A stretch of DNA of 64,000 nt from an uncultured Methanosarcinaceae archaeon (lineage in GTDB: Archaea > Halobacteriota > Methanosarcinia > Methanosarcinales > Methanosarcinaceae): positions 32,001 through 96,000 of the forward strand of contig CAVRJG010000033.1 in the NCBI GenBank assembly GCA_963721455.1. The letters run 5' to 3'. Position 1 is the first letter of the stretch. Every line of letters begins with the position of its first letter. The position numbers were made by a program, and so were the translations under genes. The notes beneath the pieces are model-generated. The model was not told the origin of the DNA. It did no database searches and saw only the letters and a program-made list of their open reading frames with translations. Below are positions 1 through 64,000 of the stretch, one piece after another.

Positions 1-399
1 GCCACTGTAACCTACGGTTTTGAGAAAGAAGCAGGCAAAGGAACCGGAATCTTGCTCGTGGGCACTCCGAACTCGAATATTACAATAAGATTGCCTCAGG
101 GCTTTGATGCAGAGAGAATAGAAGGGCTGAATGGAAAAAATCCGGGATTTGAAAGCAACCTTGCCGTGCTCAAAGGCAGCTTCGACTCCAGCGGAAATAT
201 AACTCTCTGGCTTTCGGAGAACGAGAGTTCCGGGGGAGAATTGCAGGGAATAACAGAAAATACTGAGAAGGCTGTGGAAAACGAGAGCAGAGAAGCAGGA
301 AACCAAACCGTAGCTGCTGAAGATATAGCAGAAGCCCGGGAATCCTCAGGATTTTTCAAAAATGTCTTTACACAGCTTCACCTGAGTCCAAAAAGTTAA
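1..399 (+). CDS. 3' part of a hypothetical (probably exported) protein, truncated by the window edge
   Basis: The frame of ORF 52..399 is open back to base 1. Acidic low-complexity C-terminal region. Confidence 0.6.
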   Translation, partial: ATVTYGFEKEAGKGTGILLVGTPNSNITIRLPQGFDAERIEGLNGKNPGFESNLAVLKGSFDSSGNITLWLSENESSGGELQGITENTEKAVENESREAGNQTVAAEDIAEARESSGFFKNVFTQLHLSPKS

Positions 400-426
400 T
401 CTGGCTTGAAGCTTATTCTGAAAAAC

Positions 427-714
427 ATGCTCATTGAACAAATTCGGCTTGAAAGCGGATGCGCCCTTGGCCTCCGTTTTGAGATGCAAAAATACCCTCT
501 TCTGGTTATAAGGGCCGAAAAAGGGTTCCTGATGTGCGGATATCTGAATGTAAATGCTGCAGAGACGCTCGAGGATACGGCAGCAAAGGTAAAAGGCGTA
601 CAAAGCTTTGAAGATATGCTCAAAGCCCAGGTCGTCGAAGTAACTCAGTTAGCCAGGGAACTCGGGATTGAGCCCGGAATGACTGGCAGGGAAGCCCTTG
701 AAAAAATGTTTTAA
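427..714 (+). CDS. YunC/DUF1805 family protein
   Basis: ATG at 427. Motifs PLLVIRAEKGFLMCGYLN, AAKVKGV and LGIEPGMTGREAL are typical of YunC. Confidence 0.85.
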   Translation: MLIEQIRLESGCALGLRFEMQKYPLLVIRAEKGFLMCGYLNVNAAETLEDTAAKVKGVQSFEDMLKAQVVEVTQLARELGIEPGMTGREALEKMF

Positions 715-916
715 GAAAAAATTGCTTTTAACTAGAAGAATTGCTTTTAATTGATACTTATTCAGGCAATTTCTTCCGGATTTGCCGACTTCACTTTTTG
801 AGAAATTCCATTTAAGGGTTATCCTCGCATCAGCACAATAAATTTGAGATTATTTCCGAATTACACGCTACGAATATTATTTCGAACTATAATTATCAAC
901 TTATTCCGGATCACCA

Positions 917-1978
917 ATGTTATACGCTTTTGAACTCTCTGGAGAACATGAAGAACTGCCATCTGCCGAAGTCTTTGCCTGCCTCAAAATAGAGGGGCTT
1001 GATTACCGTCCCCATACCAGGACTGACCAGTGCCTCGTAGTGGATATAGCAGGCAAAGAAAAGGATGTTGAAAGAACACTTAGAGGCCCGATAACCGAAA
1101 GGCTGGCAATGACCCACCATATCCTCAAAGTTGTAGGGATTACCGAAAATACCCAGGACTCGGTCCTGAAACTTGCAGAGGCATTTGAGCCCTCTAGCTA
1201 TATCAGGGAAGGACAAAGTTTTGTGGTCAGGGCAAAACGGATTAGACATCATGTGGACTTTCCGGGCGAGTTTCTGGAACAGAAAATCGGAGGCTGCATC
1301 TACAGGAAGGGCTTTCGGGCAAACCTGAAAAACCCCGATGTGGAATTCAGGGTGATCCTGAGTGAAAAAGCTGTATTCGGAACCCTCCTGTCTTCTATCG
1401 ACAGAAGCGCATACGAATCCAGAACTCCCCAGAACAAACCTTTTTTCCATCCTGGAGTCCTCATGCCCAGGGTCGCACGCGCCCTTGCAAACCTGTCGGG
1501 AATAAAGCCGGGTGAACTCATTCTGGACCCCTTCTGCGGCACTGCAGGGATTCTTGTTGAAGCCGGGCTTGTGGGAGCAAGGGTTATAGGAGTCGATGCC
1601 CAGGAAAAACTTGTTGTGGGTGCCCGTATGAATCTTGAAGCCTTTAAGCTGGACTATGCTCTGATGGAAGGGGATGCCTGCAGGATTCCGTTTAAGGAAG
1701 CAACAATAAATGCAGTCGTTACTGACCCACCATACGGCAGGTCAGCAGCAATTATCGCCGAGTCCCTTGAAGAACTTTATTCCTGCGCCCTTGAAGAGAT
1801 CCACCGTGTCCTGAAGCCCGGGGGTATAGCAGTTGTAGTCTCGGACAAGGCAGCATTGGAATACGGAGAAAAAGCAGGGCTTAAGGTTCTTGAGGTTTAT
1901 GTCCAGAGAGTGCATAGAAGCCTTACCCGAACAATAACTATTTTTCAGAAAGAAGCGGGAAATGAAAATAAGAATTGA
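917..1978 (+). CDS. tRNA (guanine-N2)-methyltransferase Trm11/TrmG10 (THUMP + SAM MTase)
   Basis: THUMP-like N-terminus, LDPFCGTAG motif I and TDPPYG motif IV. Confidence 0.9.
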   Translation: MLYAFELSGEHEELPSAEVFACLKIEGLDYRPHTRTDQCLVVDIAGKEKDVERTLRGPITERLAMTHHILKVVGITENTQDSVLKLAEAFEPSSYIREGQSFVVRAKRIRHHVDFPGEFLEQKIGGCIYRKGFRANLKNPDVEFRVILSEKAVFGTLLSSIDRSAYESRTPQNKPFFHPGVLMPRVARALANLSGIKPGELILDPFCGTAGILVEAGLVGARVIGVDAQEKLVVGARMNLEAFKLDYALMEGDACRIPFKEATINAVVTDPPYGRSAAIIAESLEELYSCALEEIHRVLKPGGIAVVVSDKAALEYGEKAGLKVLEVYVQRVHRSLTRTITIFQKEAGNENKN

Positions 1979-2003
1979 AAATAAAAAATGAGATATGGAA
2001 TAT

Positions 2004-2029
2004 AAAAAGTGCCCTTTAAGGGCATTTTT
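2004..2029. terminator. Hairpin between convergent genes, probable bidirectional terminator
   Basis: aaaaagtgccct-tta-agggcattttt inverted repeat flanked by A/T runs. Confidence 0.55.
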
Positions 2030-2841
2030 TACTCATGAGAAATCAGTTCTTCAAGTACTTCTGCCATAACCCTGTGCCTCAGGATGCGTTTCTGGTTCTG
2101 CTCACCTGCTCTCCTTATGGAATAATTGTCATCGATCCATCCTATAAAATCCTCTTTGTAATTCACTTTCATAAGGGTCAACCCATAGGCAGGAGCAGGT
2201 TCGATTCCTTCTTCATATATATCGGGATTTAGCATCTGAAGCAGCCAGTCATTATCACGTACTCCTTTTCCGATCATGGAAAGTGCGGTCACTATTTTTC
2301 GGACCATATTCCAGAGGAAACTATGTCCAACAACATCGATTTTGGTAAGCTCTCCGTCTACGCGGGCATTTATCATTTCCAGGGTGCGAATCGTACTCTT
2401 TTCTCCATTGGTTCTTGAAAAGTTTTCAAAATCATGGGTCCCGATCAGCAATTTTGAAGCTTCCCGGATCCTGGAGATATTGTACTCTTCCCCGCTCATC
2501 ACATAGCGGTAGTGTCTGGAAACCGCATCTCTCCGAGCGTCAAAGTCGAGGGGCACTTCCGCATGGGCCCATGCCCAGATTGTTGGGGGAAGTTCGGAGT
2601 TTATGACCCTTGGAATTGCCAGGTTCGGTTTGTCCGTGTCAAAAGCGACAACCTGCTCAAGGGCGTGGACCCCAGCGTCGGTCCTGCCAGCACAGGTATA
2701 ATTAGCAGACTTGGGGCTTTCTATGATCCCGAGATTCCGAAGAGCCTTGAAGAGTTCTCCCTCCACGGTCTCGACATTGGGCTGGATCTGGGAGCCGTGA
2801 AACTCGGTGCCTATGTATGCAAGCTTTAAAGCGACTCTCAT
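2029..2841 (-). CDS. truA: tRNA pseudouridine(38-40) synthase TruA
   Basis: AGRTDAGVHA catalytic motif, GTHDFENF and SFLWNMVRKIV. Confidence 0.95.
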   Translation of the reverse strand: MRVALKLAYIGTEFHGSQIQPNVETVEGELFKALRNLGIIESPKSANYTCAGRTDAGVHALEQVVAFDTDKPNLAIPRVINSELPPTIWAWAHAEVPLDFDARRDAVSRHYRYVMSGEEYNISRIREASKLLIGTHDFENFSRTNGEKSTIRTLEMINARVDGELTKIDVVGHSFLWNMVRKIVTALSMIGKGVRDNDWLLQMLNPDIYEEGIEPAPAYGLTLMKVNYKEDFIGWIDDNYSIRRAGEQNQKRILRHRVMAEVLEELISHE

Positions 2842-2853
2842 ACCAATCTCCGA

Positions 2854-3771
2854 TTATTTGGCTTTTTTCTTATAATAGACTTCTCTTACAATCATCAGAA
2901 ATACTATAAAAATACACCCGAAAAGAAACCAGACTCCAGGGTGAAGAGAAAGAGTATCATAAAGCCCGTGAATCCCGCCTACGTGAGCGAGCCCTTCAGA
3001 CGGGACAGGAGGAAGCCCATGAGCGGAATCTAGACCGTCTGGAACGGACATGGGAACTTCAGGAGCTCCCTGAGCCGGGCCGGCTTCCAATCCAGAAGAG
3101 ACATTCCCTGTTCCGGCTTTCAAAGCCTCAGAACTTGCATTCAGGGCTCCTTCTGGCATCTGCTGGTCGAGAGCTAACTTCGGGCTCATATTGTTGCTCT
3201 CGTTGACTCCCGTAACCATTGCTTCGGGGAAAGCCTCATTTGCTGCCTCCGGTATCCCCATTCTCAAAGGAACAGTTGCATCAACGATTCTTTTTGCCTG
3301 CATATAGGCTGAAAAGTATTCTATCCCTGCAGCTGCAAAAAAGGCAGCTCCGATTACCCCGATATATTTCTGCAACAGACTTATGATAGAGAGCTTGTCC
3401 ATAGAGTTCCTCGAAGGAACAAGGACAATCAGCTTTTCCACTGACTCGTAGATTTTTATCTGCCGCCCTTTCTGGCTCCATTTAATTTGTTTGACTTTTA
3501 TAAGATCGGATTCGAACAGAGAATCAAGATTATACTTGACAGTGGTGAGGGGGATATTCAGCTCCTCTGCAATATTGGTTGCAGACATGCTTTTTTTCCC
3601 TAGCAGTTCAAGGATCTTCAATGATGTTTCATTGGAAAGAATCTGCGTTATTTTTCTGGATTCCCCATTTACCGGGAGAAAAAGCACCCTGCTGCCCGGC
3701 TCCATACGTTCAGGCGCCTGCGGAGGCTCGTCGGGTTCCGATAAACCGTCTCGATCTTCAAGCCCGTCCAT
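2854..3771 (-). CDS. ArsR-type HTH regulator with two transmembrane segments
   Basis: N-terminal wHTH (LSNETSLKILELL...IAEELNIPLTTVKYNL), with hydrophobic segments at about aa 137-155 and at the C-terminus. Confidence 0.75.
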   Translation of the reverse strand: MDGLEDRDGLSEPDEPPQAPERMEPGSRVLFLPVNGESRKITQILSNETSLKILELLGKKSMSATNIAEELNIPLTTVKYNLDSLFESDLIKVKQIKWSQKGRQIKIYESVEKLIVLVPSRNSMDKLSIISLLQKYIGVIGAAFFAAAGIEYFSAYMQAKRIVDATVPLRMGIPEAANEAFPEAMVTGVNESNNMSPKLALDQQMPEGALNASSEALKAGTGNVSSGLEAGPAQGAPEVPMSVPDGLDSAHGLPPVPSEGLAHVGGIHGLYDTLSLHPGVWFLFGCIFIVFLMIVREVYYKKKAK

Positions 3772-3961
3772 GCTTATTTCCTGGGTTAAAAACCTGCCTA
3801 TTGTTATTCAGTCTGTACTTTAGTTTACACTGATCTGAATATAAAGTTTTATTTTTTGTGGGTAAATATACATCCACTACTATATTTATATATAGAATCC
3901 AGACCTTAACCTTAAATATAACATTGTATATTCTAATCTAAATTTTCCGCTGGTACCAATC

Positions 3962-5032
3962 ATGATAACAAAACAGCAGGTTCTTGAATTTCTGAAAAAT
4001 TACGATTTAGAAAACATTACAATTGCAACAGTCTGCTCTCACTCAAGCCTTCAAATATTTGATGGAGCTAGAAAAGAAGGCTTCAGAACTCTGGGAATCT
4101 GCGTTGGTAAACCTCCGAAATTTTATGAAGCATTTCCCAAGGCAAAGCCAGATGAGTACCTTGTCGTTGAAAGTTATGAAGACATAATGAATAAGGCTGA
4201 GGAACTTAGAAAGAAAAACACTATCATCATTCCACACGGTTCATTTGTTGCTTACCTGGGGACGGAAAATTTTGCAAAGATGGCTGTGCCTACATTCGGG
4301 AACCGGGCTGTACTTGAATGGGAATCGGACAGGGATAAAGAAAGGGAGTGGTTGCTCGGAGCAGGCATCCACATGCCCGGAAAAATCGATGACCCTCACG
4401 ATATCAATGGGCCTGTAATGGTTAAGTATGATGGAGCAAAGGGAGGAAAAGGTTTCTTCGTTGCGAAAACCTTTGAAGAATTCGATGAGCTCTTAGACCA
4501 TACCCAGAAGTACACAATTCAGGAATTTATTACCGGAACCCGTTATTACCTTCACTACTTCTACTCTCCGATCAGAAATGAGGGATATACTTTAAGCGAG
4601 GGCAGCCTTGAGCTTCTTAGCATGGACCGCAGGGTAGAGTCCAATGCCGATGAAATCTTCAGGCTGGGCTCACCCAGAGAACTTATAGAAGCAGGTATCC
4701 GTCCTACATATGTTGTCACAGGAAACGTACCCCTTGTAGCAAGAGAATCCCTGCTGCCGCTTATATTTTCTCTGGGAGAACGGGTAGTTGAAGAGTCTCT
4801 GGGCCTTTTTGGCGGGATGATAGGAGCTTTCTGCCTTGAAACTGTTTTCACGGATTCGCTTGAGATTAAGGTATTTGAGATTTCGGCAAGGATTGTCGCA
4901 GGGACAAACCTTTACATCTCAGGTTCCCCTTACGCAGACCTGATGCAGGAAAACCTCTCCACCGGGCGGAGAATGGCCCAGGAAATCAAAATAGCAGCTC
5001 AGACAAACCAGCTGGATAAAATAATATCCTGA
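3962..5032 (+). CDS. purP: 5-formaminoimidazole-4-carboxamide ribonucleotide synthetase (ATP-grasp)
   Basis: IATVCSHSSLQI, IPHGSF, GAKGGKGFF and FEISARIVAGTN motifs. Confidence 0.92.
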   Translation: MITKQQVLEFLKNYDLENITIATVCSHSSLQIFDGARKEGFRTLGICVGKPPKFYEAFPKAKPDEYLVVESYEDIMNKAEELRKKNTIIIPHGSFVAYLGTENFAKMAVPTFGNRAVLEWESDRDKEREWLLGAGIHMPGKIDDPHDINGPVMVKYDGAKGGKGFFVAKTFEEFDELLDHTQKYTIQEFITGTRYYLHYFYSPIRNEGYTLSEGSLELLSMDRRVESNADEIFRLGSPRELIEAGIRPTYVVTGNVPLVARESLLPLIFSLGERVVEESLGLFGGMIGAFCLETVFTDSLEIKVFEISARIVAGTNLYISGSPYADLMQENLSTGRRMAQEIKIAAQTNQLDKIIS

Positions 5033-5278
5033 GAAGACAATGCCATAAAACTGTCTGGGATATAAAACAGTCCGAAACTTTCAGAAATCTACTTTTTGTG
5101 GGTTGAGCGAATCTCTTAACCCCAAACTTTCAGATCTTTTTTTACAAACATAAATGCTTAATTTCACTTTGGAGATATCTCTGGACTTGCTCAACCCTGA
5201 AAAATTCATAAGTCCGGACTTTTATTCAGTGGGAAATGAGTAAATTATTTTAAATAGTTTTCAGTCCGATATTATCAG

Positions 5279-6616
5279 ATGCCAAAAGTAGAAAATAAAG
5301 AGTCAAGGCCTATTTTTGGAGGAAAAGTTACCGGGGCATTGCGTGTGCTTGGAAACGAAGAAAACCCCGGAGAAGGGCTTCTGTCCATTGGAAATTACAT
5401 GGCACTTGACCATTCCCGGGGAGCTGCCGTTTATCTTGATGCCCTGAAGCCTCATGCCATTTTGATCTGCGGAAAAAGAGGATACGGAAAATCCTATACT
5501 ATGGGCTGCATGCTGGAGGAACTTGCCCTTCTGGAACCGGCTATTAAGAAAAGGCTTGCGTCCCTTATCATTGACACTATGGGGATTTTCTGGACAATGA
5601 GCCACCCAAATACTTTTGAAATGCAGAGGTTAAAAAGCTGGGATCTCGTCCCAGCCGGGCTCGAAACTGAAATTTTCGTGCCAGCGGGCAACGTTGAGGT
5701 TTACAGGAAACGAAACATCGATGTAAAGCCTTTTTCCATCTCAATCAGGGAACTTTCAGGAAGTCAGTGGTGCAGGATCTTCAATATCGAAGAGGTTTCC
5801 CCTCTTGGGATTCTGCTGGTAAGGGCAATTGAATCCCTCAGGGATAGAGGATACGCATATTCTTTTGAGGAAATTATCGGTGAGGTGCTTAAGGACACTC
5901 GCGCTGACCCGGCTTCAAAAGGGGCTGCTGAGAATTACTTCAGGGCAGTGAATTCCTGGGGCCTTTTTTCAAAAGAAGGTACATCCCTGTCAGAACTCGT
6001 GTCCGGAGGTAAAACAACGGTCCTTGACGTGAGTACTCTTGAAAATGAAAATGTATGCGCTGCAGCAGTATCAATCCTTGCAGGCAGGCTTTACGAAGCC
6101 AGGCTTGAAGCCAGAAGAGCCTATGAAAAGAAGCTTATGGGAGAAAAAGCCGGTGAGGAAGGATTTCCCATGGTCTGGTTCTTTATAGACGAGGCTCATA
6201 TTTTCGTACCCGCGAGGGCCGAAAGCCTTGCTTCCGGAGTGCTTATTAACCGCTGCCTCAGGCAGGGCAGGCAGCCTGGTCTCTCTCTGATCCTGGCAAC
6301 CCAGAGACCTGCAAGCCTGCATCCTGATGTTGTTTCCCAGAGCGATCTTCTTATCTGCCACCGTCTTACAGCAAGTGATGATATCCAGGCTCTGGAAACT
6401 TCCCGACCCCTTTATATGCAGGAAAGCCTCCAGGCGTACCTGAAGAAGATGGGGAGCGAAAGAGGAGCTGCGCTGATAGTGGATGACCATTCCGAGTCAG
6501 TCCATCTTGTGCGCATCCGCCCGAGGATAAGCTGGCACGGGGGAGGAGAACCGAGCGCTCTTGAACCTCATGCAGAAGAAAGAAGCGAAAAAACAGCACA
6601 TCAACTGCCGGAGTAA
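5279..6616 (+). CDS. HerA/FtsK-superfamily ATPase (DUF87)
   Basis: Walker A GKRGYGKS, Walker B FFIDEAH, RQGRQPG arginine finger and LATQRP. Confidence 0.85.
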   Translation: MPKVENKESRPIFGGKVTGALRVLGNEENPGEGLLSIGNYMALDHSRGAAVYLDALKPHAILICGKRGYGKSYTMGCMLEELALLEPAIKKRLASLIIDTMGIFWTMSHPNTFEMQRLKSWDLVPAGLETEIFVPAGNVEVYRKRNIDVKPFSISIRELSGSQWCRIFNIEEVSPLGILLVRAIESLRDRGYAYSFEEIIGEVLKDTRADPASKGAAENYFRAVNSWGLFSKEGTSLSELVSGGKTTVLDVSTLENENVCAAAVSILAGRLYEARLEARRAYEKKLMGEKAGEEGFPMVWFFIDEAHIFVPARAESLASGVLINRCLRQGRQPGLSLILATQRPASLHPDVVSQSDLLICHRLTASDDIQALETSRPLYMQESLQAYLKKMGSERGAALIVDDHSESVHLVRIRPRISWHGGGEPSALEPHAEERSEKTAHQLPE

Positions 6617-6803
6617 CTTATTTTTTAAATTTCCTCGGCAGATTTAAGATTAAAAAAGCTGGAATTGTTAACCAATTTTTATAGCCTGCCAGAAAATAAT
6701 TTAAATATTACCTGTGATACTTCAACCCTGTGAATGCAGCTGAGTTACAGGCTGTAAGTATTCTAATAATAGCATTTAATTGCAGCAAACCACTGGTGAT
6801 GTT

Positions 6804-7292
6804 ATGAAAGGAAAAGCCTGGAAATTCGGAGATGACGTGGATACGGATGCAGTAATTCCCGGAAGGTACCTGATTTACAATACCCCTGAGGAGCTTGCAA
6901 AGTACACGTTTGAAGGCGTGCGCCCTGAATTTGCAAAAAACGTTCACGAAAATGATATCGTGGTCGCTGGAAGCAATTTTGGCTGCGGTTCCTCGCGCGA
7001 ACATGCGCCCCTTGCCCTGAAAGGGTCAAAAGTGGCCTGTGTAATTGCAAAGTCTTTTGCAAGGATTTTTTTCAGGAACGCAATAAATATTGGAGTCCCT
7101 GTCCTGGAATGTCCGGACACTGACAGGATCGATGACGGAAACGAGCTTGAAGTAGACCTTGCGACAGGAGTTATCGAAAATAAAACAAAAGGTGAGACCT
7201 ACCAGGCAACCCCCCTCCCTGATTTCGTGCGTGAGATCGTGGATGAGGGAGGGCTTATTGAATATGCCAGAAAAATGGTCTCTGAGCGCTGA
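6804..7292 (+). CDS. leuD: 3-isopropylmalate dehydratase small subunit
   Basis: [26 protein letters not shown] and [14 protein letters not shown]. Adjacent to leuB. Confidence 0.88.
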
Positions 7293-7387
7293 AAAACAGA
7301 AAATCTGTCCGTAGACAGACCTGTCCGCGTTTGACATCTCACAATAAAAAAGGCAATTTTGCCTGTAAATTCGAAAGGAGTATAAAC

Positions 7388-8515
7388 ATGACGCAGTATA
7401 AGATTCCGGTCCTCCCGGGTGACGGGATAGGCCCAGAAATCATAGCCGAAGGTAGAAAGGTCATAGACGCAGTCGGCGAAAGATTTGGTTTTGATGTAGA
7501 ATGGATTGAATACCCGCATGGAGCAGATCATTACCTTGAGACGGGAGAATTGATTTCGGAAGAGGCCTTAAAGGAATTATCCGGCTACCCTGCCATTTAC
7601 CTTGGCTCCATCGGAGACCCCAGGATTGCCCCGGGCATCCTTGAGAAGGGAATCTTATTAACTGCGCGCTTTTACTTTGACCAGTACGTCAACCTTCGCC
7701 CGATAAAACTCCTGGACGGAGTCTGGACCCCGCTCAAAGACAAAACCTCAAAGGATATCGATTTCGTGGTCGTCAGGGAAAACACCGAGGACTTCTATGT
7801 AGGGATCGGCGGCAGGGCAAAAAAAGGAGAGAGCAAAGATCTTCTTGAAGTCAAAAGAACGCTCTACTCCGCGAAATTCGGGCTTGATATCGAGACCGAC
7901 AGCGAAGAAATAGGGTACCAGATAGGCCTGATTTCAAAGGAAGGCACAAAAAGGGTCATCGAGTACGCTTTTGACCTTGCGGAAAACCGGAAAAAGCATG
8001 TCTCCTCTGTGGACAAGGCAAACGTCCTTTCCGACATCTACGGCTTATGGAGAGAAGAGTTCAGCGCAGTTTCTGCAAAACACCCGGGCGTTACCAGGGA
8101 CTTCAACTTCGTTGATGCCATTACCATGTGGTTTGTGAAAAACCCCGAGTGGTTCGATGTGGTCGTAACCCCAAACATGTTCGGAGACATCATCACCGAC
8201 CTCGGAGCCATGATCCAGGGCGGCCTCGGCCTTGCCCCAGGCGGAAACATCAACCCTAAAGGCACAAGCATGTTTGAGCCTATCCACGGTTCAGCCCCAA
8301 AATACAAGGGCTTAAACAAAGTCAACCCGATTGCCACAATCTGGGCAGGTGCAATGCTCATAGAACAGCTCGGAGAAAAGGAAGCAGCGGACACCATAGT
8401 CAGTGCAATCCAGAAAAATATCCTGGACAGCAACGTCAAAACCTATGACATGGGCGGCAGGAGCAGCACCTCTGACGTTGGGGACGACATTACAAGGATA
8501 ATAAAGGGAAAATAA
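7388..8515 (+). CDS. leuB: 3-isopropylmalate dehydrogenase
   Basis: [25 protein letters not shown] and [18 protein letters not shown] before ATG 7388. Confidence 0.88.
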
Positions 8516-8774
8516 TCCAGAACTCCCTTTATTACATTTTCTTTTCTAATTAAGATAGAATTGCCGAAATTTTCGGCTCCCTTTATTGGAATTCAGAATT
8601 ATTTGTGATCAAATTTTTTTAAATTGAGAATTCAGGTTTCGAGCCGCGAGATCGACACCGAAAGTACGAAAACACTGCACAGTATGTTCGAAGGTGACCT
8701 GCCGACTTTCAGTCCGTTTTATGTAGATATAAGAGATATGATTCCGTGAAGGCGATATACAAGGGGCTTTACAG

Positions 8775-9386
8775 TCAAACACCATTTATATCGTCTAAGT
8801 AAGCTACATTATGGCATAACTTATTAATCAGATTTTTTTCATGGCTTACAACTAATACCCCAATATTCAGCTCTTCGACTATATCTAAAACTATATTCCA
8901 GATTTGAGCTTGAGTAATAGCATCTACCATTGTAGTTATTTCATCAGCTATTAAGAACTTAGTTTCAGGGCTTAAAGCTCGTGCAAGGGCGAATCTTTGA
9001 AGCTCCCCTCCGGAAAGCTCATTGGGCCACCGATTAAGCCAGCTCTTTTTAATTCCAAATGAATCTAAAATGTCCTGTGAAACAAGATGTCCTTCATTTA
9101 AAATATCTTTCATTTTCCATTTGGGATTTACAGCTTTTTCCGGGTGTTGAAAGACAAGCTGAACCGGATTATAGCCTTTTGACGGAATCTCTTTTCCGTC
9201 GAGAGTTACCTTTCCCTGATACTTATTTTCGTAGCCAGCTAATATCTTACAGAGAGTTGATTTTCCGCTTCCACTATCCCCAATCAGGCCTAATACCTCA
9301 CCACTACCTAAAGAAATATTAACATCCTTTAAAATCAAATTATTTCCATTATATCCGAAACTTATGTTCTCACCTTTAAGACGCAT
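8775..9386 (-). CDS. ABC transporter ATP-binding protein (Opp/Dpp/Nik family, NikE-like)
   Basis: GDSGSGKST, LSGGELQR and LIADE. Confidence 0.9.
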   Translation of the reverse strand: MRLKGENISFGYNGNNLILKDVNISLGSGEVLGLIGDSGSGKSTLCKILAGYENKYQGKVTLDGKEIPSKGYNPVQLVFQHPEKAVNPKWKMKDILNEGHLVSQDILDSFGIKKSWLNRWPNELSGGELQRFALARALSPETKFLIADEITTMVDAITQAQIWNIVLDIVEELNIGVLVVSHEKNLINKLCHNVAYLDDINGV

Positions 9387-10401
9387 TATTGCACCTCACC
9401 TCTCCTCCGTTGACCTTTTTTAATTGGGGAATACCCTGAGAACAGAGAGCTTTCTTTTTAGAGCATCTTTCATAAAAGATACATCCATCAATCACTTCAT
9501 CCTGCATTGGTTGATGACCTTTAATTGCCTGGAATTTGTTCTGGGGAAGGGCATTCCAGAGTGCGCGGGTGTATGGGTGCCTTAAATTCTCGCCATTATT
9601 TTTAAAATCTTCAACATTCGCTACTTCTAAAACCGTACCTGCGTAGAATACTGCAATTTTATGAGAGATTTTTAATGCAGCCTCTATATCATGAGTAATA
9701 AGTATCACTGCACATCCCTTATCTGCCATGTCTTTGAAGTAACTTAAAGTCTCATTCAACGTTTTTTCATCTAACCCCGGGGTCGGTTCATCCGCAATTA
9801 TGAGCTTTGAAGAGCTTATTACGGCAGTGGAAACCAGAACTCTCCGGGCCATGCCCCCTGATAGCTCATGAGGGAGCATTCTTTCAACACCCGGTTTTAA
9901 ATCGTATCTCCGAAAAATTTCACTCTGGAGTTTCTTCATTAATCCTTTATTTTTCTCTTCAACATCTCCTATCACCTGATTTGAAATTCTCATTAAAGGA
10001 TCAAGGTAGGTTATAGATTGAGGGATAAGGGCTATTTCTTTGCCTCTCAATTCTTCTTTTTTCTCCTGAGTAAGTATCTGGCCATTATATTCCATCTTAC
10101 CCTCGAGTTTTGAGTTTGAAGGTAGAATTCCTAAAATAGCATGTGCCAGAAGACTTTTACCGGACCCGCTTGACCCTACGACAGCCAGAATCTCGCCTTT
10201 ATAAGCCTGTATACTCAAATTAGAAATCACTTTTAACTCGGTTTGTCTAAGTCCTGAAGCATATTGAATGAACGAAAGTGAGATATCTTCTACTTTTAAT
10301 AGAGCTTCAGCTTTTTTCTTTTCTCCAGCAATTGTTTCAAGTCCGATGATTGACGCTTTTTTAGTATTTATTTCAGCTTTATTTCCCATATTCCACACCA
10401 T
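9376..10401 (-). CDS. ABC transporter ATP-binding protein (DppD/NikD-like, oligo_HPY C-terminus)
   Basis: GSSGSGKS, LSGGMARR, HPYTRAL and a C-terminal Cys motif. The start could be 10389. Confidence 0.9.
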   Translation of the reverse strand: MVWNMGNKAEINTKKASIIGLETIAGEKKKAEALLKVEDISLSFIQYASGLRQTELKVISNLSIQAYKGEILAVVGSSGSGKSLLAHAILGILPSNSKLEGKMEYNGQILTQEKKEELRGKEIALIPQSITYLDPLMRISNQVIGDVEEKNKGLMKKLQSEIFRRYDLKPGVERMLPHELSGGMARRVLVSTAVISSSKLIIADEPTPGLDEKTLNETLSYFKDMADKGCAVILITHDIEAALKISHKIAVFYAGTVLEVANVEDFKNNGENLRHPYTRALWNALPQNKFQAIKGHQPMQDEVIDGCIFYERCSKKKALCSQGIPQLKKVNGGEVRCNNAS

Positions 10402-10420
10402 CTAAATATAAATTTAACAT

Positions 10421-10532
10421 ATTTTTATCCAATGCATTTTTTATCCAATACATTTTGATCCAGCACATTTTGATTTAACACATTTTGATTTAACACATTT
10501 TGATTTAACACATTTTGATTTAACACATTTTT
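10421..10532. repeat. 15-bp tandem repeat (CATTTTGATTTAACA, about 7 copies, 5' copies degenerate)
   Basis: Directly visible between the permease and ATPase genes. Confidence 0.9.
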
Positions 10533-10598
10533 GAAGCCGGTTTCTGCTGCAAAAGATAGCTATTGGACAAAGAGTTTCTTCACAATACCGGATGAGAT

Positions 10599-11456
10599 TT
10601 ATTCATGAGCATTTTTTGGATTCATCAACTTTCCTAAATTTTCTCCAATCACATCAAATGCCAGGACTACAATTAACAGTGATAATCCTGGAAAGAAGGC
10701 AAGCCACCAGTATCCTGCTGAGAGGTACCTCATAGACTCTGATAGAATTATACCGATTGCCGGTTCGTGTGGTGAAAGTCCGAAACCCAGGAACGTGACT
10801 GAAGCTTCATGTAAAATGGCATGTGGGAACATTAAAATCGTACCCAACAATATCTGGGGAACCAGATGAGGCAGAATATGTTTCGTAGCTATCCACCATT
10901 TTGACCTGCCAAGGTTTCTGGAGATGTGGATATAGTCCTGGGTTTTCAGCTGCTTGATCTCTGCTCTTACAATCCTTGTTAAGCTTGGCCAATGAGTTAA
11001 TGCAACTCCGACGATAACTCCTGTTTCTCCTCCCCCGAATCCTATGGAAATAAGAATTATTAAAAGAAGATGCGGAATTGAAAGAAATATATCTACCAGC
11101 CAGGATACAAAGGAATCTGCGGTCTTCCCTGCACTTGAAAGTAAGCCTAAAATTATGGTCAGTACAGTACTAATTGTGGAAGCTAAAGCTCCAACTACTA
11201 TACTTAAACCCAGTCCCTCCAGAGTTCTTATATACATGTCTCTTCCCATCCAATCTGTCCCAAACGGATGTTCCAGGGAAGGAGCAAGGTTTTTAGAGCC
11301 AAAATTGGTCTGTAATGATTCCCCGCCTAAAAACACGCTGGAAATCACAATTGTAAATAATAAAAGTGACGTGAAACCTATTATTAAAAGAGTCTTCTGT
11401 CTTAGATTTAGTCCTCTGAATAATCCTCTGTTAACTGTTACAACAGCAGTACTCAT
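10599..11456 (-). CDS. ABC transporter permease (DppC/NikC-like)
   Basis: HPFGTDWMGRD motif, multiple TM segments and EASVTFLGFG. Confidence 0.9.
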   Translation of the reverse strand: MSTAVVTVNRGLFRGLNLRQKTLLIIGFTSLLLFTIVISSVFLGGESLQTNFGSKNLAPSLEHPFGTDWMGRDMYIRTLEGLGLSIVVGALASTISTVLTIILGLLSSAGKTADSFVSWLVDIFLSIPHLLLIILISIGFGGGETGVIVGVALTHWPSLTRIVRAEIKQLKTQDYIHISRNLGRSKWWIATKHILPHLVPQILLGTILMFPHAILHEASVTFLGFGLSPHEPAIGIILSESMRYLSAGYWWLAFFPGLSLLIVVLAFDVIGENLGKLMNPKNAHE

Positions 11457-12445
11457 ATTGATGCCTCCTGTTGCTTTATCCTCGGATCAACGAATTCATA
11501 GATAATATCAGCAATTAAATTTCCAAAGAAAACAAATAAAGCACTGAAGATAACTATTCCTAAAAGCAGCGGTACATCAGATCTCAATCCTGCTGCTACT
11601 GCAGCCTGTCCAATTCCAGGATATGAGAATACCTGTTCAACCAGAACTGTTCCTCCAAACAATTCACTGAATCCTAAAAATTGCAGGGTAATGGCCGGAA
11701 GCGCAACATTTCGAATTCCATGCCTCAATACCAGATCTAATCCTTTTTCACCTCTTGCTTTTGCAAATAATACATAATCACTGGATAGGACTTCTATTAG
11801 TTTTTCTCGAGTGAACATCGCAATTTTGGCAACGTCTAATAAACTCAAAGTAAGTGCAGGGAGAATTAAACGCTGAAACCAATCAAAAAACGTCACATTG
11901 TCGGCTGTGACCCCTATAGGTACACTCAATCCTATCGGGAACCACCCCAAATAGACTGAAAAGACCATCAGAAGAATCAGTGCCAGCCAGAACGTCGGTG
12001 CGGCAGCTAAAGCGTAACAATAAGTTTTTATTGCCTTATCTACCCACGTTCCTTGCTTCATGCCCGCTATTATTCCTAAAATAAAACCTAGAATTCCTGA
12101 AAACAGCCATGAAACCCCCATCAGAACAAGGGAAGCTGCAAATCGTTCTTTAATAACATCAATAACTGGAATTCTATAAATCAATGAAGTCCCAAAGTCT
12201 CCTTTAAGAATATCTCCAGCCCAATTCAGGAATTTGTCCTGCGGAGGCGTGTTAACCCCCCAGTACTCTTCAAGTTTAGCTTTGTGCTCTTCGGTTACTG
12301 GCATTTCCCCGATATAAGCTCTAACAGGATCAATAGGCGAATATTGAATAAGCATGAAACTTGCAAAACAAACTACAATCAAAAGGCTTGTCAACCTGAA
12401 GGTCTTTTTTCCTATGAAGCCCGCTATTTTTTCATTGTTTGACAT
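11453..12445 (-). CDS. ABC transporter permease (DppB/NikB-like)
   Basis: GDFGTS, DYVLFAKARG, VEQVFSYPGIG and DPRI. Confidence 0.9.
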   Translation of the reverse strand: MSNNEKIAGFIGKKTFRLTSLLIVVCFASFMLIQYSPIDPVRAYIGEMPVTEEHKAKLEEYWGVNTPPQDKFLNWAGDILKGDFGTSLIYRIPVIDVIKERFAASLVLMGVSWLFSGILGFILGIIAGMKQGTWVDKAIKTYCYALAAAPTFWLALILLMVFSVYLGWFPIGLSVPIGVTADNVTFFDWFQRLILPALTLSLLDVAKIAMFTREKLIEVLSSDYVLFAKARGEKGLDLVLRHGIRNVALPAITLQFLGFSELFGGTVLVEQVFSYPGIGQAAVAAGLRSDVPLLLGIVIFSALFVFFGNLIADIIYEFVDPRIKQQEASI

Positions 12446-12712
12446 GCTACTCCCTCGTACATTAATTATTTTACAATGACATCCCTTTTAACGTGACTAC
12501 AGGTCTATGAACGATTTTTCAGGAATTTTGAGGAGCTCTCGTACTGTTTTAAGCCAGAATAAGATCAAATCTGGCAAAATAGACGTTTTATCACCTTTTC
12601 AAATCAGCCCCATCAAATTCCAGCTTTGAAATAAAAAGAAAGGTAAAAATGAGTGATACCTGTAACATTAGAGTTACAGGATCAGTTACTCATTAATTAC
12701 AGGATCAATTAC

Positions 12713-14401
12713 TCATTTCGAAGTCGAGCTGGCTGCGTTTACTCTTTTCCATTCATAGATATTTCCTAAAATATCTGATCCTGCGTTTCTTTGTGGAGTC
12801 CCCATATCCAGGGTTTCATCCGCCATATAAAGGTAATCAATTGTCACCAGCCATAACCAGGTCGCATCTCCTGCAGGCCCGTAACCGGTATTTCCATCAT
12901 ATGCAGCCAGTTGCCAGTATTTTGTAGCCAGGTCCTGATCCGTAGACCTTAGAGCTGCTTCCAAATATCCATCTACAACAGGATTATTGTAAAGACCGGG
13001 ATTTTTGTATGTATCATCGGCTGCTTTGCTGTGGTACTGCATATATAAATTAAATGTGTCTATACTGCTGTAAGCGTATAAAATGGCGGAACTGTATTGA
13101 TTAGCATATATTTCGTCCCAGTTTGCGCCTACAAGGTCTATTTTTATACCTAATTCTCTGGCCTGTGCGCTTACCGCTACTGATAGAGCTTGCCTTGTCT
13201 GATCTGTGGAAGAATAGTATAGCTTAAATTCTGCTTTAGTCCCGTTCTTTTCCCGGATCCCATCGCCGTCAGTGTCTTTCCAGCCTGCGTTTTCTAATAT
13301 CTTTCTGGCTTCTTCGACATTTGAATCCCTGAGTCTGGCTTCAGGGTTTCCAAAGTCCCGCTGGTCTACTCCAGTGTATTCTACGTCTCCTTTTCCGTAT
13401 ATTACTCCTTCAAGCAGGGCTTCTCTGTCGATACCGAGGTTTAAGGCTTTTCGAATCGCTATATCTGCTGTGACATTATTGCCTATCGGATCTCCCTTAA
13501 GACTTTTTTCACCAGTATTATTCTGCATAGGGAAGGAAACTCCCTGAGCTCTTGCTGCCGGAAGAGCTACTAACTTATACCCATCTACAGTCTGGTTTGC
13601 ATAGCTAATTTCGATCTCAGCTACGTCCACATCCCCGGATTTTGCAGCTGCAAACGCAGTATCTTTATCTAAAAATAGCATGGTTATTTTTTTGAAGTAC
13701 GGCTTTTTTCCATAGTAGTCTTCGTTTAATTCGAATATTGCCTGCTGCCCCTTATCCCATTGTACGAATTTATATGGCCCTGATCCGATTGGATTGAATC
13801 CGTAGGATTCTTTTTTGTATGCATGTTCTGGCACAATCCCAACGTATCTGAGTCTCCATATGAAACTGGATTGAGGTTCTTTTAATTCGAATTTAACTGC
13901 AGTGTTGTTTATTGCCGTAGCTTTTTCGAGATTACTCATATCCAGCTCGGAATCACTTCCAATTGCCGTATTAAACGTAAATGCCACGTCTTCTGCTGTT
14001 AATTTATCACCGTCTGTGAACCTGACGTCGTCTCTTATATTCACAGTCCATACTTTTCCATCCGAACTAACCGAATAATTCGTAGCAAGGTCATTTATTA
14101 TGCTTCCATCGTCAGCTGATTTAAAAAGAGTACTCTGTACCAGTGGCTCGAAATTCACATGACCGCAACCCCATCCAAGAAGTGGGTCAAATCCGGTTTT
14201 CGGTTCACCTGTGTGCGAATATACATTCACCACCAATTCATCAGATCCCTGAGAAACTAATTCATCCGAACCCTCGGAAACTGATTCACCAGAAACCTGG
14301 AATGTCGAGCTGACTGGTTTATCCGCTGACGTTAAAATAAAAATAACCGCTATAATTATGACTACTGTCCCTACCAGTAGATACTGTTGATTTTTCTTAA
14401 T
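12713..14401 (-). CDS. ABC transporter substrate-binding protein (family 5, Ni/peptide); predicted ATT start
   Basis: PIGSGPYKF and GWKDTDGDGIREKNG. The frame extends 55 codons upstream of the track's TTG to an ATT 5 nt after GGAGGTG, giving an N-terminal membrane anchor (KKNQQYLLVGTVVIIIAVIFIL). Confidence 0.85.
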   Translation of the reverse strand: MKKNQQYLLVGTVVIIIAVIFILTSADKPVSSTFQVSGESVSEGSDELVSQGSDELVVNVYSHTGEPKTGFDPLLGWGCGHVNFEPLVQSTLFKSADDGSIINDLATNYSVSSDGKVWTVNIRDDVRFTDGDKLTAEDVAFTFNTAIGSDSELDMSNLEKATAINNTAVKFELKEPQSSFIWRLRYVGIVPEHAYKKESYGFNPIGSGPYKFVQWDKGQQAIFELNEDYYGKKPYFKKITMLFLDKDTAFAAAKSGDVDVAEIEISYANQTVDGYKLVALPAARAQGVSFPMQNNTGEKSLKGDPIGNNVTADIAIRKALNLGIDREALLEGVIYGKGDVEYTGVDQRDFGNPEARLRDSNVEEARKILENAGWKDTDGDGIREKNGTKAEFKLYYSSTDQTRQALSVAVSAQARELGIKIDLVGANWDEIYANQYSSAILYAYSSIDTFNLYMQYHSKAADDTYKNPGLYNNPVVDGYLEAALRSTDQDLATKYWQLAAYDGNTGYGPAGDATWLWLVTIDYLYMADETLDMGTPQRNAGSDILGNIYEWKRVNAASSTSK

Positions 14402-14613
14402 TTAGACACCTCCTCTATTTTTACCAGAGTCCTGAACATTTAAGCAGGAATTGAACTATTAAGCAAGGATTTTTAACTGTTACAGATGATTCGGGAAGTC
14501 CTCTCTAAATAATATTTTTCTGGCTAAAGATGACAATAAAATGTTACTTTTTACAACAAAAGTAAGACAACTTAATTAAAACAATTTTACTATAAATACA
14601 TTCCGAAATGTAT

Positions 14614-14652
14614 GTGTTACTAAGCTCTTAGTTTTAAGTAATTTAGTATTAC
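14614..14652. promoter_or_regulatory. 39-bp imperfect palindrome upstream of SBP gene 1, candidate metal-regulator operator
   Basis: GTGTTACTAAGCT-N13-AATTTAGTATTAC. The same architecture occurs at 16851..16889. Confidence 0.55.
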
Positions 14653-14798
14653 TAAATAGGAATTCCAGTCGTTTTTCTGTATCTGTAAGTGATTGAAACA
14701 TTGAATACTGAAAAATAAGTTTAGATTCTGGCGATCCCAAAAGATATCGAAAGAATTATTACAATAAGCCCCTCACGAGCTTAGGAATTTACAGAAAG

Positions 14799-14881
14799 GG
14801 ATATCAGTAATCTAAAGATTGGAGAAGGATATCAGTAATCTAAAGATTGAGAAAAAAAATAGCAATCTAAAGATTGAGAAA
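14799..14881. repeat. Short direct repeats (ATATCAGTAATCTAAAGATTG, about 3 copies)
   Basis: Two near-identical 28-bp units plus a third partial copy. Confidence 0.75.
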
Positions 14882-14993
14882 TATAGATTCTAAGCAAATT
14901 CGCCAAAAAATAGTCACACTGAGGAGTCTTGCATCCTCAGCTTTACTAAAAAATATTCAAGAACAGTTCCGTTACTGAAAGTCAGTTTGCAGT

Positions 14994-16655
14994 TTAATTC
15001 GTTGTGCGTTTCCATTCCAGGATATTACCAAAGATATCTGCACCGTGAGGCTGTATTTTGGGAGTCCCAATATCTAAATCCTCATCCAGAATGTACAGAT
15101 AATCAACAGATGCCAGCCACAGCCATGTGGCATCTCCTTTTGCAGAAAATCCCGTTGTTCCGTCCCAGGCAGCCAGTTGCCAGTTATTATTAGCAGTATC
15201 TGGATCAACACTGGTTATGGCTGTCCTTAAATAATTATCCACGACAGAATTGTTGTACATTATTATGTTGTTGTAGCTTGAAGGATTGTAGCTTTTACTG
15301 TAGTATTTCAGGTATAAGTCAGTTGGATCAAGCGAACCGAAACCGAAAACTATCGGAGTTGAATGTGCAAGGGTGTCAATCTCATTCCAGCTCTTACCCT
15401 CGAGTTTAATGTTTATGCCCAGTTTTCGGGCTTCCTCGCTCAATGCAACGGCTAATGCCTGCCTTTCCTGTGCATTTGAATAATATAATAAAGTAAATTC
15501 TGCTTTCAACCCATTCTTTTCAAGGATGCCGTCGCCGTCCGTATCTTTCCAGCCTCCGTCAGCTAAAATCTTCCTGGCTTCATCTACTTTTCCATCTTCA
15601 AAAATAGCTTCCTTATTTCCGAACGGTAATTTGTCCACACCCGTAAATTCCTCTTCACCCTGCCCGTTTAATGCCCCATTGATTAAGGCTTGCCTGTCTA
15701 TTCCAATGTTCAAGGCTTTTCTTATCGCAGGATCGGAAGTTACATTGTTCCCGATTGAATAGCCGTTTTCCGTTTTCCTGCCTGTGTCGGGCTGCATGGG
15801 GAAGCTTATTCCCCGGGCGTCGATGGAATCAAGGGATACTATTTTCATTCCATCTACTTTCTCATTAGCATAGGAAGAAGGAATTTCGGCCAGATCAACC
15901 TGCCCTGACTTCGCTGCCGCAAAAGCCATGTCTGATTGCATGAAGAGTAAAGTTAGTTTTTTAAAGTACGGTTTCTGGCCATAATAATCCGGATTTGCTT
16001 CAAAGATCGCCTGCTGGCCTTTATTCCACTGTACAAACCTGTACGGGCCCGACCCAATCGGATTTTCCCCGTAAGTCTCGTCGTAAGCATGCTCTGGCAC
16101 AATCCCGATCACTGCAAGCTTGTTGATGAAGGTCGCCTGCGGATCGTTTAATTTGAATTCAACCGTATAATTATCGAGGGCTACAGAATTTTCCAGCACG
16201 GAGAGATCCACTCCACTCGAATTTGCCGCTGTGTTAAATGTGAATGCTACATCCCTGGCCATTAAAGGCACCCCGTCATGGAATTTAACGTCATCTCTTA
16301 TATTAACAGTCCATGTCAACCCATCCTCACTAACAGAATAACCTGTCGCTAAATCATGGACCAGAGACCCATTACTATCCTTTTTAAAGAGGGTACTTTG
16401 AACCAGTGGTTCGCGATTGTAGCCCCATCCGGTAATCGGGTTAAAACCGGTTTCCGGCTCTCCGCCGTGGGTCCCCACTGCTGCGACCAGCTCGTCCGAA
16501 CCCTGCGAAATTAATTCATCCGAGCCCCCGGAAACTGATTCATAAGAAACCTGGGAAGCCGGGCTGACGGGCTCACCAGCCGGCATAAAAACAAAAGCAG
16601 CCGCGAGAATTATGGCTACCATCCCTATTAAAAAATATTGCTGGTTTTTCTTAAT
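14994..16655 (-). CDS. ABC transporter substrate-binding protein (family 5, paralogue); predicted ATT start
   Basis: Paralogue of 12713..14401. An in-frame ATT lies 5 nt after GGAGGAG and gives KKNQQYFLIGMVAIILAAAFVF. The track's ATG at 16622 lies inside the hydrophobic anchor. Confidence 0.85.
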   Translation of the reverse strand: MKKNQQYFLIGMVAIILAAAFVFMPAGEPVSPASQVSYESVSGGSDELISQGSDELVAAVGTHGGEPETGFNPITGWGYNREPLVQSTLFKKDSNGSLVHDLATGYSVSEDGLTWTVNIRDDVKFHDGVPLMARDVAFTFNTAANSSGVDLSVLENSVALDNYTVEFKLNDPQATFINKLAVIGIVPEHAYDETYGENPIGSGPYRFVQWNKGQQAIFEANPDYYGQKPYFKKLTLLFMQSDMAFAAAKSGQVDLAEIPSSYANEKVDGMKIVSLDSIDARGISFPMQPDTGRKTENGYSIGNNVTSDPAIRKALNIGIDRQALINGALNGQGEEEFTGVDKLPFGNKEAIFEDGKVDEARKILADGGWKDTDGDGILEKNGLKAEFTLLYYSNAQERQALAVALSEEARKLGINIKLEGKSWNEIDTLAHSTPIVFGFGSLDPTDLYLKYYSKSYNPSSYNNIIMYNNSVVDNYLRTAITSVDPDTANNNWQLAAWDGTTGFSAKGDATWLWLASVDYLYILDEDLDIGTPKIQPHGADIFGNILEWKRTTN

Positions 16656-16850
16656 TTAAACTCCTCCTTTCTTTTAATTAAATTGAGTTATTGCAATAGT
16701 ATTACCTTACCAGTAGTATTTTCAATAATTTTTAACCCATTTAAATAACACTTTTTTTGATAGCAATATACCTAAAATGTTACTTATTAGGCAAGAGTTA
16801 AGATAAATTAAACTAAAACCATTTTGTTATAAATACTTTCCTAAATATAG

Positions 16851-16889
16851 GTAATACTAAATTAGTCATTTTATAGAATTTAGTAATAC
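16851..16889. promoter_or_regulatory. 39-bp near-perfect palindrome upstream of SBP gene 2, candidate operator
   Basis: GTAATACTAAATT-N13-AATTTAGTAATAC, with 12 of 13 arm positions complementary. Confidence 0.6.
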
Positions 16890-16957
16890 GAGAGGTGAGT
16901 GTTATTACTTTTGTGGAGTTTAGGATTGATTGCAGCCACCAGATGTCGAAAATAAGT

Positions 16958-17140
16958 CTAGTGCATCGATTTCAAATTATGAAAATAAAATCGGACTTTG
17001 AAATCAACACCAGTCAATGAGTTTCCCATAAAAAACTACAAATGGACACGGATAAACACGAATTGAAAACATCTGTATTCATCTGTGTTCATCTGTGTTT
17101 ATCCGTGGTTTATTGAGGATATATGGAATCGATGCACCAG
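16958..17140. mobile_element. MITE-like element with terminal inverted repeats and internal ATCTGTGTTC repeats
   Basis: Left end CTAGTGCATCGATTTCAAAT matches the reverse complement of the right end (CTGGTGCATCGATTCCATAT) at 17 of 20 positions. No ORF. Confidence 0.55.
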
Positions 17141-17191
17141 ATTTGGAAAAACTACAAAAATAGCAAAAGGCATCATTACGTTAAATCGCTC

Positions 17192-17278
17192 AAACAAGGA
17201 TTGAAACAAAGTGTAGCATGAAAGGAAATTAGTAAGGTAGGATTCGTGAGCAAAATCCACTAAAACCAGGATTGAAAT
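17192..17278 (+). CRISPR. Orphan CRISPR mini-array 1 (partial repeat - 34-nt spacer - degenerate 37-nt repeat)
   Basis: AAACAAGGATTGAAAC (17192-17207), spacer 17208-17241, then ATTCGTGAGCAAAATCCACTAAAACCAGGATTGAAAT (17242-17278). Confidence 0.7.
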
Positions 17279-17573
17279 ACTGGAGATACAAACTCAACAG
17301 CTCCCGCAAAAGTTGCGAAAAGGCCAGGATTCCAGCCAACGCCACTTTGAATTACGCGGAACAAGCTGGCACTGCAAGCCCGGATACAATTAAACTGAAA
17401 AACGAAAGCTTACGAACAAATTCCGATCTTTCACTTCTAAAGATAAAAAATAGAAAAGCTTTATGAAAAGAAAGCGTTTTTATTTTGCATTTTCAATGCT
17501 TAATCAATTACCGATCATAAATCGTAGCAATTTTTCAGTTGGGAATAAATCGTTATTCCCACTTCTTATGATC

Positions 17574-17972
17574 TTATTCCGTAGTCACTCCGTCGAACTC
17601 CGCTTCATTGGCTTCGGCTTCTTCCTTCGTGGCGCGCACGATTCCATCCTTGTGATGCGCCGGCGAATAGATCGTATAGAGTTTCAGATCATCCGTTTCC
17701 GAAGTGTTGATGACATTGTGCTGGGCGCCGGCCGGTACCACCACCGCAACTCCGTCACCGAGTTCATGTTCGTTGCCGTCAATTATGCACTTCCCCTGCC
17801 CTTTCTCAAAACGGAAAAACTGATCGTTTTCCTCATGCACTTCCATCCCGATTTCTTCCCCGGGCTTGAGGCTCATAAGTACCAATTGGCTGTGCTTTGA
17901 AGTATAGAGCACCTTGCGAAAATTGCCATTTTCCAAAGTGGCGTCTTCGATATTAATAGAAAATCCTTTCAT
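17574..17972 (-). CDS. Cupin domain protein
   Basis: QLVLMSLKPGEEIGMEVHEENDQFF...VVVPAGAQHNVIN...LKLYTIYSPAHH, the two cupin metal-binding motifs. Confidence 0.9.
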   Translation of the reverse strand: MKGFSINIEDATLENGNFRKVLYTSKHSQLVLMSLKPGEEIGMEVHEENDQFFRFEKGQGKCIIDGNEHELGDGVAVVVPAGAQHNVINTSETDDLKLYTIYSPAHHKDGIVRATKEEAEANEAEFDGVTTE

Positions 17973-18007
17973 ATGCTTTTAATTAATAATTAATAGTATA
18001 TAAAAAT

Positions 18008-18120
18008 ATAAGAGGGCAAGATCCAATAAAACAAGGATTGAAACTATCAGAATTTGAGAAGCTGAGGCACCCATCGAAAAAACATTCGCAAGCAAGATCC
18101 TCTAAAACAGGGATTGAAAC
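18008..18120 (+). CRISPR. Orphan CRISPR mini-array 2 (repeat - 39-nt spacer - repeat)
   Basis: ATAAGAGGGCAAGATCCAATAAAACAAGGATTGAAAC (18008-18044), spacer 18045-18083, then ATTCGCAAGCAAGATCCTCTAAAACAGGGATTGAAAC (18084-18120). Confidence 0.78.
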
Positions 18121-18343
18121 GGTGTTTTTAATGTATATATAGAGATCAGAAGACATCGTTTATAGGAACGTAAAAATTAGTGAAGTACTGAAATTGTTTC
18201 AGGGAAAATATAAAAAATGGAAAAATTATGAATAGATAACAGAACTTTTGAATAACTGATATAAAAATAACTATTCAAGCCCTATTACTTTTTCACAAAT
18301 TTTTCACTTAACTGTGCTCTTCTTTAATATTTACTTCCAATTT

Positions 18344-19618
18344 TTATTTTGATTCACCGACAGTTATCGAATACCCAAAAGATTCCGCATTTTTAGGCAT
18401 AATTGAGAGTTCCCAATTTCCAGTTGCTCCCTTAACGGTATAAGTTTCTACATAGTGCGTGCCGTAATTTTGATAAATTGTGTTATTATCCATTGACCAT
18501 GTCGGGAAATAGTATCCTCCTGTATTGACATTCATGCTTTGGGTTGTTTTTGTAAGAGACATCTTAACAGGGTTAGAATTGGATTTCAGGTTCACATTAA
18601 AAGATGGTTCTCCTATTTTAGGTGAAATACGCAGTCCCATAGTCTGGTCGTAATAATCAGTTGAAACTTCAATCGTTATTGGGTCATTACTCGTGGTGTT
18701 GAAGGTTTTCACATAAGGAACTGTAGGCCGTTGCACAGCTGTGAAGTACAGCTCTATTTGCGGGCTAGATCCGTCATTAGCTTTTCCATCAACATTCATT
18801 TTGATGTACCCATTGTACGATCCTGTCGCATTTTCCGGAACAGGCACCTTAATGGTCATGCTAGCAATTTCACCTGCTTTTATAACTGAAGGGGCAGAGA
18901 TGACTATTGCATCATCGCTGAAAGCAAATGTATTAGATGAACCAGCATACTCGTAGCTGGTAGCTTTAGGATCAATGGTGATATCTTTGTCTGCTACATT
19001 TCTAATTTTTATGTTGTACTCATATTCTTGTCCTGCCTCAACGGTATCAGAGATATAACTTGTCTGAAGCTCGATTTTCGGACTGGCCTGGACTGAGATA
19101 TCAAGTATCATTGAATTGACATATCCTGTGGAATCTGGCAGAAGATCATCTGTGAAGGCTATAGCTGTTTGATAGGATGTGCTTTCTGCATCCTCGGGGA
19201 CATTTACTTCAACTGTAAATTCTTGTAATGCACCTGATTCTACTGTTGCGTTTGTTGGAGAGATAGTGATCCAGCTTTCGTTAAAGTTGTCACTGGTGTA
19301 AACGGTATCTACAAGTTTTGGCGTTACATTAAGTGTTTCATTACCTTCATTCTTGAAACTAACAGTAAACTTTTCGCTATTTCCCGATATTAGATATGTA
19401 GAATAATAAGTCGGATATATGGTATGTACTGTGACATTTTCACCACTTATATCGTCATCAGTTACATTTTCATAAGTTCCATTTTCGCAAGTAACATTTC
19501 CAAAAGTTGACTCTTTGTCAGAATTTCCAGGTTGAGCACACGCAGCCTGTATTAATACCAGGCAAAGCAGCATCCCTAACAACCGGGGTATTACCTTTAC
19601 TCTATTATTTTTGTTCAT
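18344..19618 (-). CDS. Secreted/cell-surface protein with Ig-like beta domains (COG1470-like)
   Basis: Signal peptide (LLGMLLCLVLIQAACA), Thr/Asn-rich with many NxT sequons and repeated FTVSFKNEG / YNIKIRNVA beta-strands. Confidence 0.7.
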   Translation of the reverse strand: MNKNNRVKVIPRLLGMLLCLVLIQAACAQPGNSDKESTFGNVTCENGTYENVTDDDISGENVTVHTIYPTYYSTYLISGNSEKFTVSFKNEGNETLNVTPKLVDTVYTSDNFNESWITISPTNATVESGALQEFTVEVNVPEDAESTSYQTAIAFTDDLLPDSTGYVNSMILDISVQASPKIELQTSYISDTVEAGQEYEYNIKIRNVADKDITIDPKATSYEYAGSSNTFAFSDDAIVISAPSVIKAGEIASMTIKVPVPENATGSYNGYIKMNVDGKANDGSSPQIELYFTAVQRPTVPYVKTFNTTSNDPITIEVSTDYYDQTMGLRISPKIGEPSFNVNLKSNSNPVKMSLTKTTQSMNVNTGGYYFPTWSMDNNTIYQNYGTHYVETYTVKGATGNWELSIMPKNAESFGYSITVGESK

Positions 19619-19743
19619 ATTTCTGGCTCCATTAATTTATCAAGAAAACAACCGTTTTAACTTCTTCGCAGGGCTTTCAAGCATCTGCACAGTTACTGTA
19701 TTACATGGGGGTTACATCGTTAAACTGGAAATTCAACAGCATT

Positions 19744-19971
19744 AGGACTTACCACTCGATGTATAAAATAAAGTACATTAAACGTCATGGAATTTATATG
19801 TTGGACATTTAACGGTTTAATGCTACCTTTTTTCAGGTCATATGCGTAAGTCCTGCATAAATCCCAATACTGACTTTTAACTATGTGAATTCCAAACATT
19901 ACAACTTATACACATCCATATAATTTATATGACCAAAGTATCTAACAATTAGCACTGTTAGGACTTACGCA
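19744..19971. repeat. AGGACTTACGCA / TGCGTAAGTCCT inverted-repeat ends, probable MITE remnants
   Basis: AGGACTTAC at 19744, TGCGTAAGTCCT at 19843-19854 and AGGACTTACGCA at 19960-19971. Confidence 0.4.
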
Positions 19972-20005
19972 GTTGAATCTCCGCAAGCTTAAAATCATTT
20001 TAAAT

Positions 20006-20189
20006 ATTCGCGAGCAAGATCCGATAAAACAAGAGCTGAAACATCAGGTTCTCGGGGAGTGTAAAATCTTTGAACAAATTCGCGAGCAAGATACACTAAA
20101 ACAAGGATTGAAACCCGAATTGAGTTTTGGCTCACTTCTTGAGCTTACCAAGGTTGAGAAGTATCTTCCATTAAAGCAAAGGTTAAAAT
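20006..20189 (+). CRISPR. Orphan CRISPR mini-array 3 (2 repeats + degenerate terminal repeat, 35- and 38-nt spacers)
   Basis: ATTCGCGAGCAAGATCCGATAAAACAAGAGCTGAAAC (20006-20042), ATTCGCGAGCAAGATACACTAAAACAAGGATTGAAAC (20078-20114) and degenerate GTTGAGAAGTATCTTCCATTAAAGCAAAGGTTAAAAT (20153-20189). Confidence 0.8.
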
Positions 20190-20261
20190 TCCGAAAAGTT
20201 CCGCAATTTTCCTTTTCAGTTGCCTTTAAATCCCATAAACTAGCTACTATTCCTGATTGAC

Positions 20262-21302
20262 GTGGCAAGGAAAAAGCAATTTGAGAAGCCCCTGCATGGG
20301 GACAAGGAAAGCCTGCGCTTTGCAACCCCTGAACCTATTGCCAGCTACAGGGCACAGCGCCTGAAGTGTAAGACTCTGGCTGACATCAGCTGCGGAATAG
20401 GAGGGCAGACTGTTTTTTTTGCACAGCAATGCGAGTTCGTTTATGCAGTGGAAATTGACCCCAAAAAAATCGAATATGCCAGGCAGAACTGTGAGATGTA
20501 CGGGCTTGATAATGTAAAATTCATTTGCGGAGACGCCCTTGACCCGAAAGTTATAGAGCAGATCCCGGCAGTTGATGTGGTTTTTTCAGACCCGTTCCGT
20601 CCGGCAGAAGAAAACGAAAGGCACGTCTCAAGCCTTGAGCCGGGCATTCCTAATGTGCTGTCTGCTTACGGGGAAAAGACAAGAAATTTTGCCTTTGAAG
20701 CTCCTCCTCAGATGCCGCCTGAAAGAATTCCGTTTGACTGCGAAAAGGAGTACATCTCTCTGGACGGCCAGCTCAACCGGCTGACCCTTTACTTCGGCTG
20801 GCTGAAGCGGTATGACAGGATGGCTGTAGCTCTTCCTGCAGGCGAAGGACTGGTTCCAAAAGATGGGCTGCTCCCGCAGATAAGGGAAACTGAGAAGATG
20901 AAACTCTGCGCCTACGAGCCCGAACCCTCTGTGGTTGCAGCAGGGCTGCTGCCTGAACTCGTGGAATCCATGATACAGATGATAGGACCTATTATGGGGC
21001 ATTTCGAACTCTTCAAAGTTGACAAAAAGAGGCTTTTGCTCACCTCTGATGCCCTGATGAAGCAATCCATGATCAAAAACCATTATCTGGTCCTGAAAAC
21101 CTGCCCCTTTGAGCCAAAGGATATCAATAAATTCCTGAAAGATAGAAATGTCGGGAGTGTAGTGCTCAGGGCAGGCGTGAAGCCCGAAGATTACTGGGAA
21201 GTCCGAAACGAGGTTGAAAAAGGCCTTGAAGGAAAAAAGACAGTGCACCTCTTTGTAAAAGGCGGGACTGCAATCCTCTGTGAAGTTATCTTTAAGGACT
21301 GA
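20262..21302 (+). CDS. Class I SAM-dependent RNA methyltransferase (Tgs1/RsmD-like, THUMP-like C-terminus)
   Basis: RFATPEPIA, DISCGIGGQ motif I, AVEID and VFSDP. Confidence 0.75.
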   Translation: MARKKQFEKPLHGDKESLRFATPEPIASYRAQRLKCKTLADISCGIGGQTVFFAQQCEFVYAVEIDPKKIEYARQNCEMYGLDNVKFICGDALDPKVIEQIPAVDVVFSDPFRPAEENERHVSSLEPGIPNVLSAYGEKTRNFAFEAPPQMPPERIPFDCEKEYISLDGQLNRLTLYFGWLKRYDRMAVALPAGEGLVPKDGLLPQIRETEKMKLCAYEPEPSVVAAGLLPELVESMIQMIGPIMGHFELFKVDKKRLLLTSDALMKQSMIKNHYLVLKTCPFEPKDINKFLKDRNVGSVVLRAGVKPEDYWEVRNEVEKGLEGKKTVHLFVKGGTAILCEVIFKD

Positions 21303-21465
21303 AAGAGACTTTAAGAACTGAAAACGCTTTTAAAATCTCTTTCAGACTTTAAGGACTGAAAAGAGGGTGAGCTGGAAAAGTTTGAAAGGGAGATAGCACA
21401 AAAATCAAAAAGGGTAAAAAACCGGGCTTTAAAAACCCGGTATCAGTTTTTATTGATTTCTTAAT

Positions 21466-21534
21466 TTATTTTGATTCATTTAATTCTTTTTGATTCGTTT
21501 GATTCGTTTGATTCTTTTTGATTCATTTGATTTT
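21466..21534. repeat. Low-complexity TTGATTC(A/G)TTT repeats downstream of alaS
   Basis: Several ttgattc-based units in tandem. Confidence 0.55.
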
Positions 21535-24312
21535 TCAGGCTTGCTTGCAGGCTTCTTTCACAAGTTCAAGCCCGCGGGCAAGGGCATCCTGAATTCTTGT
21601 GGGGTCAGTTCCACCGCCCATTGCAAACGCAGGCTTCCCACCGCCGCCTCCGCTGACAATTTTTGACATCTCGCGGACAAGGTTGCCGGCATTGATTCCA
21701 CAGTTTAGGGCTTTTTGTCCGGCAGACGCTACGATCTTAACTCCTTCAGCATCGCTTGCAAGAAGAGCTACCACATCTTCATGTTTAAGGAATTCAGTGG
21801 CGATTTTCTGGAGCTCAAGGGAATCAGCCCCATGAATAAATTCGGCAATAACCTTAAGGCCTGCAAGCTCAAACGCTTCGCCCAGCAGCCTGTAAACCCT
21901 GGAACGGGCAAGCTCTTCCTTGAGCTTCTCATTTTCTTTTTTAAGGTCTTTCCATTCCCCGAAGAAACGCTCAACGCTTGTTGGAAGGTGTTCGGGAGGT
22001 ACACTCAGGGTCTTTGAGGAATCGGTCAGGAGCGAATCTATATTTTGCATGGCACGTACGGCTGCAACACCGGCTGCAAACTCAATCCTTTCCACACCGT
22101 CCTGGATCCTCTCGGCCTTCAGGATTTTGATAGGACCGATAATCCCTGTACTGATGCAGTGAGTACCGGCGCAGGCCTCGACATCATCTCCGACCTTTAC
22201 AATCCTGATCTTTTCTCCAGGAGGTACTCCACCCTGATAGAGCCCAAAGCCATATTCCTGCTCGGCTTCAGTCCTTGGCATCCATTCTGTAATAATCCGC
22301 TTGTTTTCCATGACCGTGAGGTTTGCCAGAAGCTCGATCTGCCTCAGTTCTTCCGGAGAGATATGTTTGTAATGCGAGAGGTCAAGCCTCGAATGGTCCT
22401 CAAACTTCTGGGCACCGGCCTGCCAGATGTGTTTTCCAAGAACTTTCCTGGCGGCATCGTTTACTATATGGGTTGCCGTGTGGTGCCTGGCAAGGGCCAT
22501 CCTGCGCCTTTCATCCACTTTGCCTGTGACAATGTCGCCTTTTCGGATCTCAAGATCCCCATCCGGATTATCTACTGCATGCACGATTACGCCGTTGTAC
22601 ACCTGGACGTCCACTACCCTGTACACAGCATATCCGGCAGTGATTAACCCGATATCTGCAGGCTGCCCTCCGCCTTCGGCATAGAAAAAGGTGTTGTCCA
22701 GAACTATGTGGTTGCCAAAGACATCCAGGACAACAGCTTCGAATTCCAGGCGCGTGGGTTCATCATAAAAGCTGCGCTTTGTCTTCGGGAGGTGCTTAAG
22801 CCGGTCTGCAAACGGGACTACCTCTACTTCCTTTTCTTCAGCCTTGTTATGCAGCTCACCAATGATGGAATAGAAATTGTCAGGGAATTCTACTTCAACT
22901 CCGATTTCGGCTGCTACTTCCTTTGCCATCTCGGGTGGGATTCCATGGGAATCATAAAGTTCGGTCAACTGGGACAGAGGGATCTTTTCCCCGCTTTTCT
23001 TGAAGTGAGATGCCGATTTCTGGATGATCCTGCGGCCTCTCTCCATTGTATTATTGAATTTCTCTTCTTCAGATTCCAGGATGTCCTGTATGACCGGGAA
23101 GTTTTGCCTGAATTCGGGATACTCGGGCATATTCTTTATATGCATTTCTACAATTTCGGAAAGCGGGGTCCGGATGTCAAGGTCATCCATCATGCGTAAA
23201 GTCCTCCTGAGGACAAGCCGGGCAAGATATCCTGCCTTGACATTCGAGGGAATGATCCCGTCTCCAAGCATGAAAGTCAGACATCGTGTGTGGTCAGTGA
23301 TTGCATAGACCTTTTCTACGGGTTCCATTATAGCCGAGAGTTTATCAACTGTCATTCCAATGCTTGAGGCAACCTTTTTCCTGAGTTCCATAAGGTTTGC
23401 CTTTTCACTGACATCCATAAACCCTGCAAGTCTGGCGTTCTGGGCCAGGATGTTTGCATACTCGGAGTTATCCAGCTCATGTTCAAGCCCTGCAAGCCCC
23501 ATGAGTTCGTTCACTATGCCAGGGAAAAGCGCGTCATAGATTGTAGGGGAACCCTTTGAAGCCCAGGCAAAACGTTCGAGCCCGTATCCCGTATCCACGA
23601 TATAGTTATCCATCTTCGAGTAAGTTTCACCTTTGATCAGGACATCTCCTTTTTTGTCGGCTTTCAGGTCCATGAAAACAAGGGTAGCAAGCTCAAGCCC
23701 GTGCACAATTACCTCGACACAGGGTCCGGCATTTCCTCCGCCTGCCCAGGGCTCTTCTTTGTAGGTTACGGCAAAGGGGTCTACCTTCAGTGAATTTAAG
23801 AGCTCGTCACAGAGTTCCAGGGTATGTTCCTTCCAGTAAATTTCGTTATCCCTTTTATTGAAGGCATGGTGTGCCATCATCTCAAAAGTTGTAAGATGGC
23901 GTCCACTCCTGCCTACCGAGTCCAGGTCGTTCAGGCGAATGCAGGGCTGGGAAATCGTGAGGGGATTTGCAGGTGGGGGAACCTGCCCTGAGGTTACGAA
24001 AGGCTGGAAATCGGCAATGGATGCAATGGTAAGATAAATGTCATCCCTCCAGCGGGCAACTACAGGATTACGGTTGATCCTTGTATGCCCTCTCGCCTCA
24101 AAGAAGGAGAGGTAATACTCACGCATCTGTGAGATATCAAATTCCCTGAAAAATACCGGGCTTCCTATGAAGGAATAAGGATCGCAGGGCGCATCTCCGC
24201 ATGTCTTTCGATCAAGGTCACGTGTCCAGAAGAACTTGCCGCATGTCTGGCACTGCTTCCGGACGAATCCATTGTTTTTGAAAAATTCAAGTTGATATTC
24301 ATCTTCAAGCAT
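21535..24312 (-). CDS. alaS: Alanine--tRNA ligase
   Basis: Archaeal AlaRS N-terminus (MLEDEYQLEFF...CGDAPC), VDTGYGLER, editing HHTATH and ACAGTHC, and C-Ala GGGGGK. Confidence 0.97.
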   Translation of the reverse strand: MLEDEYQLEFFKNNGFVRKQCQTCGKFFWTRDLDRKTCGDAPCDPYSFIGSPVFFREFDISQMREYYLSFFEARGHTRINRNPVVARWRDDIYLTIASIADFQPFVTSGQVPPPANPLTISQPCIRLNDLDSVGRSGRHLTTFEMMAHHAFNKRDNEIYWKEHTLELCDELLNSLKVDPFAVTYKEEPWAGGGNAGPCVEVIVHGLELATLVFMDLKADKKGDVLIKGETYSKMDNYIVDTGYGLERFAWASKGSPTIYDALFPGIVNELMGLAGLEHELDNSEYANILAQNARLAGFMDVSEKANLMELRKKVASSIGMTVDKLSAIMEPVEKVYAITDHTRCLTFMLGDGIIPSNVKAGYLARLVLRRTLRMMDDLDIRTPLSEIVEMHIKNMPEYPEFRQNFPVIQDILESEEEKFNNTMERGRRIIQKSASHFKKSGEKIPLSQLTELYDSHGIPPEMAKEVAAEIGVEVEFPDNFYSIIGELHNKAEEKEVEVVPFADRLKHLPKTKRSFYDEPTRLEFEAVVLDVFGNHIVLDNTFFYAEGGGQPADIGLITAGYAVYRVVDVQVYNGVIVHAVDNPDGDLEIRKGDIVTGKVDERRRMALARHHTATHIVNDAARKVLGKHIWQAGAQKFEDHSRLDLSHYKHISPEELRQIELLANLTVMENKRIITEWMPRTEAEQEYGFGLYQGGVPPGEKIRIVKVGDDVEACAGTHCISTGIIGPIKILKAERIQDGVERIEFAAGVAAVRAMQNIDSLLTDSSKTLSVPPEHLPTSVERFFGEWKDLKKENEKLKEELARSRVYRLLGEAFELAGLKVIAEFIHGADSLELQKIATEFLKHEDVVALLASDAEGVKIVASAGQKALNCGINAGNLVREMSKIVSGGGGGKPAFAMGGGTDPTRIQDALARGLELVKEACKQA

Positions 24313-24773
24313 AACAATCTCTCCGGCGGGTGGGGGTTTGCTCTGCCCTGATTTATCTGAAAACAAAAGGAGAAATACCCCGACTCAACCGTTTCAAGGA
24401 ACTTCCAGGCACTTTAAGTGCATATACGATAATTCAATCCATTTATCCGTTAATTTTGTATAAAGCATAAGGGAATTAACCTGAAATAGTGAAATATTCG
24501 TAAATTTTGTGCGAATAAATTTTTTTAGTTCTAAGCTTCTTTTACAATATAAACAACTTACACAACATTAACGAAATATATAATAATGTTGCATTAAACC
24601 AGACCCGTACTTATGGGCCTTAACCTATTACAGGTATTCTACAGAAAAACCTTATTCTTCACTTTAAAAGGCAGGAAGTTACTTTTATAGAAATAAAAGA
24701 CAGGCTTCTTATTCGAAAAATTTGCTGAAAAATCGGAACCAGGGAAAAAGATCGTTCCTGCGCCCTGGATTTC

Positions 24774-25034
24774 TTATCTGTACAGAACCACTGTCCTTCC
24801 GCGTACCTCGATCAGTGTGGATCTTGTGGCGTCTGCAATTTCTTCCGCGATAGCTTTTAAGTCTTTTCCTTCCTCAGCACTTTTCAGTACCCTTATCTTT
24901 ACAAGCCTGTTAGCTTTTATTTGTTTATTCAATTCTTCAATCAGAGTGTCTGTTACCCCGTTCTTCCCGATATTAAGAATAGGGGAAATCTGGTTTGCTT
25001 CGGATTTCAAACGATATAATTTTTCTTTCTCCAT
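24774..25034 (-). CDS. YhbY/CRM-domain RNA-binding protein
   Basis: LNIGKNGVTD, LVKIRVL and IEVRGRTVVLYR. Confidence 0.9.
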   Translation of the reverse strand: MEKEKLYRLKSEANQISPILNIGKNGVTDTLIEELNKQIKANRLVKIRVLKSAEEGKDLKAIAEEIADATRSTLIEVRGRTVVLYR

Positions 25035-25542
25035 TGCCCTTCCTCGCATTGATAATTATAGAACCCATGCTGCCAATCATGAAATAGCCATTAATATAAT
25101 AGTAATCCATGTTATTATAATAGAATATTACTATTATTAGAGACAATAATAAAAAATTATGCAGCTAATAATAAAAAAACTGTCTCCTCCTGGAAGCTCT
25201 TTACCATTGAACCAGGTTCCTCCTTTTCTCATCAGCATCTATATCAAAGTTTCCTAGTAAACCGAAAGGCAGTCAGTTAGTTTTCTTTTCCGGGTTCAAC
25301 ATTAATTCTTTTCACTTAGCTGTTCTTGCCAGTTTATTCAACAAATTAAATAATGGTTATATCAGGGATTCTACCCGTAAATTCGCTAAATTATGGCTGT
25401 TTGCCCAATTTAATTAGGAGCAAGACGAAGTTTTCAAATAATTTCGACACCTTTATTAGCAGTTTGGCACTCATTAAGGATTATAAAAAACGGAACCGGT
25501 GAACGAACCCCTTTTTCAGAAGTTCAGGACGGTGACTGTAAA

Positions 25543-26334
25543 ATGAATCCAGGCTTGCTTGATCTTATCTTGTTTTCAGAGAAGAGAAAAGATTTTCTCC
25601 TGCTCCTGAAAGAAGGCCCGATAAATATTGAAGAGATACTTGAGAAGCTTCAGGTGCCCAGGACAGCTCTCCTTCCGCAGATTAAGAAACTGAAAGAAGA
25701 GGACCTTGTAATACACGAAGACGGAGTGTACCGGCTCAGCACGATAGGGGAAATCGTTGTAGAAAAGATGCAGCCTCTCCTTGACACCCTTGCAGTTTTT
25801 GAGAAAAATGAAGATTTCTGGGCAAATCGAAAACTTGCTCCTATTCCCCCTCATCTCATGAAAAGAATCGGGGATCTTGGAGATTACCGCCTGATAGAAC
25901 CTGACCTCAGCCATACCTTTGATATGAACCCTGAGTTTGTAAAACATCTTTCGAATTCAAGCTGCATCCACATGTTTTTTTCCTATTTTCACCCTCAGTT
26001 TCCGGCTAATTTTCTCAGCCTTGCAAGAAAGGGCATTGACATTTCCCTTATCTTGAGTGAAGCTGTATACTTACGGCTTGAAGAAGATTTCAAAAAAGAG
26101 GGAAAAGAATTCCTCAAAATGGAAAACACAAGCCTCTTTATCCTGGACAAAAAAAGAATAGAAATACCTGCGGTTATTGCTTCCACTGACAGGATAATGA
26201 CTCTTGGACTTTTCAACGAAAACGGCAGATTTGATCGCCAGTATATAATAAGTTTTGAACGTGGAGCAATAAAATGGGGAGAAGAACTGTTCAAATATTA
26301 CAGGGACATGAGCAGGGAAATAAAATCTAAATAA
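25543..26334 (+). CDS. Winged-helix transcriptional regulator (DUF1724-type, Methanosarcina family)
   Basis: LFSEKRKDFLLLLKEGP...LPQIKKL wHTH and AIKWGEELFKYY C-terminus. Confidence 0.85.
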   Translation: MNPGLLDLILFSEKRKDFLLLLKEGPINIEEILEKLQVPRTALLPQIKKLKEEDLVIHEDGVYRLSTIGEIVVEKMQPLLDTLAVFEKNEDFWANRKLAPIPPHLMKRIGDLGDYRLIEPDLSHTFDMNPEFVKHLSNSSCIHMFFSYFHPQFPANFLSLARKGIDISLILSEAVYLRLEEDFKKEGKEFLKMENTSLFILDKKRIEIPAVIASTDRIMTLGLFNENGRFDRQYIISFERGAIKWGEELFKYYRDMSREIKSK

Positions 26335-26532
26335 AGATTAAAAATGTAAAAAGCAGGAAGATTTACAGCTTTTTATAGATGCATCAATGTACGGACGACG
26401 AGACCTATTGAAAGCGAATTATTGACCCGTAAATATGATTAAAGGTTTTTTGAGTTATAATACTTTTTTTAAATAATCTGGTTTTCAGGCAATAATCTTG
26501 AAAGAACAATGCTGTCTGCATTAAACTTAAAT

Positions 26533-26581
26533 ATTAGGTATGCCTAAATGCGGATAAACTAAAAGATTAGGTATGCCTAAA
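26533..26581. promoter_or_regulatory. Two tandem palindromic boxes TTAGGTATGCCTAA, candidate DtxR/IdeR-family iron-repressor sites
   Basis: Identical 14-mers at 26534-26547 and 26567-26580, directly upstream of feo genes. Confidence 0.7.
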
Positions 26582-26596
26582 AATGAGAGTAGACGT

Positions 26597-26719
26597 ATGA
26601 AATTGCCATTTATCTGTCCCGAAGGGGAATGTTGTTGCGGAAAAAAGGGATGTACTCCAGGAAAAGGGCTCCCGAAAGTCGTACTTATCGGAAGTCCCAA
26701 TGTGGGGAAAAGCCTGTGA
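26597..26719 (+). pseudogene. feoB: feoB 5' remnant (40 codons), remainder deleted
   Basis: MKLPFICPEGECCCGKKGCTPGKGLPKVVLIGSPNVGKSL* ends right after the GTPase G1 motif GxPNVGKS. Upstream of feoA. Confidence 0.75.
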
Positions 26720-26883
26720 ATTGCCCTCTCTGCGGAAACAAGTTTGAGAAACCTGATGAAACAAAATGCACCGGTTGCGGAAAACTTCACAGCTGCAACA
26801 GGCAGTGCTGTCCGAACTGCGGATATGAGCTTGTAAAAGAAGCAAAAATAATACAATCCATACGGAAGTTTTTCAAATGTTAA
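26716..26883 (+). CDS. Small Cys-rich feo-associated protein
   Basis: GTG start overlapping the feoB-remnant TGA. CPLC...CTGC...C...CCPNC. Confidence 0.7.
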   Translation: MNCPLCGNKFEKPDETKCTGCGKLHSCNRQCCPNCGYELVKEAKIIQSIRKFFKC

Positions 26884-27128
26884 CAGAAAACTCACACATT
26901 GCCCTGAAAACCACGGATCTCTGCTCAATGGAGCCTAAAAAAATAGGAAAGATATCCCACCTGGAAACTAAAAACCCGGGAATTTTGCAGAAACTCATAT
27001 CAATGGGCATCCTGCCAGGCATGCCAGTTACTCTGCTCAGGCGATCTCCGTCATACCTTTTTGAGGTCGACCAGACCCGGTATGCTGTTGACAGGGAAAT
27101 AGCAAACCATATCTACGTCAGCTACTGA
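26877..27128 (+). CDS. feoA: Ferrous iron transport protein A
   Basis: LQKLISMGILPGMPVTLLRRSP...RYAVDREIA FeoA signature. Confidence 0.88.
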   Translation: MLTENSHIALKTTDLCSMEPKKIGKISHLETKNPGILQKLISMGILPGMPVTLLRRSPSYLFEVDQTRYAVDREIANHIYVSY

Positions 27129-27236
27129 TTGATCTCTTGAAATTACAGGCTAGAATCCATTTTGGATGCGAGCCCCAGGGATCAGGCTGTTTAGCCCGCT
27201 GTGAACAGGTACAACAAAAAAATAGGAAAAAGAAAA

Positions 27237-27794
27237 TTATTCCCTTACATGCCTGACAATGTGGCCGGCTTCGGGAATGATAATTTCGGAAAGAGCCAGT
27301 TTCACGGCATTCGGGGAACCAGGGAGGCAGAATACAGCTTTTCCTTTAATCACGCCTGCTGCAGCCCGCGTAAGGATTACCGACGTTCCTATCTCGTCAA
27401 GGCTTTTGTACCTGAAAAGCTCTCCAAAGCCTGGAATTTCCTTCTCAAAAAGAGGGGAAATGGACTCGATTGTAAGGTCTTTTGGAGCAAGCCCCGTACC
27501 CCCGCTAGTAATTATAATATCTGTGGAACTACCAAGGGCAGCAAAAACTGCCTCTACGATTGAAGTTTTTTCGTCGGAAACGAGCCTGTAGAAAGCAACT
27601 TTATGGCCAGCGGCTTCAAGAAGATCCTGCATAGCCTTTCCTGAAAGGTCTTCAGCTTCTTCAGGTAAGGCAGAATCTCCGTATTTTTCATACCTTGAGG
27701 TCGAAATTGTAATTAAGGCAAAAGAAAAAGACTTTTTAGCATCTTTTTTGTGAATTTCCGGTGTGGGTTCTTTCATGAAAACAACGCTCTCCAT
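27237..27794 (-). CDS. moaB: Molybdenum cofactor biosynthesis protein MoaB/MogA
   Basis: IITSGGTGLAPKDLTIE, IPGFGELFR and FCLPGSPNAV. Confidence 0.88.
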   Translation of the reverse strand: MESVVFMKEPTPEIHKKDAKKSFSFALITISTSRYEKYGDSALPEEAEDLSGKAMQDLLEAAGHKVAFYRLVSDEKTSIVEAVFAALGSSTDIIITSGGTGLAPKDLTIESISPLFEKEIPGFGELFRYKSLDEIGTSVILTRAAAGVIKGKAVFCLPGSPNAVKLALSEIIIPEAGHIVRHVRE

Positions 27795-27875
27795 TTTTAG
27801 ACATGTTTATGCGGTGTCCGGTTTATTTCTACTTGCCTGCCTATGTTTTAATAGCTTATCAGCCAATGCTCAGAT

Positions 27876-28997
27876 ATGCTCATACTTGCAGCGGATATAG
27901 GAACAGGTACACAGGATATCCTGCTCTTTGATTCGGAAAAAGAGGTGGAAAACAGCCTGCTTATGGTTATGCCTGCTCCCACCCAGGTCACTGCGGAGAA
28001 GGTGCGGAAAGCGACCAGAGAAGGGAGGTCGATAGTGCTTACCGGGAACATAATGGGAGGAGGCCCTTCAACATTCGCTATAAGGGATCACCTCAAGGCA
28101 GGTTTTCCGGTGTATGCTACTGAACAGGCTGCTCTGACCATCCATGACAGTCTGGAAAAAGTAAAGGCTTTTGGGGTCAGGATTGTCTCCGAAGAAGAGG
28201 CAAAAAAACTTGCATGCGAGGGAAGTGCACTGAATATCGTTATGCGGGACTTCGACCCGGAATCGATTTCATCCGCACTTTCTGTTTTTGAAGTTCACAT
28301 GCCTGAAAACTATGCTGTGGCGGTGCAGGATCATGGGAATTCCCCTGAGAAGAGCAACAGGGTTTACCGATTTGAACTCTTCAGAGAACTTATTGAAAGA
28401 GGAGGAAAACTTGAAAACTTCGTGTACAGTCCAGAGGAAATCCCTGACGCCTTTACCCGCATGAAAGCCCAGGCAGATTCCCTTCTCAAAGCTGTCGGAA
28501 ACCTGGAAACAAGGTCGGTTTTCATGGATACCGGCCCTTCAGCTATCTTCGGGGCTCTTACTGACCCTGCAGCCATCCAGCCTTCGGTCGTGGTTAATAT
28601 TGGGAACGGGCATACCCTTGGGGCACTTGTGCTTGAAAACAGGATCGCGGCACTCTTTGAGCACCACAGTTCCCGCATGAGCGCGGAAAAACTGCAGGAC
28701 TATATAATAAGGCTTGCCGACGGAAGCCTTGGTTTTGATGAGGTCTTTGCAGATGGAGGGCACGGCGCGTACATAAAGGAGGCTCCAGGCTTTGAGCAGG
28801 TCAGATCTATAATAGTGACAGGCCCGAAAAGAGAAATACTTGAAAAGCTTTCAGATTCCGAGATCAGGAAAGGAATTAAAGAAAAGTTGCATTTTGCCGC
28901 GCCTTTCGGGAGCATGATGCTGTCAGGCTGTTTTGGGCTCCTTGCGGGATTCTTTGAAAAATATCCGGAACCATCAATAAAATTTATAAACCACTAA
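27876..28997 (+). CDS. DUF1786 family protein (actin-like ATPase fold)
   Basis: DIGTGTQDIL, AVQDHG, NIGNGHT and FEHH. Confidence 0.8.
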   Translation: MLILAADIGTGTQDILLFDSEKEVENSLLMVMPAPTQVTAEKVRKATREGRSIVLTGNIMGGGPSTFAIRDHLKAGFPVYATEQAALTIHDSLEKVKAFGVRIVSEEEAKKLACEGSALNIVMRDFDPESISSALSVFEVHMPENYAVAVQDHGNSPEKSNRVYRFELFRELIERGGKLENFVYSPEEIPDAFTRMKAQADSLLKAVGNLETRSVFMDTGPSAIFGALTDPAAIQPSVVVNIGNGHTLGALVLENRIAALFEHHSSRMSAEKLQDYIIRLADGSLGFDEVFADGGHGAYIKEAPGFEQVRSIIVTGPKREILEKLSDSEIRKGIKEKLHFAAPFGSMMLSGCFGLLAGFFEKYPEPSIKFINH

Positions 28998-29192
28998 GTA
29001 GTAGGGAGTAAGTCATAAACACCCGGAATATATAAATTTTCAGGGGTTAAAAATTTCAAGCCCGAATCCCCTTCAAAGGGCACGGGGACGCAAAAGTTGC
29101 CTGCTAAAGCCCACCAGGGCCGATTTACAGATAAATGTAAATACAGGCAGGTATCTCTATATGCACATATCTCATACTGAATGGTTTGCTAA

Positions 29193-29813
<621 letters not shown>

Positions 29814-29849
29814 CCAGTTAAACTGTTAAAATCAAACGGGAGTATAATA

Positions 29850-30458
29850 ATGTACGATTACGAAGAGCTTTTGAACCGTGCAATGGAAAAAATGCCGGAA
29901 ACCGAGACTACGGACGCTCGATTCGTAATCCCTGAACCCAGACTCTTTTCCGAAGGCAAAACCACAATTCTGGATAACTTCGGAAATATTGCAGATATCC
30001 TTAACCGGGACCCTGACCACCTGATGAAATATCTCACCAGGGAGCTGGGGACTGCAGGGAAGATAGAAGGCACACGTGCCGTCTTCCAGGGAAGGTTTAC
30101 GAGAGCTCAGATGACTGACAACATTCAGGCTTATGTGGACGAATACGTAATGTGTTCGGAATGCGAACGCCCGGACACCCAGCTTGTCAGGGTGGACAGA
30201 GTGCTTATCCTGAAATGTTCTGCTTGCGGGGCTCACAGACCTGTCAAAAAGAGAAAGGTCAGCAATGTGGTTATCAGGGATGCCATTGAAGAAGGTGGAA
30301 TCTATGAACTCCGGATTGATGCAGTCGGGTCCAAAGGTGACGGGATAGCAAAGATAGACAAATATACGGTTTTCGTGCCCGGTGCCGGAAAAGGCGACGT
30401 GGTTAAAGTAAAAATAAAGAAAATCAGCGGAAACCTCGCCTTCTCAGAGAGGGTCTGA
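29850..30458 (+). CDS. eif2b: Translation initiation factor 2 subunit beta with C-terminal TRAM domain
   Basis: [18 protein letters not shown], zinc ribbon CSEC...CSACGA and [20 protein letters not shown]. Confidence 0.93.
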
Positions 30459-30730
30459 GGTTTAAGCGTTTTTAGAAATCATTAAGGCAGTCGGGGCCGA
30501 TTACTCCAGTTCTCGTGCCCGGACAGCTTAAGTCCTTATTTTCAGGGATTACCTTTTATATCCAGAGATTAAAATCTCGTATTCAGACATTACCTATTTT
30601 TGAAGCTTTCAGGTGCCATTCAGCCATTTTTAATTAGAGACCTTCTGGAGTTCAGCCTCCGGAAACCCCCAGGGCGATTTTAAATATCTACCAGTCAACC
30701 ACCATTAAAAGCAGGAATGTGTGAGAAAAA

Positions 30731-31957
30731 ATGACTCCTGAAAAAAAGGATATACCGGAAATTCCATTGAGGGATGCTCCAGTGAAGGACAAAAATATAG
30801 AAGTCCTCTCCATGCCCGGATTATCAGTGAACCTTCAAAATGCCGGGGACACCCTGGAACTTACAGCAAGCGGAACCCTGAAAGCAGTCTGCAGCCCTAT
30901 CCTGAAGAAAATTAATTCCCGCCTGAGGGAGGAAAAGCCAGCCCTCGTACAGGAAGACAGAGTCATTGCCTCGGCCTGGCTCCCTCCAATTCCGAGCCCG
31001 GTTTTCAAACGTCTCATTTTTGCAGAAATACAGATAGCCCTGGGGAAATACATTCCAGAAACCGTATCCATCGAACTTACCCGCCAGAACGGTTCGAGAT
31101 ATCCGCCTGAAACAATCGCAGACGAACTGGATACGGGCACCATTAAAAGAATAATAGACGAAGCCCTTGAACTTGGCACTTTCACTATCACATTTACCGA
31201 GAATGATCCTCTACTGCGCGAAGAAATCTTCGAGCTTATCAGGTATGTGGATAAAAAACGCGCTATAGTAAACTGTTCCACATGGGGTACGGACTTTTCA
31301 AGAGAAACTGCCTCCCGCCTGAAAGAAGCAGGGCTTCATTCCCTGATGGTGGGGATTTACTCAACTGACCCTGAAAAACACGATTCTATCCGAAAGTCTG
31401 AGGGAGCATATGAAAGAGCGGTTTCTGCCATAAAATTTGCACTTGAAGCCGGGCTAATGGTCGTAATGACAACCCACGCCTCTCCCTCAAACATTCAGGA
31501 ACTCCCAGCCCTCTATTCCCTTGCATCGGAACTGGGGGTACATGAATTTTCAGTCTGGGAAGCAATGCCTAAAAACAGGGATGAGCCCGCAATCACTGAT
31601 GGAAACAGAAAAAATATCCTTGAAATGTACCACAGGATAAACACCCGTCCCGAAGGCCCTCGAATGTTTGCAAATACCTATTTTGAAGGGCAGATGATGG
31701 GGGCAATGGCAGGCAGGCGCTGGATGCATGTAACGGCAGACGGAGACGTAAAACCCAGCCCTTACCCCCCTTTCAGTTTTGGGAACATAAAAGAAGAACC
31801 CTTGAAAGAGCATTGGCAAAGAATCAGGAGTTACCCTTATTTCCAGAAGCAGAAAAGCTTGACCCCCATGCATGACCCCGAGTTTTTGGAGTTTGTTGAT
31901 AGAATTCCGGCAGGAGCAAAATTGCCCTATCCTTTTGAAAAGGTTTGTAGAAAATAA
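30731..31957 (+). CDS. Radical SAM/SPASM-like protein lacking Fe-S cysteine motifs
   Basis: Recognisable rSAM scaffold (VSIELT, ITFTENDPLLRE, PEKHDSIR...GAYERAVSAI) and SPASM-like HVTADGDVKP...FGNIKEEPL, but no CxxxCxxC. Confidence 0.7.
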   Translation: MTPEKKDIPEIPLRDAPVKDKNIEVLSMPGLSVNLQNAGDTLELTASGTLKAVCSPILKKINSRLREEKPALVQEDRVIASAWLPPIPSPVFKRLIFAEIQIALGKYIPETVSIELTRQNGSRYPPETIADELDTGTIKRIIDEALELGTFTITFTENDPLLREEIFELIRYVDKKRAIVNCSTWGTDFSRETASRLKEAGLHSLMVGIYSTDPEKHDSIRKSEGAYERAVSAIKFALEAGLMVVMTTHASPSNIQELPALYSLASELGVHEFSVWEAMPKNRDEPAITDGNRKNILEMYHRINTRPEGPRMFANTYFEGQMMGAMAGRRWMHVTADGDVKPSPYPPFSFGNIKEEPLKEHWQRIRSYPYFQKQKSLTPMHDPEFLEFVDRIPAGAKLPYPFEKVCRK

Positions 31958-32275
31958 CCACTGGATAACCGGTTAGAGCACCTTTTTATAGTGATTTCCC
32001 TCTGGCATTTTTATATCTCCTTTTTTAGCCTATTTTTAGCCTAATTTTTTTCAGCAGAGCCCGCCGTAAACCAGGAGAGTTAAGAGCGACATACAGCTGG
32101 AAAGAAATGTCAATTCCCGGAACTGAATGCTCGAAGATAAACATTTACATATTAGCAGGTATTTTTAAAGAGCAATTTAGCTGGAACTGCGTTTATATCT
32201 TTAATTATGTCCAGCAAGAGAAAGCTGTCTGCCTGAGGCATTTCCCCAGAAGATCGGCAGCCCATGAGGGACTTT

Positions 32276-33752
32276 ATGAATACCAAACTTGACCCGTGGA
32301 GTTCAAGCGAGATTAATGACTATTCCAAGTTATTCGAAGAATTCGGGATTTCTCCTTTTGATAATTTGCTTCCTGAAATCCCCTCCCCGCATATGTACAT
32401 GCGGAGAAGAGTTATCTTCGGGCACCGTGATTACGAACAGATTGCAGAGGCCATGCGGACAGGTGCCCCTTTTTCGGTCATGGACGGATTTATGCCCTCC
32501 GGGAAGGTTCACCTTGGGCACAAGATGGTTATGGACCAGATAATCTGGCACCAGCAAATGGGAGCGTCGGCTTTTGTTGGAATTGCGGACAGGGAGGCGT
32601 TCTCGGTACGCGGCTTTTCCTGGCAGAAATGCAGGGAAATTGGGATAGAAGAATACATATTAAGCCTTATTGCTCTCGGTTTCAAGCCAGATGGCCTTAT
32701 TTACTTCCAGTCAGGCTGTGAAAACGTCAAGGACCTGGCATTTGAACTCGGGGCCAGGGTCAATTTCTCAGAACTGAGCGCCATCTATGGTTTTTCAGGA
32801 GAGACAAACCTCTCCCACATGATCAGTGTGGCAACCCAGGCTGCAGATATCCTCCAGCCCCAGCTCCAGAAATTCGGAGGGCCAAAGCCGGTTGTTGTCC
32901 CTGTAGGGCCTGACCAGGACCCTCACCTGCGGCTGACGCGGGGGCTTGCAGGCAAGATGAGTATGTTCAGGGTAGAGGAAAGAGAAAATGCAAATGGCTG
33001 GAAATACCTGAGCGTTCGCGGCAAAGGAGCTCCGAAGGAAGCTTTACAAGAGCTTAAAAAACGTATTCCTGGTAAGGTAAAACTCTATGAAGAGCACCTG
33101 GACTTAATCGAGACTCCGGATTATCCATTCCTGGAAAGACTTGTGTTTGCAAATAAACCAGCCTGAAAAAAAGAAATACTTTACGACCGAGATTGAAGGG
33201 GGCTCCAAATTTGCCAATGAACTTAAACCACCTGAATTCTCCGAGTATGAAGAATATTTTGTTTTCAGAAAGATCTGGAAACTTACCAGGAAAATATTAG
33301 AGGAAATTGTGGCGGAAGTGACCGCTGAATTCGGAGGCTACGCTTTCATCCCTCCTGCATCTACCTATCACCGCTTTATGAGCGGGTTGCAGGGAGGAAA
33401 AATGTCGAGCAGCGTCCCTGACAGTTATATCGCTCTCACTGACGACCCGAAGGAAGGCGCAAAAAAGGTAAAGAGAGCAAAGACCGGGGGCTGTGTGACC
33501 CTGGAAGAACAGAAAAAACTGGGCGGAAAACCCGATGAATGTTCAGTCTTCGAACTGATGCTTTTCCACCTGCTTGGAGACGATGAGGAATTACTGGAAA
33601 TCAGGCAGGAATGCGTATCAGGAACCAGAATGTGCGGCTCATGCAAGCAGCTTGCAGCCGAAAAGATGTACGAGTTCCTTAAAGACCATCAGGAGAAGCG
33701 GGAACTTGCAAGGGAAAATCTCGATGAATATCAAATAATTTGCAAAAAGTAA
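32276..33752 (+). CDS. trpS: Tryptophan--tRNA ligase, split by a frameshift near 33158
   Basis: The N part has [12 protein letters not shown] and [10 protein letters not shown]. The C part (other frame) has KMSSS and the anticodon-binding domain. Confidence 0.9.
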
Positions 33753-33826
33753 ATTTTGCAAAAAGTAAATCATCATAAACTTATCAGACTCTTAATATTT
33801 TCAGGAATATCAGGATGTGATCACGT

Positions 33827-35305
33827 ATGAGTATTCAGGACAATCTCACAATAAACGAGAAAAAAGTCTTGCTTGCCCTTGAGGAACTGGGGTCTGCAGC
33901 CCCCGAAAGACTGGAAGAGAAGTCAGGTCTGCAGGTAGATGCGGCAATGCAGGCGGCTTTCATGCTTGCGGAAAAGGGGCTGGCAACAGTTTCCGAAAAG
34001 GTGCTCGAACGTTATTCTCTTACAAAGGAAGGGGAAGAGTACACAAAAAGCGGGCTTCCAGAGCGCCAGATCATTGACGCCCTGAAAGCGCCGACTTCAG
34101 TTGAAGAGCTGAGGAGCCGTTTCTCTCCGCAGATGGTAGGAATTGCAACCGGCTGGCTCGTAAAAAAAGGATGGGCAAAGGTTGAAAACGGAGTAATGGT
34201 GCCTTCTGGAAAAGCGCATGCAGGAAAAGATGAGGAAGCCCTTGCAGCTTTCACAGGCAAAGCAAAAAGCCTGGAAGCCCTTGCAGCCGACGAAGGGGCA
34301 GTAAAAGACCTTCTCAAGCGCAAACTTGTCGTAAGGCACGAAGAAAAAATCAGGACTGTTTTCATAACTGATGCAGGAAATGCGCTTGCAGCTCAGGGGA
34401 TTGTCCTTGAAGAGGAAATTGCCCAGATCACATCCGATTTACTGAAGAGCGGGGCCTGGAAAGAAAAAAAATTCAGGCCTTACCGCCTCGATATCACTCC
34501 TAAGCCCCTTTATGGGGCCAAGATCCATCCTTACAGGCGCCTGATAGAGCAGATGCGCCAGATCTTCCTGGAAATGGGCTTTACCGAGATTAAAGGAGGC
34601 ATAATCCAGAGTTCTTTCTGGAACTTCGATGCCCTTTTCCAGCCTCAGGACCACCCTGCAAGGGATATGCAGGACACTTTCCACCTGGGAAGTACCTGCC
34701 AGCTCCCTGCTGAATATCCAGAAAAGGTAGCTGCAATGCATGAGTGCGGAGGAGATATTGATTCCTGTGGCTGGGGCGGGATCTGGGATAGGGAACTTGC
34801 AGGGCGCAATGTGTTGAGAACCCATACAACCGCAGTCACTATAAAGTACCTGGCAGACAATCCCAAACCACCAGTAAAAGCCTTCTGCATTGACAGGGCT
34901 TACCGCAGGGAAACAATTGACCCTACTCATACCCCTGAATTCGAGCAGCTTGAAGGAGTTGTAATGGATAAAGACATGTCCTTTGCAGACCTGCTCGGAT
35001 TACTGGCAGAGTTCTACCACAGGATGGGATTCGAAGAAATCCGCTTCCGCCCTGGCTATTTCCCATACACCGAACCGAGCGTGGAACCCGAAGTTTATGT
35101 TGACGGCCTCGGCTGGGTTGAGCTTGGAGGCGCAGGCGTTTTCAGAAAAGAAGTTACAGAACCTTTCGGGATCAAGGAGCCCGTTCTTGCCTGGGGGTTA
35201 GGAGTCAGCCGGCTTGCCATGCTGAAACTGGGGCTTAAAGACCTGAGGGTCCTTTACCAGTCCGATATCGACTGGCTCAGAAAGAGCGAGGTTTGCAGGA
35301 TCTGA
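33827..35305 (+). CDS. pheS: Phenylalanine--tRNA ligase alpha subunit
   Basis: [46 protein letters not shown] and [11 protein letters not shown]. Confidence 0.97.
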
Positions 35306-35543
35306 GAGCTGAATTCCGGCTCGTAACCTGACACTGTCAGGTTAAAACTTTTATTTATCACCTCAAATAAGAAGCAATAACCGTCATAGTTATAAAAACT
35401 AAATGGGGAGAAGCATTTACTTTACTGCACTTTAGTTTCTAAGTATATATTCTTTAGTAAATATATAGTTACATAATATATTAATTTAATAAAATCGAGC
35501 ATGAATACATTGCCTCAGTAACCAGATTAAATAGGGGGAAATA

Positions 35544-35867
35544 ATGGAAGGTAGTTCGTCAGACTCTATGACTGCACCTAAAGAGTTGCAGAGTGTCACA
35601 GAGCACCATAAAGCATCCAAACCGTCAGAAGCAGCTGCGAATATTGGCGTAGCGATCAAGTACTGGCTTGAACTGAAGCCCTATCCTCCAGGCAGTGCGA
35701 GAAGTTTATGGCTTTTTGTGAATGATGATTGGAGGCATCTGGACGACCCGGATCCTGGCACTCAAATATCTGTGCAACAAGCCTTTTGTGAATGCTCTCA
35801 ACGCTTAGAGGTTCTGGTCTGGTACTCCGGAGATGCAATTGAAGGGCTGGTAGTAAAAACGAAGTAA
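35544..35867 (+). CDS. Hypothetical protein
   Basis: 107-aa ORF with a purine-rich RBS and an AT-rich promoter region upstream. Confidence 0.6.
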   Translation: MEGSSSDSMTAPKELQSVTEHHKASKPSEAAANIGVAIKYWLELKPYPPGSARSLWLFVNDDWRHLDDPDPGTQISVQQAFCECSQRLEVLVWYSGDAIEGLVVKTK

Positions 35868-36168
35868 TCGGACTCTATCCGTAATCTTTTTACTTTTCTT
35901 TTTACTTTACGGGTAATTCGATAGGCTGGCTAACAAATCTAACCTCAAATCAAACCCTCCTGCGCCAGACCGCAGGCAACTTTCCTTTTATCTCACTTTT
36001 ACCTTCTCATGACAGCTTTTTTCATGCATATGACGGATTTAGCAGGGCTTTTTGCATGCCCATATCCGAAAACAAAATGGGAAAAATACCATTAAATAAC
36101 CGCGAATCCTAATTTCTAGCACAAAAATGTCGGAAAAGAAAAGAGAATAACCGGAATAGAAGTGGACT

Positions 36169-36519
36169 ATGAACAGAAACAGGTACTGGAAAGTCACGGA
36201 AAGAGATTGGTACGGAACGGCTCTGGCACTCCTCGCATTCGTTGCAGTAATTGTCATATTATCGGTTTTCCTGCTTCCAGGCTACTGGTATCTCTGGCTC
36301 CTGGTCATTGGAGGGGGCGTTGCCCTGCTTGCGGAATGGCATGCTAAAAACTTTGCCTATCGCTGCCCTGCATGCGGCGAAGTTTTCGAAGTTTCAACTC
36401 TGGAGGATTTCCTTGGCCCTGATGTCGTAAATAAGAAGTACCTGAAATGTCCGAAGTGTGGGAAACGAGCCTGGACTGATATTCTGAAAATTAAAGAACA
36501 AACTGTCATCAAGAAGTAA
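36169..36519 (+). CDS. Membrane protein with C-terminal zinc ribbon
   Basis: Two TM helices, then CPACG...CPKCG. Confidence 0.75.
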   Translation: MNRNRYWKVTERDWYGTALALLAFVAVIVILSVFLLPGYWYLWLLVIGGGVALLAEWHAKNFAYRCPACGEVFEVSTLEDFLGPDVVNKKYLKCPKCGKRAWTDILKIKEQTVIKK

Positions 36520-36617
36520 ACCTTTATCTGAAAGCCGAAGATGCCGGTTGTGGAAAAGGGAGAGGGAAACCTGAATATCTACAGGAAAAAGCTTCAGGGA
36601 ATAGATCTTGAGGAAAC

Positions 36618-37964
36618 ATGAAGAAAGATCAGGAAAGCGAAAATCCGAGAAATAGTCCCGATCTTCATGCAGGAGAAAGTATTTCCCTCCTTCCTCTCCT
36701 TGCTGTCAACTTCATAGGAACCCTCGGATTCAGTATTGTGCTCCCATTCCTGGTGTTTCTGGTGAACCGGCTGGGAGGCAATGCCTTCGTCTACGGGCTT
36801 GCAAGTTCCATGTATCCGGCCTTTCAGCTTATAGGTGCCCCGATTCTGGGCAGGTGGTCTGACATTTACGGGCGTAAGAAAATCCTGTTTTTAAGCCAGT
36901 TAGGGACCCTGCTCTCATGGATTATCTTTCTTGGGGCTCTTTTTCTTCCGGTCGTAACCCTCTTTAAAGTCGATTCGAAAATCCTGGGAGTTTTTGCCTT
37001 TACCCTGCCCCTGGCAGTGCTCTTTTTTGCCAGGGCTTTTGACGGGCTGACCGGAGGAAACGTGTCTGTAGCCAATGCCTATCTGGCGGACATTACCGCA
37101 GAAAGGGATAGGAACCGGAACTTCGGAAAGATGTCGATTTCCTCAAATCTCGGGTTTATAGTTGGCCCTGCCCTTGCCGGGATTTTGAGTGTAACACAGT
37201 ATGGAGACGCAGCTCCTGTGCTGGGCGCAATAATAATTTCGCTTATCGGAACCTTACTTATTATATATTATATCCCGGAAAACAAAGAGTGCTCTCTTGA
37301 AGAGCCTGCCGATACAGATAATGTACGAAAAAACTTTGCCTACGAGCTAAAGGAATGCAGAACCACACGGGAAACAAGAAAACCTACCTTCAGGGAAGTT
37401 TCAAAACTTCCTAATATTCCCTATATGCTCGGCCTCTATTTTTTGATCTTTCTTGGTTTCAACATCTTCTACACTGCTTTTCCACTGCACGCAATAGCAG
37501 TCCTGGACTGGAACATTGCACAGATGGGAGTCTACTTTACGGTTCTGAGCGCACTGCTGATAATCGTGCAGGGCACCGTGCTTCCGAAGGCTTCGAGAAG
37601 GTATTCGGATGCAACTCTTATAATCTTTGGAAGCTTGATGCTTGGTACGAACTTTTTACTGCTGATCCCTGGAAACCTCTTCCTGACCTACCTTGCAACA
37701 GGATTTTTCGCACTTGGAGACGGGCTTATGTGGCCTTCCTTCCTCTCTCTTTTATCAAAAATTGTAGGGAGTGAATACCAGGGTACGGTGCAGGGGTTTG
37801 CCAGCAGTTTCGGGGGCCTTGCCAGTATTGCAGGACTGATCCTTGGCGGTCTTTTATATGAAATGCTTGCAGGAAATGCTTTTTTGATTGCAGGCCTGGT
37901 AATCTACATCGTTTTTTTGCTAAATTTCAGGCTCAGGCTTTTTGAGAAAGAACTAAAACACTGA
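36618..37964 (+). CDS. MFS transporter (DHA1/TetA-like)
   Basis: GRWSDIYGRK motif A, ARAFDGLTGG, GFIVGPALAG motif C and about 12 TM segments. Confidence 0.9.
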   Translation: MKKDQESENPRNSPDLHAGESISLLPLLAVNFIGTLGFSIVLPFLVFLVNRLGGNAFVYGLASSMYPAFQLIGAPILGRWSDIYGRKKILFLSQLGTLLSWIIFLGALFLPVVTLFKVDSKILGVFAFTLPLAVLFFARAFDGLTGGNVSVANAYLADITAERDRNRNFGKMSISSNLGFIVGPALAGILSVTQYGDAAPVLGAIIISLIGTLLIIYYIPENKECSLEEPADTDNVRKNFAYELKECRTTRETRKPTFREVSKLPNIPYMLGLYFLIFLGFNIFYTAFPLHAIAVLDWNIAQMGVYFTVLSALLIIVQGTVLPKASRRYSDATLIIFGSLMLGTNFLLLIPGNLFLTYLATGFFALGDGLMWPSFLSLLSKIVGSEYQGTVQGFASSFGGLASIAGLILGGLLYEMLAGNAFLIAGLVIYIVFLLNFRLRLFEKELKH

Positions 37965-38194
37965 ATCAGGAAAGCGAATCATATCGTTGTCAAGTGTCCA
38001 TTACATAATAAAAAGACAGGAAGAATAAAGGCTTCCTGAACCCATTCAAGGAAATTTATCCTCAAGTTTAAGGTTTTTCAGCTTATTTTTTACCCTTCCT
38101 TCCTATAAGTCTTGAAATAAATCGAATTCCTGCAACAGCCAGTGCGGCTAAAGCAAGTATCTTTTCCAGTTTGCGAATCATTCTCAGCATCAAA

Positions 38195-40556
38195 TCACCC
38201 CATCTTTAATGTTCTTGCATTTATAGCTACAATCACGGTACTCAGGCTCATAAGAACTGCACCCATAGCAGGACTCAGTAAGATTCCGTATCCATAGAGC
38301 ACCCCTGCTGCAAGAGGGATTGCAAAAACGTTGTACCCGGTTGCCCAGAGAAGGTTCTGATACATCTTGGAGTAAGTCCTTCTGGAAAGCCCGATAATAT
38401 TCAGAACGTCTCTCAGGATCGTTTTTAACCAGCACTATATCAGCAGTTTCGATTGCAACATCCGTACCTGCACCGATAGCTATCCCGACATCAGCCTGGG
38501 CAAGTGCAGGTGCATCATTAACTCCGTCCCCGACCATGCCTGTGATGTACTGCTTCTGGACTTCTTTGACCTTTTCTGCCTTTTCATGAGGAAGAACTTC
38601 TGCGAAGTAATCGTCAAGCTCCAGCTCTCTGGCTACCCAGGCAGCCACATAACGATTATCCCCTGTGAGCATGAGGCATTTTATTCCCATGCCTTTGAGC
38701 TTCGAGATTGCTTCCCTGGACTCCTTCCGGATAATATCGGCAAGGGCAAGGGCTCCAAGTACTTTCTCTCCCTCAAGCAGGAACACAACGGTTTTTCCCT
38801 GTTCTTTAATTTCTTCAATTTTTTCATCTTTGAGAGTAATTCCCTTTTCTTCAAGATAACCCGGACTCACGACAAGAAACTTTTTTCCTTCAACCAGGCC
38901 CTGTACACCCTTTCCGGGAATTGAACTGAATTCTTCCACTGGTCGGGTCTCCAGTCCTTTTTCCCGCGCACTTTCCAGAATGCCTGTTGCAATAGGATGT
39001 TCAGAACTGGCTTCCAGGGAAGCTGCCAGGCTCAGGATTGTTTTATTTTCCTCTCCGGTTCCGATTTCCTCTCCTGAAAGAGAGACTATATCCGTGACTC
39101 CGAACCGTCCTTCCGTGAGTGTGCCTGTTTTGTCAAAAATGAGAGCCTGAAGGTTGCGTGCTCTCTCAAATGCCTGCCTGTCCCTGATAAGAAGCCCGGA
39201 TTTTGCGGCAATGGAAGTTGAAACTGCAACAACAAGCGGGATTGCAAGCCCAAGGGCATGCGGACAGGTAATAACCATTACAGTAACTGCCCTTTCCAGG
39301 GCAAAGACAAGCTGCTGGCCGAAGAAAATCCAGAGGACAAAAGTGAGAGTTCCGACAGTAAGGGCTATGACCGTAAGGTACATTGCAGCCCTGTTTGCCA
39401 GATCCTGGGTTTTTGACTTGCTTTCCTGGGCAGTCCTGACGAGTTCGACAACCTGGCTGAGATAGGTATCCTTCCCGGTTTTTTCTACCTTCACAACAAA
39501 AGCTGCCTCTCCGTTAATTGAACCGCCGATAACTTCATTTCCCGGTTTTTTCGTGACAGGCTTCGACTCTCCTGTGAGCATTGATTCGTTGACGCTGCTC
39601 GTTCCGTCGACAACAGTCCCGTCAACAGGCACCTTTTCCCCTGGCTTGATCAGAACCTTATCCCCGATTTTTAGCTGGTCAACATTTACGTCAACAGTTT
39701 CTCCGTCTTTTTTCAGGTGAGCAACCGACGGCATGATCTTTACGAGTTCCTCAAGAGCTCTTGAAGCTCCCATTACGGAACGCATCTCCAGCCAGTGCCC
39801 GAGCAGCATTACATCGATAAGGGTCACGAGTTCCCAGAAGAACACCCCTCCGGGAAGCCCGAAAACTACAGCAGAGCTGTAAAAATAAGCCACACTGATA
39901 GCAACCGCTATCAGAGTCATCATTCCAGGCGATTTTTCAGCAAGCTCTTCTTTTATCCCCTTAAGAAAAGGATAACCGCCGTAGAAATAAACGGCAGAGG
40001 ACAGCAAAAAGGTGACGAAATCCGCGCCCTGAAAACGGAGTTCAAATCCAAAAAAATCCTGGATCGTAGGGGAGAGCAGCAAAACCGGGAAGGTCAGTAT
40101 AAAAGAAACAATGAATCTTTTCCTGAAATCTGCGAGCATGTGGGTATGATGATTGCCGTGATCTTTCCCGCCTGAAGGTTCATGACCCTGATGCTGCATT
40201 CCCTCATGCTTTTCATGACCCTCATGTTTCATTTCTTCATGCTGCTCGTGTTTCATTTCCTCATGCGGCTCTTGATTTTGAGGATTCATTTCTTCGTGCT
40301 GCCCATGATCCTGCTGTTCTCCTTCTCCGTGCTGCTCATGATGGGACTTCTCTCCGGAATCCTGTTCAGGATCTTCCGCATGACCTTCATGCAGCATATC
40401 TCTGGCAGACTTATCCCTACTCATTTCGTGCGATTCATGGGAGTTTCCGGACATTTCCCTTCCGGAATTATGGTTTTTATCGTGAAAGGAAGGCTCATCT
40501 ACTTGAATTTTAGAACTATCAGTACCCATCCCCTTCTCTCCAGCCTGCATATCCAC
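38195..40556 (-). CDS. Copper-translocating P1B-type ATPase (CopB-like) with His-rich N-terminus; frameshift near 38414
   Basis: [23 protein letters not shown] and [10 protein letters not shown]. The expected C-terminus ([27 protein letters not shown]...[11 protein letters not shown]) continues in another frame to the TGA at 38195. Confidence 0.9.
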
Positions 40557-40970
40557 ATACCTATGATTTTAATTTTATTAGATATATTATAATTTCAATA
40601 TTATTTGAAAATAAAAGAATCAAATATCCTGATCCGAAAAAAATAAATTCTTTTTTAAAGCAAGAGAGTAGTCTCAAAGCCTATTCAGTTAATTCACATG
40701 GATAGAGTACATCAGAAAGATGGATGCAGTAAATCCGAAAAGCGAATACTTTTGCGACGCTATTGAGATCTATCGGTTCATTCATCACAGAAAAACTCAA
40801 ATCAGGCGTTTTATGACCAGATAATTCAAAGAATTAACATTGAAAGGATAAAAATGAGAAAGTCTGAAAAAAATATTTATAAACAAACGCAGAGAAAGGA
40901 TGCCGAAACTAAGCTACTTTAAGCCATTTTAAAAGGGAATAAACGAAAATATATGCATTTGATAAGATAT

Positions 40971-41126
40971 TTAACTGCTCTGTGCTTTCCGGATATCACG
41001 AAGCACAGCAAGGATCAAAATAAAGAACATTATGATGCAAAAGATCCCGATGAAAATAGCATCCCTAAAGGCTATGTCCAGAGGAATATTACTGATAGAT
41101 CCATAATCAGGAGGTAAGTAAGTCAC
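40971..41126 (-). CDS. Putative small single-pass membrane protein (51 aa), not in ORF track
   Basis: GTG-start ORF MTYLPPDYGSISNIPLDIAFRDAIFIGIFCIIMFFILILAVLRDIRKAQSS, with a TM helix followed by basic residues. Confidence 0.45.
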   Translation of the reverse strand: MTYLPPDYGSISNIPLDIAFRDAIFIGIFCIIMFFILILAVLRDIRKAQSS

Positions 41127-41243
41127 ACTTTAATCTATGTAACCAAATATAATAAACTTATCTAATAGTCTCATACAGGAAAAAGAAGGTACTAAGGTAT
41201 ATCAAGATTCAAAAACGCATATGATATGCAGAAACCGAAATCC

Positions 41244-41453
41244 ATGCATGAGGTATTTCTTCTAGAAACTCTATGACACCGGTTTCCACTTTATGATCGG
41301 CTGCATACTAAGGATGAGCAGATAGAAAAGCTAAATAAGGATATGAATAAGCAGGCAGTCCACATTCAAACGCTGATCCGGGAGAACAGCAGGTTAAATC
41401 TCGCGCTTCTTCCGGAGAATACGGAAAGTAAGCCCTGGTGGAAGTTCCGGTAA
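41244..41453 (+). pseudogene. Fragment of a coiled-coil protein ending KPWWKF
   Basis: The frame reads ...KDEQIEKLNKDMNKQAVHIQTLIRENSRLNLALLPENTESKPWWKFR*, with an in-frame TGA upstream. Confidence 0.45.
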
Positions 41454-41484
41454 TAAGAATAAAAGTTAATTGTTAATGGATGCC

Positions 41485-41865
41485 TTATTTGTTTTTATCA
41501 CTATCGTAAAATACGATTTTAACTTTTTCTTCCGTAATCAATCCCTGATTAATTATCTCGTCTAACTTTGGTCTAATTTTATCAATATTCTCTTCAAGAT
41601 CAGCGACTTCAATAAGTATTGGCAAATCAGTTGATAAGCGTAGTATAGAAGTTGTATGAATAAAGCTGTGTTTTCCGAAACCTGTTATGCCCCTGAAAAC
41701 GGTTGCTCCGGCTATACCTTCCGCCTTTAGCATTTCAACAATATGCATATATAATGGCTTGCCTTTGTACCGATCGGACTCTCCTATAAATATTCTCAGT
41801 AATATGGCTGTAGACTCCCTTTTCATTTGACTCCCCTCAATAGCTCTCATTTGATCCGTTTTCAT
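41485..41865 (-). CDS. DUF190 family (PII-like) protein
   Basis: LRIFIGESDRYKGKPLY, GIAGATVFRGITGFG and LRLSTDLP. Typically follows crcB. Confidence 0.88.
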   Translation of the reverse strand: MKTDQMRAIEGSQMKRESTAILLRIFIGESDRYKGKPLYMHIVEMLKAEGIAGATVFRGITGFGKHSFIHTTSILRLSTDLPILIEVADLEENIDKIRPKLDEIINQGLITEEKVKIVFYDSDKNK

Positions 41866-41866
41866 C

Positions 41867-42259
41867 TCATCCCCTCAATAGATAAGTGCTGAAGCTCAGA
41901 GCTACAATCTTACCTGAGTATACAGCCAGCATGGACAATAATACTGTCGATACTAAATTTATCGCCAATAGTGTTAATTTTGAGTCATCAAGTAATCTGA
42001 AGGATTCATAACCAAATGTTGATAATGTTGTAAAAGCTCCTATTACGCCAATTGTCAGAAATATCCTGGTTTCCTCATTAAAGAAACCCTGGTATTCAGA
42101 AAGGTACATTATTAAGCCCAGAAAGAAACTGCCAATAGTGTTTATGATTAGTGTACCTACCGGGAAATTAACAAAGCCGTTCTGTATCCATCCACCTAAT
42201 GTATATCTCAGGATAGCACCTATAAAGCCGCCTATACCTACCAATAAAATAGTATACAC
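41867..42259 (-). CDS. crcB: Fluoride efflux channel CrcB/Fluc
   Basis: GGFIGAILRY, FPVGTLIINTIGSF and GVIGAFTTLSTF. Confidence 0.93.
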   Translation of the reverse strand: MYTILLVGIGGFIGAILRYTLGGWIQNGFVNFPVGTLIINTIGSFFLGLIMYLSEYQGFFNEETRIFLTIGVIGAFTTLSTFGYESFRLLDDSKLTLLAINLVSTVLLSMLAVYSGKIVALSFSTYLLRG

Positions 42260-42280
42260 ATTAAAACCTCAATAATTAAT

Positions 42281-42340
42281 GTAGAAGTCATCAGCGTAAG
42301 CGGTTTAGACTGAAGAGTCCAGGCGGACTTCATCACCTAT
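42281..42340 (-). ncRNA. Fluoride riboswitch (crcB motif)
   Basis: The minus strand reads GGTGATGAAGTCCGCC...AAACCGC...GCTGATGACTTCTAC, with the pseudoknot pairing GAAGTC/GACTTC, directly upstream of crcB. Confidence 0.88.
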
Positions 42341-43258
42341 AGGATACCTTTTTCCTGCCATTAAATAAATAGTTTATGAAAACATGAAACTGTGGGAAAT
42401 CTTAGAAATTTACGGTGAAAAAATTCAGATACTCAGCCTATGAATATTCATGCAATGTTTCCCCTATCTATCACTTTTTTAAACTTGTCTGCTTTCCAGA
42501 TTAGAGATGTAAAATTAAAGCTCTCTTTTACTGGTTAGTATATAAAAAAGAAATGTTAGTATCTAACCCTCAAGACGTTTTTGATATCATCTAATATATA
42601 AGTCCTTTATATAAGTCGTTTAGTGAGCTTATTACTGGTGTTTTTTAACATCGACGTGTATTTTGGATAGAAAAACTGGAAAAAAGAGAAAAAGAAAAGA
42701 GAACATGGAGGGGATAAATTTTCTCTTTTCTCGTCAAAACAGTAAACTTTCCCATCATTTAAAAAACTTTTGAGAGTTTATTTTACATTGTCCGGAAGCT
42801 TCATAAATTCAAAGAGATGGTTAAAGAACTGAAGAAACTGAAAAAATTCTTTATTAGCTGGTCTGGAAACTAGGAAAACCGCCCTTAATAACCGATGCCG
42901 AACAGCAGGAAACTTCAGGAAAAGTCGAACGATTCTAAGCTTTCTTGGTAAAGAGGAGAAAGTGGCAAACTCAAACGGTGGAAAATTGGAGCAGCTAACG
43001 GATAAAAAAATCGTTTTCCGGTTCTGGGGGACTACCAGCCTTCAATGTTCAAAAGAGCTCGATGCTGTTAAGAAACCGGGTAGAAAGAAACTGGTCCTTT
43101 CCTGAACAGCTTTCTTTACAGTTTTTCGTAGCTCACCTCGTGATTGATGATTTTAGTCAATACATGAAACTATCTGGATTTATAGTAAAAGATGGTGGTA
43201 TAAAAGTATCCACCCTTTTCTTTGAAAAAATGCAATGTAACCATCGTGAGATCTCCTT

Positions 43259-46069
43259 TTATTCGGTTCTCCCTCGACGTATGACGATTTTGCTTAATTC
43301 GCGCAGCCACAGCACCGAACTCGCCACTGCTGCGCAGAGTAGCCAATCGCCAGGGCTCAAGCTCACGGTCGAAAATGCCTGTTGCAGAAACGGGATGTAA
43401 ACAACCGCCACCTGCAACAAAAGAGACAACATGACCGCTCCCCACAGCCATTTGTTTGAGAACAATCCAGCGAATGCGCTCTGCTTATCCGAACGCGCAT
43501 TGAAAACGACGAAAAGCGAAAAGAAAACCACTGTGGTAAAGGCCATTGTCTGCGCATAACGCAGGTTGCCTGAGCCTTCGATCAAACCCCCCGGTAGACT
43601 GGCATCCAGTATGAGCAGTGTCCCAGCTGCCATGATTACACCTGTAAAGAGGTTGCCAGCCCACATGCTACGGGTGATCACCCCTTCTTCCCGCGGGCGC
43701 GGCGGTTCTTTCATTAGTCCCGGATCCGCCGGGTCAACGCCGAGCGCGAGTGCGGGTGGGCCGTCCGAGATAAGGTTGATCCACAGGATCTGAGTCGCCA
43801 GCAACGGCAGCACTATCCCGGCTCCACCTTCTGCAGTCAGCCCTATCACGTCCGCCAGCAGAATGCCGAAAAACATTATCATCACTTCCCCAAGGTTTGA
43901 GGAAAGCAGATATCGCAAGAACTTACGGATATTAGAAAAGATAGCGCGCCCTTCTTCGACAGCCCCGACAATGGTCGCGAAATTGTCGTCCGCGAGCACA
44001 ACGTCGGAGGCTTCTTTGGAAACATCCGTTCCAGTAATGCCCATCGCCACTCCGATATCGGCAGTTTTCAAAGCTGGCGCATCGTTGACCCCGTCGCCCG
44101 TCATCGCCACAATCGCCCCTCCGCGTTGTAACGCTTTCACGATCCGAAGTTTATGTTCGGGATTGACGCGCGCATAAACCGACACTTTTTGAACAGTCTG
44201 GGCAAGCGTTTCCTCAGACATTTTCTCAAGCTCGGTACCCGTAACAGCCTGCCCTTCAGTGGGAATGCCGAGTTCTTCAGCAATGACTGTAGCAGTTTTA
44301 GGATGATCGCCTGTAATCATTATCGGGCGAACACCCGCGGCCATCGCGCGCGCAACTGCATCCTTCGCTTCCCTGCGCGGCGGATCAATCATACCGATCA
44401 ATCCAAGGAAGACGAGGTCTTTCTCGACATCCTCATCTAACTCTTCCTGCTTAAACGCGTCCTTCGGCAGCGTGCGGAAAGCGACCGCGAGTGTTCGTAG
44501 AGCTTCGCCGGCCAGTTCTTCATTGCTCTTCAAAATTTCAGCGCTACGTTCCGCAGTCAGGGGTTTGATCTCGTCTCCTACAAGCTCCTGTGTACAGCGG
44601 GCAAGCAATACATCCGGTGCACCTTTGGTGAAGGCGAGCAGCCTTTCCTCTTGCTCGGCATCACTATGAACCGTGCTCATCAGTTTGCGCTCCGACGAGA
44701 AAGGCACTTCTCCGACGCGTTCCAGCCGCGCATTGAGCGCCTCAGCTTCCAGGCCGGCTTTGCGCGCCGCGACGATCAATGCTCCTTCGGTCGGGTCGCC
44801 ATGTACCGCCCAGCGCCCATCGCGCTCATGTAGCACGGCGTTGCTAGCGCGGTCGGCGGCTGCAAGCGCACGTACAAACTCGAACTGGAGCGCCCCATCA
44901 ATCTTCCCTCCTCCCTCCCTGCGCACATCACCTTCGGGGGCATAACCCGTACCTTCAAAATTGACGCGCCCGCTAGCGGTGACGACCGCAAGTACAGTCA
45001 TCTCGTTCTTCGTGAGCGTGCCCGTTTTATCAGAGGCGATGATATTCGCCGAGCCGAGAGTTTCGACAGCCGCGAGATGGCGTACAATGGCATTTTTCCG
45101 CGCCATGCGCTGCACACCGAGAGAGAGCACGACTGTCACCACCGCAGGCAAGCTTTCCGGCACCGCCGCGACCGCAAGCGCCACCCCTAAAATGAGCACG
45201 TCAAAAAGGGCTGAGAAACCTCTCACGTCTTCGACCAGGATGATCGTTGTGATTATCACGACGGCAATGACGATAACGACGCTCCCTAGCAGTTTACCAA
45301 CGCGGTGAAGTTCCTTTTGTAGCGGGGTAGATTCTATCGGCGTTTCTTTGAGCATCCCGGCAATGCGTCCCATCTCGGTCTGCATTCCAGTTGCTGTGAC
45401 CACTGCACGCCCGTGCCCGTAAACAGCCACAGTGCCGCTAAAGATCATATTATCGCGGTCGCCGAGCCCGACCTCTTCTGCAATTGACAGGTTATCCTTC
45501 AAGACCGGCAGGCTCTCGCCTGTCAGTGCCGCCTCGGCCGTTTGAAGCACAGTTGACTGAATCACTCGAGCATCCGCCGGGACAGTGTTGCCTTCTTCAA
45601 TGATGATAATGTCGCCGGGCACGACCTCAGTTGCCGGAATGCTCTGCCGCGTTCCGTCCCGAATAACACTGGCTTGTGCCGCCGTCATCTGGCGCAGCGC
45701 AGCCATTGCTTCCTCCGCTCGTGACTGCTGAATATAGCCCATGATCGCATTGAGCAGTACGACAGCGAAGATAGCAATCGCTTCGTAAGGTAATGCCGAA
45801 TCGCGCTCATACAGCCACAGTCCTGCCGAAATTATTGTTGCGATAAGCAGCAGGACAACGAGCACATCTTGAAACTGCGCCAGGAATTTTCTCCACGCAG
45901 GCACGGGCTTCTCTGCCATTAATTCATTCTTGCCGTACCTGTCGAGCCGCGCCCGCACCTCCCCTTCGCTCAAGCCGCTCCGTGCATCCGTATCGAACGC
46001 GGTTAATACTTCATTAACAGGCTGTCGATAAGGGATAATCTGATCTCGCTGAATGGTCATGGTGCTCAT
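43259..46069 (-). CDS. Cation-translocating P-type ATPase (type IIA, Ca2+/Mn2+-like)
   Basis: [41 protein letters not shown] and QILWINL. Confidence 0.92.
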   Translation of the reverse strand: MSTMTIQRDQIIPYRQPVNEVLTAFDTDARSGLSEGEVRARLDRYGKNELMAEKPVPAWRKFLAQFQDVLVVLLLIATIISAGLWLYERDSALPYEAIAIFAVVLLNAIMGYIQQSRAEEAMAALRQMTAAQASVIRDGTRQSIPATEVVPGDIIIIEEGNTVPADARVIQSTVLQTAEAALTGESLPVLKDNLSIAEEVGLGDRDNMIFSGTVAVYGHGRAVVTATGMQTEMGRIAGMLKETPIESTPLQKELHRVGKLLGSVVIVIAVVIITTIILVEDVRGFSALFDVLILGVALAVAAVPESLPAVVTVVLSLGVQRMARKNAIVRHLAAVETLGSANIIASDKTGTLTKNEMTVLAVVTASGRVNFEGTGYAPEGDVRREGGGKIDGALQFEFVRALAAADRASNAVLHERDGRWAVHGDPTEGALIVAARKAGLEAEALNARLERVGEVPFSSERKLMSTVHSDAEQEERLLAFTKGAPDVLLARCTQELVGDEIKPLTAERSAEILKSNEELAGEALRTLAVAFRTLPKDAFKQEELDEDVEKDLVFLGLIGMIDPPRREAKDAVARAMAAGVRPIMITGDHPKTATVIAEELGIPTEGQAVTGTELEKMSEETLAQTVQKVSVYARVNPEHKLRIVKALQRGGAIVAMTGDGVNDAPALKTADIGVAMGITGTDVSKEASDVVLADDNFATIVGAVEEGRAIFSNIRKFLRYLLSSNLGEVMIMFFGILLADVIGLTAEGGAGIVLPLLATQILWINLISDGPPALALGVDPADPGLMKEPPRPREEGVITRSMWAGNLFTGVIMAAGTLLILDASLPGGLIEGSGNLRYAQTMAFTTVVFFSLFVVFNARSDKQSAFAGLFSNKWLWGAVMLSLLLQVAVVYIPFLQQAFSTVSLSPGDWLLCAAVASSVLWLRELSKIVIRRGRTE

Positions 46070-46070
46070 C

Positions 46071-46136
46071 TTAAATCCTTTTTCGCTTGCCTTGGGGCTT
46101 CATGAGTGCGTTCATCAGCGGGTGTGCGGTGCTCAT
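46071..46136 (-). CDS. Putative 21-aa upstream ORF/leader peptide of the P-type ATPase
   Basis: AGGAG RBS, MSTAHPLMNALMKPQGKRKRI*, stop 1 nt before the ATPase ATG. Confidence 0.4.
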   Translation of the reverse strand: MSTAHPLMNALMKPQGKRKRI

Positions 46137-46392
46137 GATATTCTCCTGTCGATCAAACATTTTTTGGATTCATCCACCTGCATCATATGGGAATGAAGGA
46201 TATTTCATCGAAAAGCAATATCAAACGTAAGAAGAGTGTTAGAAATAAATAGTCAGCATTAATACAGGCATAATAGATCAGTGCTTACAGATGTTATCAT
46301 GATGGTCATAATTTTCGAGCGTAATCCTCTTTGATCCTTCATCAACAGAACCGAAAAATATTAAATATCTGCTGAAAATGAAATACGGAGAA

Positions 46393-46653
46393 TTAATATC
46401 TCCGAATGTATTGTTTAAAATAAGCTTCCTCAATCGGACTTTTCTTTTTCTCTGCGGTGCTGATCCCGAGAATGGAATACGGAGTGCAGTGTTTCAGGAT
46501 TGAACTAAAGAGTCCCGTAAAAGCAATCGCTGCAATAATCCACTTCCAGGGAGACCTTTTTACAAGGCCCGTTGAAAGCGCGATAATTGCAAGTGTTCCA
46601 AATGTGGTTCGGAACAGGAGATCAAAGCCTCCTACATTTTCTTCCAGAAACAA
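46393..46653 (-). CDS. DUF2892 (YgaP-like) membrane protein
   Basis: NVGGFDLLFR...HCTPYSILGIST. Confidence 0.78.
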   Translation of the reverse strand: MFLEENVGGFDLLFRTTFGTLAIIALSTGLVKRSPWKWIIAAIAFTGLFSSILKHCTPYSILGISTAEKKKSPIEEAYFKQYIRRY

Positions 46654-46880
46654 TTTTTTGAGATTCGTCGGACAAAACCCCCTTATAAACCCTCTTACAT
46701 ATTATAGATCCCTTCAATATATAGCGTTATTCTGTTAAGATTCGTTAAGATTCTGTTAAGATTCTGTTTATATTTCGCTTGCTAAAAGCCCCTTAAATAA
46801 AATATGCAAAACTTCCCTGAAAAGATTCGATATCCGGAAAATAACAAAATATATAACAAGAGATGAGAAGGTTTCTAACT

Positions 46881-48155
46881 ATGCCCGAAATAAAAATTGA
46901 CAGGTCTCTCTCATATCTCGAAGGTACGCAGCGAGTATATGACGAAGCCACAACTCTGGAAAACACCAAAGACCAGATAAAAAAGATAGGTGTTACCCGA
47001 ATTGCAGACATTACAAACCTGGACAGGCTGGGAATCCCTATTTTCTCGGCAATCCGCCCCAGTGCCGCAAAGGGAGCGATCAGCATCTACTCAGGCAAGG
47101 GCTCGACCCAGCAGAGAGCCCGGATTTCGGCGATAATGGAGAGTTTTGAGCGTTGCCTTGCAGAAAGGCCGGGCCTGAACTCAAACATTTCAGGCAGCAT
47201 TTCCGCCCCGGCACTGGTGGAATCCTATGCCGGCGCCATAGAAAAATGCAGCGTGCTTGACCCAAAAGCCCTGCTTCTGCCCCAGCCCTATACTCCCCAA
47301 TCCCTGATGGAATGGGTTGGAGCGTACGATTTGATGAACAGGGAAGAAGTTTTCGTAAGCGCCAATGCGGTTTACCACCCCTATGACTCGCCGGGACAGT
47401 GCCAAAAACTTTTCCTGAGCAATACCAATGGGCTGGCGTCCGGAAACGTAATTGAGGAAGCCATTCTGCATGGGATGCTCGAGGTCATAGAAAGGGACGC
47501 GATCAGCACGGCCCAGTTTTCCCGCAACCTGGGAAAGGAAATCGTGCTGACTGAAGAAGATGGGTACCTGTACGAACTTGCCAGAAAGTTCAAAGATGAA
47601 GGAATAGAACTGAAGGTATGGCTGGTTCCCTCAGACACAGGGATTCCGACAGTAATTGCGGCAACTGATGATGTAAAATTGAAGGATCCGGCTCTCCTTG
47701 TCATGGGGGCAGGCTCCCACCTGAAACCTGAAATTGCAGTTGCCAGAGCCATAACCGAAGCCGCCCAGTCGCGGGTAGTCCAGATTCAGGGAGCAAGGGA
47801 AGATACGGACAGGGAAGGCTTTATCCGGAGTGTAGGATATGACCGGATGAAGCGCCTGAACTGGTTCTGGTTCGAAGACGGAGAAAAAGTATCCCTTTCT
47901 GAAGTGCAGGATCTGTCCAGGGGAAGTCCGGCAGAAAACATAGACGTGATACTCGAAAAACTCAATGGCCTTGCCGAAAGAGTGCTGGTAGTAGACCTCT
48001 CAAGGGAAGAAGTCGCAGTGCCGGTTGTCAGGGTAATCATCCCCGGATTTGAGCTTTTCACTATTGACCGCGACCGCAAAGGAAAAAGGATCAATTCCGG
48101 AAAGAAGAAAGACTTTTCAAGAGACCGAAACGAAAAACCGTGGAAAAGAAGATGA
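46881..48155 (+). CDS. ycaO: YcaO (McrA glycine thioamidation)
   Basis: GVTRIADITNLDRLGIP, SNTNGLASGN, EVIERDA, AITEAAQSR and VVRVIIPGFE. Followed by tfuA. Confidence 0.93.
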   Translation: MPEIKIDRSLSYLEGTQRVYDEATTLENTKDQIKKIGVTRIADITNLDRLGIPIFSAIRPSAAKGAISIYSGKGSTQQRARISAIMESFERCLAERPGLNSNISGSISAPALVESYAGAIEKCSVLDPKALLLPQPYTPQSLMEWVGAYDLMNREEVFVSANAVYHPYDSPGQCQKLFLSNTNGLASGNVIEEAILHGMLEVIERDAISTAQFSRNLGKEIVLTEEDGYLYELARKFKDEGIELKVWLVPSDTGIPTVIAATDDVKLKDPALLVMGAGSHLKPEIAVARAITEAAQSRVVQIQGAREDTDREGFIRSVGYDRMKRLNWFWFEDGEKVSLSEVQDLSRGSPAENIDVILEKLNGLAERVLVVDLSREEVAVPVVRVIIPGFELFTIDRDRKGKRINSGKKKDFSRDRNEKPWKRR

Positions 48156-48811
48156 AGGCAAGAGCGGTAATCTTTACAGGTAACAGCATCAGCCATGAGG
48201 ACGCAAAAAAAGTCCTCAGGGCAAACTACCAGCCTCCTGTACGCAGATTCCAGCTTGAAAAATTCGTCCAGAAAGGGTATAAGGTCATAGGAATAATAGA
48301 CGGGATCTTTTTTGACCGGGCTGCTGTAGGGCACAGGGAGATCATGTCCGCCCTTGATGCAGGAGTAAAGGTAGTCGGGGGAGCCAGCATGGGAGCCCTC
48401 AGGGCCTCGGAACTGGATACCCACGGGATGGTAGGAGTGGGAAAGGTTTACGAATGGTACAGGGACGGTGTAATTGAATCCGATGATGAGGTAGCCGTAA
48501 GCACAAACCCTGATACTTTCGAACCTATTTCCGTACCCCTTGTCAATATCAGGGAAACCCTGAGAGCCGCGCTCGAATCAGGACTTGTAAGCGAAAAAGA
48601 GCAATCTGCCCTTCTGGACCTTGCGATTAACACGTATTATCAGGACAGAAGCTATTTCGGGCTTGTAAAAGAAGGGACTAGAAAAGGCCTGATCCCGGAA
48701 GAGAAGGGAAAAAACCTGTTCGAGTTCTGCACCAAAAATGAAGTTGACGTAAAAAGGCAAGATGCAATCCTTGTGCTCGAAACCATAAAAAAGCTGGTTG
48801 AAGAGGCCTGA
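48152..48811 (+). CDS. tfuA: TfuA (McrA glycine thioamidation partner)
   Basis: IIDGIF...VGHREI, GGASMGALRASEL and DDEVA. ATGA overlap with ycaO. Confidence 0.93.
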   Translation: MKARAVIFTGNSISHEDAKKVLRANYQPPVRRFQLEKFVQKGYKVIGIIDGIFFDRAAVGHREIMSALDAGVKVVGGASMGALRASELDTHGMVGVGKVYEWYRDGVIESDDEVAVSTNPDTFEPISVPLVNIRETLRAALESGLVSEKEQSALLDLAINTYYQDRSYFGLVKEGTRKGLIPEEKGKNLFEFCTKNEVDVKRQDAILVLETIKKLVEEA

Positions 48812-48892
48812 AACTTAAGGTCTCTTCAAATCAGCGGTTTCGGCTCTTCAAACCTTTTTTATTAGCGTGAGTTAAAAAAATCGTGGCTATAC

Positions 48893-49591
48893 CTACCAGA
48901 TTAACGGAATTAACCTGTAACGAGTTTTTTGACAGTATTCTTTATAACCAGGTAAGTTTTTGTAGAGAAACTTTTCTTCATCAAGAAGTCTCCAGACTAT
49001 GATCAGTGTGAGGGGAACGAGTATGAGCAGCCCCCACCACGAGCCGAGCGCAAGAGGAGTGCCTGAAAGCATAATGAGACCACCTGTGTACATAGGGTGG
49101 CGGACCATGCTATAAGGTCCCGTTGTTATTACTTTTTGATCGGGGAATACTTCAATGGTCGCAGCAGCAAAGGTGTTTTCTTTGAAAACGAGAAAGACGA
49201 GGAAAAATCCAAGAGCTACAAGGACGTCTCCCACAATAACAATATAGAGCGGAACATTCGACCACCTGGAACGGTGATCAAATGCCGGAATAACGAGAAG
49301 GGCAAAAAAGCATATGGAAGCAAACAGTTGTATGATCTTCTGAGTTTTCTCTTTCTCAGCTTCAGGTCCCGCCTTAACCCTGCGTTCCAAAAGTTTCGGG
49401 TCTTTTTTCCACAAATAAATAGTGATCACCGCTGTTGACACAACAAAGATAATCAAATAAACCCATGCCTGCCAGAAATTAAATGACCAGGCAGGGGCAA
49501 AAAGGAATAGCCCCAACATGACAATAAGCTGAACGAAGCCGAAAAGAGTTTTTCTTTTCAGATCGTAACTGCTTTTGTCAATAGCATTCAT
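48893..49591 (-). CDS. Isoprenylcysteine carboxyl methyltransferase family membrane protein
   Basis: VITTGPYSMVRHPMYTG, EEKFL and YCQKTRYRLIP. Confidence 0.88.
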   Translation of the reverse strand: MNAIDKSSYDLKRKTLFGFVQLIVMLGLFLFAPAWSFNFWQAWVYLIIFVVSTAVITIYLWKKDPKLLERRVKAGPEAEKEKTQKIIQLFASICFFALLVIPAFDHRSRWSNVPLYIVIVGDVLVALGFFLVFLVFKENTFAAATIEVFPDQKVITTGPYSMVRHPMYTGGLIMLSGTPLALGSWWGLLILVPLTLIIVWRLLDEEKFLYKNLPGYKEYCQKTRYRLIPLIW

Positions 49592-49846
49592 CTTATTAAT
49601 TCCGTTATTAAAACGTAAAACGCTTTTGCAATCTTTGCCATAGTTTGAACTCCTGGCTTATTAACAACACTCCAAACCATTTTGCAATTATGCTCTCTGG
49701 CATTTATCTTTCGGAACTGCTGTCTGCACCGAACTTTATTTCAGGACAAAAAGTTCCACATTCTAAAGCATGGCGAGTATATTTCTTGAATCGATCTCAT
49801 TTTCTCGAATCGACCTCATATTTCCTTTACCCTTTCGCGGAGTCCT

Positions 49847-50104
49847 TCAACGCCTTACAATGTAGAGCCTGATGATGTACAGGCTTACAATCAGGACAAT
49901 GAAATTATAAACTGCCCTGAAAATGGGGGTATACTGATACTCGAACCACATCTCGATTATCTGCTCTATGGAAAAATAGAGCTGGAAGGTAGCCACAAAC
50001 GATAGCAACATGGCAATGAGGAAAACTCCTTTTTTAAAGTTCTCCCCCATGTCTGACAGTTTTTCCCCTTTTGTTTCTGGCCTCATATCTGCTGCTTCAC
50101 TCAC
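49847..50104 (-). CDS. Small membrane protein, co-transcribed with the PGF-CTERM gene
   Basis: Two TM helices. GTGA overlap with the upstream stop. Confidence 0.7.
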   Translation of the reverse strand: MSEAADMRPETKGEKLSDMGENFKKGVFLIAMLLSFVATFQLYFSIEQIIEMWFEYQYTPIFRAVYNFIVLIVSLYIIRLYIVRR

Positions 50105-51069
50105 CCAAACCGCCTCCTGAGAACTGCTGCCGAACAGAGCAGGACTGCAGACAATAACAGGCCGAATCCTGGTGTTGCACTTTCTCCTTTTGTAGCTCCC
50201 TCTTCCGGTGCCATTCTATTATCCTCCACGTTTTCGAATTCGCTTGTCTGGATCTTCCGAGCTTCAGTGGTATTTCTGTTCTTAACCTCAACGGTGGGGC
50301 TTAGGTGGATGTAGTCTTCTCCACGCTTGACTATAGTATCATTATTCCAGATCAGGACTTCGACAACGTAGTTGTACTGGTCAGGCATTGTCAGATTGAC
50401 ACTCTGGATGACTGTTGTCTGGGGCTTGATTGCTCCTGTCTGGACCCAGACCTTATCTGCAAGAAGCCCGGCATCCATTTCGCGGACTTTAATCAGCATG
50501 CGGAAGTCCTGGCTTGTTTCTTTCCCCTCATTTGTCAGGTAGATGTCGTTTTCAATGAGAACTTTCCCGCTTTTTACTTCCCGAACCTTGAAGTCCATTT
50601 CGGAAATCTCAAGCCCTATATCCTGCACATCTGCAGGCAGAGAATCCAGGTTGTAAATATTGATTTCCCCCTTGCTCTTCTGGGTATTTTCTTCAAAAAT
50701 AACGGAACGAATATCGTATCCTCCGGTTTTAGGGAGGCTCAGGGTCTGGCTTACAGCTTTAGTTTCTCCTTTTTCTAAAACCCCGAGTTCCAGCTCTTTC
50801 TGCACTTCAAGCAGCCCGCTTTCCCTGCTATACGCTTTAAGGAGAAGAGAAGTGTTTTTTGCTGTGCGTCCTTCGTTTTTCTCAATGTATGTTGTGACAT
50901 TGAGATCTACGAAAGCAGTTCCTACACGGTCTGCCGAGATGTCCATATCTATGATATTGTAATAGCTTTCTTCTTCAAAACTCCGGACGCAGCCGCTTCC
51001 GAAAACGAAGGTGATAATAAAAAACATTAAAAATAAGGTTTGAACTGGCTTAATTCCCAGTTTTTTCAA
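50101..51069 (-). CDS. Cell-surface (lipo)protein with PGF-CTERM archaeosortase signal
   Basis: Lipobox-like FGSGC and C-terminal TPGFG + TM + RRR. Confidence 0.82.
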   Translation of the reverse strand: MKKLGIKPVQTLFLMFFIITFVFGSGCVRSFEEESYYNIIDMDISADRVGTAFVDLNVTTYIEKNEGRTAKNTSLLLKAYSRESGLLEVQKELELGVLEKGETKAVSQTLSLPKTGGYDIRSVIFEENTQKSKGEINIYNLDSLPADVQDIGLEISEMDFKVREVKSGKVLIENDIYLTNEGKETSQDFRMLIKVREMDAGLLADKVWVQTGAIKPQTTVIQSVNLTMPDQYNYVVEVLIWNNDTIVKRGEDYIHLSPTVEVKNRNTTEARKIQTSEFENVEDNRMAPEEGATKGESATPGFGLLLSAVLLCSAAVLRRRFG

Positions 51070-51220
51070 GATCGGCCCTCCTCTGTGTTAATAATATCTG
51101 AAAGTATATGTTATTTGCCTTCATGAACACTTCTTCCTTTTCTTGGAAAATTATTGGATGAAAATTATTAATATGAACACATCGATATTCAGATAGGGAG
51201 TAAAATGAGGTGGTCAGAGC

Positions 51221-51298
51221 ATGGAGAGCAAGCCTTATAGAAAGATTCTAATCGCGGCATGTGGCTCTGAAAGTGCCAGAAAAACAGCAAGCCTGTAA
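51221..51298 (+). pseudogene. Internally deleted usp gene (paralogue of 52289..52741)
   Basis: MESKPYRKILIAACGSESARKTASL* joins the N-terminus and last codons of the intact copy. Flanking sequences are homologous. Confidence 0.75.
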
Positions 51299-51352
51299 AA
51301 GGATGAAAATCCGGAATATAGGGATAATAAATCCAGAACATGAGGGGTAGTT

Positions 51353-51847
51353 ATGGAAGAGACTATTGAGATGAAATCTAAACCACGCAGACAGATTTTG
51401 ATCGCTATCGACGGCTCAGAAACCGCAAAAGAAGCAGCAGATTTCGGAGTAGAAATGGTTGGGTGCAGTGGGGCAAAGGTCTATGTCATATATGTTATTG
51501 AAACAACACCTTATCGCTCAGTTCCGCTGGATCAAATCTGGTCAAACAGTGTGCTTGAAGAATACGAGAAAGAAGGGCATGAAGCAACCTCTTATGTGGA
51601 GAAGATTGCAAAAGATGCGGGAATGGAAGTTGAATCCAGGGTGCTTAAAGGAAATCCGGCTGAAAAGATTGTGACTTTTGCAGAAGATAATAATATCGAT
51701 ATGATCATAATGGGATCGCTTGGAAAAGGCGGATATGAGCGTCTTGTAATGGGAAGTGTATCTGAAAAAGTCATGAGACACGCAAAAATCCCGGTCCTGG
51801 TTGTCCGAAACCGACATAAAAGTGAGAAAAAGTTGATACAAGAATAA
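51353..51847 (+). CDS. Universal stress protein
   Basis: ILIAIDGSE and MGSLGKGGYERLVMGSVSEKVMRHAKIPVLVVR. Confidence 0.92.
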   Translation: MEETIEMKSKPRRQILIAIDGSETAKEAADFGVEMVGCSGAKVYVIYVIETTPYRSVPLDQIWSNSVLEEYEKEGHEATSYVEKIAKDAGMEVESRVLKGNPAEKIVTFAEDNNIDMIIMGSLGKGGYERLVMGSVSEKVMRHAKIPVLVVRNRHKSEKKLIQE

Positions 51848-51944
51848 TCAGTCCTGAATAGATAAATGAAACAATCGGATTCTGTTAGAGTGAGATCGTT
51901 GAATTAAAGCATTAGCTTAAAACGGTTTAAATAAAGAGGGGAGT

Positions 51945-52100
51945 ATAGGAGAGATTTTTACAAAAATCCTGTTCTCAACCGATGGTTCTGAAAATTCAAA
52001 AAACACAGCTTTCTTAGAGCTTAAAATTGCAAAAAGGACTGGAGATGTGGTCTATACCATCTACATTGCCTGCATCTCCTGCTGTTCTCCTATTATGTTC
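51945..52100 (+). pseudogene. Truncated usp remnant (paralogue of 53823..54260)
   Basis: Reads KILFSTDGSENSKNTAFLELKIAKRTGDVVYTIYIACISCCSPIM, matching the N-terminus of the intact copy. No proper start. Confidence 0.7.
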
Positions 52101-52288
52101 CATTGCGGTACACCTGATTTCCGGTTTTCCCAGGTGATATCATCCCTCCAGTTAAAAACAATATTTTGAAGTGTATGTTCTTTTGCTTCCGAAGGTGTTT
52201 CGTCCTTTCATTAGGAAGTATTGAATGAAAATTATTAATATGAACACATGGATATTCAGATATGGGATAAAATTCGAGGGGTCAGGGT

Positions 52289-52741
52289 ATGGAGAGCAAG
52301 TTCTATAGAAAAATTATGATCGCAACCGACGGTTCTGAAAGCGCCAGATTCGCGGCAGATGCAGGAATTGAACTCGCTCGTCTCAGCGGGGCGAAAATCC
52401 AGGCAGTCTATGTTATTGATATTTTTGCTTATTTTTCGGTGCCGAAAGACCCAGGGTGGGAAGAGGTGATGTACGCCCAGTTCAGGGAGCTGGGTAGAGA
52501 AGCCGTCTCTTATGTTGAAACCGCGGCTGAAGATGCAGGGGTAGAGGCTGAAACCCTGATTCTTGAAGGGCACCCTGCAGAAAAGATCCTCAATTTTGCG
52601 GAAAAACAGGATATTGATATGATTGTAGTAGGCTCGCTCGGAAAAACAGATATTGAACGTTTCCTGATAGGCAGCGTATCCGAAAAAGTCGTCAGGAATG
52701 CAAAGGTCCCGGTCCTTGTCGTACGTGCAAAGAGCCTGTGA
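52289..52741 (+). CDS. Universal stress protein
   Basis: KIMIATDGS and VGSLGKTDIERFLIGSVSEKVVR. Confidence 0.92.
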   Translation: MESKFYRKIMIATDGSESARFAADAGIELARLSGAKIQAVYVIDIFAYFSVPKDPGWEEVMYAQFRELGREAVSYVETAAEDAGVEAETLILEGHPAEKILNFAEKQDIDMIVVGSLGKTDIERFLIGSVSEKVVRNAKVPVLVVRAKSL

Positions 52742-52795
52742 AAAGATGAAAATCCAGAATACGGGGATAATAGATTCAGAACATGAGGGGTAAGT

Positions 52796-53776
52796 ATGGA
52801 AGAGAGTAATGAGAAATTTAAACCGCAAAGAAAAATTCTGATAGCTACTGACGGCTCAAAAGCTGCTGAAAAAGCAGCGGATTTCGGAATAGAAACTTTG
52901 AGATTTAGTGGGGCAAAGGTCTATGCTGCGTATGTCATCGATACAACTTCTTATGGCTCAGTTCCGAAGGACGAGAGATTGTCAAAAAAGGTCGAACAGT
53001 TTGAGAAAATCGGGCATGAAGCGACTTCTTATGTTGAGGAAAAAGCAAAAGCTGCAGGAATGGAAGCTGAATCCATAGTGCTCAAAGGAAATCCGGCTGA
53101 AGAAATTGTGAATTTTGCAGAAGACCCGAACGTTTACATGATTATAGTAGGGTCGCTGGGAAAAAGCGGAATTAAGCGTGTCATGCTTGGAAGCGTATCC
53201 GAAAAAGTTGTAAGGCATGCAAAAGTCCCGGTCCTGGTTGTCAGGGGACTAAAAGAAGAAAAACCACACCGACAAATTCTGATAGCTACTGACGGCTCAA
53301 AGGCTGCTGAAAACGCAGCGGATTTCGGGATAGAAATTGCGGGGTGGAGTGGGGCAAAGGTCTCTGCCGCATATGTTATCGATATACCTTCTTTAGACTC
53401 AATTCTGATGGATGAACCGTGGACAAAAGATATGTACAATCAGCTTGAGAAAACTGGTCGTGAAGCAACATCTTATGTGGAGGAAAATGCAAAATCTGCC
53501 GGAATAGAAGCTGAATCCATACTGCTTAAAGGAAATGCGGCTAAAGAAATTCTGAATTTTGCAGAGAAGCAGAAAGTTGACATAATTGTCGTAGGCTCGC
53601 TTGGAAAAAGCGGTGTTCAAGGTTTCTTGCTCGGAAACGTATCCGAAAAAGTATTAAGGAATTCAAAAGTCCCTGTACTTGTCGTACGCGAAATGTATAA
53701 ATTTACCAAGTTCGTCAGTCGTAGTCAAAGGAGTGAAAAAGTTCCGGCCAGTGTCGTACCCGGAGAGGGAGAGTGA
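52796..53776 (+). CDS. Tandem two-domain universal stress protein
   Basis: Two USP domains, each ILIATDGS...VGSLGKSG...VPVLVVR. Confidence 0.92.
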   Translation: MEESNEKFKPQRKILIATDGSKAAEKAADFGIETLRFSGAKVYAAYVIDTTSYGSVPKDERLSKKVEQFEKIGHEATSYVEEKAKAAGMEAESIVLKGNPAEEIVNFAEDPNVYMIIVGSLGKSGIKRVMLGSVSEKVVRHAKVPVLVVRGLKEEKPHRQILIATDGSKAAENAADFGIEIAGWSGAKVSAAYVIDIPSLDSILMDEPWTKDMYNQLEKTGREATSYVEENAKSAGIEAESILLKGNAAKEILNFAEKQKVDIIVVGSLGKSGVQGFLLGNVSEKVLRNSKVPVLVVREMYKFTKFVSRSQRSEKVPASVVPGEGE

Positions 53777-53822
53777 AAAACCGGGATTTGAAAGCAAGAT
53801 AACTGCATCAGGAGGATACTTT

Positions 53823-54260
53823 ATGAAACGAAGACCTTACAGGAAAATCCTTCTCGCAACCGATGGCTCGGAAAACGCAAAAAGCGCAGCCTGTTCAGGG
53901 CTTGAAATTGCGAAAAAGACTGGAGCTGAGATCTATGCCGTCTACGTTGCCGGCATTTCCTGCTGTTCTCCTATTATGCCCGAAAGTTACGACTGGGAAC
54001 TCGGAAAAGAGGGGAGTGAAGCAGTTGCGGAAATTGAGGAAATGGGAAAGGAGGCGGATGTTCCTGTAAACGCTGTCCTGCTACAGGGGCATCCTGCTCA
54101 GGAAATTCTGAATTTTGCAGAAAAGAATGATATCGATATGATTGTTATGGGGACGCAGGGAAAAGCAGGTGTTGACAGGTTCCTGCTCGGAGGAGTCACG
54201 GAAAAGGTAGTAAGGCATGCAAAAGCCGAGGTCCTTGTTGTGCGTGCACCCTGCCCCTGA
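53823..54260 (+). CDS. Universal stress protein
   Basis: GGAGG RBS, ATG 53823, KILLATDGS and MGTQGKAGVDRFLLGGVTEKVVR. Confidence 0.9.
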   Translation: MKRRPYRKILLATDGSENAKSAACSGLEIAKKTGAEIYAVYVAGISCCSPIMPESYDWELGKEGSEAVAEIEEMGKEADVPVNAVLLQGHPAQEILNFAEKNDIDMIVMGTQGKAGVDRFLLGGVTEKVVRHAKAEVLVVRAPCP

Positions 54261-54556
54261 AAAAAGGATTGTAGAATACAATCGTCAGATTAGATACAAC
54301 TTTCGGGCGTTGCTCACTGGTTTAGAGTCCAGGTTGAAGAAGAGAATATCCATGCGATGAAACTCTTTGATCACATAAACGATCAGGGTGGAAAACAAAA
54401 ATACCCTGACAGAAATTGATGCAGAACTGGCAAAGAGGCTTCCTCCGAGATAACCTGCCCGGGAAAAGGGGAGAAAAAATAAAGCGTCAACTTCCGAAAA
54501 AACAATTACCGAAGACAGCAAACCCTGAGGTCGGGTGTTCGGTCAGGTTTTAATAT

Positions 54557-55300
54557 ATGGAATCTGAAAAGCACAGTGAAATGTTAAGCAACCTGGAACT
54601 CGATATCGTGAAAAAAGGTTTTGAATGGCTCTCTGCCCGGCAAATTCAGTCCGTAAAGGAACTTTCGAGTACATTATCGGCACATGCCCTCTGGAGACTT
54701 CCGAATCCATACATAACTCGCCTGATTCTTAAACAGGAAAACGACGGTTCCTGGAATTTTTCAATCCGGGATACTGCCAGGGCCTGCTCAGCCCTTTCAA
54801 CTGAAGGAATTGTATTTATGGCGTCAGGGAAATGGCTGCTTACCAGAAAAAGCGGAAATTCCTGGAACGATGACGTTTACGATACAGCCTATGCCCTGGG
54901 AGCTCTTGCGGATATGGGAACTCAGGACAGAAGCGGATGCCAGTGGTTATATGAACATTATTGTCCTGCCTGGGAGCAGGTTGGCACTACGTCTCTGATC
55001 ATTATGGCGCTTAAAAAACAGGAAAATCTGGCAAAAAGCAAAGATTTCGAGGCCTTTATCCGGGAAAAAGCCGAATGGATCCTTTCAAAAAGAGGGCAGG
55101 ATGGAGGCTGGGGATATATTTCTACAGGCAACCTGGCAATCCAGGCCCTGCTTCTTGCAGGCTTTAAAGAAGAAATTGAAGATTCAGTCCACTGGCTCCT
55201 TGAAAATGTCCGCAAAAGCGGAGCCTGGGGAAATAAAGAAGATGATATAAATGCTACTGCGCTGGCTCTGAGTACTCTGGGGCTTTATAAAGAAACCTGA
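54557..55300 (+). CDS. Prenyltransferase/squalene-cyclase (QW-like) repeat protein
   Basis: KQENDGSW, RGQDGGWG, SGAWG and TALALSTL alpha-barrel repeats. Confidence 0.75.
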   Translation: MESEKHSEMLSNLELDIVKKGFEWLSARQIQSVKELSSTLSAHALWRLPNPYITRLILKQENDGSWNFSIRDTARACSALSTEGIVFMASGKWLLTRKSGNSWNDDVYDTAYALGALADMGTQDRSGCQWLYEHYCPAWEQVGTTSLIIMALKKQENLAKSKDFEAFIREKAEWILSKRGQDGGWGYISTGNLAIQALLLAGFKEEIEDSVHWLLENVRKSGAWGNKEDDINATALALSTLGLYKET

Positions 55301-55436
55301 ACAGGGAAAAAAATACTTCTTCGATCCATTCCCCTCTTTTTTTCGTACTCTTATTTCGTTTATTTCTTTTATTTTTTGAAACAGCTAGTTTGAACGATCT
55401 TCCAAAAAATATAAATAAAAATTCGATTTTTTTCAG

Positions 55437-55496
55437 AATTTTACCAATAAACATATATACTAAAGAAATTTCACCAATAAACATATATATTAAACA
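55437..55496 (+). promoter_or_regulatory. 30-bp direct repeat with TATA-like cores upstream of pylT
   Basis: AATTTTACCAATAAACATATATACTAAAGA / AATTTCACCAATAAACATATATATTAAACA. Confidence 0.5.
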
Positions 55497-55570
55497 ATAT
55501 TATTTTATATCACAAATTAAGATCACTATACAGGAAACAAAACACTTTGTTCAATCTGTTTTGCCTAGGA

Positions 55571-55642
55571 GGAAACCTGATCATGTAGATCGAATGGACT
55601 CTAAATCCGTTCAGCCGGGTTAGATTCCCGGGGTTTCCGCCA
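55571..55642 (+). tRNA. pylT: tRNA-Pyl (CUA anticodon)
   Basis: GGAAACCTGATCATGTAGATCGAATGGACTCTAAATCCGTTCAGCCGGGTTAGATTCCCGGGGTTTCCGCCA. 72 nt, CTA anticodon, encoded CCA, upstream of pylS. Confidence 0.98.
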
Positions 55643-55870
55643 TATTTCTGAATCCCGGAATGGCGCATACATAACATTCCACTGAAATTTTTATAGAATC
55701 TGGAGGGTTTTTCCAGAACCTATAAATTGTTTCTGTTGTTTGGAATCATTTTTATTTTCCGGGTAACTGTCAGTAAACTGCTGACTCCGTGCTTATATTC
55801 AGTAAGCCGGGATTCTGAAATACTATTTCTTGGAAATCATCCGGGCTTTTAATTCACCAGGGGTGACACT

Positions 55871-57144
<1,274 letters not shown>

Positions 57145-57204
57145 GCTGGAAAATCCGTTTAGAATAATGTGGAGTAATGCAAAACGTATTAAAGATATTA
57201 TATC

Positions 57205-57328
57205 GGCAAAAACAGAATGGCAAAAACAGAATGGCAAAAACAGAATGGCAAAAACAGAATGGCAAAAACAGAATGGCAAAAACAGAATGGCAAAAACAGA
57301 ACGGCAAAAACAGAACGGCAAAACAGAC
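57205..57328. repeat. 14-bp tandem repeat GGCAAAAACAGAA(T/C), 8 full copies plus a partial
   Basis: Directly visible between pylS and pylB. Confidence 0.95.
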
Positions 57329-57408
57329 AGAATAAAGGGATTAAAAATAGCAATCCTGCCCGAATGAGGCCGGAATAAATATCAGGAAATCTATGAGAGG
57401 GTGAAATT

Positions 57409-58461
57409 TTGATCCAAAAAATGGCACTTGACGAACTTGACAGGTTAGGGGAAAAAGTCATTGAAGGCTTTCAATTATCTGACGATGACCTGAGGGCTCT
57501 TCTCTCCCTTGAATCCGAAGAAGAGCTTGAAAAACTTTATTACGCAGCGCGAAGGGTAAGAAATTACTATTTTGGCAACAGGGTATTTCTTAACTGTTTC
57601 ATTTATTTCTCTACTTACTGTAAAAATCAGTGCGCTTTTTGTTACTATAACTGTAGAAATGAGATTAACCGTTACCGCCTGACCAGAGAAGAGATAAAAG
57701 AAACCTGTAAAGCCTTAAAAGGAGCAGGTTTTCATATGATTGACCTGACCATGGGAGAAGACCCCTATTACTATGAAGACCCGGACCGCTTCGTTGAGCT
57801 TGTCCAGATGGTAAAAGAGGAACTTGGGCTTCCGATAATGATTTCCCCAGGCGTGATGGATAACGCAACTCTTCTCAAAGCCAGGAAAAAAGGAGCAAAC
57901 TTCTTCGCCCTTTACCAGGAAACGTATGACATCGAACTCTACCGGAAACTCAGGGTTGGACAGTCTTTCAATGGACGTGTCAATGCACGCCTTTTTGCTA
58001 AGGAGCAAGGATATTGTGTAGAAGACGGAATTCTCACCGGAGTCGGAAACGACATTGAATCTACCATTCTGTCCTTAAGAGGAATGAAAACAAACGACCC
58101 TGAGATGGTCAGAGTCATGACCTTCCTGCCCCAGGAAGGAACCCCGCTTGAAGGTTTCAGGGGAAAGTCAAATCTCTCGGAACTGAAAATCATATCTGTT
58201 CTCAGGTTAATGTTCCCGAAATGCCTGATCCCTGCCTCCCTTGACCTTGAGGGTATTGACGGCATGGTTTACCGCTTAAATGTCGGGGCAAATATTGTTA
58301 CATCTATTCTTCCCCCCGATTCCCGATTGGAAGGCGTTGCAAATTACGACCGTGATCTTAAAGAACGGGACAGGGACATAAAAAGCGTAATAAAAAGGCT
58401 TGAAAGCATTGGGATGGAGCCTGCACAGCAATCTGAGTTTGAGGCAGTCCTGGGGTGCTAG
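57409..58461 (+). CDS. pylB: Methylornithine synthase (radical SAM)
   Basis: CKNQCAFC motif and position in the pyl operon. Ends in TAG. Confidence 0.95.
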   Translation: MIQKMALDELDRLGEKVIEGFQLSDDDLRALLSLESEEELEKLYYAARRVRNYYFGNRVFLNCFIYFSTYCKNQCAFCYYNCRNEINRYRLTREEIKETCKALKGAGFHMIDLTMGEDPYYYEDPDRFVELVQMVKEELGLPIMISPGVMDNATLLKARKKGANFFALYQETYDIELYRKLRVGQSFNGRVNARLFAKEQGYCVEDGILTGVGNDIESTILSLRGMKTNDPEMVRVMTFLPQEGTPLEGFRGKSNLSELKIISVLRLMFPKCLIPASLDLEGIDGMVYRLNVGANIVTSILPPDSRLEGVANYDRDLKERDRDIKSVIKRLESIGMEPAQQSEFEAVLGC

Positions 58462-58462
58462 A

Positions 58463-59554
58463 TTGAAAACGATCTGTCTTGTAGGCGGGAAGCTCCAGGG
58501 CTTCGAAGCTGCGTATCTTTCTAAAAAAGCCGGAATGAAAGTGGTTCTGGTAGACAAAGATCCGCAGGCCCTTACCCGAAATTACGCGGATGAATTTCAC
58601 TGCTTTGACGTAATAAAAGAACCTGAAAAGCTCCTTGAGCTCTCAAAAAGTATTGATGCCTTACTCCCTGTAAATGAGAACCTTGAATGTATTGAGTTTC
58701 TGAGTTGTATAAAAGACAAATTCTCCTGCCCGGTACTTTTCGATTTTGAAGCTTACGGGATCAGCAGGGACAAGAAAAAATCAAAAGATTATTTTGCATC
58801 CATAGGAGTCCCGACCCCGCAGGACAACCCCCTGGAGCCGCCTTATTTTGTGAAACCCCCCTGCGAAAGCAGCAGTGTAGGAGCCAGGATCATTTACGAT
58901 GAAGAAGAGCTCAGAGATCTTGAACCTGGCATGCTGATTGAGGAGTATGTAGAAGGGAAAGTAATCTCTTTAGAAGTCATAGGAGACGGAAGCCACTTTG
59001 CTGTAGTAAAAGAAACCCTGATCCATATAGACGAAACTTATGATTGCCATATGGTAACTCCTCTCCCTCCTGACCCTTCCTTCAGGCAGATATCCCATTC
59101 TCTTGCAGCAAATCTCTCCTTAAAAGGGATTATGGACGTAGAAGTGATTTCCGGCCCGAAAGGGCTCAAAGTAATCGAAATAGACGCTCGTTTCCCAAGC
59201 CAGACCCCAACAGTCGTTTATCACTCTTCAGGGATTAACCTGATAGAACTCCTTTTCTGCGCCTTCGCCGACGGGGTTGGGGAAATAAAAACCCTTCCCG
59301 AAAATAAATATTGCATTTACGAGCACCTCATGCTTGGAGAAAACGGGACCCTTGTTCCTGTGGGAGAGCAGGTACTTTCCATGGGAAACGATTACGGAAA
59401 GTACTATGAAGAACCCGGCATTGAAATTTTACTTTGCAAAGGAGAAAACCCGGTATTCACCCTGGTTTTCTGGGGCAAGAACAGGGAAGAAGCCGAGACG
59501 AGAAAATTAAAAGGGCTTTCGGTTCTGAAGGACCGTTTCGGAGCCTCTGTATAA
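58463..59554 (+). CDS. pylC: 3-methylornithine--L-lysine ligase
   Basis: TTG start, KTICLVGGKLQGFEAAY and ATP-grasp EIDARFPSQTP. Confidence 0.95.
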   Translation: MKTICLVGGKLQGFEAAYLSKKAGMKVVLVDKDPQALTRNYADEFHCFDVIKEPEKLLELSKSIDALLPVNENLECIEFLSCIKDKFSCPVLFDFEAYGISRDKKKSKDYFASIGVPTPQDNPLEPPYFVKPPCESSSVGARIIYDEEELRDLEPGMLIEEYVEGKVISLEVIGDGSHFAVVKETLIHIDETYDCHMVTPLPPDPSFRQISHSLAANLSLKGIMDVEVISGPKGLKVIEIDARFPSQTPTVVYHSSGINLIELLFCAFADGVGEIKTLPENKYCIYEHLMLGENGTLVPVGEQVLSMGNDYGKYYEEPGIEILLCKGENPVFTLVFWGKNREEAETRKLKGLSVLKDRFGASV

Positions 59555-59608
59555 AGGATAAGGATTTAGAGAATAAAGCTTTTCCAAAAACAGGAAATGG
59601 AGATAAAA

Positions 59609-60388
59609 ATGGCACTTTTAACCCCAGAAGACTTGAAAAACATTAATAGACAACTTCAGGAAGCTGATTCTGCCGTCCGGAGGGTAACAGGGCTTGACAT
59701 AAAAGGAGTCTGCAACGCCCTGTACGGCACTTCTCCCTGCTCTGAAAAAGTAGGTATTGTGCCTGTAACTTCAGGAAATGGAATTATAGGAAACTTCTCG
59801 GCTTCCCTGCATGCAATTACGCAGTATTTCGGGTTTGACAGTTTTGTTACGGATATGCCCGATGTTAGCGGCTATTACGAGGCTGTGCGGAATGGAGCAG
59901 AAATCATACTTATGGCAGATGACAACACCTTCCTTGCCCATAACCTCAAAAATGGAAAAATAGCTAACAACCAGCCCTGTACAGGAATAATCTATGCTGA
60001 AATCGTCTCCAGGCACCTGAAAGCCGAATCAAAGGACGTACTTGTTGTAGGGCTCGGGAAGGTAGGTTTTCCCGGAGCGGCACATTTTGTGAATAAAGGG
60101 TTCAAGGTTTACGGATACGATGCTGATAGGGCACTCCTCGAGAAAACGGCCTCCAATCTCGGAATTACCCCTTTCGACCCCTCTAACACCAGAAAGTTTT
60201 CCATGATTTTCGAGGCAACCCCATGTGCAAATACGATTCCGGAAGCTGTAATTTCGGAGAATTGCGTGATTTCCACACCCGGGATTCCCTGCGCAATTTC
60301 CGAGGAGCTTCGAATAAAATATAACGTGCAGCTTGTAATGGAACCCCTGGGGATAGGAACGGCATCAATGCTGTATTCTGTCCTCTAA
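59609..60388 (+). CDS. pylD: 3-methylornithyl-N6-L-lysine dehydrogenase
   Basis: MALLTPEDL, VPVTSGNGIIGNF and Rossmann VVGLGKVG. Confidence 0.95.
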   Translation: MALLTPEDLKNINRQLQEADSAVRRVTGLDIKGVCNALYGTSPCSEKVGIVPVTSGNGIIGNFSASLHAITQYFGFDSFVTDMPDVSGYYEAVRNGAEIILMADDNTFLAHNLKNGKIANNQPCTGIIYAEIVSRHLKAESKDVLVVGLGKVGFPGAAHFVNKGFKVYGYDADRALLEKTASNLGITPFDPSNTRKFSMIFEATPCANTIPEAVISENCVISTPGIPCAISEELRIKYNVQLVMEPLGIGTASMLYSVL

Positions 60389-60400
60389 ACAGAGTTGCCG

Positions 60401-60556
60401 AGTTTCGCTCAGCAGATGGGCTTGCGTTGCGCTGCAATCGCAGCACGAGGCCCTTTCGCTGCGCTCAAGAGGGCTAATTTATAGATAGAGGATTTCATTT
60501 CGCTCGCTCAAGCGGACTAACTATGACGTAGAATCGTGCTTTGCTCTCAAGAACGC
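60401..60556. repeat. Cluster of short TTTCGCT(G)CGCTCAAG repeats downstream of pylD
   Basis: tttcgctgcgctcaagagggcta, tttcgctcgctcaagcggacta and partial copies. Confidence 0.5.
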
Positions 60557-60590
60557 CGAATGAAGAAAAAGTGAAATAATAAGAAAAAGG

Positions 60591-60610
60591 GTGGGAATCT
60601 AGACTCCCAC
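60591..60610. terminator. Palindromic hairpin just downstream of ramA
   Basis: GTGGGAATCT/AGACTCCCAC followed by a T-rich tract on the minus strand. Confidence 0.5.
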
Positions 60611-60616
60611 TATAAT

Positions 60617-62239
60617 TTATTTCGCTGTGATTTTTAGTTTTGTGATATCGATGGCATTTTCGGGGCATATGCTGACACAGCGACGGCAGCTTGTTCCAAG
60701 GCATTTCTGGCTGTCGTATTTTGCGATTCTTCTGCCGTCTATTTCGACAATTTCAAGAGCGTCTTCGGGGCATTCTTTTACGCATTTCTGGCAGTAGACG
60801 CACTTGTCTACAGGGACTTCGAGGATTATGCCTATTTCTTTGAGGATGGAAAGCCCACCGGGCCCTACTTGTTCTATGTCTTTACTGACTCGTTTTTCGA
60901 TGCTGGCATGTTCCAGTGTTTTCGGGAAGGGAGGCAGGCCGTAGAGTTCAAGCATCTGGTCGTACATTTCAAGGGGCATGCCCTGGGTCCAGTAGGAGAG
61001 TTCGCAGAGGTAGAAGTTATTAAACGTTTCACTGGTTGCCATCATGAGGTGGTCGGCAGTGATTCTTTTTGCAATTTTTATCACGTAATCCAGCCTGGAC
61101 CTGTCCAGCACGAGTTCCCGCGCAAGAGCGAGGGAGGTGTTTCCGAACTGGACGATTTTTTTTGCATAACCTGGCGCAGCTCCGAGCCTGCGGGCATCTT
61201 CAGCATCCACATAGGCTCCGGAAGCTCCTGACATATACGCATATTCCAGATCTTCGTACTTAATCCCGGATTCAATGATCAGAGTCATATGCGCAGCCCG
61301 GATTGCCCCGATAGCTTTTCCTGCTTCCTCCACATCCTTCTCAGTGATCTCAATTCCAGGGCCCAGAATCAGCTTTCCATTCGGAAGTTTAGGAGATTTT
61401 TCAATCAGCCCACTTCTAAGTGCCAGAGAAAAAGCTGAGATTACCCCTGTTCCGGTAATTCCTACTGCCCCGCATCCGTAGGCCTCTTTTATCTCACCTG
61501 TAACCGGATGGATCAGGTAAGCGTCCTGTTTTTCCATCTCCTTATCAAGAACCATAATTTTCCAGTATTGTCCTTCAGGTTTCACATCGCAGATCGCGCC
61601 CGGGCTTGCAAGCATTCCGCAACTTATTCCCTGCCCTTCAATAGCAGGTCCTGCTGCAGCGCTTGCCGTGATGATTCTATCCCCGACTTTCAGGGCCATT
61701 TCGGCATTTGTCCCGTAGTCTGTGACAAGCGAAGGTTCGGTCTGGATAAGAAAATCGGTTTCAAGCATCATTGCCAGGGCATCTGCCCCTATTTCGTGCT
61801 TGATTGCAGGCGGCACAATAACCTCACAGTTCGGCAGGTCTTCATCGCCAAAAATCTCTGAGGCAGGAAACACGCGGGCGTCTCTCTTTACATTCTGGAC
61901 CCCAAGCATTTTCTGCTTGTTTTCTCCGGCGTATGCGAGGTCTCTTATTTCGATATTCTGGAAGAGGGATAGCTGAATAGGGTTTCCACAGACTGCGAGC
62001 CTTTCTACAAGGGAAAGGTCAATATTGAATTTCAGGAACATCCTCCTGATGGTTTCGATAATTACCGCATGAGCCACATCCTCACCTGTTGTGATTGCAA
62101 ATTCCAGGTGGTCTATAACATTTCCTCCTGGCAGAGGATGACCCATGGTTATGACTGTTTTTAAGGTCTTATTCGTTTCAAGGTCAATAAGCTGGGTTCG
62201 AAAACCGCTGGTACCCAGATCAAGTGCTATTCCATACAT
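60617..62239 (-). CDS. ramA: Methylamine methyltransferase corrinoid protein reductive activase
   Basis: ASKHA motifs ALDLGTSG and TDYGTNAEM, C-terminal 2x[4Fe-4S] ferredoxin (CVYCQKCVKECP). Adjacent to the pyl operon. Confidence 0.9.
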   Translation of the reverse strand: MYGIALDLGTSGFRTQLIDLETNKTLKTVITMGHPLPGGNVIDHLEFAITTGEDVAHAVIIETIRRMFLKFNIDLSLVERLAVCGNPIQLSLFQNIEIRDLAYAGENKQKMLGVQNVKRDARVFPASEIFGDEDLPNCEVIVPPAIKHEIGADALAMMLETDFLIQTEPSLVTDYGTNAEMALKVGDRIITASAAAGPAIEGQGISCGMLASPGAICDVKPEGQYWKIMVLDKEMEKQDAYLIHPVTGEIKEAYGCGAVGITGTGVISAFSLALRSGLIEKSPKLPNGKLILGPGIEITEKDVEEAGKAIGAIRAAHMTLIIESGIKYEDLEYAYMSGASGAYVDAEDARRLGAAPGYAKKIVQFGNTSLALARELVLDRSRLDYVIKIAKRITADHLMMATSETFNNFYLCELSYWTQGMPLEMYDQMLELYGLPPFPKTLEHASIEKRVSKDIEQVGPGGLSILKEIGIILEVPVDKCVYCQKCVKECPEDALEIVEIDGRRIAKYDSQKCLGTSCRRCVSICPENAIDITKLKITAK

Positions 62240-62487
62240 TTTTTAGGTCCTCCGGAAGTGTACATCGTGTCGAGGCGTCCGGCATCATAGACTGCCCCGG
62301 AAAAAATGGGATATGACGATTGTAATTGTAATTTTGTAATTTCTAATTCGACAGCAAGAGGAAAAAGAATATAATAATTTTAGAACTTATTAATTATATA
62401 AACTATTACTAATGGCTGGCTATAAAATATTGATAGCTGGTTATCAAGTTACATCTGTTCTTCAAATTTGTTATTCGCCATAATACA

Positions 62488-63189
62488 TCATTTTTTACAA
62501 AGGTAACTTGCCATAAACCCATCATATTTAACAGATTCAATAGAAAATCCAGTACTTTTTAGAAGACCTTCCATAATCCAATCCAGCGTTGAAAATTCTT
62601 CTCTTATGTGGATTTCCGTTTCTTCAGCAATTTCGTCTCCTGCGGATTTCTTCAGGTCAGTTATAATTTCATTAAAATAGCTGTCATAATCCTGAATCAT
62701 CGAAGGGAACACAACATCACGCAAATAGAATTTTCCGCCTTCCTTCAACATCCCATAGATTCTTCTCAGAGCCATCATTTTCCAGTAGTCTGGAAGGTGG
62801 TGTAAAGCCAGCTGAGTGACAATAACATCAAACGGTTCATCATAGTTTTCATATGTTAAAAAGCCGGCACTATAAAATTGTATATTTGTTTTCTTCTGGC
62901 TTTCGGCCTTCATTTTTGCAAAATCTCTCATAGTTTTCGAAACATCGACAGCTACAACCTTTTTGCAGTGCCCTGAAAGCTTGAGTGCCAGTTCTCCTGT
63001 TCCGGTCCCGATTTCAAGGATCGAATCCGTATTCTTTATTCCGAGAAGCTCTCGAATACGGTTAGCCTCAATTTCAGTATCTCTCAACTTCTGCATACGT
63101 AAATCATAGGCATGTACTTCTTCGAGATCTGTATAATCTACCCCGATTTGTTTAAATTCATCATAATACCATCGTGGATACTGGCTCAT
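62488..63189 (-). CDS. Class I SAM-dependent methyltransferase
   Basis: ILEIGTGTG, AVDVS, FDVIVTQLALHH and LKEGGKF. Confidence 0.88.
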   Translation of the reverse strand: MSQYPRWYYDEFKQIGVDYTDLEEVHAYDLRMQKLRDTEIEANRIRELLGIKNTDSILEIGTGTGELALKLSGHCKKVVAVDVSKTMRDFAKMKAESQKKTNIQFYSAGFLTYENYDEPFDVIVTQLALHHLPDYWKMMALRRIYGMLKEGGKFYLRDVVFPSMIQDYDSYFNEIITDLKKSAGDEIAEETEIHIREEFSTLDWIMEGLLKSTGFSIESVKYDGFMASYLCKK

Positions 63190-63335
63190 ATAGGTCCCTT
63201 TCTTTAATTATACCTGATTACCTGAGTTTATAGCGAATTACCTGAGCCCTTTTAGCATCTGAAACGAAAAAGTTGTTACTGAGAGCACAGAAAATATGAG
63301 ATCAATCCGGATTGGAGATTTGTCGAAGTTCTCTT

Positions 63336-63538
63336 AGAGCGTGTCTTAAAATTAAAATGAATCACATAAACGGGATAGAATTCATAATTTGAAATAAAGA
63401 ATTAGGTGGAGTCCATCAGAAATTTAGATAACATAAGGTCATATGTACCCGATTTTCAGAAAAATTTATGATCTTATTCTAAACTAAGCGTTTCCAATTA
63501 CCAATTGTAGAATTGATTTGAATTTTAAGACATGCCTT
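63336..63538. mobile_element. MITE-like element (about 200 bp) with terminal inverted repeats
   Basis: GCGTGTCTTAAAATTAAAAT matches the reverse complement of the right end (GCATGTCTTAAAATTCAAAT) at 18 of 20 positions. TA-flanked, no ORF. Confidence 0.55.
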
Positions 63539-63555
63539 TAGATACTTTGAGAATC

Positions 63556-63625
63556 CATTCTTTAAATGAGATGCTTTGATGATACATTCTTTAAATGAGA
63601 TGCTTTGATGATGCATTCTTTAAAT
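63556..63625. repeat. 29-bp direct repeat (CATTCTTTAAATGAGATGCTTTGATGAT), about 2.4 copies
   Basis: Directly visible. Confidence 0.8.
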
Positions 63626-64000
63626 AATTCCAGAAGTTTGTCAGCAGATAATATTGACGCTACTGCTACGATCCCACAGTCAACTGGCTGCATTTGTCAA
63701 AGTCCAGACAATAATAAAAATATTTCTTTTTGTGTTCCTTAATATGCAGGCAGCAACCCATTTTAGCTCTCGATGATTGATAAAACCGAGTTAAAGTCGC
63801 AAATTACCAGATTTTAAGTTTTATGTCCGGCAGAAGCGGATAAAACAAATTTACTTGTTTTAAATAATTTTTCAGCTTATTCCGGCTGTTCAATTGATAA
63901 CTTTTTATAACATAATTTTTAATTAAAGAATATAAATACATATGTATTTATAGTATGAATTTTTGAAATTACGGCTGTCTATAGAACTTAGAGAGGGATT

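What the first reader, a model, noticed from the sequence alone, without database searches (positions are those of the whole stretch)
17192..20189. Three cas-less CRISPR mini-arrays bracketing whole genes ('giant spacers' or regulatory crRNA-like units)
Seen: seven co-oriented copies (full, partial or degenerate) of a 37-nt repeat with consensus ATTCGCGAGCAAGATCCACTAAAACAAGGATTGAAAC, grouped as 2+2+3 with normal 34-39-nt spacers. The groups are separated by a 729-bp interval holding a complete cupin gene and a 1885-bp interval holding a secreted-protein gene. Both genes are antisense to the repeats, and no cas gene is present in the 64 kb. Known: ATTGAAAC is the 8-nt 5' handle left by Cas6 in type I-B/III systems, and as recalled this repeat family occurs in Methanosarcina. 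Inference: either (a) a single array into which gene-sized DNA was integrated, so that it acts like a gene-capture platform, or (b) independent minimal arrays making crRNA-like RNAs that use Cas proteins in trans for regulation, as CreA-type RNAs do, or (c) simple decay of an old array.
Basis: partly seen in the sequence, partly recalled or inferred. Interest (0 to 1): 0.78.

Follow-up and report, generated by a model that had tools for sequence, protein, structure and literature searches.

The report
Eroded orphan CRISPR array holding genes
This is the decayed leftover of a CRISPR array in a methanogen genome with no detectable cas genes, with two ordinary genes and mobile-element scraps lodged between the surviving repeats, so it is a fossil and not a working device.

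Summary
Five full-length copies of the 37-nt repeat (1-5 mismatches), one 19-nt stump and one decayed copy of a second, related repeat type lie co-oriented at 17189-20189. They are grouped 2+2+3, around a cupin gene and a surface-protein gene that are both antisense to them.

In same-genus relatives the same site (solute-binding-protein gene, leader, array, then methyltransferase and alaS) holds arrays of 16 to 84 repeats. One relative has a type III cas operon beside it. The window's genome (98.5% complete) shows no Cas1, Cas6 or Cas6b and no tblastn match to relatives' cas operons. The array-proximal half of the leader is missing and a MITE sits there.

- **Cupin gene:** it and its upstream repeat pair form an old unit. 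In nine genomes it lies in the trailer of the other, I-B-side CRISPR locus. Only here does it sit in this locus.
- **Surface-protein gene:** the insertion is shared with one relative and ends in a MITE plus a truncated IS end.
- **Spacers:** they match nothing.

Best reading: array erosion plus insertions and repeat-mediated rearrangement, with no CRISPR function left. Neither giant spacers nor regulatory mini-arrays are supported at this locus. A second locus in the same genome (contig C46) is more cassette-like and is worth a separate look.

The parts
14994..16622 (-). Left flank: family-5 solute-binding protein gene. It marks the conserved position of the CRISPR locus ('locus B').
   Evidence: Pfam SBP_bac_5, E 9e-75. 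Orthologs at 83-88% nt identity lie 578-600 bp before the first repeat of the array in G002, G012, G017 and G023 and of the single repeat in G024, and 374 bp before it in G004.
16623..16933 (+). Remnant of the CRISPR leader, distal half only. The roughly 276 nt next to the first repeat are missing.
   Evidence: 70-77% identity to positions about 19-330 of the 600 nt upstream of repeat 1 in 6 relatives. The conserved array-proximal part has no counterpart in the window.
16955..17140 (.). MITE-like element with terminal inverted repeats, sitting where the proximal leader should be.
   Evidence: 11 near-full-length copies (175-198 nt, 76-88% identity) on other contigs of the same genome.
17189..17207 (+). 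Truncated repeat. Only the 3' 19 nt remain.
   Evidence: 1 mismatch to the 3' 19 nt of the consensus. The nominal 37-mer 17171-17207 has 14 mismatches.
17242..17278 (+). Repeat with 4 mismatches, preceded by the 34-nt spacer 17208-17241.
   Evidence: Rfam CRISPR-DR7 42 bits.
17574..17972 (-). Cupin gene (132 aa) with its own TATA-like box next to the repeat at 18008. Single copy in this genome.
   Evidence: Cupin_2, E 1e-16. One tblastn hit in the genome. Orthologs lie in the trailer of the other CRISPR locus in relatives.
18008..18044 (+). Repeat with 5 mismatches: 4 in the 5' 8 nt and 1 in the 3' 29 nt. Possibly a recombinant junction repeat.
   Evidence: Its orthologs upstream of cupin in other genomes are decayed along their whole length.
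18084..18120 (+). Repeat with 3 mismatches, preceded by the 39-nt spacer 18045-18083. Homology to G017 resumes directly after its last base.
   Evidence: The G017 junction, repeat then 224 bp then gene end, is the same.
18344..19618 (-). Gene for a 424-aa protein with an N-terminal hydrophobic segment, probably a surface protein. It is a member of a multi-copy family.
   Evidence: ORF. Only sub-threshold NPCBM_assoc and BACON_2 hits. Paralogs at 74%, 60% and 33% aa identity elsewhere in the genome. Ortholog at 89.6% nt identity in the same place in G017.
19743..19956 (.). Second MITE-like multi-copy element, with ends TAGGACTTAC...GTAAGTCCTG.
   Evidence: Many copies in the genome, for example on C53, C39, C15 and C48.
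19958..20005 (.). First 48 nt of an insertion-sequence end, cut off and abutting the next repeat.
   Evidence: 7 copies at about 91% identity that continue into a shared different sequence (the IS interior), and 3 copies at 79% that continue into a second, different one. Here the copy continues into the CRISPR repeat.
20006..20042 (+). Repeat with 5 mismatches. This repeat-plus-spacer unit (20006-20077) is missing in contigs of two metagenome runs.
   Evidence: Contigs of runs X1 and X4 join 20005 to 20078, skipping 72 nt.
20078..20114 (+). Repeat with 1 mismatch, the best-preserved copy.
   Evidence: Rfam 45.6 bits. It shares the A16 variant with the last repeat of G004's locus.
20153..20189 (+). 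Decayed copy of a second repeat type. It is the last repeat, 72 nt before the methyltransferase gene.
   Evidence: 8 mismatches to the type-2 repeat against 15 to type 1, and the only such copy in the genome. G017 has the same order of a type-1 remnant followed by a type-2 remnant. G008 also has a repeat pair, 73 nt before the orthologous gene.
20262..21302 (+). Right flank: SAM-dependent methyltransferase gene, followed by alaS (21535-24366, - strand).
   Evidence: Methyltransf_15, E 2e-12. Orthologs at 81-86% nt identity in all 15 relatives examined.

Best explanation
The stretch is the eroded remnant of a CRISPR locus that has a fixed position in this genus, most likely Methanosarcina. I call it locus B. 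Its layout is: solute-binding-protein gene, about 580-nt leader, array, then in one relative a type III cas operon, then the methyltransferase gene and alaS.

In this genome no cas gene is detectable. The half of the leader next to the array is missing and a MITE sits in its place. Only six copies of the main repeat and one of a second repeat type survive. I infer that the array's promoter went with the lost half of the leader.

The two 'bracketed' genes are ordinary genes lodged in the dead array. They are not spacers.

1. **Cupin gene.** The cupin gene with the degenerate repeat pair upstream of its promoter is an old unit. In other species it lies in the trailer of the other CRISPR locus, which sits on the type I-B side (locus A). 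Here it sits in locus B with locus-B sequence on both sides. This is most simply explained by recombination between repeats of the two loci. One junction appears to lie inside the repeat at 18008-18044.
2. **Surface-protein gene.** It entered the array before this genome and relative G017 split. Its far end is a MITE plus a truncated IS end fused to a repeat.

Erosion is still going on: some environmental strains lack one repeat-spacer unit.

**Shown:** the position, the homology, the absence of cas from the assembly, and the mobile-element remnants. **Inferred:** loss of the array's promoter, repeat-mediated transfer of the cupin block, the order of events, and lack of expression or processing.
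For: **Position and erosion series**
- Arrays of 84 (G023), 73 (G002, to the contig end), 25 (G012) and 16 (G017, to the contig end) repeats start 578-588 bp after the SBP ortholog, in the same orientation as the window's repeats. G004 has 3 repeats and G024 has 1 at the same site.
- In G002 a type III operon (Cas10, four RAMP proteins, Cas6b) ends 1.8 kb before the methyltransferase ortholog.

**No cas genes in the assembly**
- Cas_Cas6_C, Cas1 and Cas6b_C each give 0 hits in G000, which is 98.5% complete.
- Cas1 and Cas6b_C each hit 4 of 4 relatives with long arrays.
- None of the ORFs that Pfam labels Cas7, Cas5, Cas3, Cas6b, RAMP, Cas10 or Cas1 in G002, and none of the ORFs lying between the housekeeping flanks of the Cas1/Cas6b-bearing regions of G012 and G017 (not Pfam-labelled), has a tblastn hit at 1e-5. 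Flanking housekeeping genes do hit.

**Leader**
- Only the distal roughly 310 nt align with relatives' leaders. A MITE with 11 other copies follows.

**Cupin unit**
- In G008, G014 and G017 the ortholog lies a few kb beyond a perfect array of locus A, among scattered co-oriented degenerate repeats.
- Versions without the perfect array occur in G004, G006, G007, G012 and G013.
- In 9 of 9 genomes the TATA box is followed by an alignable pair of decayed repeats. Three genomes share the derived 5' end ATTCGAGAAC and one has the near variant ATTTGAGAAC.
- G000 has a single cupin copy.
- Among 80 cupin loci from named genomes, 11 have repeats within 6 kb. All 11 are antisense to cupin, and all 11 are in records labelled Methanosarcina, Methanosarcinaceae, Methanosarcinales or (one) Methanobacteriota.

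**Surface-protein block**
- G017 has two perfect repeats, then 224 bp, then the gene, then the same upstream region, then a decayed type-1 and a decayed type-2 repeat.
- In the window the block ends in a multi-copy MITE and the first 48 nt of an IS.

**Other points**
- Metagenome contigs bridge 17111-17500, 17920-18088 and 18037-18326. Contigs from two runs skip 20006-20077.
- The spacers have no significant match in the genome, in the cas loci or in the viral loci.
Against: - Several repeats are closer to consensus (1-5 mismatches) than the orthologous remnants next to cupin in most other genomes. Those are not detected at up to 11 mismatches in 6 of 8 genomes. Pure old decay does not predict this. 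I explain it by recent import from a then-living array, which is an inference.
- Two cargo boundaries do coincide with repeats: 18120/18121 exactly, and one inside 18008-18044. A repeat-dependent insertion process would predict this.
- The genome is a draft of 73 contigs, and its locus A is broken between the 3-kb contig C6 and contig C64. I therefore cannot show what remains at the cupin gene's usual place.
- Absence of cas genes from an assembly is not proof of absence from the cell.
- No expression data exist, so 'not transcribed or processed' is untested.
- G004 keeps Cas6b yet has only 3 repeats here. Erosion of this locus is therefore not simply a consequence of losing cas.
Confidence: 0.75

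Rival explanations
1. Gene-capture platform. Gene-sized DNA is inserted between CRISPR repeats by a repeat-dependent process, and arrays then behave like integron cassette arrays. The process could be Cas1-Cas2 integrating over-long prespacers, or recombination at repeats with other arrays or with viruses that carry solitary repeats.
For: - The cupin block is flanked by repeats on both sides. It sits in locus B only in this genome, and one junction lies within a repeat.
- The surface-protein block begins exactly after a repeat, both here and in G017.
- In G004 a 1665-bp insert with two genes lies between two repeats that share the A19 variant.
- In the same genome, contig C46 74374-75780 has 4 repeats with three inserts of 491, 433 and 335 bp and no normal spacer. 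Each insert has one small sense ORF, and G065 has 17 repeats at the orthologous site (16 perfect plus a decayed terminal copy).
- The 70-aa ORF family there is typical of viral contigs: 89 relatives in IMG/VR, and a phrog_33375 match.
- Six viral contigs carry this host repeat as a solitary unit or as a pair.
Against: - The cupin gene plus its repeat pair is old and alignable in 9 of 9 genomes, with spacers diverged. It was not freshly captured.
- The left side of the cupin block is separated from the repeat by 136 nt with no homolog.
- The far end of the surface-protein block is a truncated IS end.
- The repeats flanking each cargo in the window share no private variants.
- On C46 the inner repeats are perfect while the leader-proximal repeat is mutated. 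This is the opposite of what duplication of the first repeat by Cas1-Cas2 would give.
- No viral or metagenome locus with the 70-aa gene shows it bracketed by repeats. That is 0 of 80 viral loci and 0 of 80 metagenome loci, although 2 of the 80 metagenome loci have a repeat nearby.
Confidence: 0.15
2. Independent regulatory mini-arrays. Each pair would make a crRNA-like RNA, like CreA or crlRNA, that guides Cas proteins supplied in trans to repress a promoter.
For: - Units of two repeat-like sequences around one spacer, with a decayed distal repeat, are the published architecture of such elements. They are common in I-B loci: 18% of 1243 loci (PMC10120712, passages read).
- Pairs sit right next to promoters here, for cupin and for the methyltransferase.
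- In relatives, the pair before an acyltransferase gene has a spacer that is 34 of 38 identical between G008 and G014.
Against: - No Cas protein is encoded in the assembly.
- No spacer has a better-than-chance match anywhere in the genome. The best matches are 15-16 nt at E above 0.02, and the single 12-nt local match lies mid-spacer, not in the seed.
- Spacers of orthologous pairs are not conserved.
- The one conserved 'spacer' contains a TATA-like box, so promoter function can explain its conservation.
Confidence: 0.05
3. Assembly artefact. The contig is a chimera joined across CRISPR repeats, so the genes only appear to lie between repeats.
For: The genome is a 73-contig draft, and repeats are classic break or join points. 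Its other CRISPR locus is fragmented.
Against: - Every repeat here is a different sequence variant of only 37 nt, too short and too unlike to collapse.
- Contigs from other sequencing runs bridge the MITE and pair 1, cupin and pair 2, and pair 2 and the surface-protein side. One of those runs may be the source sample.
- G017 independently has the same junction between repeats and the surface-protein gene.
Confidence: 0.03

Closest known systems
Orphan or degenerate CRISPR arrays left after loss of cas genes, for example the E. coli I-F orphan arrays (review PMC8616872, passages read)
   Same: A short array without cas genes, at the position where relatives keep a full locus, with repeats accumulating mutations.
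   Different: Here the remnant is split by two genes, two MITEs and an IS stump. Its spacers show no match to relatives' cas genes, unlike the anti-cas spacers described for E. coli.
Methanosarcina mazei Go1 type I-B and III-C CRISPR loci (PMC7465815, passages read)
   Same: Two CRISPR loci per genome with related leaders. Relatives of this genome have a locus with I-B genes plus type III genes, and a type III locus, both with Cas6b.
   Different: This genome has neither cas operon. That the repeat is the one used by M. mazei is recalled, not checked against that strain.
Regulatory mini-arrays: CreA, crlRNA and other cr-like RNAs (PMC10120712 passages read; PMC8501985 seen in a search listing only)
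   Same: Two repeat-like sequences around one spacer, with the distal repeat decayed, lying next to genes in or near CRISPR loci.
   Different: No effector is present, no partial-match target was found, and there is no spacer conservation at this locus.
Virus-borne solitary repeat units and mini-CRISPR arrays (PMC6858448 and PMC10651486 seen in search listings only; PMC8616872 passages read)
   Same: The same host repeat occurs as a solitary unit or a pair in 6 IMG/VR contigs. In two of them it lies 14 nt before a gene, two genes downstream of a terminase gene (Terminase_6N confirmed for one of them, L170).
   Different: The window locus is chromosomal, sits at a conserved site and has no viral genes. 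The viral link concerns the C46 locus, not this one.
Integron gene-cassette arrays
   Same: Genes separated by copies of a short repeat. On C46 there is one sense-oriented small gene per interval.
   Different: No integrase and no attC-type sites. In the window the genes are antisense, with their own promoters and irregular boundaries. This is an analogy only.

Membership tests
CRISPR array (repeat family Rfam CRISPR-DR7) | Direct repeats of one family, co-oriented, separated by unique spacers of regular length | tested here: met
   5 full copies with 1-5 mismatches. 4 score above the Rfam gathering score. Spacers are 34-39 nt within each group.
Functional CRISPR-Cas locus | cas genes for processing and interference in the genome | tested here: not met
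   Cas6, Cas6b and Cas1 profiles give 0 hits. tblastn with the ORFs of four relatives' cas-bearing regions gives 0 hits for any ORF of those operons. The assembly is 98.5% complete.
Functional CRISPR-Cas locus | Intact leader next to the first repeat | tested here: not met
   Only the distal roughly 310 nt of the leader align. The conserved proximal part is absent and a MITE sits there.
Orphan or degenerate array (remnant of a former locus) | Same genomic position as a full array in relatives | tested here: met
   Arrays of 84, 73, 25 and 16 repeats lie in G023, G002, G012 and G017: between the same flanking genes in G023 and G012, and next to the same left flank, running to a contig end, in G002 and G017. 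3 repeats and 1 repeat lie between the same flanks in G004 and G024.
Regulatory mini-array (CreA / crlRNA type) | Spacer with seed-side partial complementarity to a nearby promoter, flanked by a PAM | tested here: not met
   No local or genome-wide match beyond chance. PAM was not evaluated because no target was found.
Regulatory mini-array (CreA / crlRNA type) | Cognate effector complex present | tested here: not met
   No Cas7, Cas5, Cas8, Cas3 or type III subunits by tblastn.
Regulatory mini-array (CreA / crlRNA type) | Expression and Cas6 processing of the unit | not testable with these tools
   No RNA run was listed for this sequence.
Giant spacers made by the adaptation machinery | Insert bounded on both sides exactly by full repeats, the new repeat being a copy of the leader-proximal one | tested here: not met
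   One boundary is exact (18120/18121). The others are 136 nt of unrelated sequence, a truncated IS end, or lie inside a repeat. The flanking repeats differ from each other.
Integron-like cassette array | Site-specific recombinase and cassettes that vary between strains at fixed recombination sites | tested here: inconclusive
   I did not search for a recombinase. Gene content between repeats does vary among species in the locus A trailers, but insertion, deletion and decay explain it as well.

The most novel reading that the evidence does not exclude
In this genus, CRISPR repeats may act as portable homology that lets whole genes be moved between CRISPR loci and taken up from viruses. Array trailers would then become small gene-cassette islands.

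The cupin block would be one such cassette, moved from the I-B-side locus into the type III-side locus by crossovers in its flanking repeats.

The C46 locus of the same genome would be a fresher case. It has four repeats and three gene-sized inserts with virus-type small genes, each ORF in sense and starting 43-217 nt after a repeat. It could have been seeded by recombination with viruses, which do carry solitary copies of this repeat.
Probability: 0.2. Interest if true: 0.65.

Novelty: new member of a known kind. Interest (0 to 1): 0.35.

Why it matters
On the best reading this is an ordinary fossil, a CRISPR locus caught late in its decay. It is useful mainly as a worked example of three things:
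- how arrays die: leader loss, MITE and IS hits, and unit-by-unit deletion;
- how array-finding software and readers can mistake the pieces for separate mini-arrays;
- how scattered degenerate repeats can mark former CRISPR loci across a genus.

The more interesting lead is comparative. In several species of this genus, the trailers of living arrays run on for 5-12 kb as scattered, co-oriented, decayed repeats with ordinary genes in between. One such gene block has changed CRISPR locus in this genome. If repeats really mediate this traffic, arrays would be hotspots for gene flow as well as immune memory.

Tried and rejected
**Checks that led nowhere or were dropped**
- **Expression.** The look-up of sequencing runs listed no RNA holder, so expression could not be examined. 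The four runs laid are metagenome contigs with partial, low cover.
- **Wrong cas marker.** Cas_Cas6_C (PF01881) across the genus hit only 11 of 59 genomes and missed G002, G012 and G017, which have long arrays. It is the wrong marker for this genus, so I used Cas6b_C and Cas1 instead.
- **Spacer targets.** I compared four window spacers and one C64 spacer with the genome, with 171 fetched loci (1.25 Mb, including relatives' cas operons) and with the viral loci. Nothing beat chance. This covers both self-targeting and the anti-cas-spacer idea known from E. coli.
- **A separate leader for group 3.** I asked whether 19619-20005 is a leader for a separate array. It has no similarity to relatives' leaders. 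It is a MITE plus an IS end.
- **Shared spacers.** Window spacers, G004, G023 and G017 trailer spacers are all about 50% identical in gapped alignment, which is chance level.
- **Hidden repeats.** No extra repeat remnants lie inside the cargo intervals. The best candidate, 17351-17385, is reached by 164 of 300 shuffles.
- **Protein families.** The 424-aa protein has only sub-threshold Pfam hits and no PHROG or NCBIfam family. The two genes in G004's insert have none either.
- **Close relatives of the C46 cassettes.** The best hit is 65% aa identity in viral contigs and 62% in metagenome contigs. None is bracketed by repeats.
- **Promoter scan.** scan_promoters_terminators was not used, because it models bacterial sigma-70 promoters.
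- **Structure tools.** The structure, complex and atlas tools were not used. No claim here depends on a fold.

**Literature.** Keyword searches listed no paper that describes protein-coding genes between CRISPR repeats in Methanosarcina. The library lacks most subscription journals, and supplements were closed. The supplementary files of PMC10120712 may list archaeal I-B/III-C mini-arrays that bear on this.

Full report
**What is there.** Reading 16800-20600 and the repeat searches confirm five full-length, co-oriented copies of the 37-nt repeat. They lie at 17242, 18008, 18084, 20006 and 20078 and have 4, 5, 3, 5 and 1 mismatches. There is also a 19-nt 3' stump at 17189-17207 and a seventh element at 20153-20189. 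Spacers inside the groups are 34, 39, 35 and 38 nt. The two long intervals are 729 and 1885 bp. Shuffles give no such matches: 0 of 100 at up to 3 mismatches and 0 hits in five shuffles of the contig at up to 9 mismatches. Rfam's CRISPR-DR7 model scores four copies above its gathering threshold on the + strand. The seventh element is not a decayed copy of the same repeat. It has 8 mismatches to a second repeat type that shares the 3' 19 nt and forms an array at this locus in relative G017. The cupin gene (Cupin_2, E 1e-16) and the 424-aa gene are both on the - strand.

**No cas genes in the assembly.** The window is part of contig C33 of a 3.94-Mb, 73-contig assembly rated 98.5% complete. Profiles for Cas6 (PF01881), Cas1 (PF01867) and Cas6b_C (PF17262) find nothing in it. 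Cas1 and Cas6b_C each hit 4 of 4 relatives that have long arrays. I took all ORFs of at least 100 aa from the cas regions of G002 (two operons), G012 and G017 and ran tblastn against the genome. The flanking housekeeping genes hit, but none of the operon ORFs did. Pfam labels the G002 ORFs as Cas7, Cas5, Cas3, Cas6b, RAMPs, Cas10 and Cas1 in one locus, and as Cas10, four RAMPs and Cas6b in the other.

**The locus has a fixed position and is a full array in relatives.** With the flanking genes as anchors (counts re-made), the SBP ortholog is followed after 578-588 bp by arrays of 84 (G023), 73 (G002, to the contig end), 25 (G012) and 16 (G017, to the contig end) repeats. These arrays have the orientation of the window's repeats. 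In G023 and G012 the methyltransferase and alaS genes lie beyond the array on the same locus; in G002 and G017 the array runs to a contig end and those genes lie on other contigs. G004 has three repeats and G024 has one at the same place. In G002 the type III operon with Cas6b ends 1.8 kb before the methyltransferase ortholog. This is therefore the type III-side locus, in line with the I-B plus III-C pair described for M. mazei Go1 (PMC7465815, passages). In the window only the distal roughly 310 nt of the leader still align with relatives (70-77% identity). The conserved part next to repeat 1 is absent. In M. mazei that conserved part lies just downstream of the array's promoter (same paper). 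In its place sits a 186-bp MITE-like element with 11 near-full copies elsewhere in the genome.

**The cupin gene is not a captured spacer.** Orthologs at 82-90% nt identity lie at another locus in relatives. Fetching those loci showed a second CRISPR locus. It consists of orthologs of G000 contigs C54-C4-C6, a cas operon with Cas1 and Cas6b in G017, a perfect array, and then 5-12 kb of scattered, co-oriented, decayed repeats (singletons and pairs) with ordinary genes between them. The cupin gene is one of these. The locus ends with orthologs of the start of G000 contig C64. G008, G014 and G017 have the array. G004, G006, G007, G012 and G013 show only the decayed part in the stretches fetched. 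Aligning the cupin upstream region of nine genomes shows in all nine a TATA-like box followed by two decayed repeats one spacer apart. Three of them share the derived 5' end ATTCGAGAAC and a fourth has the near variant ATTTGAGAAC, and the spacers have diverged. So the gene plus its repeat pair is an old, inherited unit. In 80 cupin loci from named genomes, repeats occur within 6 kb in 11. They are always antisense to cupin, and only in records labelled Methanosarcina, Methanosarcinaceae, Methanosarcinales or (one) Methanobacteriota.

**How the cupin block may have reached this locus.** G000 has one cupin copy, and it sits in locus B with locus-B sequence on both sides. The repeat next to it (18008-18044) has 4 mismatches in its first 8 nt but only 1 in the remaining 29. 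Its orthologs in most other genomes are decayed throughout. I read this as a crossover inside that repeat, between the old locus-A remnant and a then well-kept locus-B repeat. This is inference. The left side is less tidy: 136 nt between the repeat at 17242 and the start of homology have no relative anywhere.

**The surface-protein gene.** G017 has the same arrangement at the same locus. The order there is type-2 array, two perfect type-1 repeats, 224 bp, the gene (89.6% nt identity), the same upstream region, a decayed type-1 repeat, 36 nt, and a decayed type-2 repeat. The insertion therefore predates the split of the two species. The gene belongs to a family with three paralogs elsewhere in G000. 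In other species its relatives have no repeats within 1.5 kb: 0 of 4 loci. The region between the gene and the next repeat is made of a multi-copy MITE-like element (19743-19956) and the first 48 nt of an IS end (19958-20005). In seven other copies at about 91% identity that end runs on into a shared IS interior, and in three copies at 79% into a second, different one, but here it abuts the repeat. The last repeats lie 72 nt before the methyltransferase gene. G008 has a decayed pair 73 nt before its ortholog, and G014 has one 1.3 kb before, although neither has an array there. That end is ancient.

**The contig is not a chimera, and erosion continues.** Short contigs from four metagenome runs bridge 17111-17500, 17920-18088 and 18037-18326. 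Contigs of two runs join 20005 to 20078, dropping exactly one repeat-spacer unit. One of the runs may be the source sample, and cover is low, so this is modest support.

**Regulatory reading.** Published regulatory mini-arrays have the same two-repeat form and are frequent in I-B loci (PMC10120712, passages). Here there is no effector, no target and no spacer conservation. One pair in the locus A trailer of relatives does have a conserved spacer: 34 of 38 positions match between G008 and G014. It contains a TATA-like box in front of an acyltransferase gene. Promoter use is the simpler explanation.

**What remains odd.** Contig C46 of the same genome (74374-75780) has four repeats, the inner two perfect. 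Three inserts of 491, 433 and 335 bp lie between them, and there is no normal spacer. Each insert holds one small ORF in the repeat's sense. G065 has 17 repeats at the orthologous site, 16 perfect plus a decayed terminal copy. Two inserts are paralogs at about 78% identity. Their 70-aa product belongs to a family common in viral contigs: 89 relatives in IMG/VR at up to 65% identity, and a phrog_33375 match. Six viral contigs carry this host repeat. In two it is solitary and lies 14 nt before a gene, two genes downstream of a terminase gene (Pfam-confirmed for one of the two, L170), and in two it forms a pair. A published proposal is that such solitary repeats recombine with host arrays (PMC8616872, passage citing Faure et al. 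2019). That would fit C46, but no source element was found. This locus, not the window's, carries most of the probability of the novel reading.

**Verdict.** The locus is a decaying orphan CRISPR array with insertions and a probable repeat-mediated rearrangement. It is a new member of a known kind and of moderate-to-low interest, with a comparative lead worth following.

Noticed in passing
G000 contig C46 74374-75780 (locus L074 1566-2972), outside the window: Four CRISPR repeats with three gene-sized inserts (491, 433 and 335 bp) instead of spacers. The outer two repeats share two variants and the inner two are perfect. Each insert has one small ORF in the sense of the repeats. Two inserts are paralogs at about 78% identity, encoding a 70-aa CxxC protein of a family common in viral contigs. 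G065 has 17 repeats at the orthologous site (16 perfect plus a decayed terminal copy).
   Followed up: partly
IMG/VR loci L166-L171: Six viral contigs carry the host CRISPR repeat. In L169 and L170 a solitary full-length copy (1 mismatch) lies 14 nt before a 418-aa gene, two genes downstream of a terminase large-subunit gene (Pfam-confirmed for L170). L166 and L171 have a pair with one 36-nt spacer. L170 is the same contig as L088, which carries the 70-aa gene family.
   Followed up: partly
window 17574-17972 (-): The 132-aa cupin protein is unusually conserved across very distant groups. It has 77-94% aa identity in records labelled Methanosarcina, Methanolobus, Methanococcoides, many Patescibacteria, Gammaproteobacteria, Nanoarchaeota and Aminicenantes MAGs. 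It also matches phrog_13536 (E 4e-29). This suggests strong constraint and wide horizontal transfer. Its function is unknown.
   Followed up: no
window 16955-17140, 19743-19956 and 19958-20005: Two different MITE-like multi-copy elements and a 48-nt stump of an IS end lie within 3 kb. The decayed array is a sink for mobile elements.
   Followed up: partly
loci L068 (G008), L069 (G014), L067 (G013), L065 (G007): In the trailer of the other CRISPR locus, a degenerate repeat pair lies just upstream of an acyltransferase gene. Its 'spacer' is 34 of 38 identical between two species, is recognisable in two more, and holds a TATA-like box. It may be a promoter sitting in, or born from, an old spacer.
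   Followed up: partly
window 20006-20077: Contigs of metagenome runs X1 and X4 lack exactly this repeat-plus-spacer unit. This looks like strain-level variation by deletion between neighbouring repeats. The 28 nt before each of the two repeats are also about 60% alike, which hints at an old tandem duplication.
   Followed up: no
G000 contigs C64 (62, 619, 690, 4365), C8 (89148), C41 (47867, 49357), C23 (11837), C38 (124910): Further solitary or paired degenerate copies of the repeat are scattered in the genome. The C64 copies match the tail of the other CRISPR locus's trailer in relatives. The C23 and C38 copies are identical to each other (7 mismatches), so they may belong to some other repeated element.
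   Followed up: partly
locus L032 (G004) 5132-6942: At the orthologous locus of G004, a 1665-bp insert with two genes of no known family lies between the first and second repeats, and these two repeats share a private variant (A at position 19). G004 still has two Cas6b genes.
   Followed up: no
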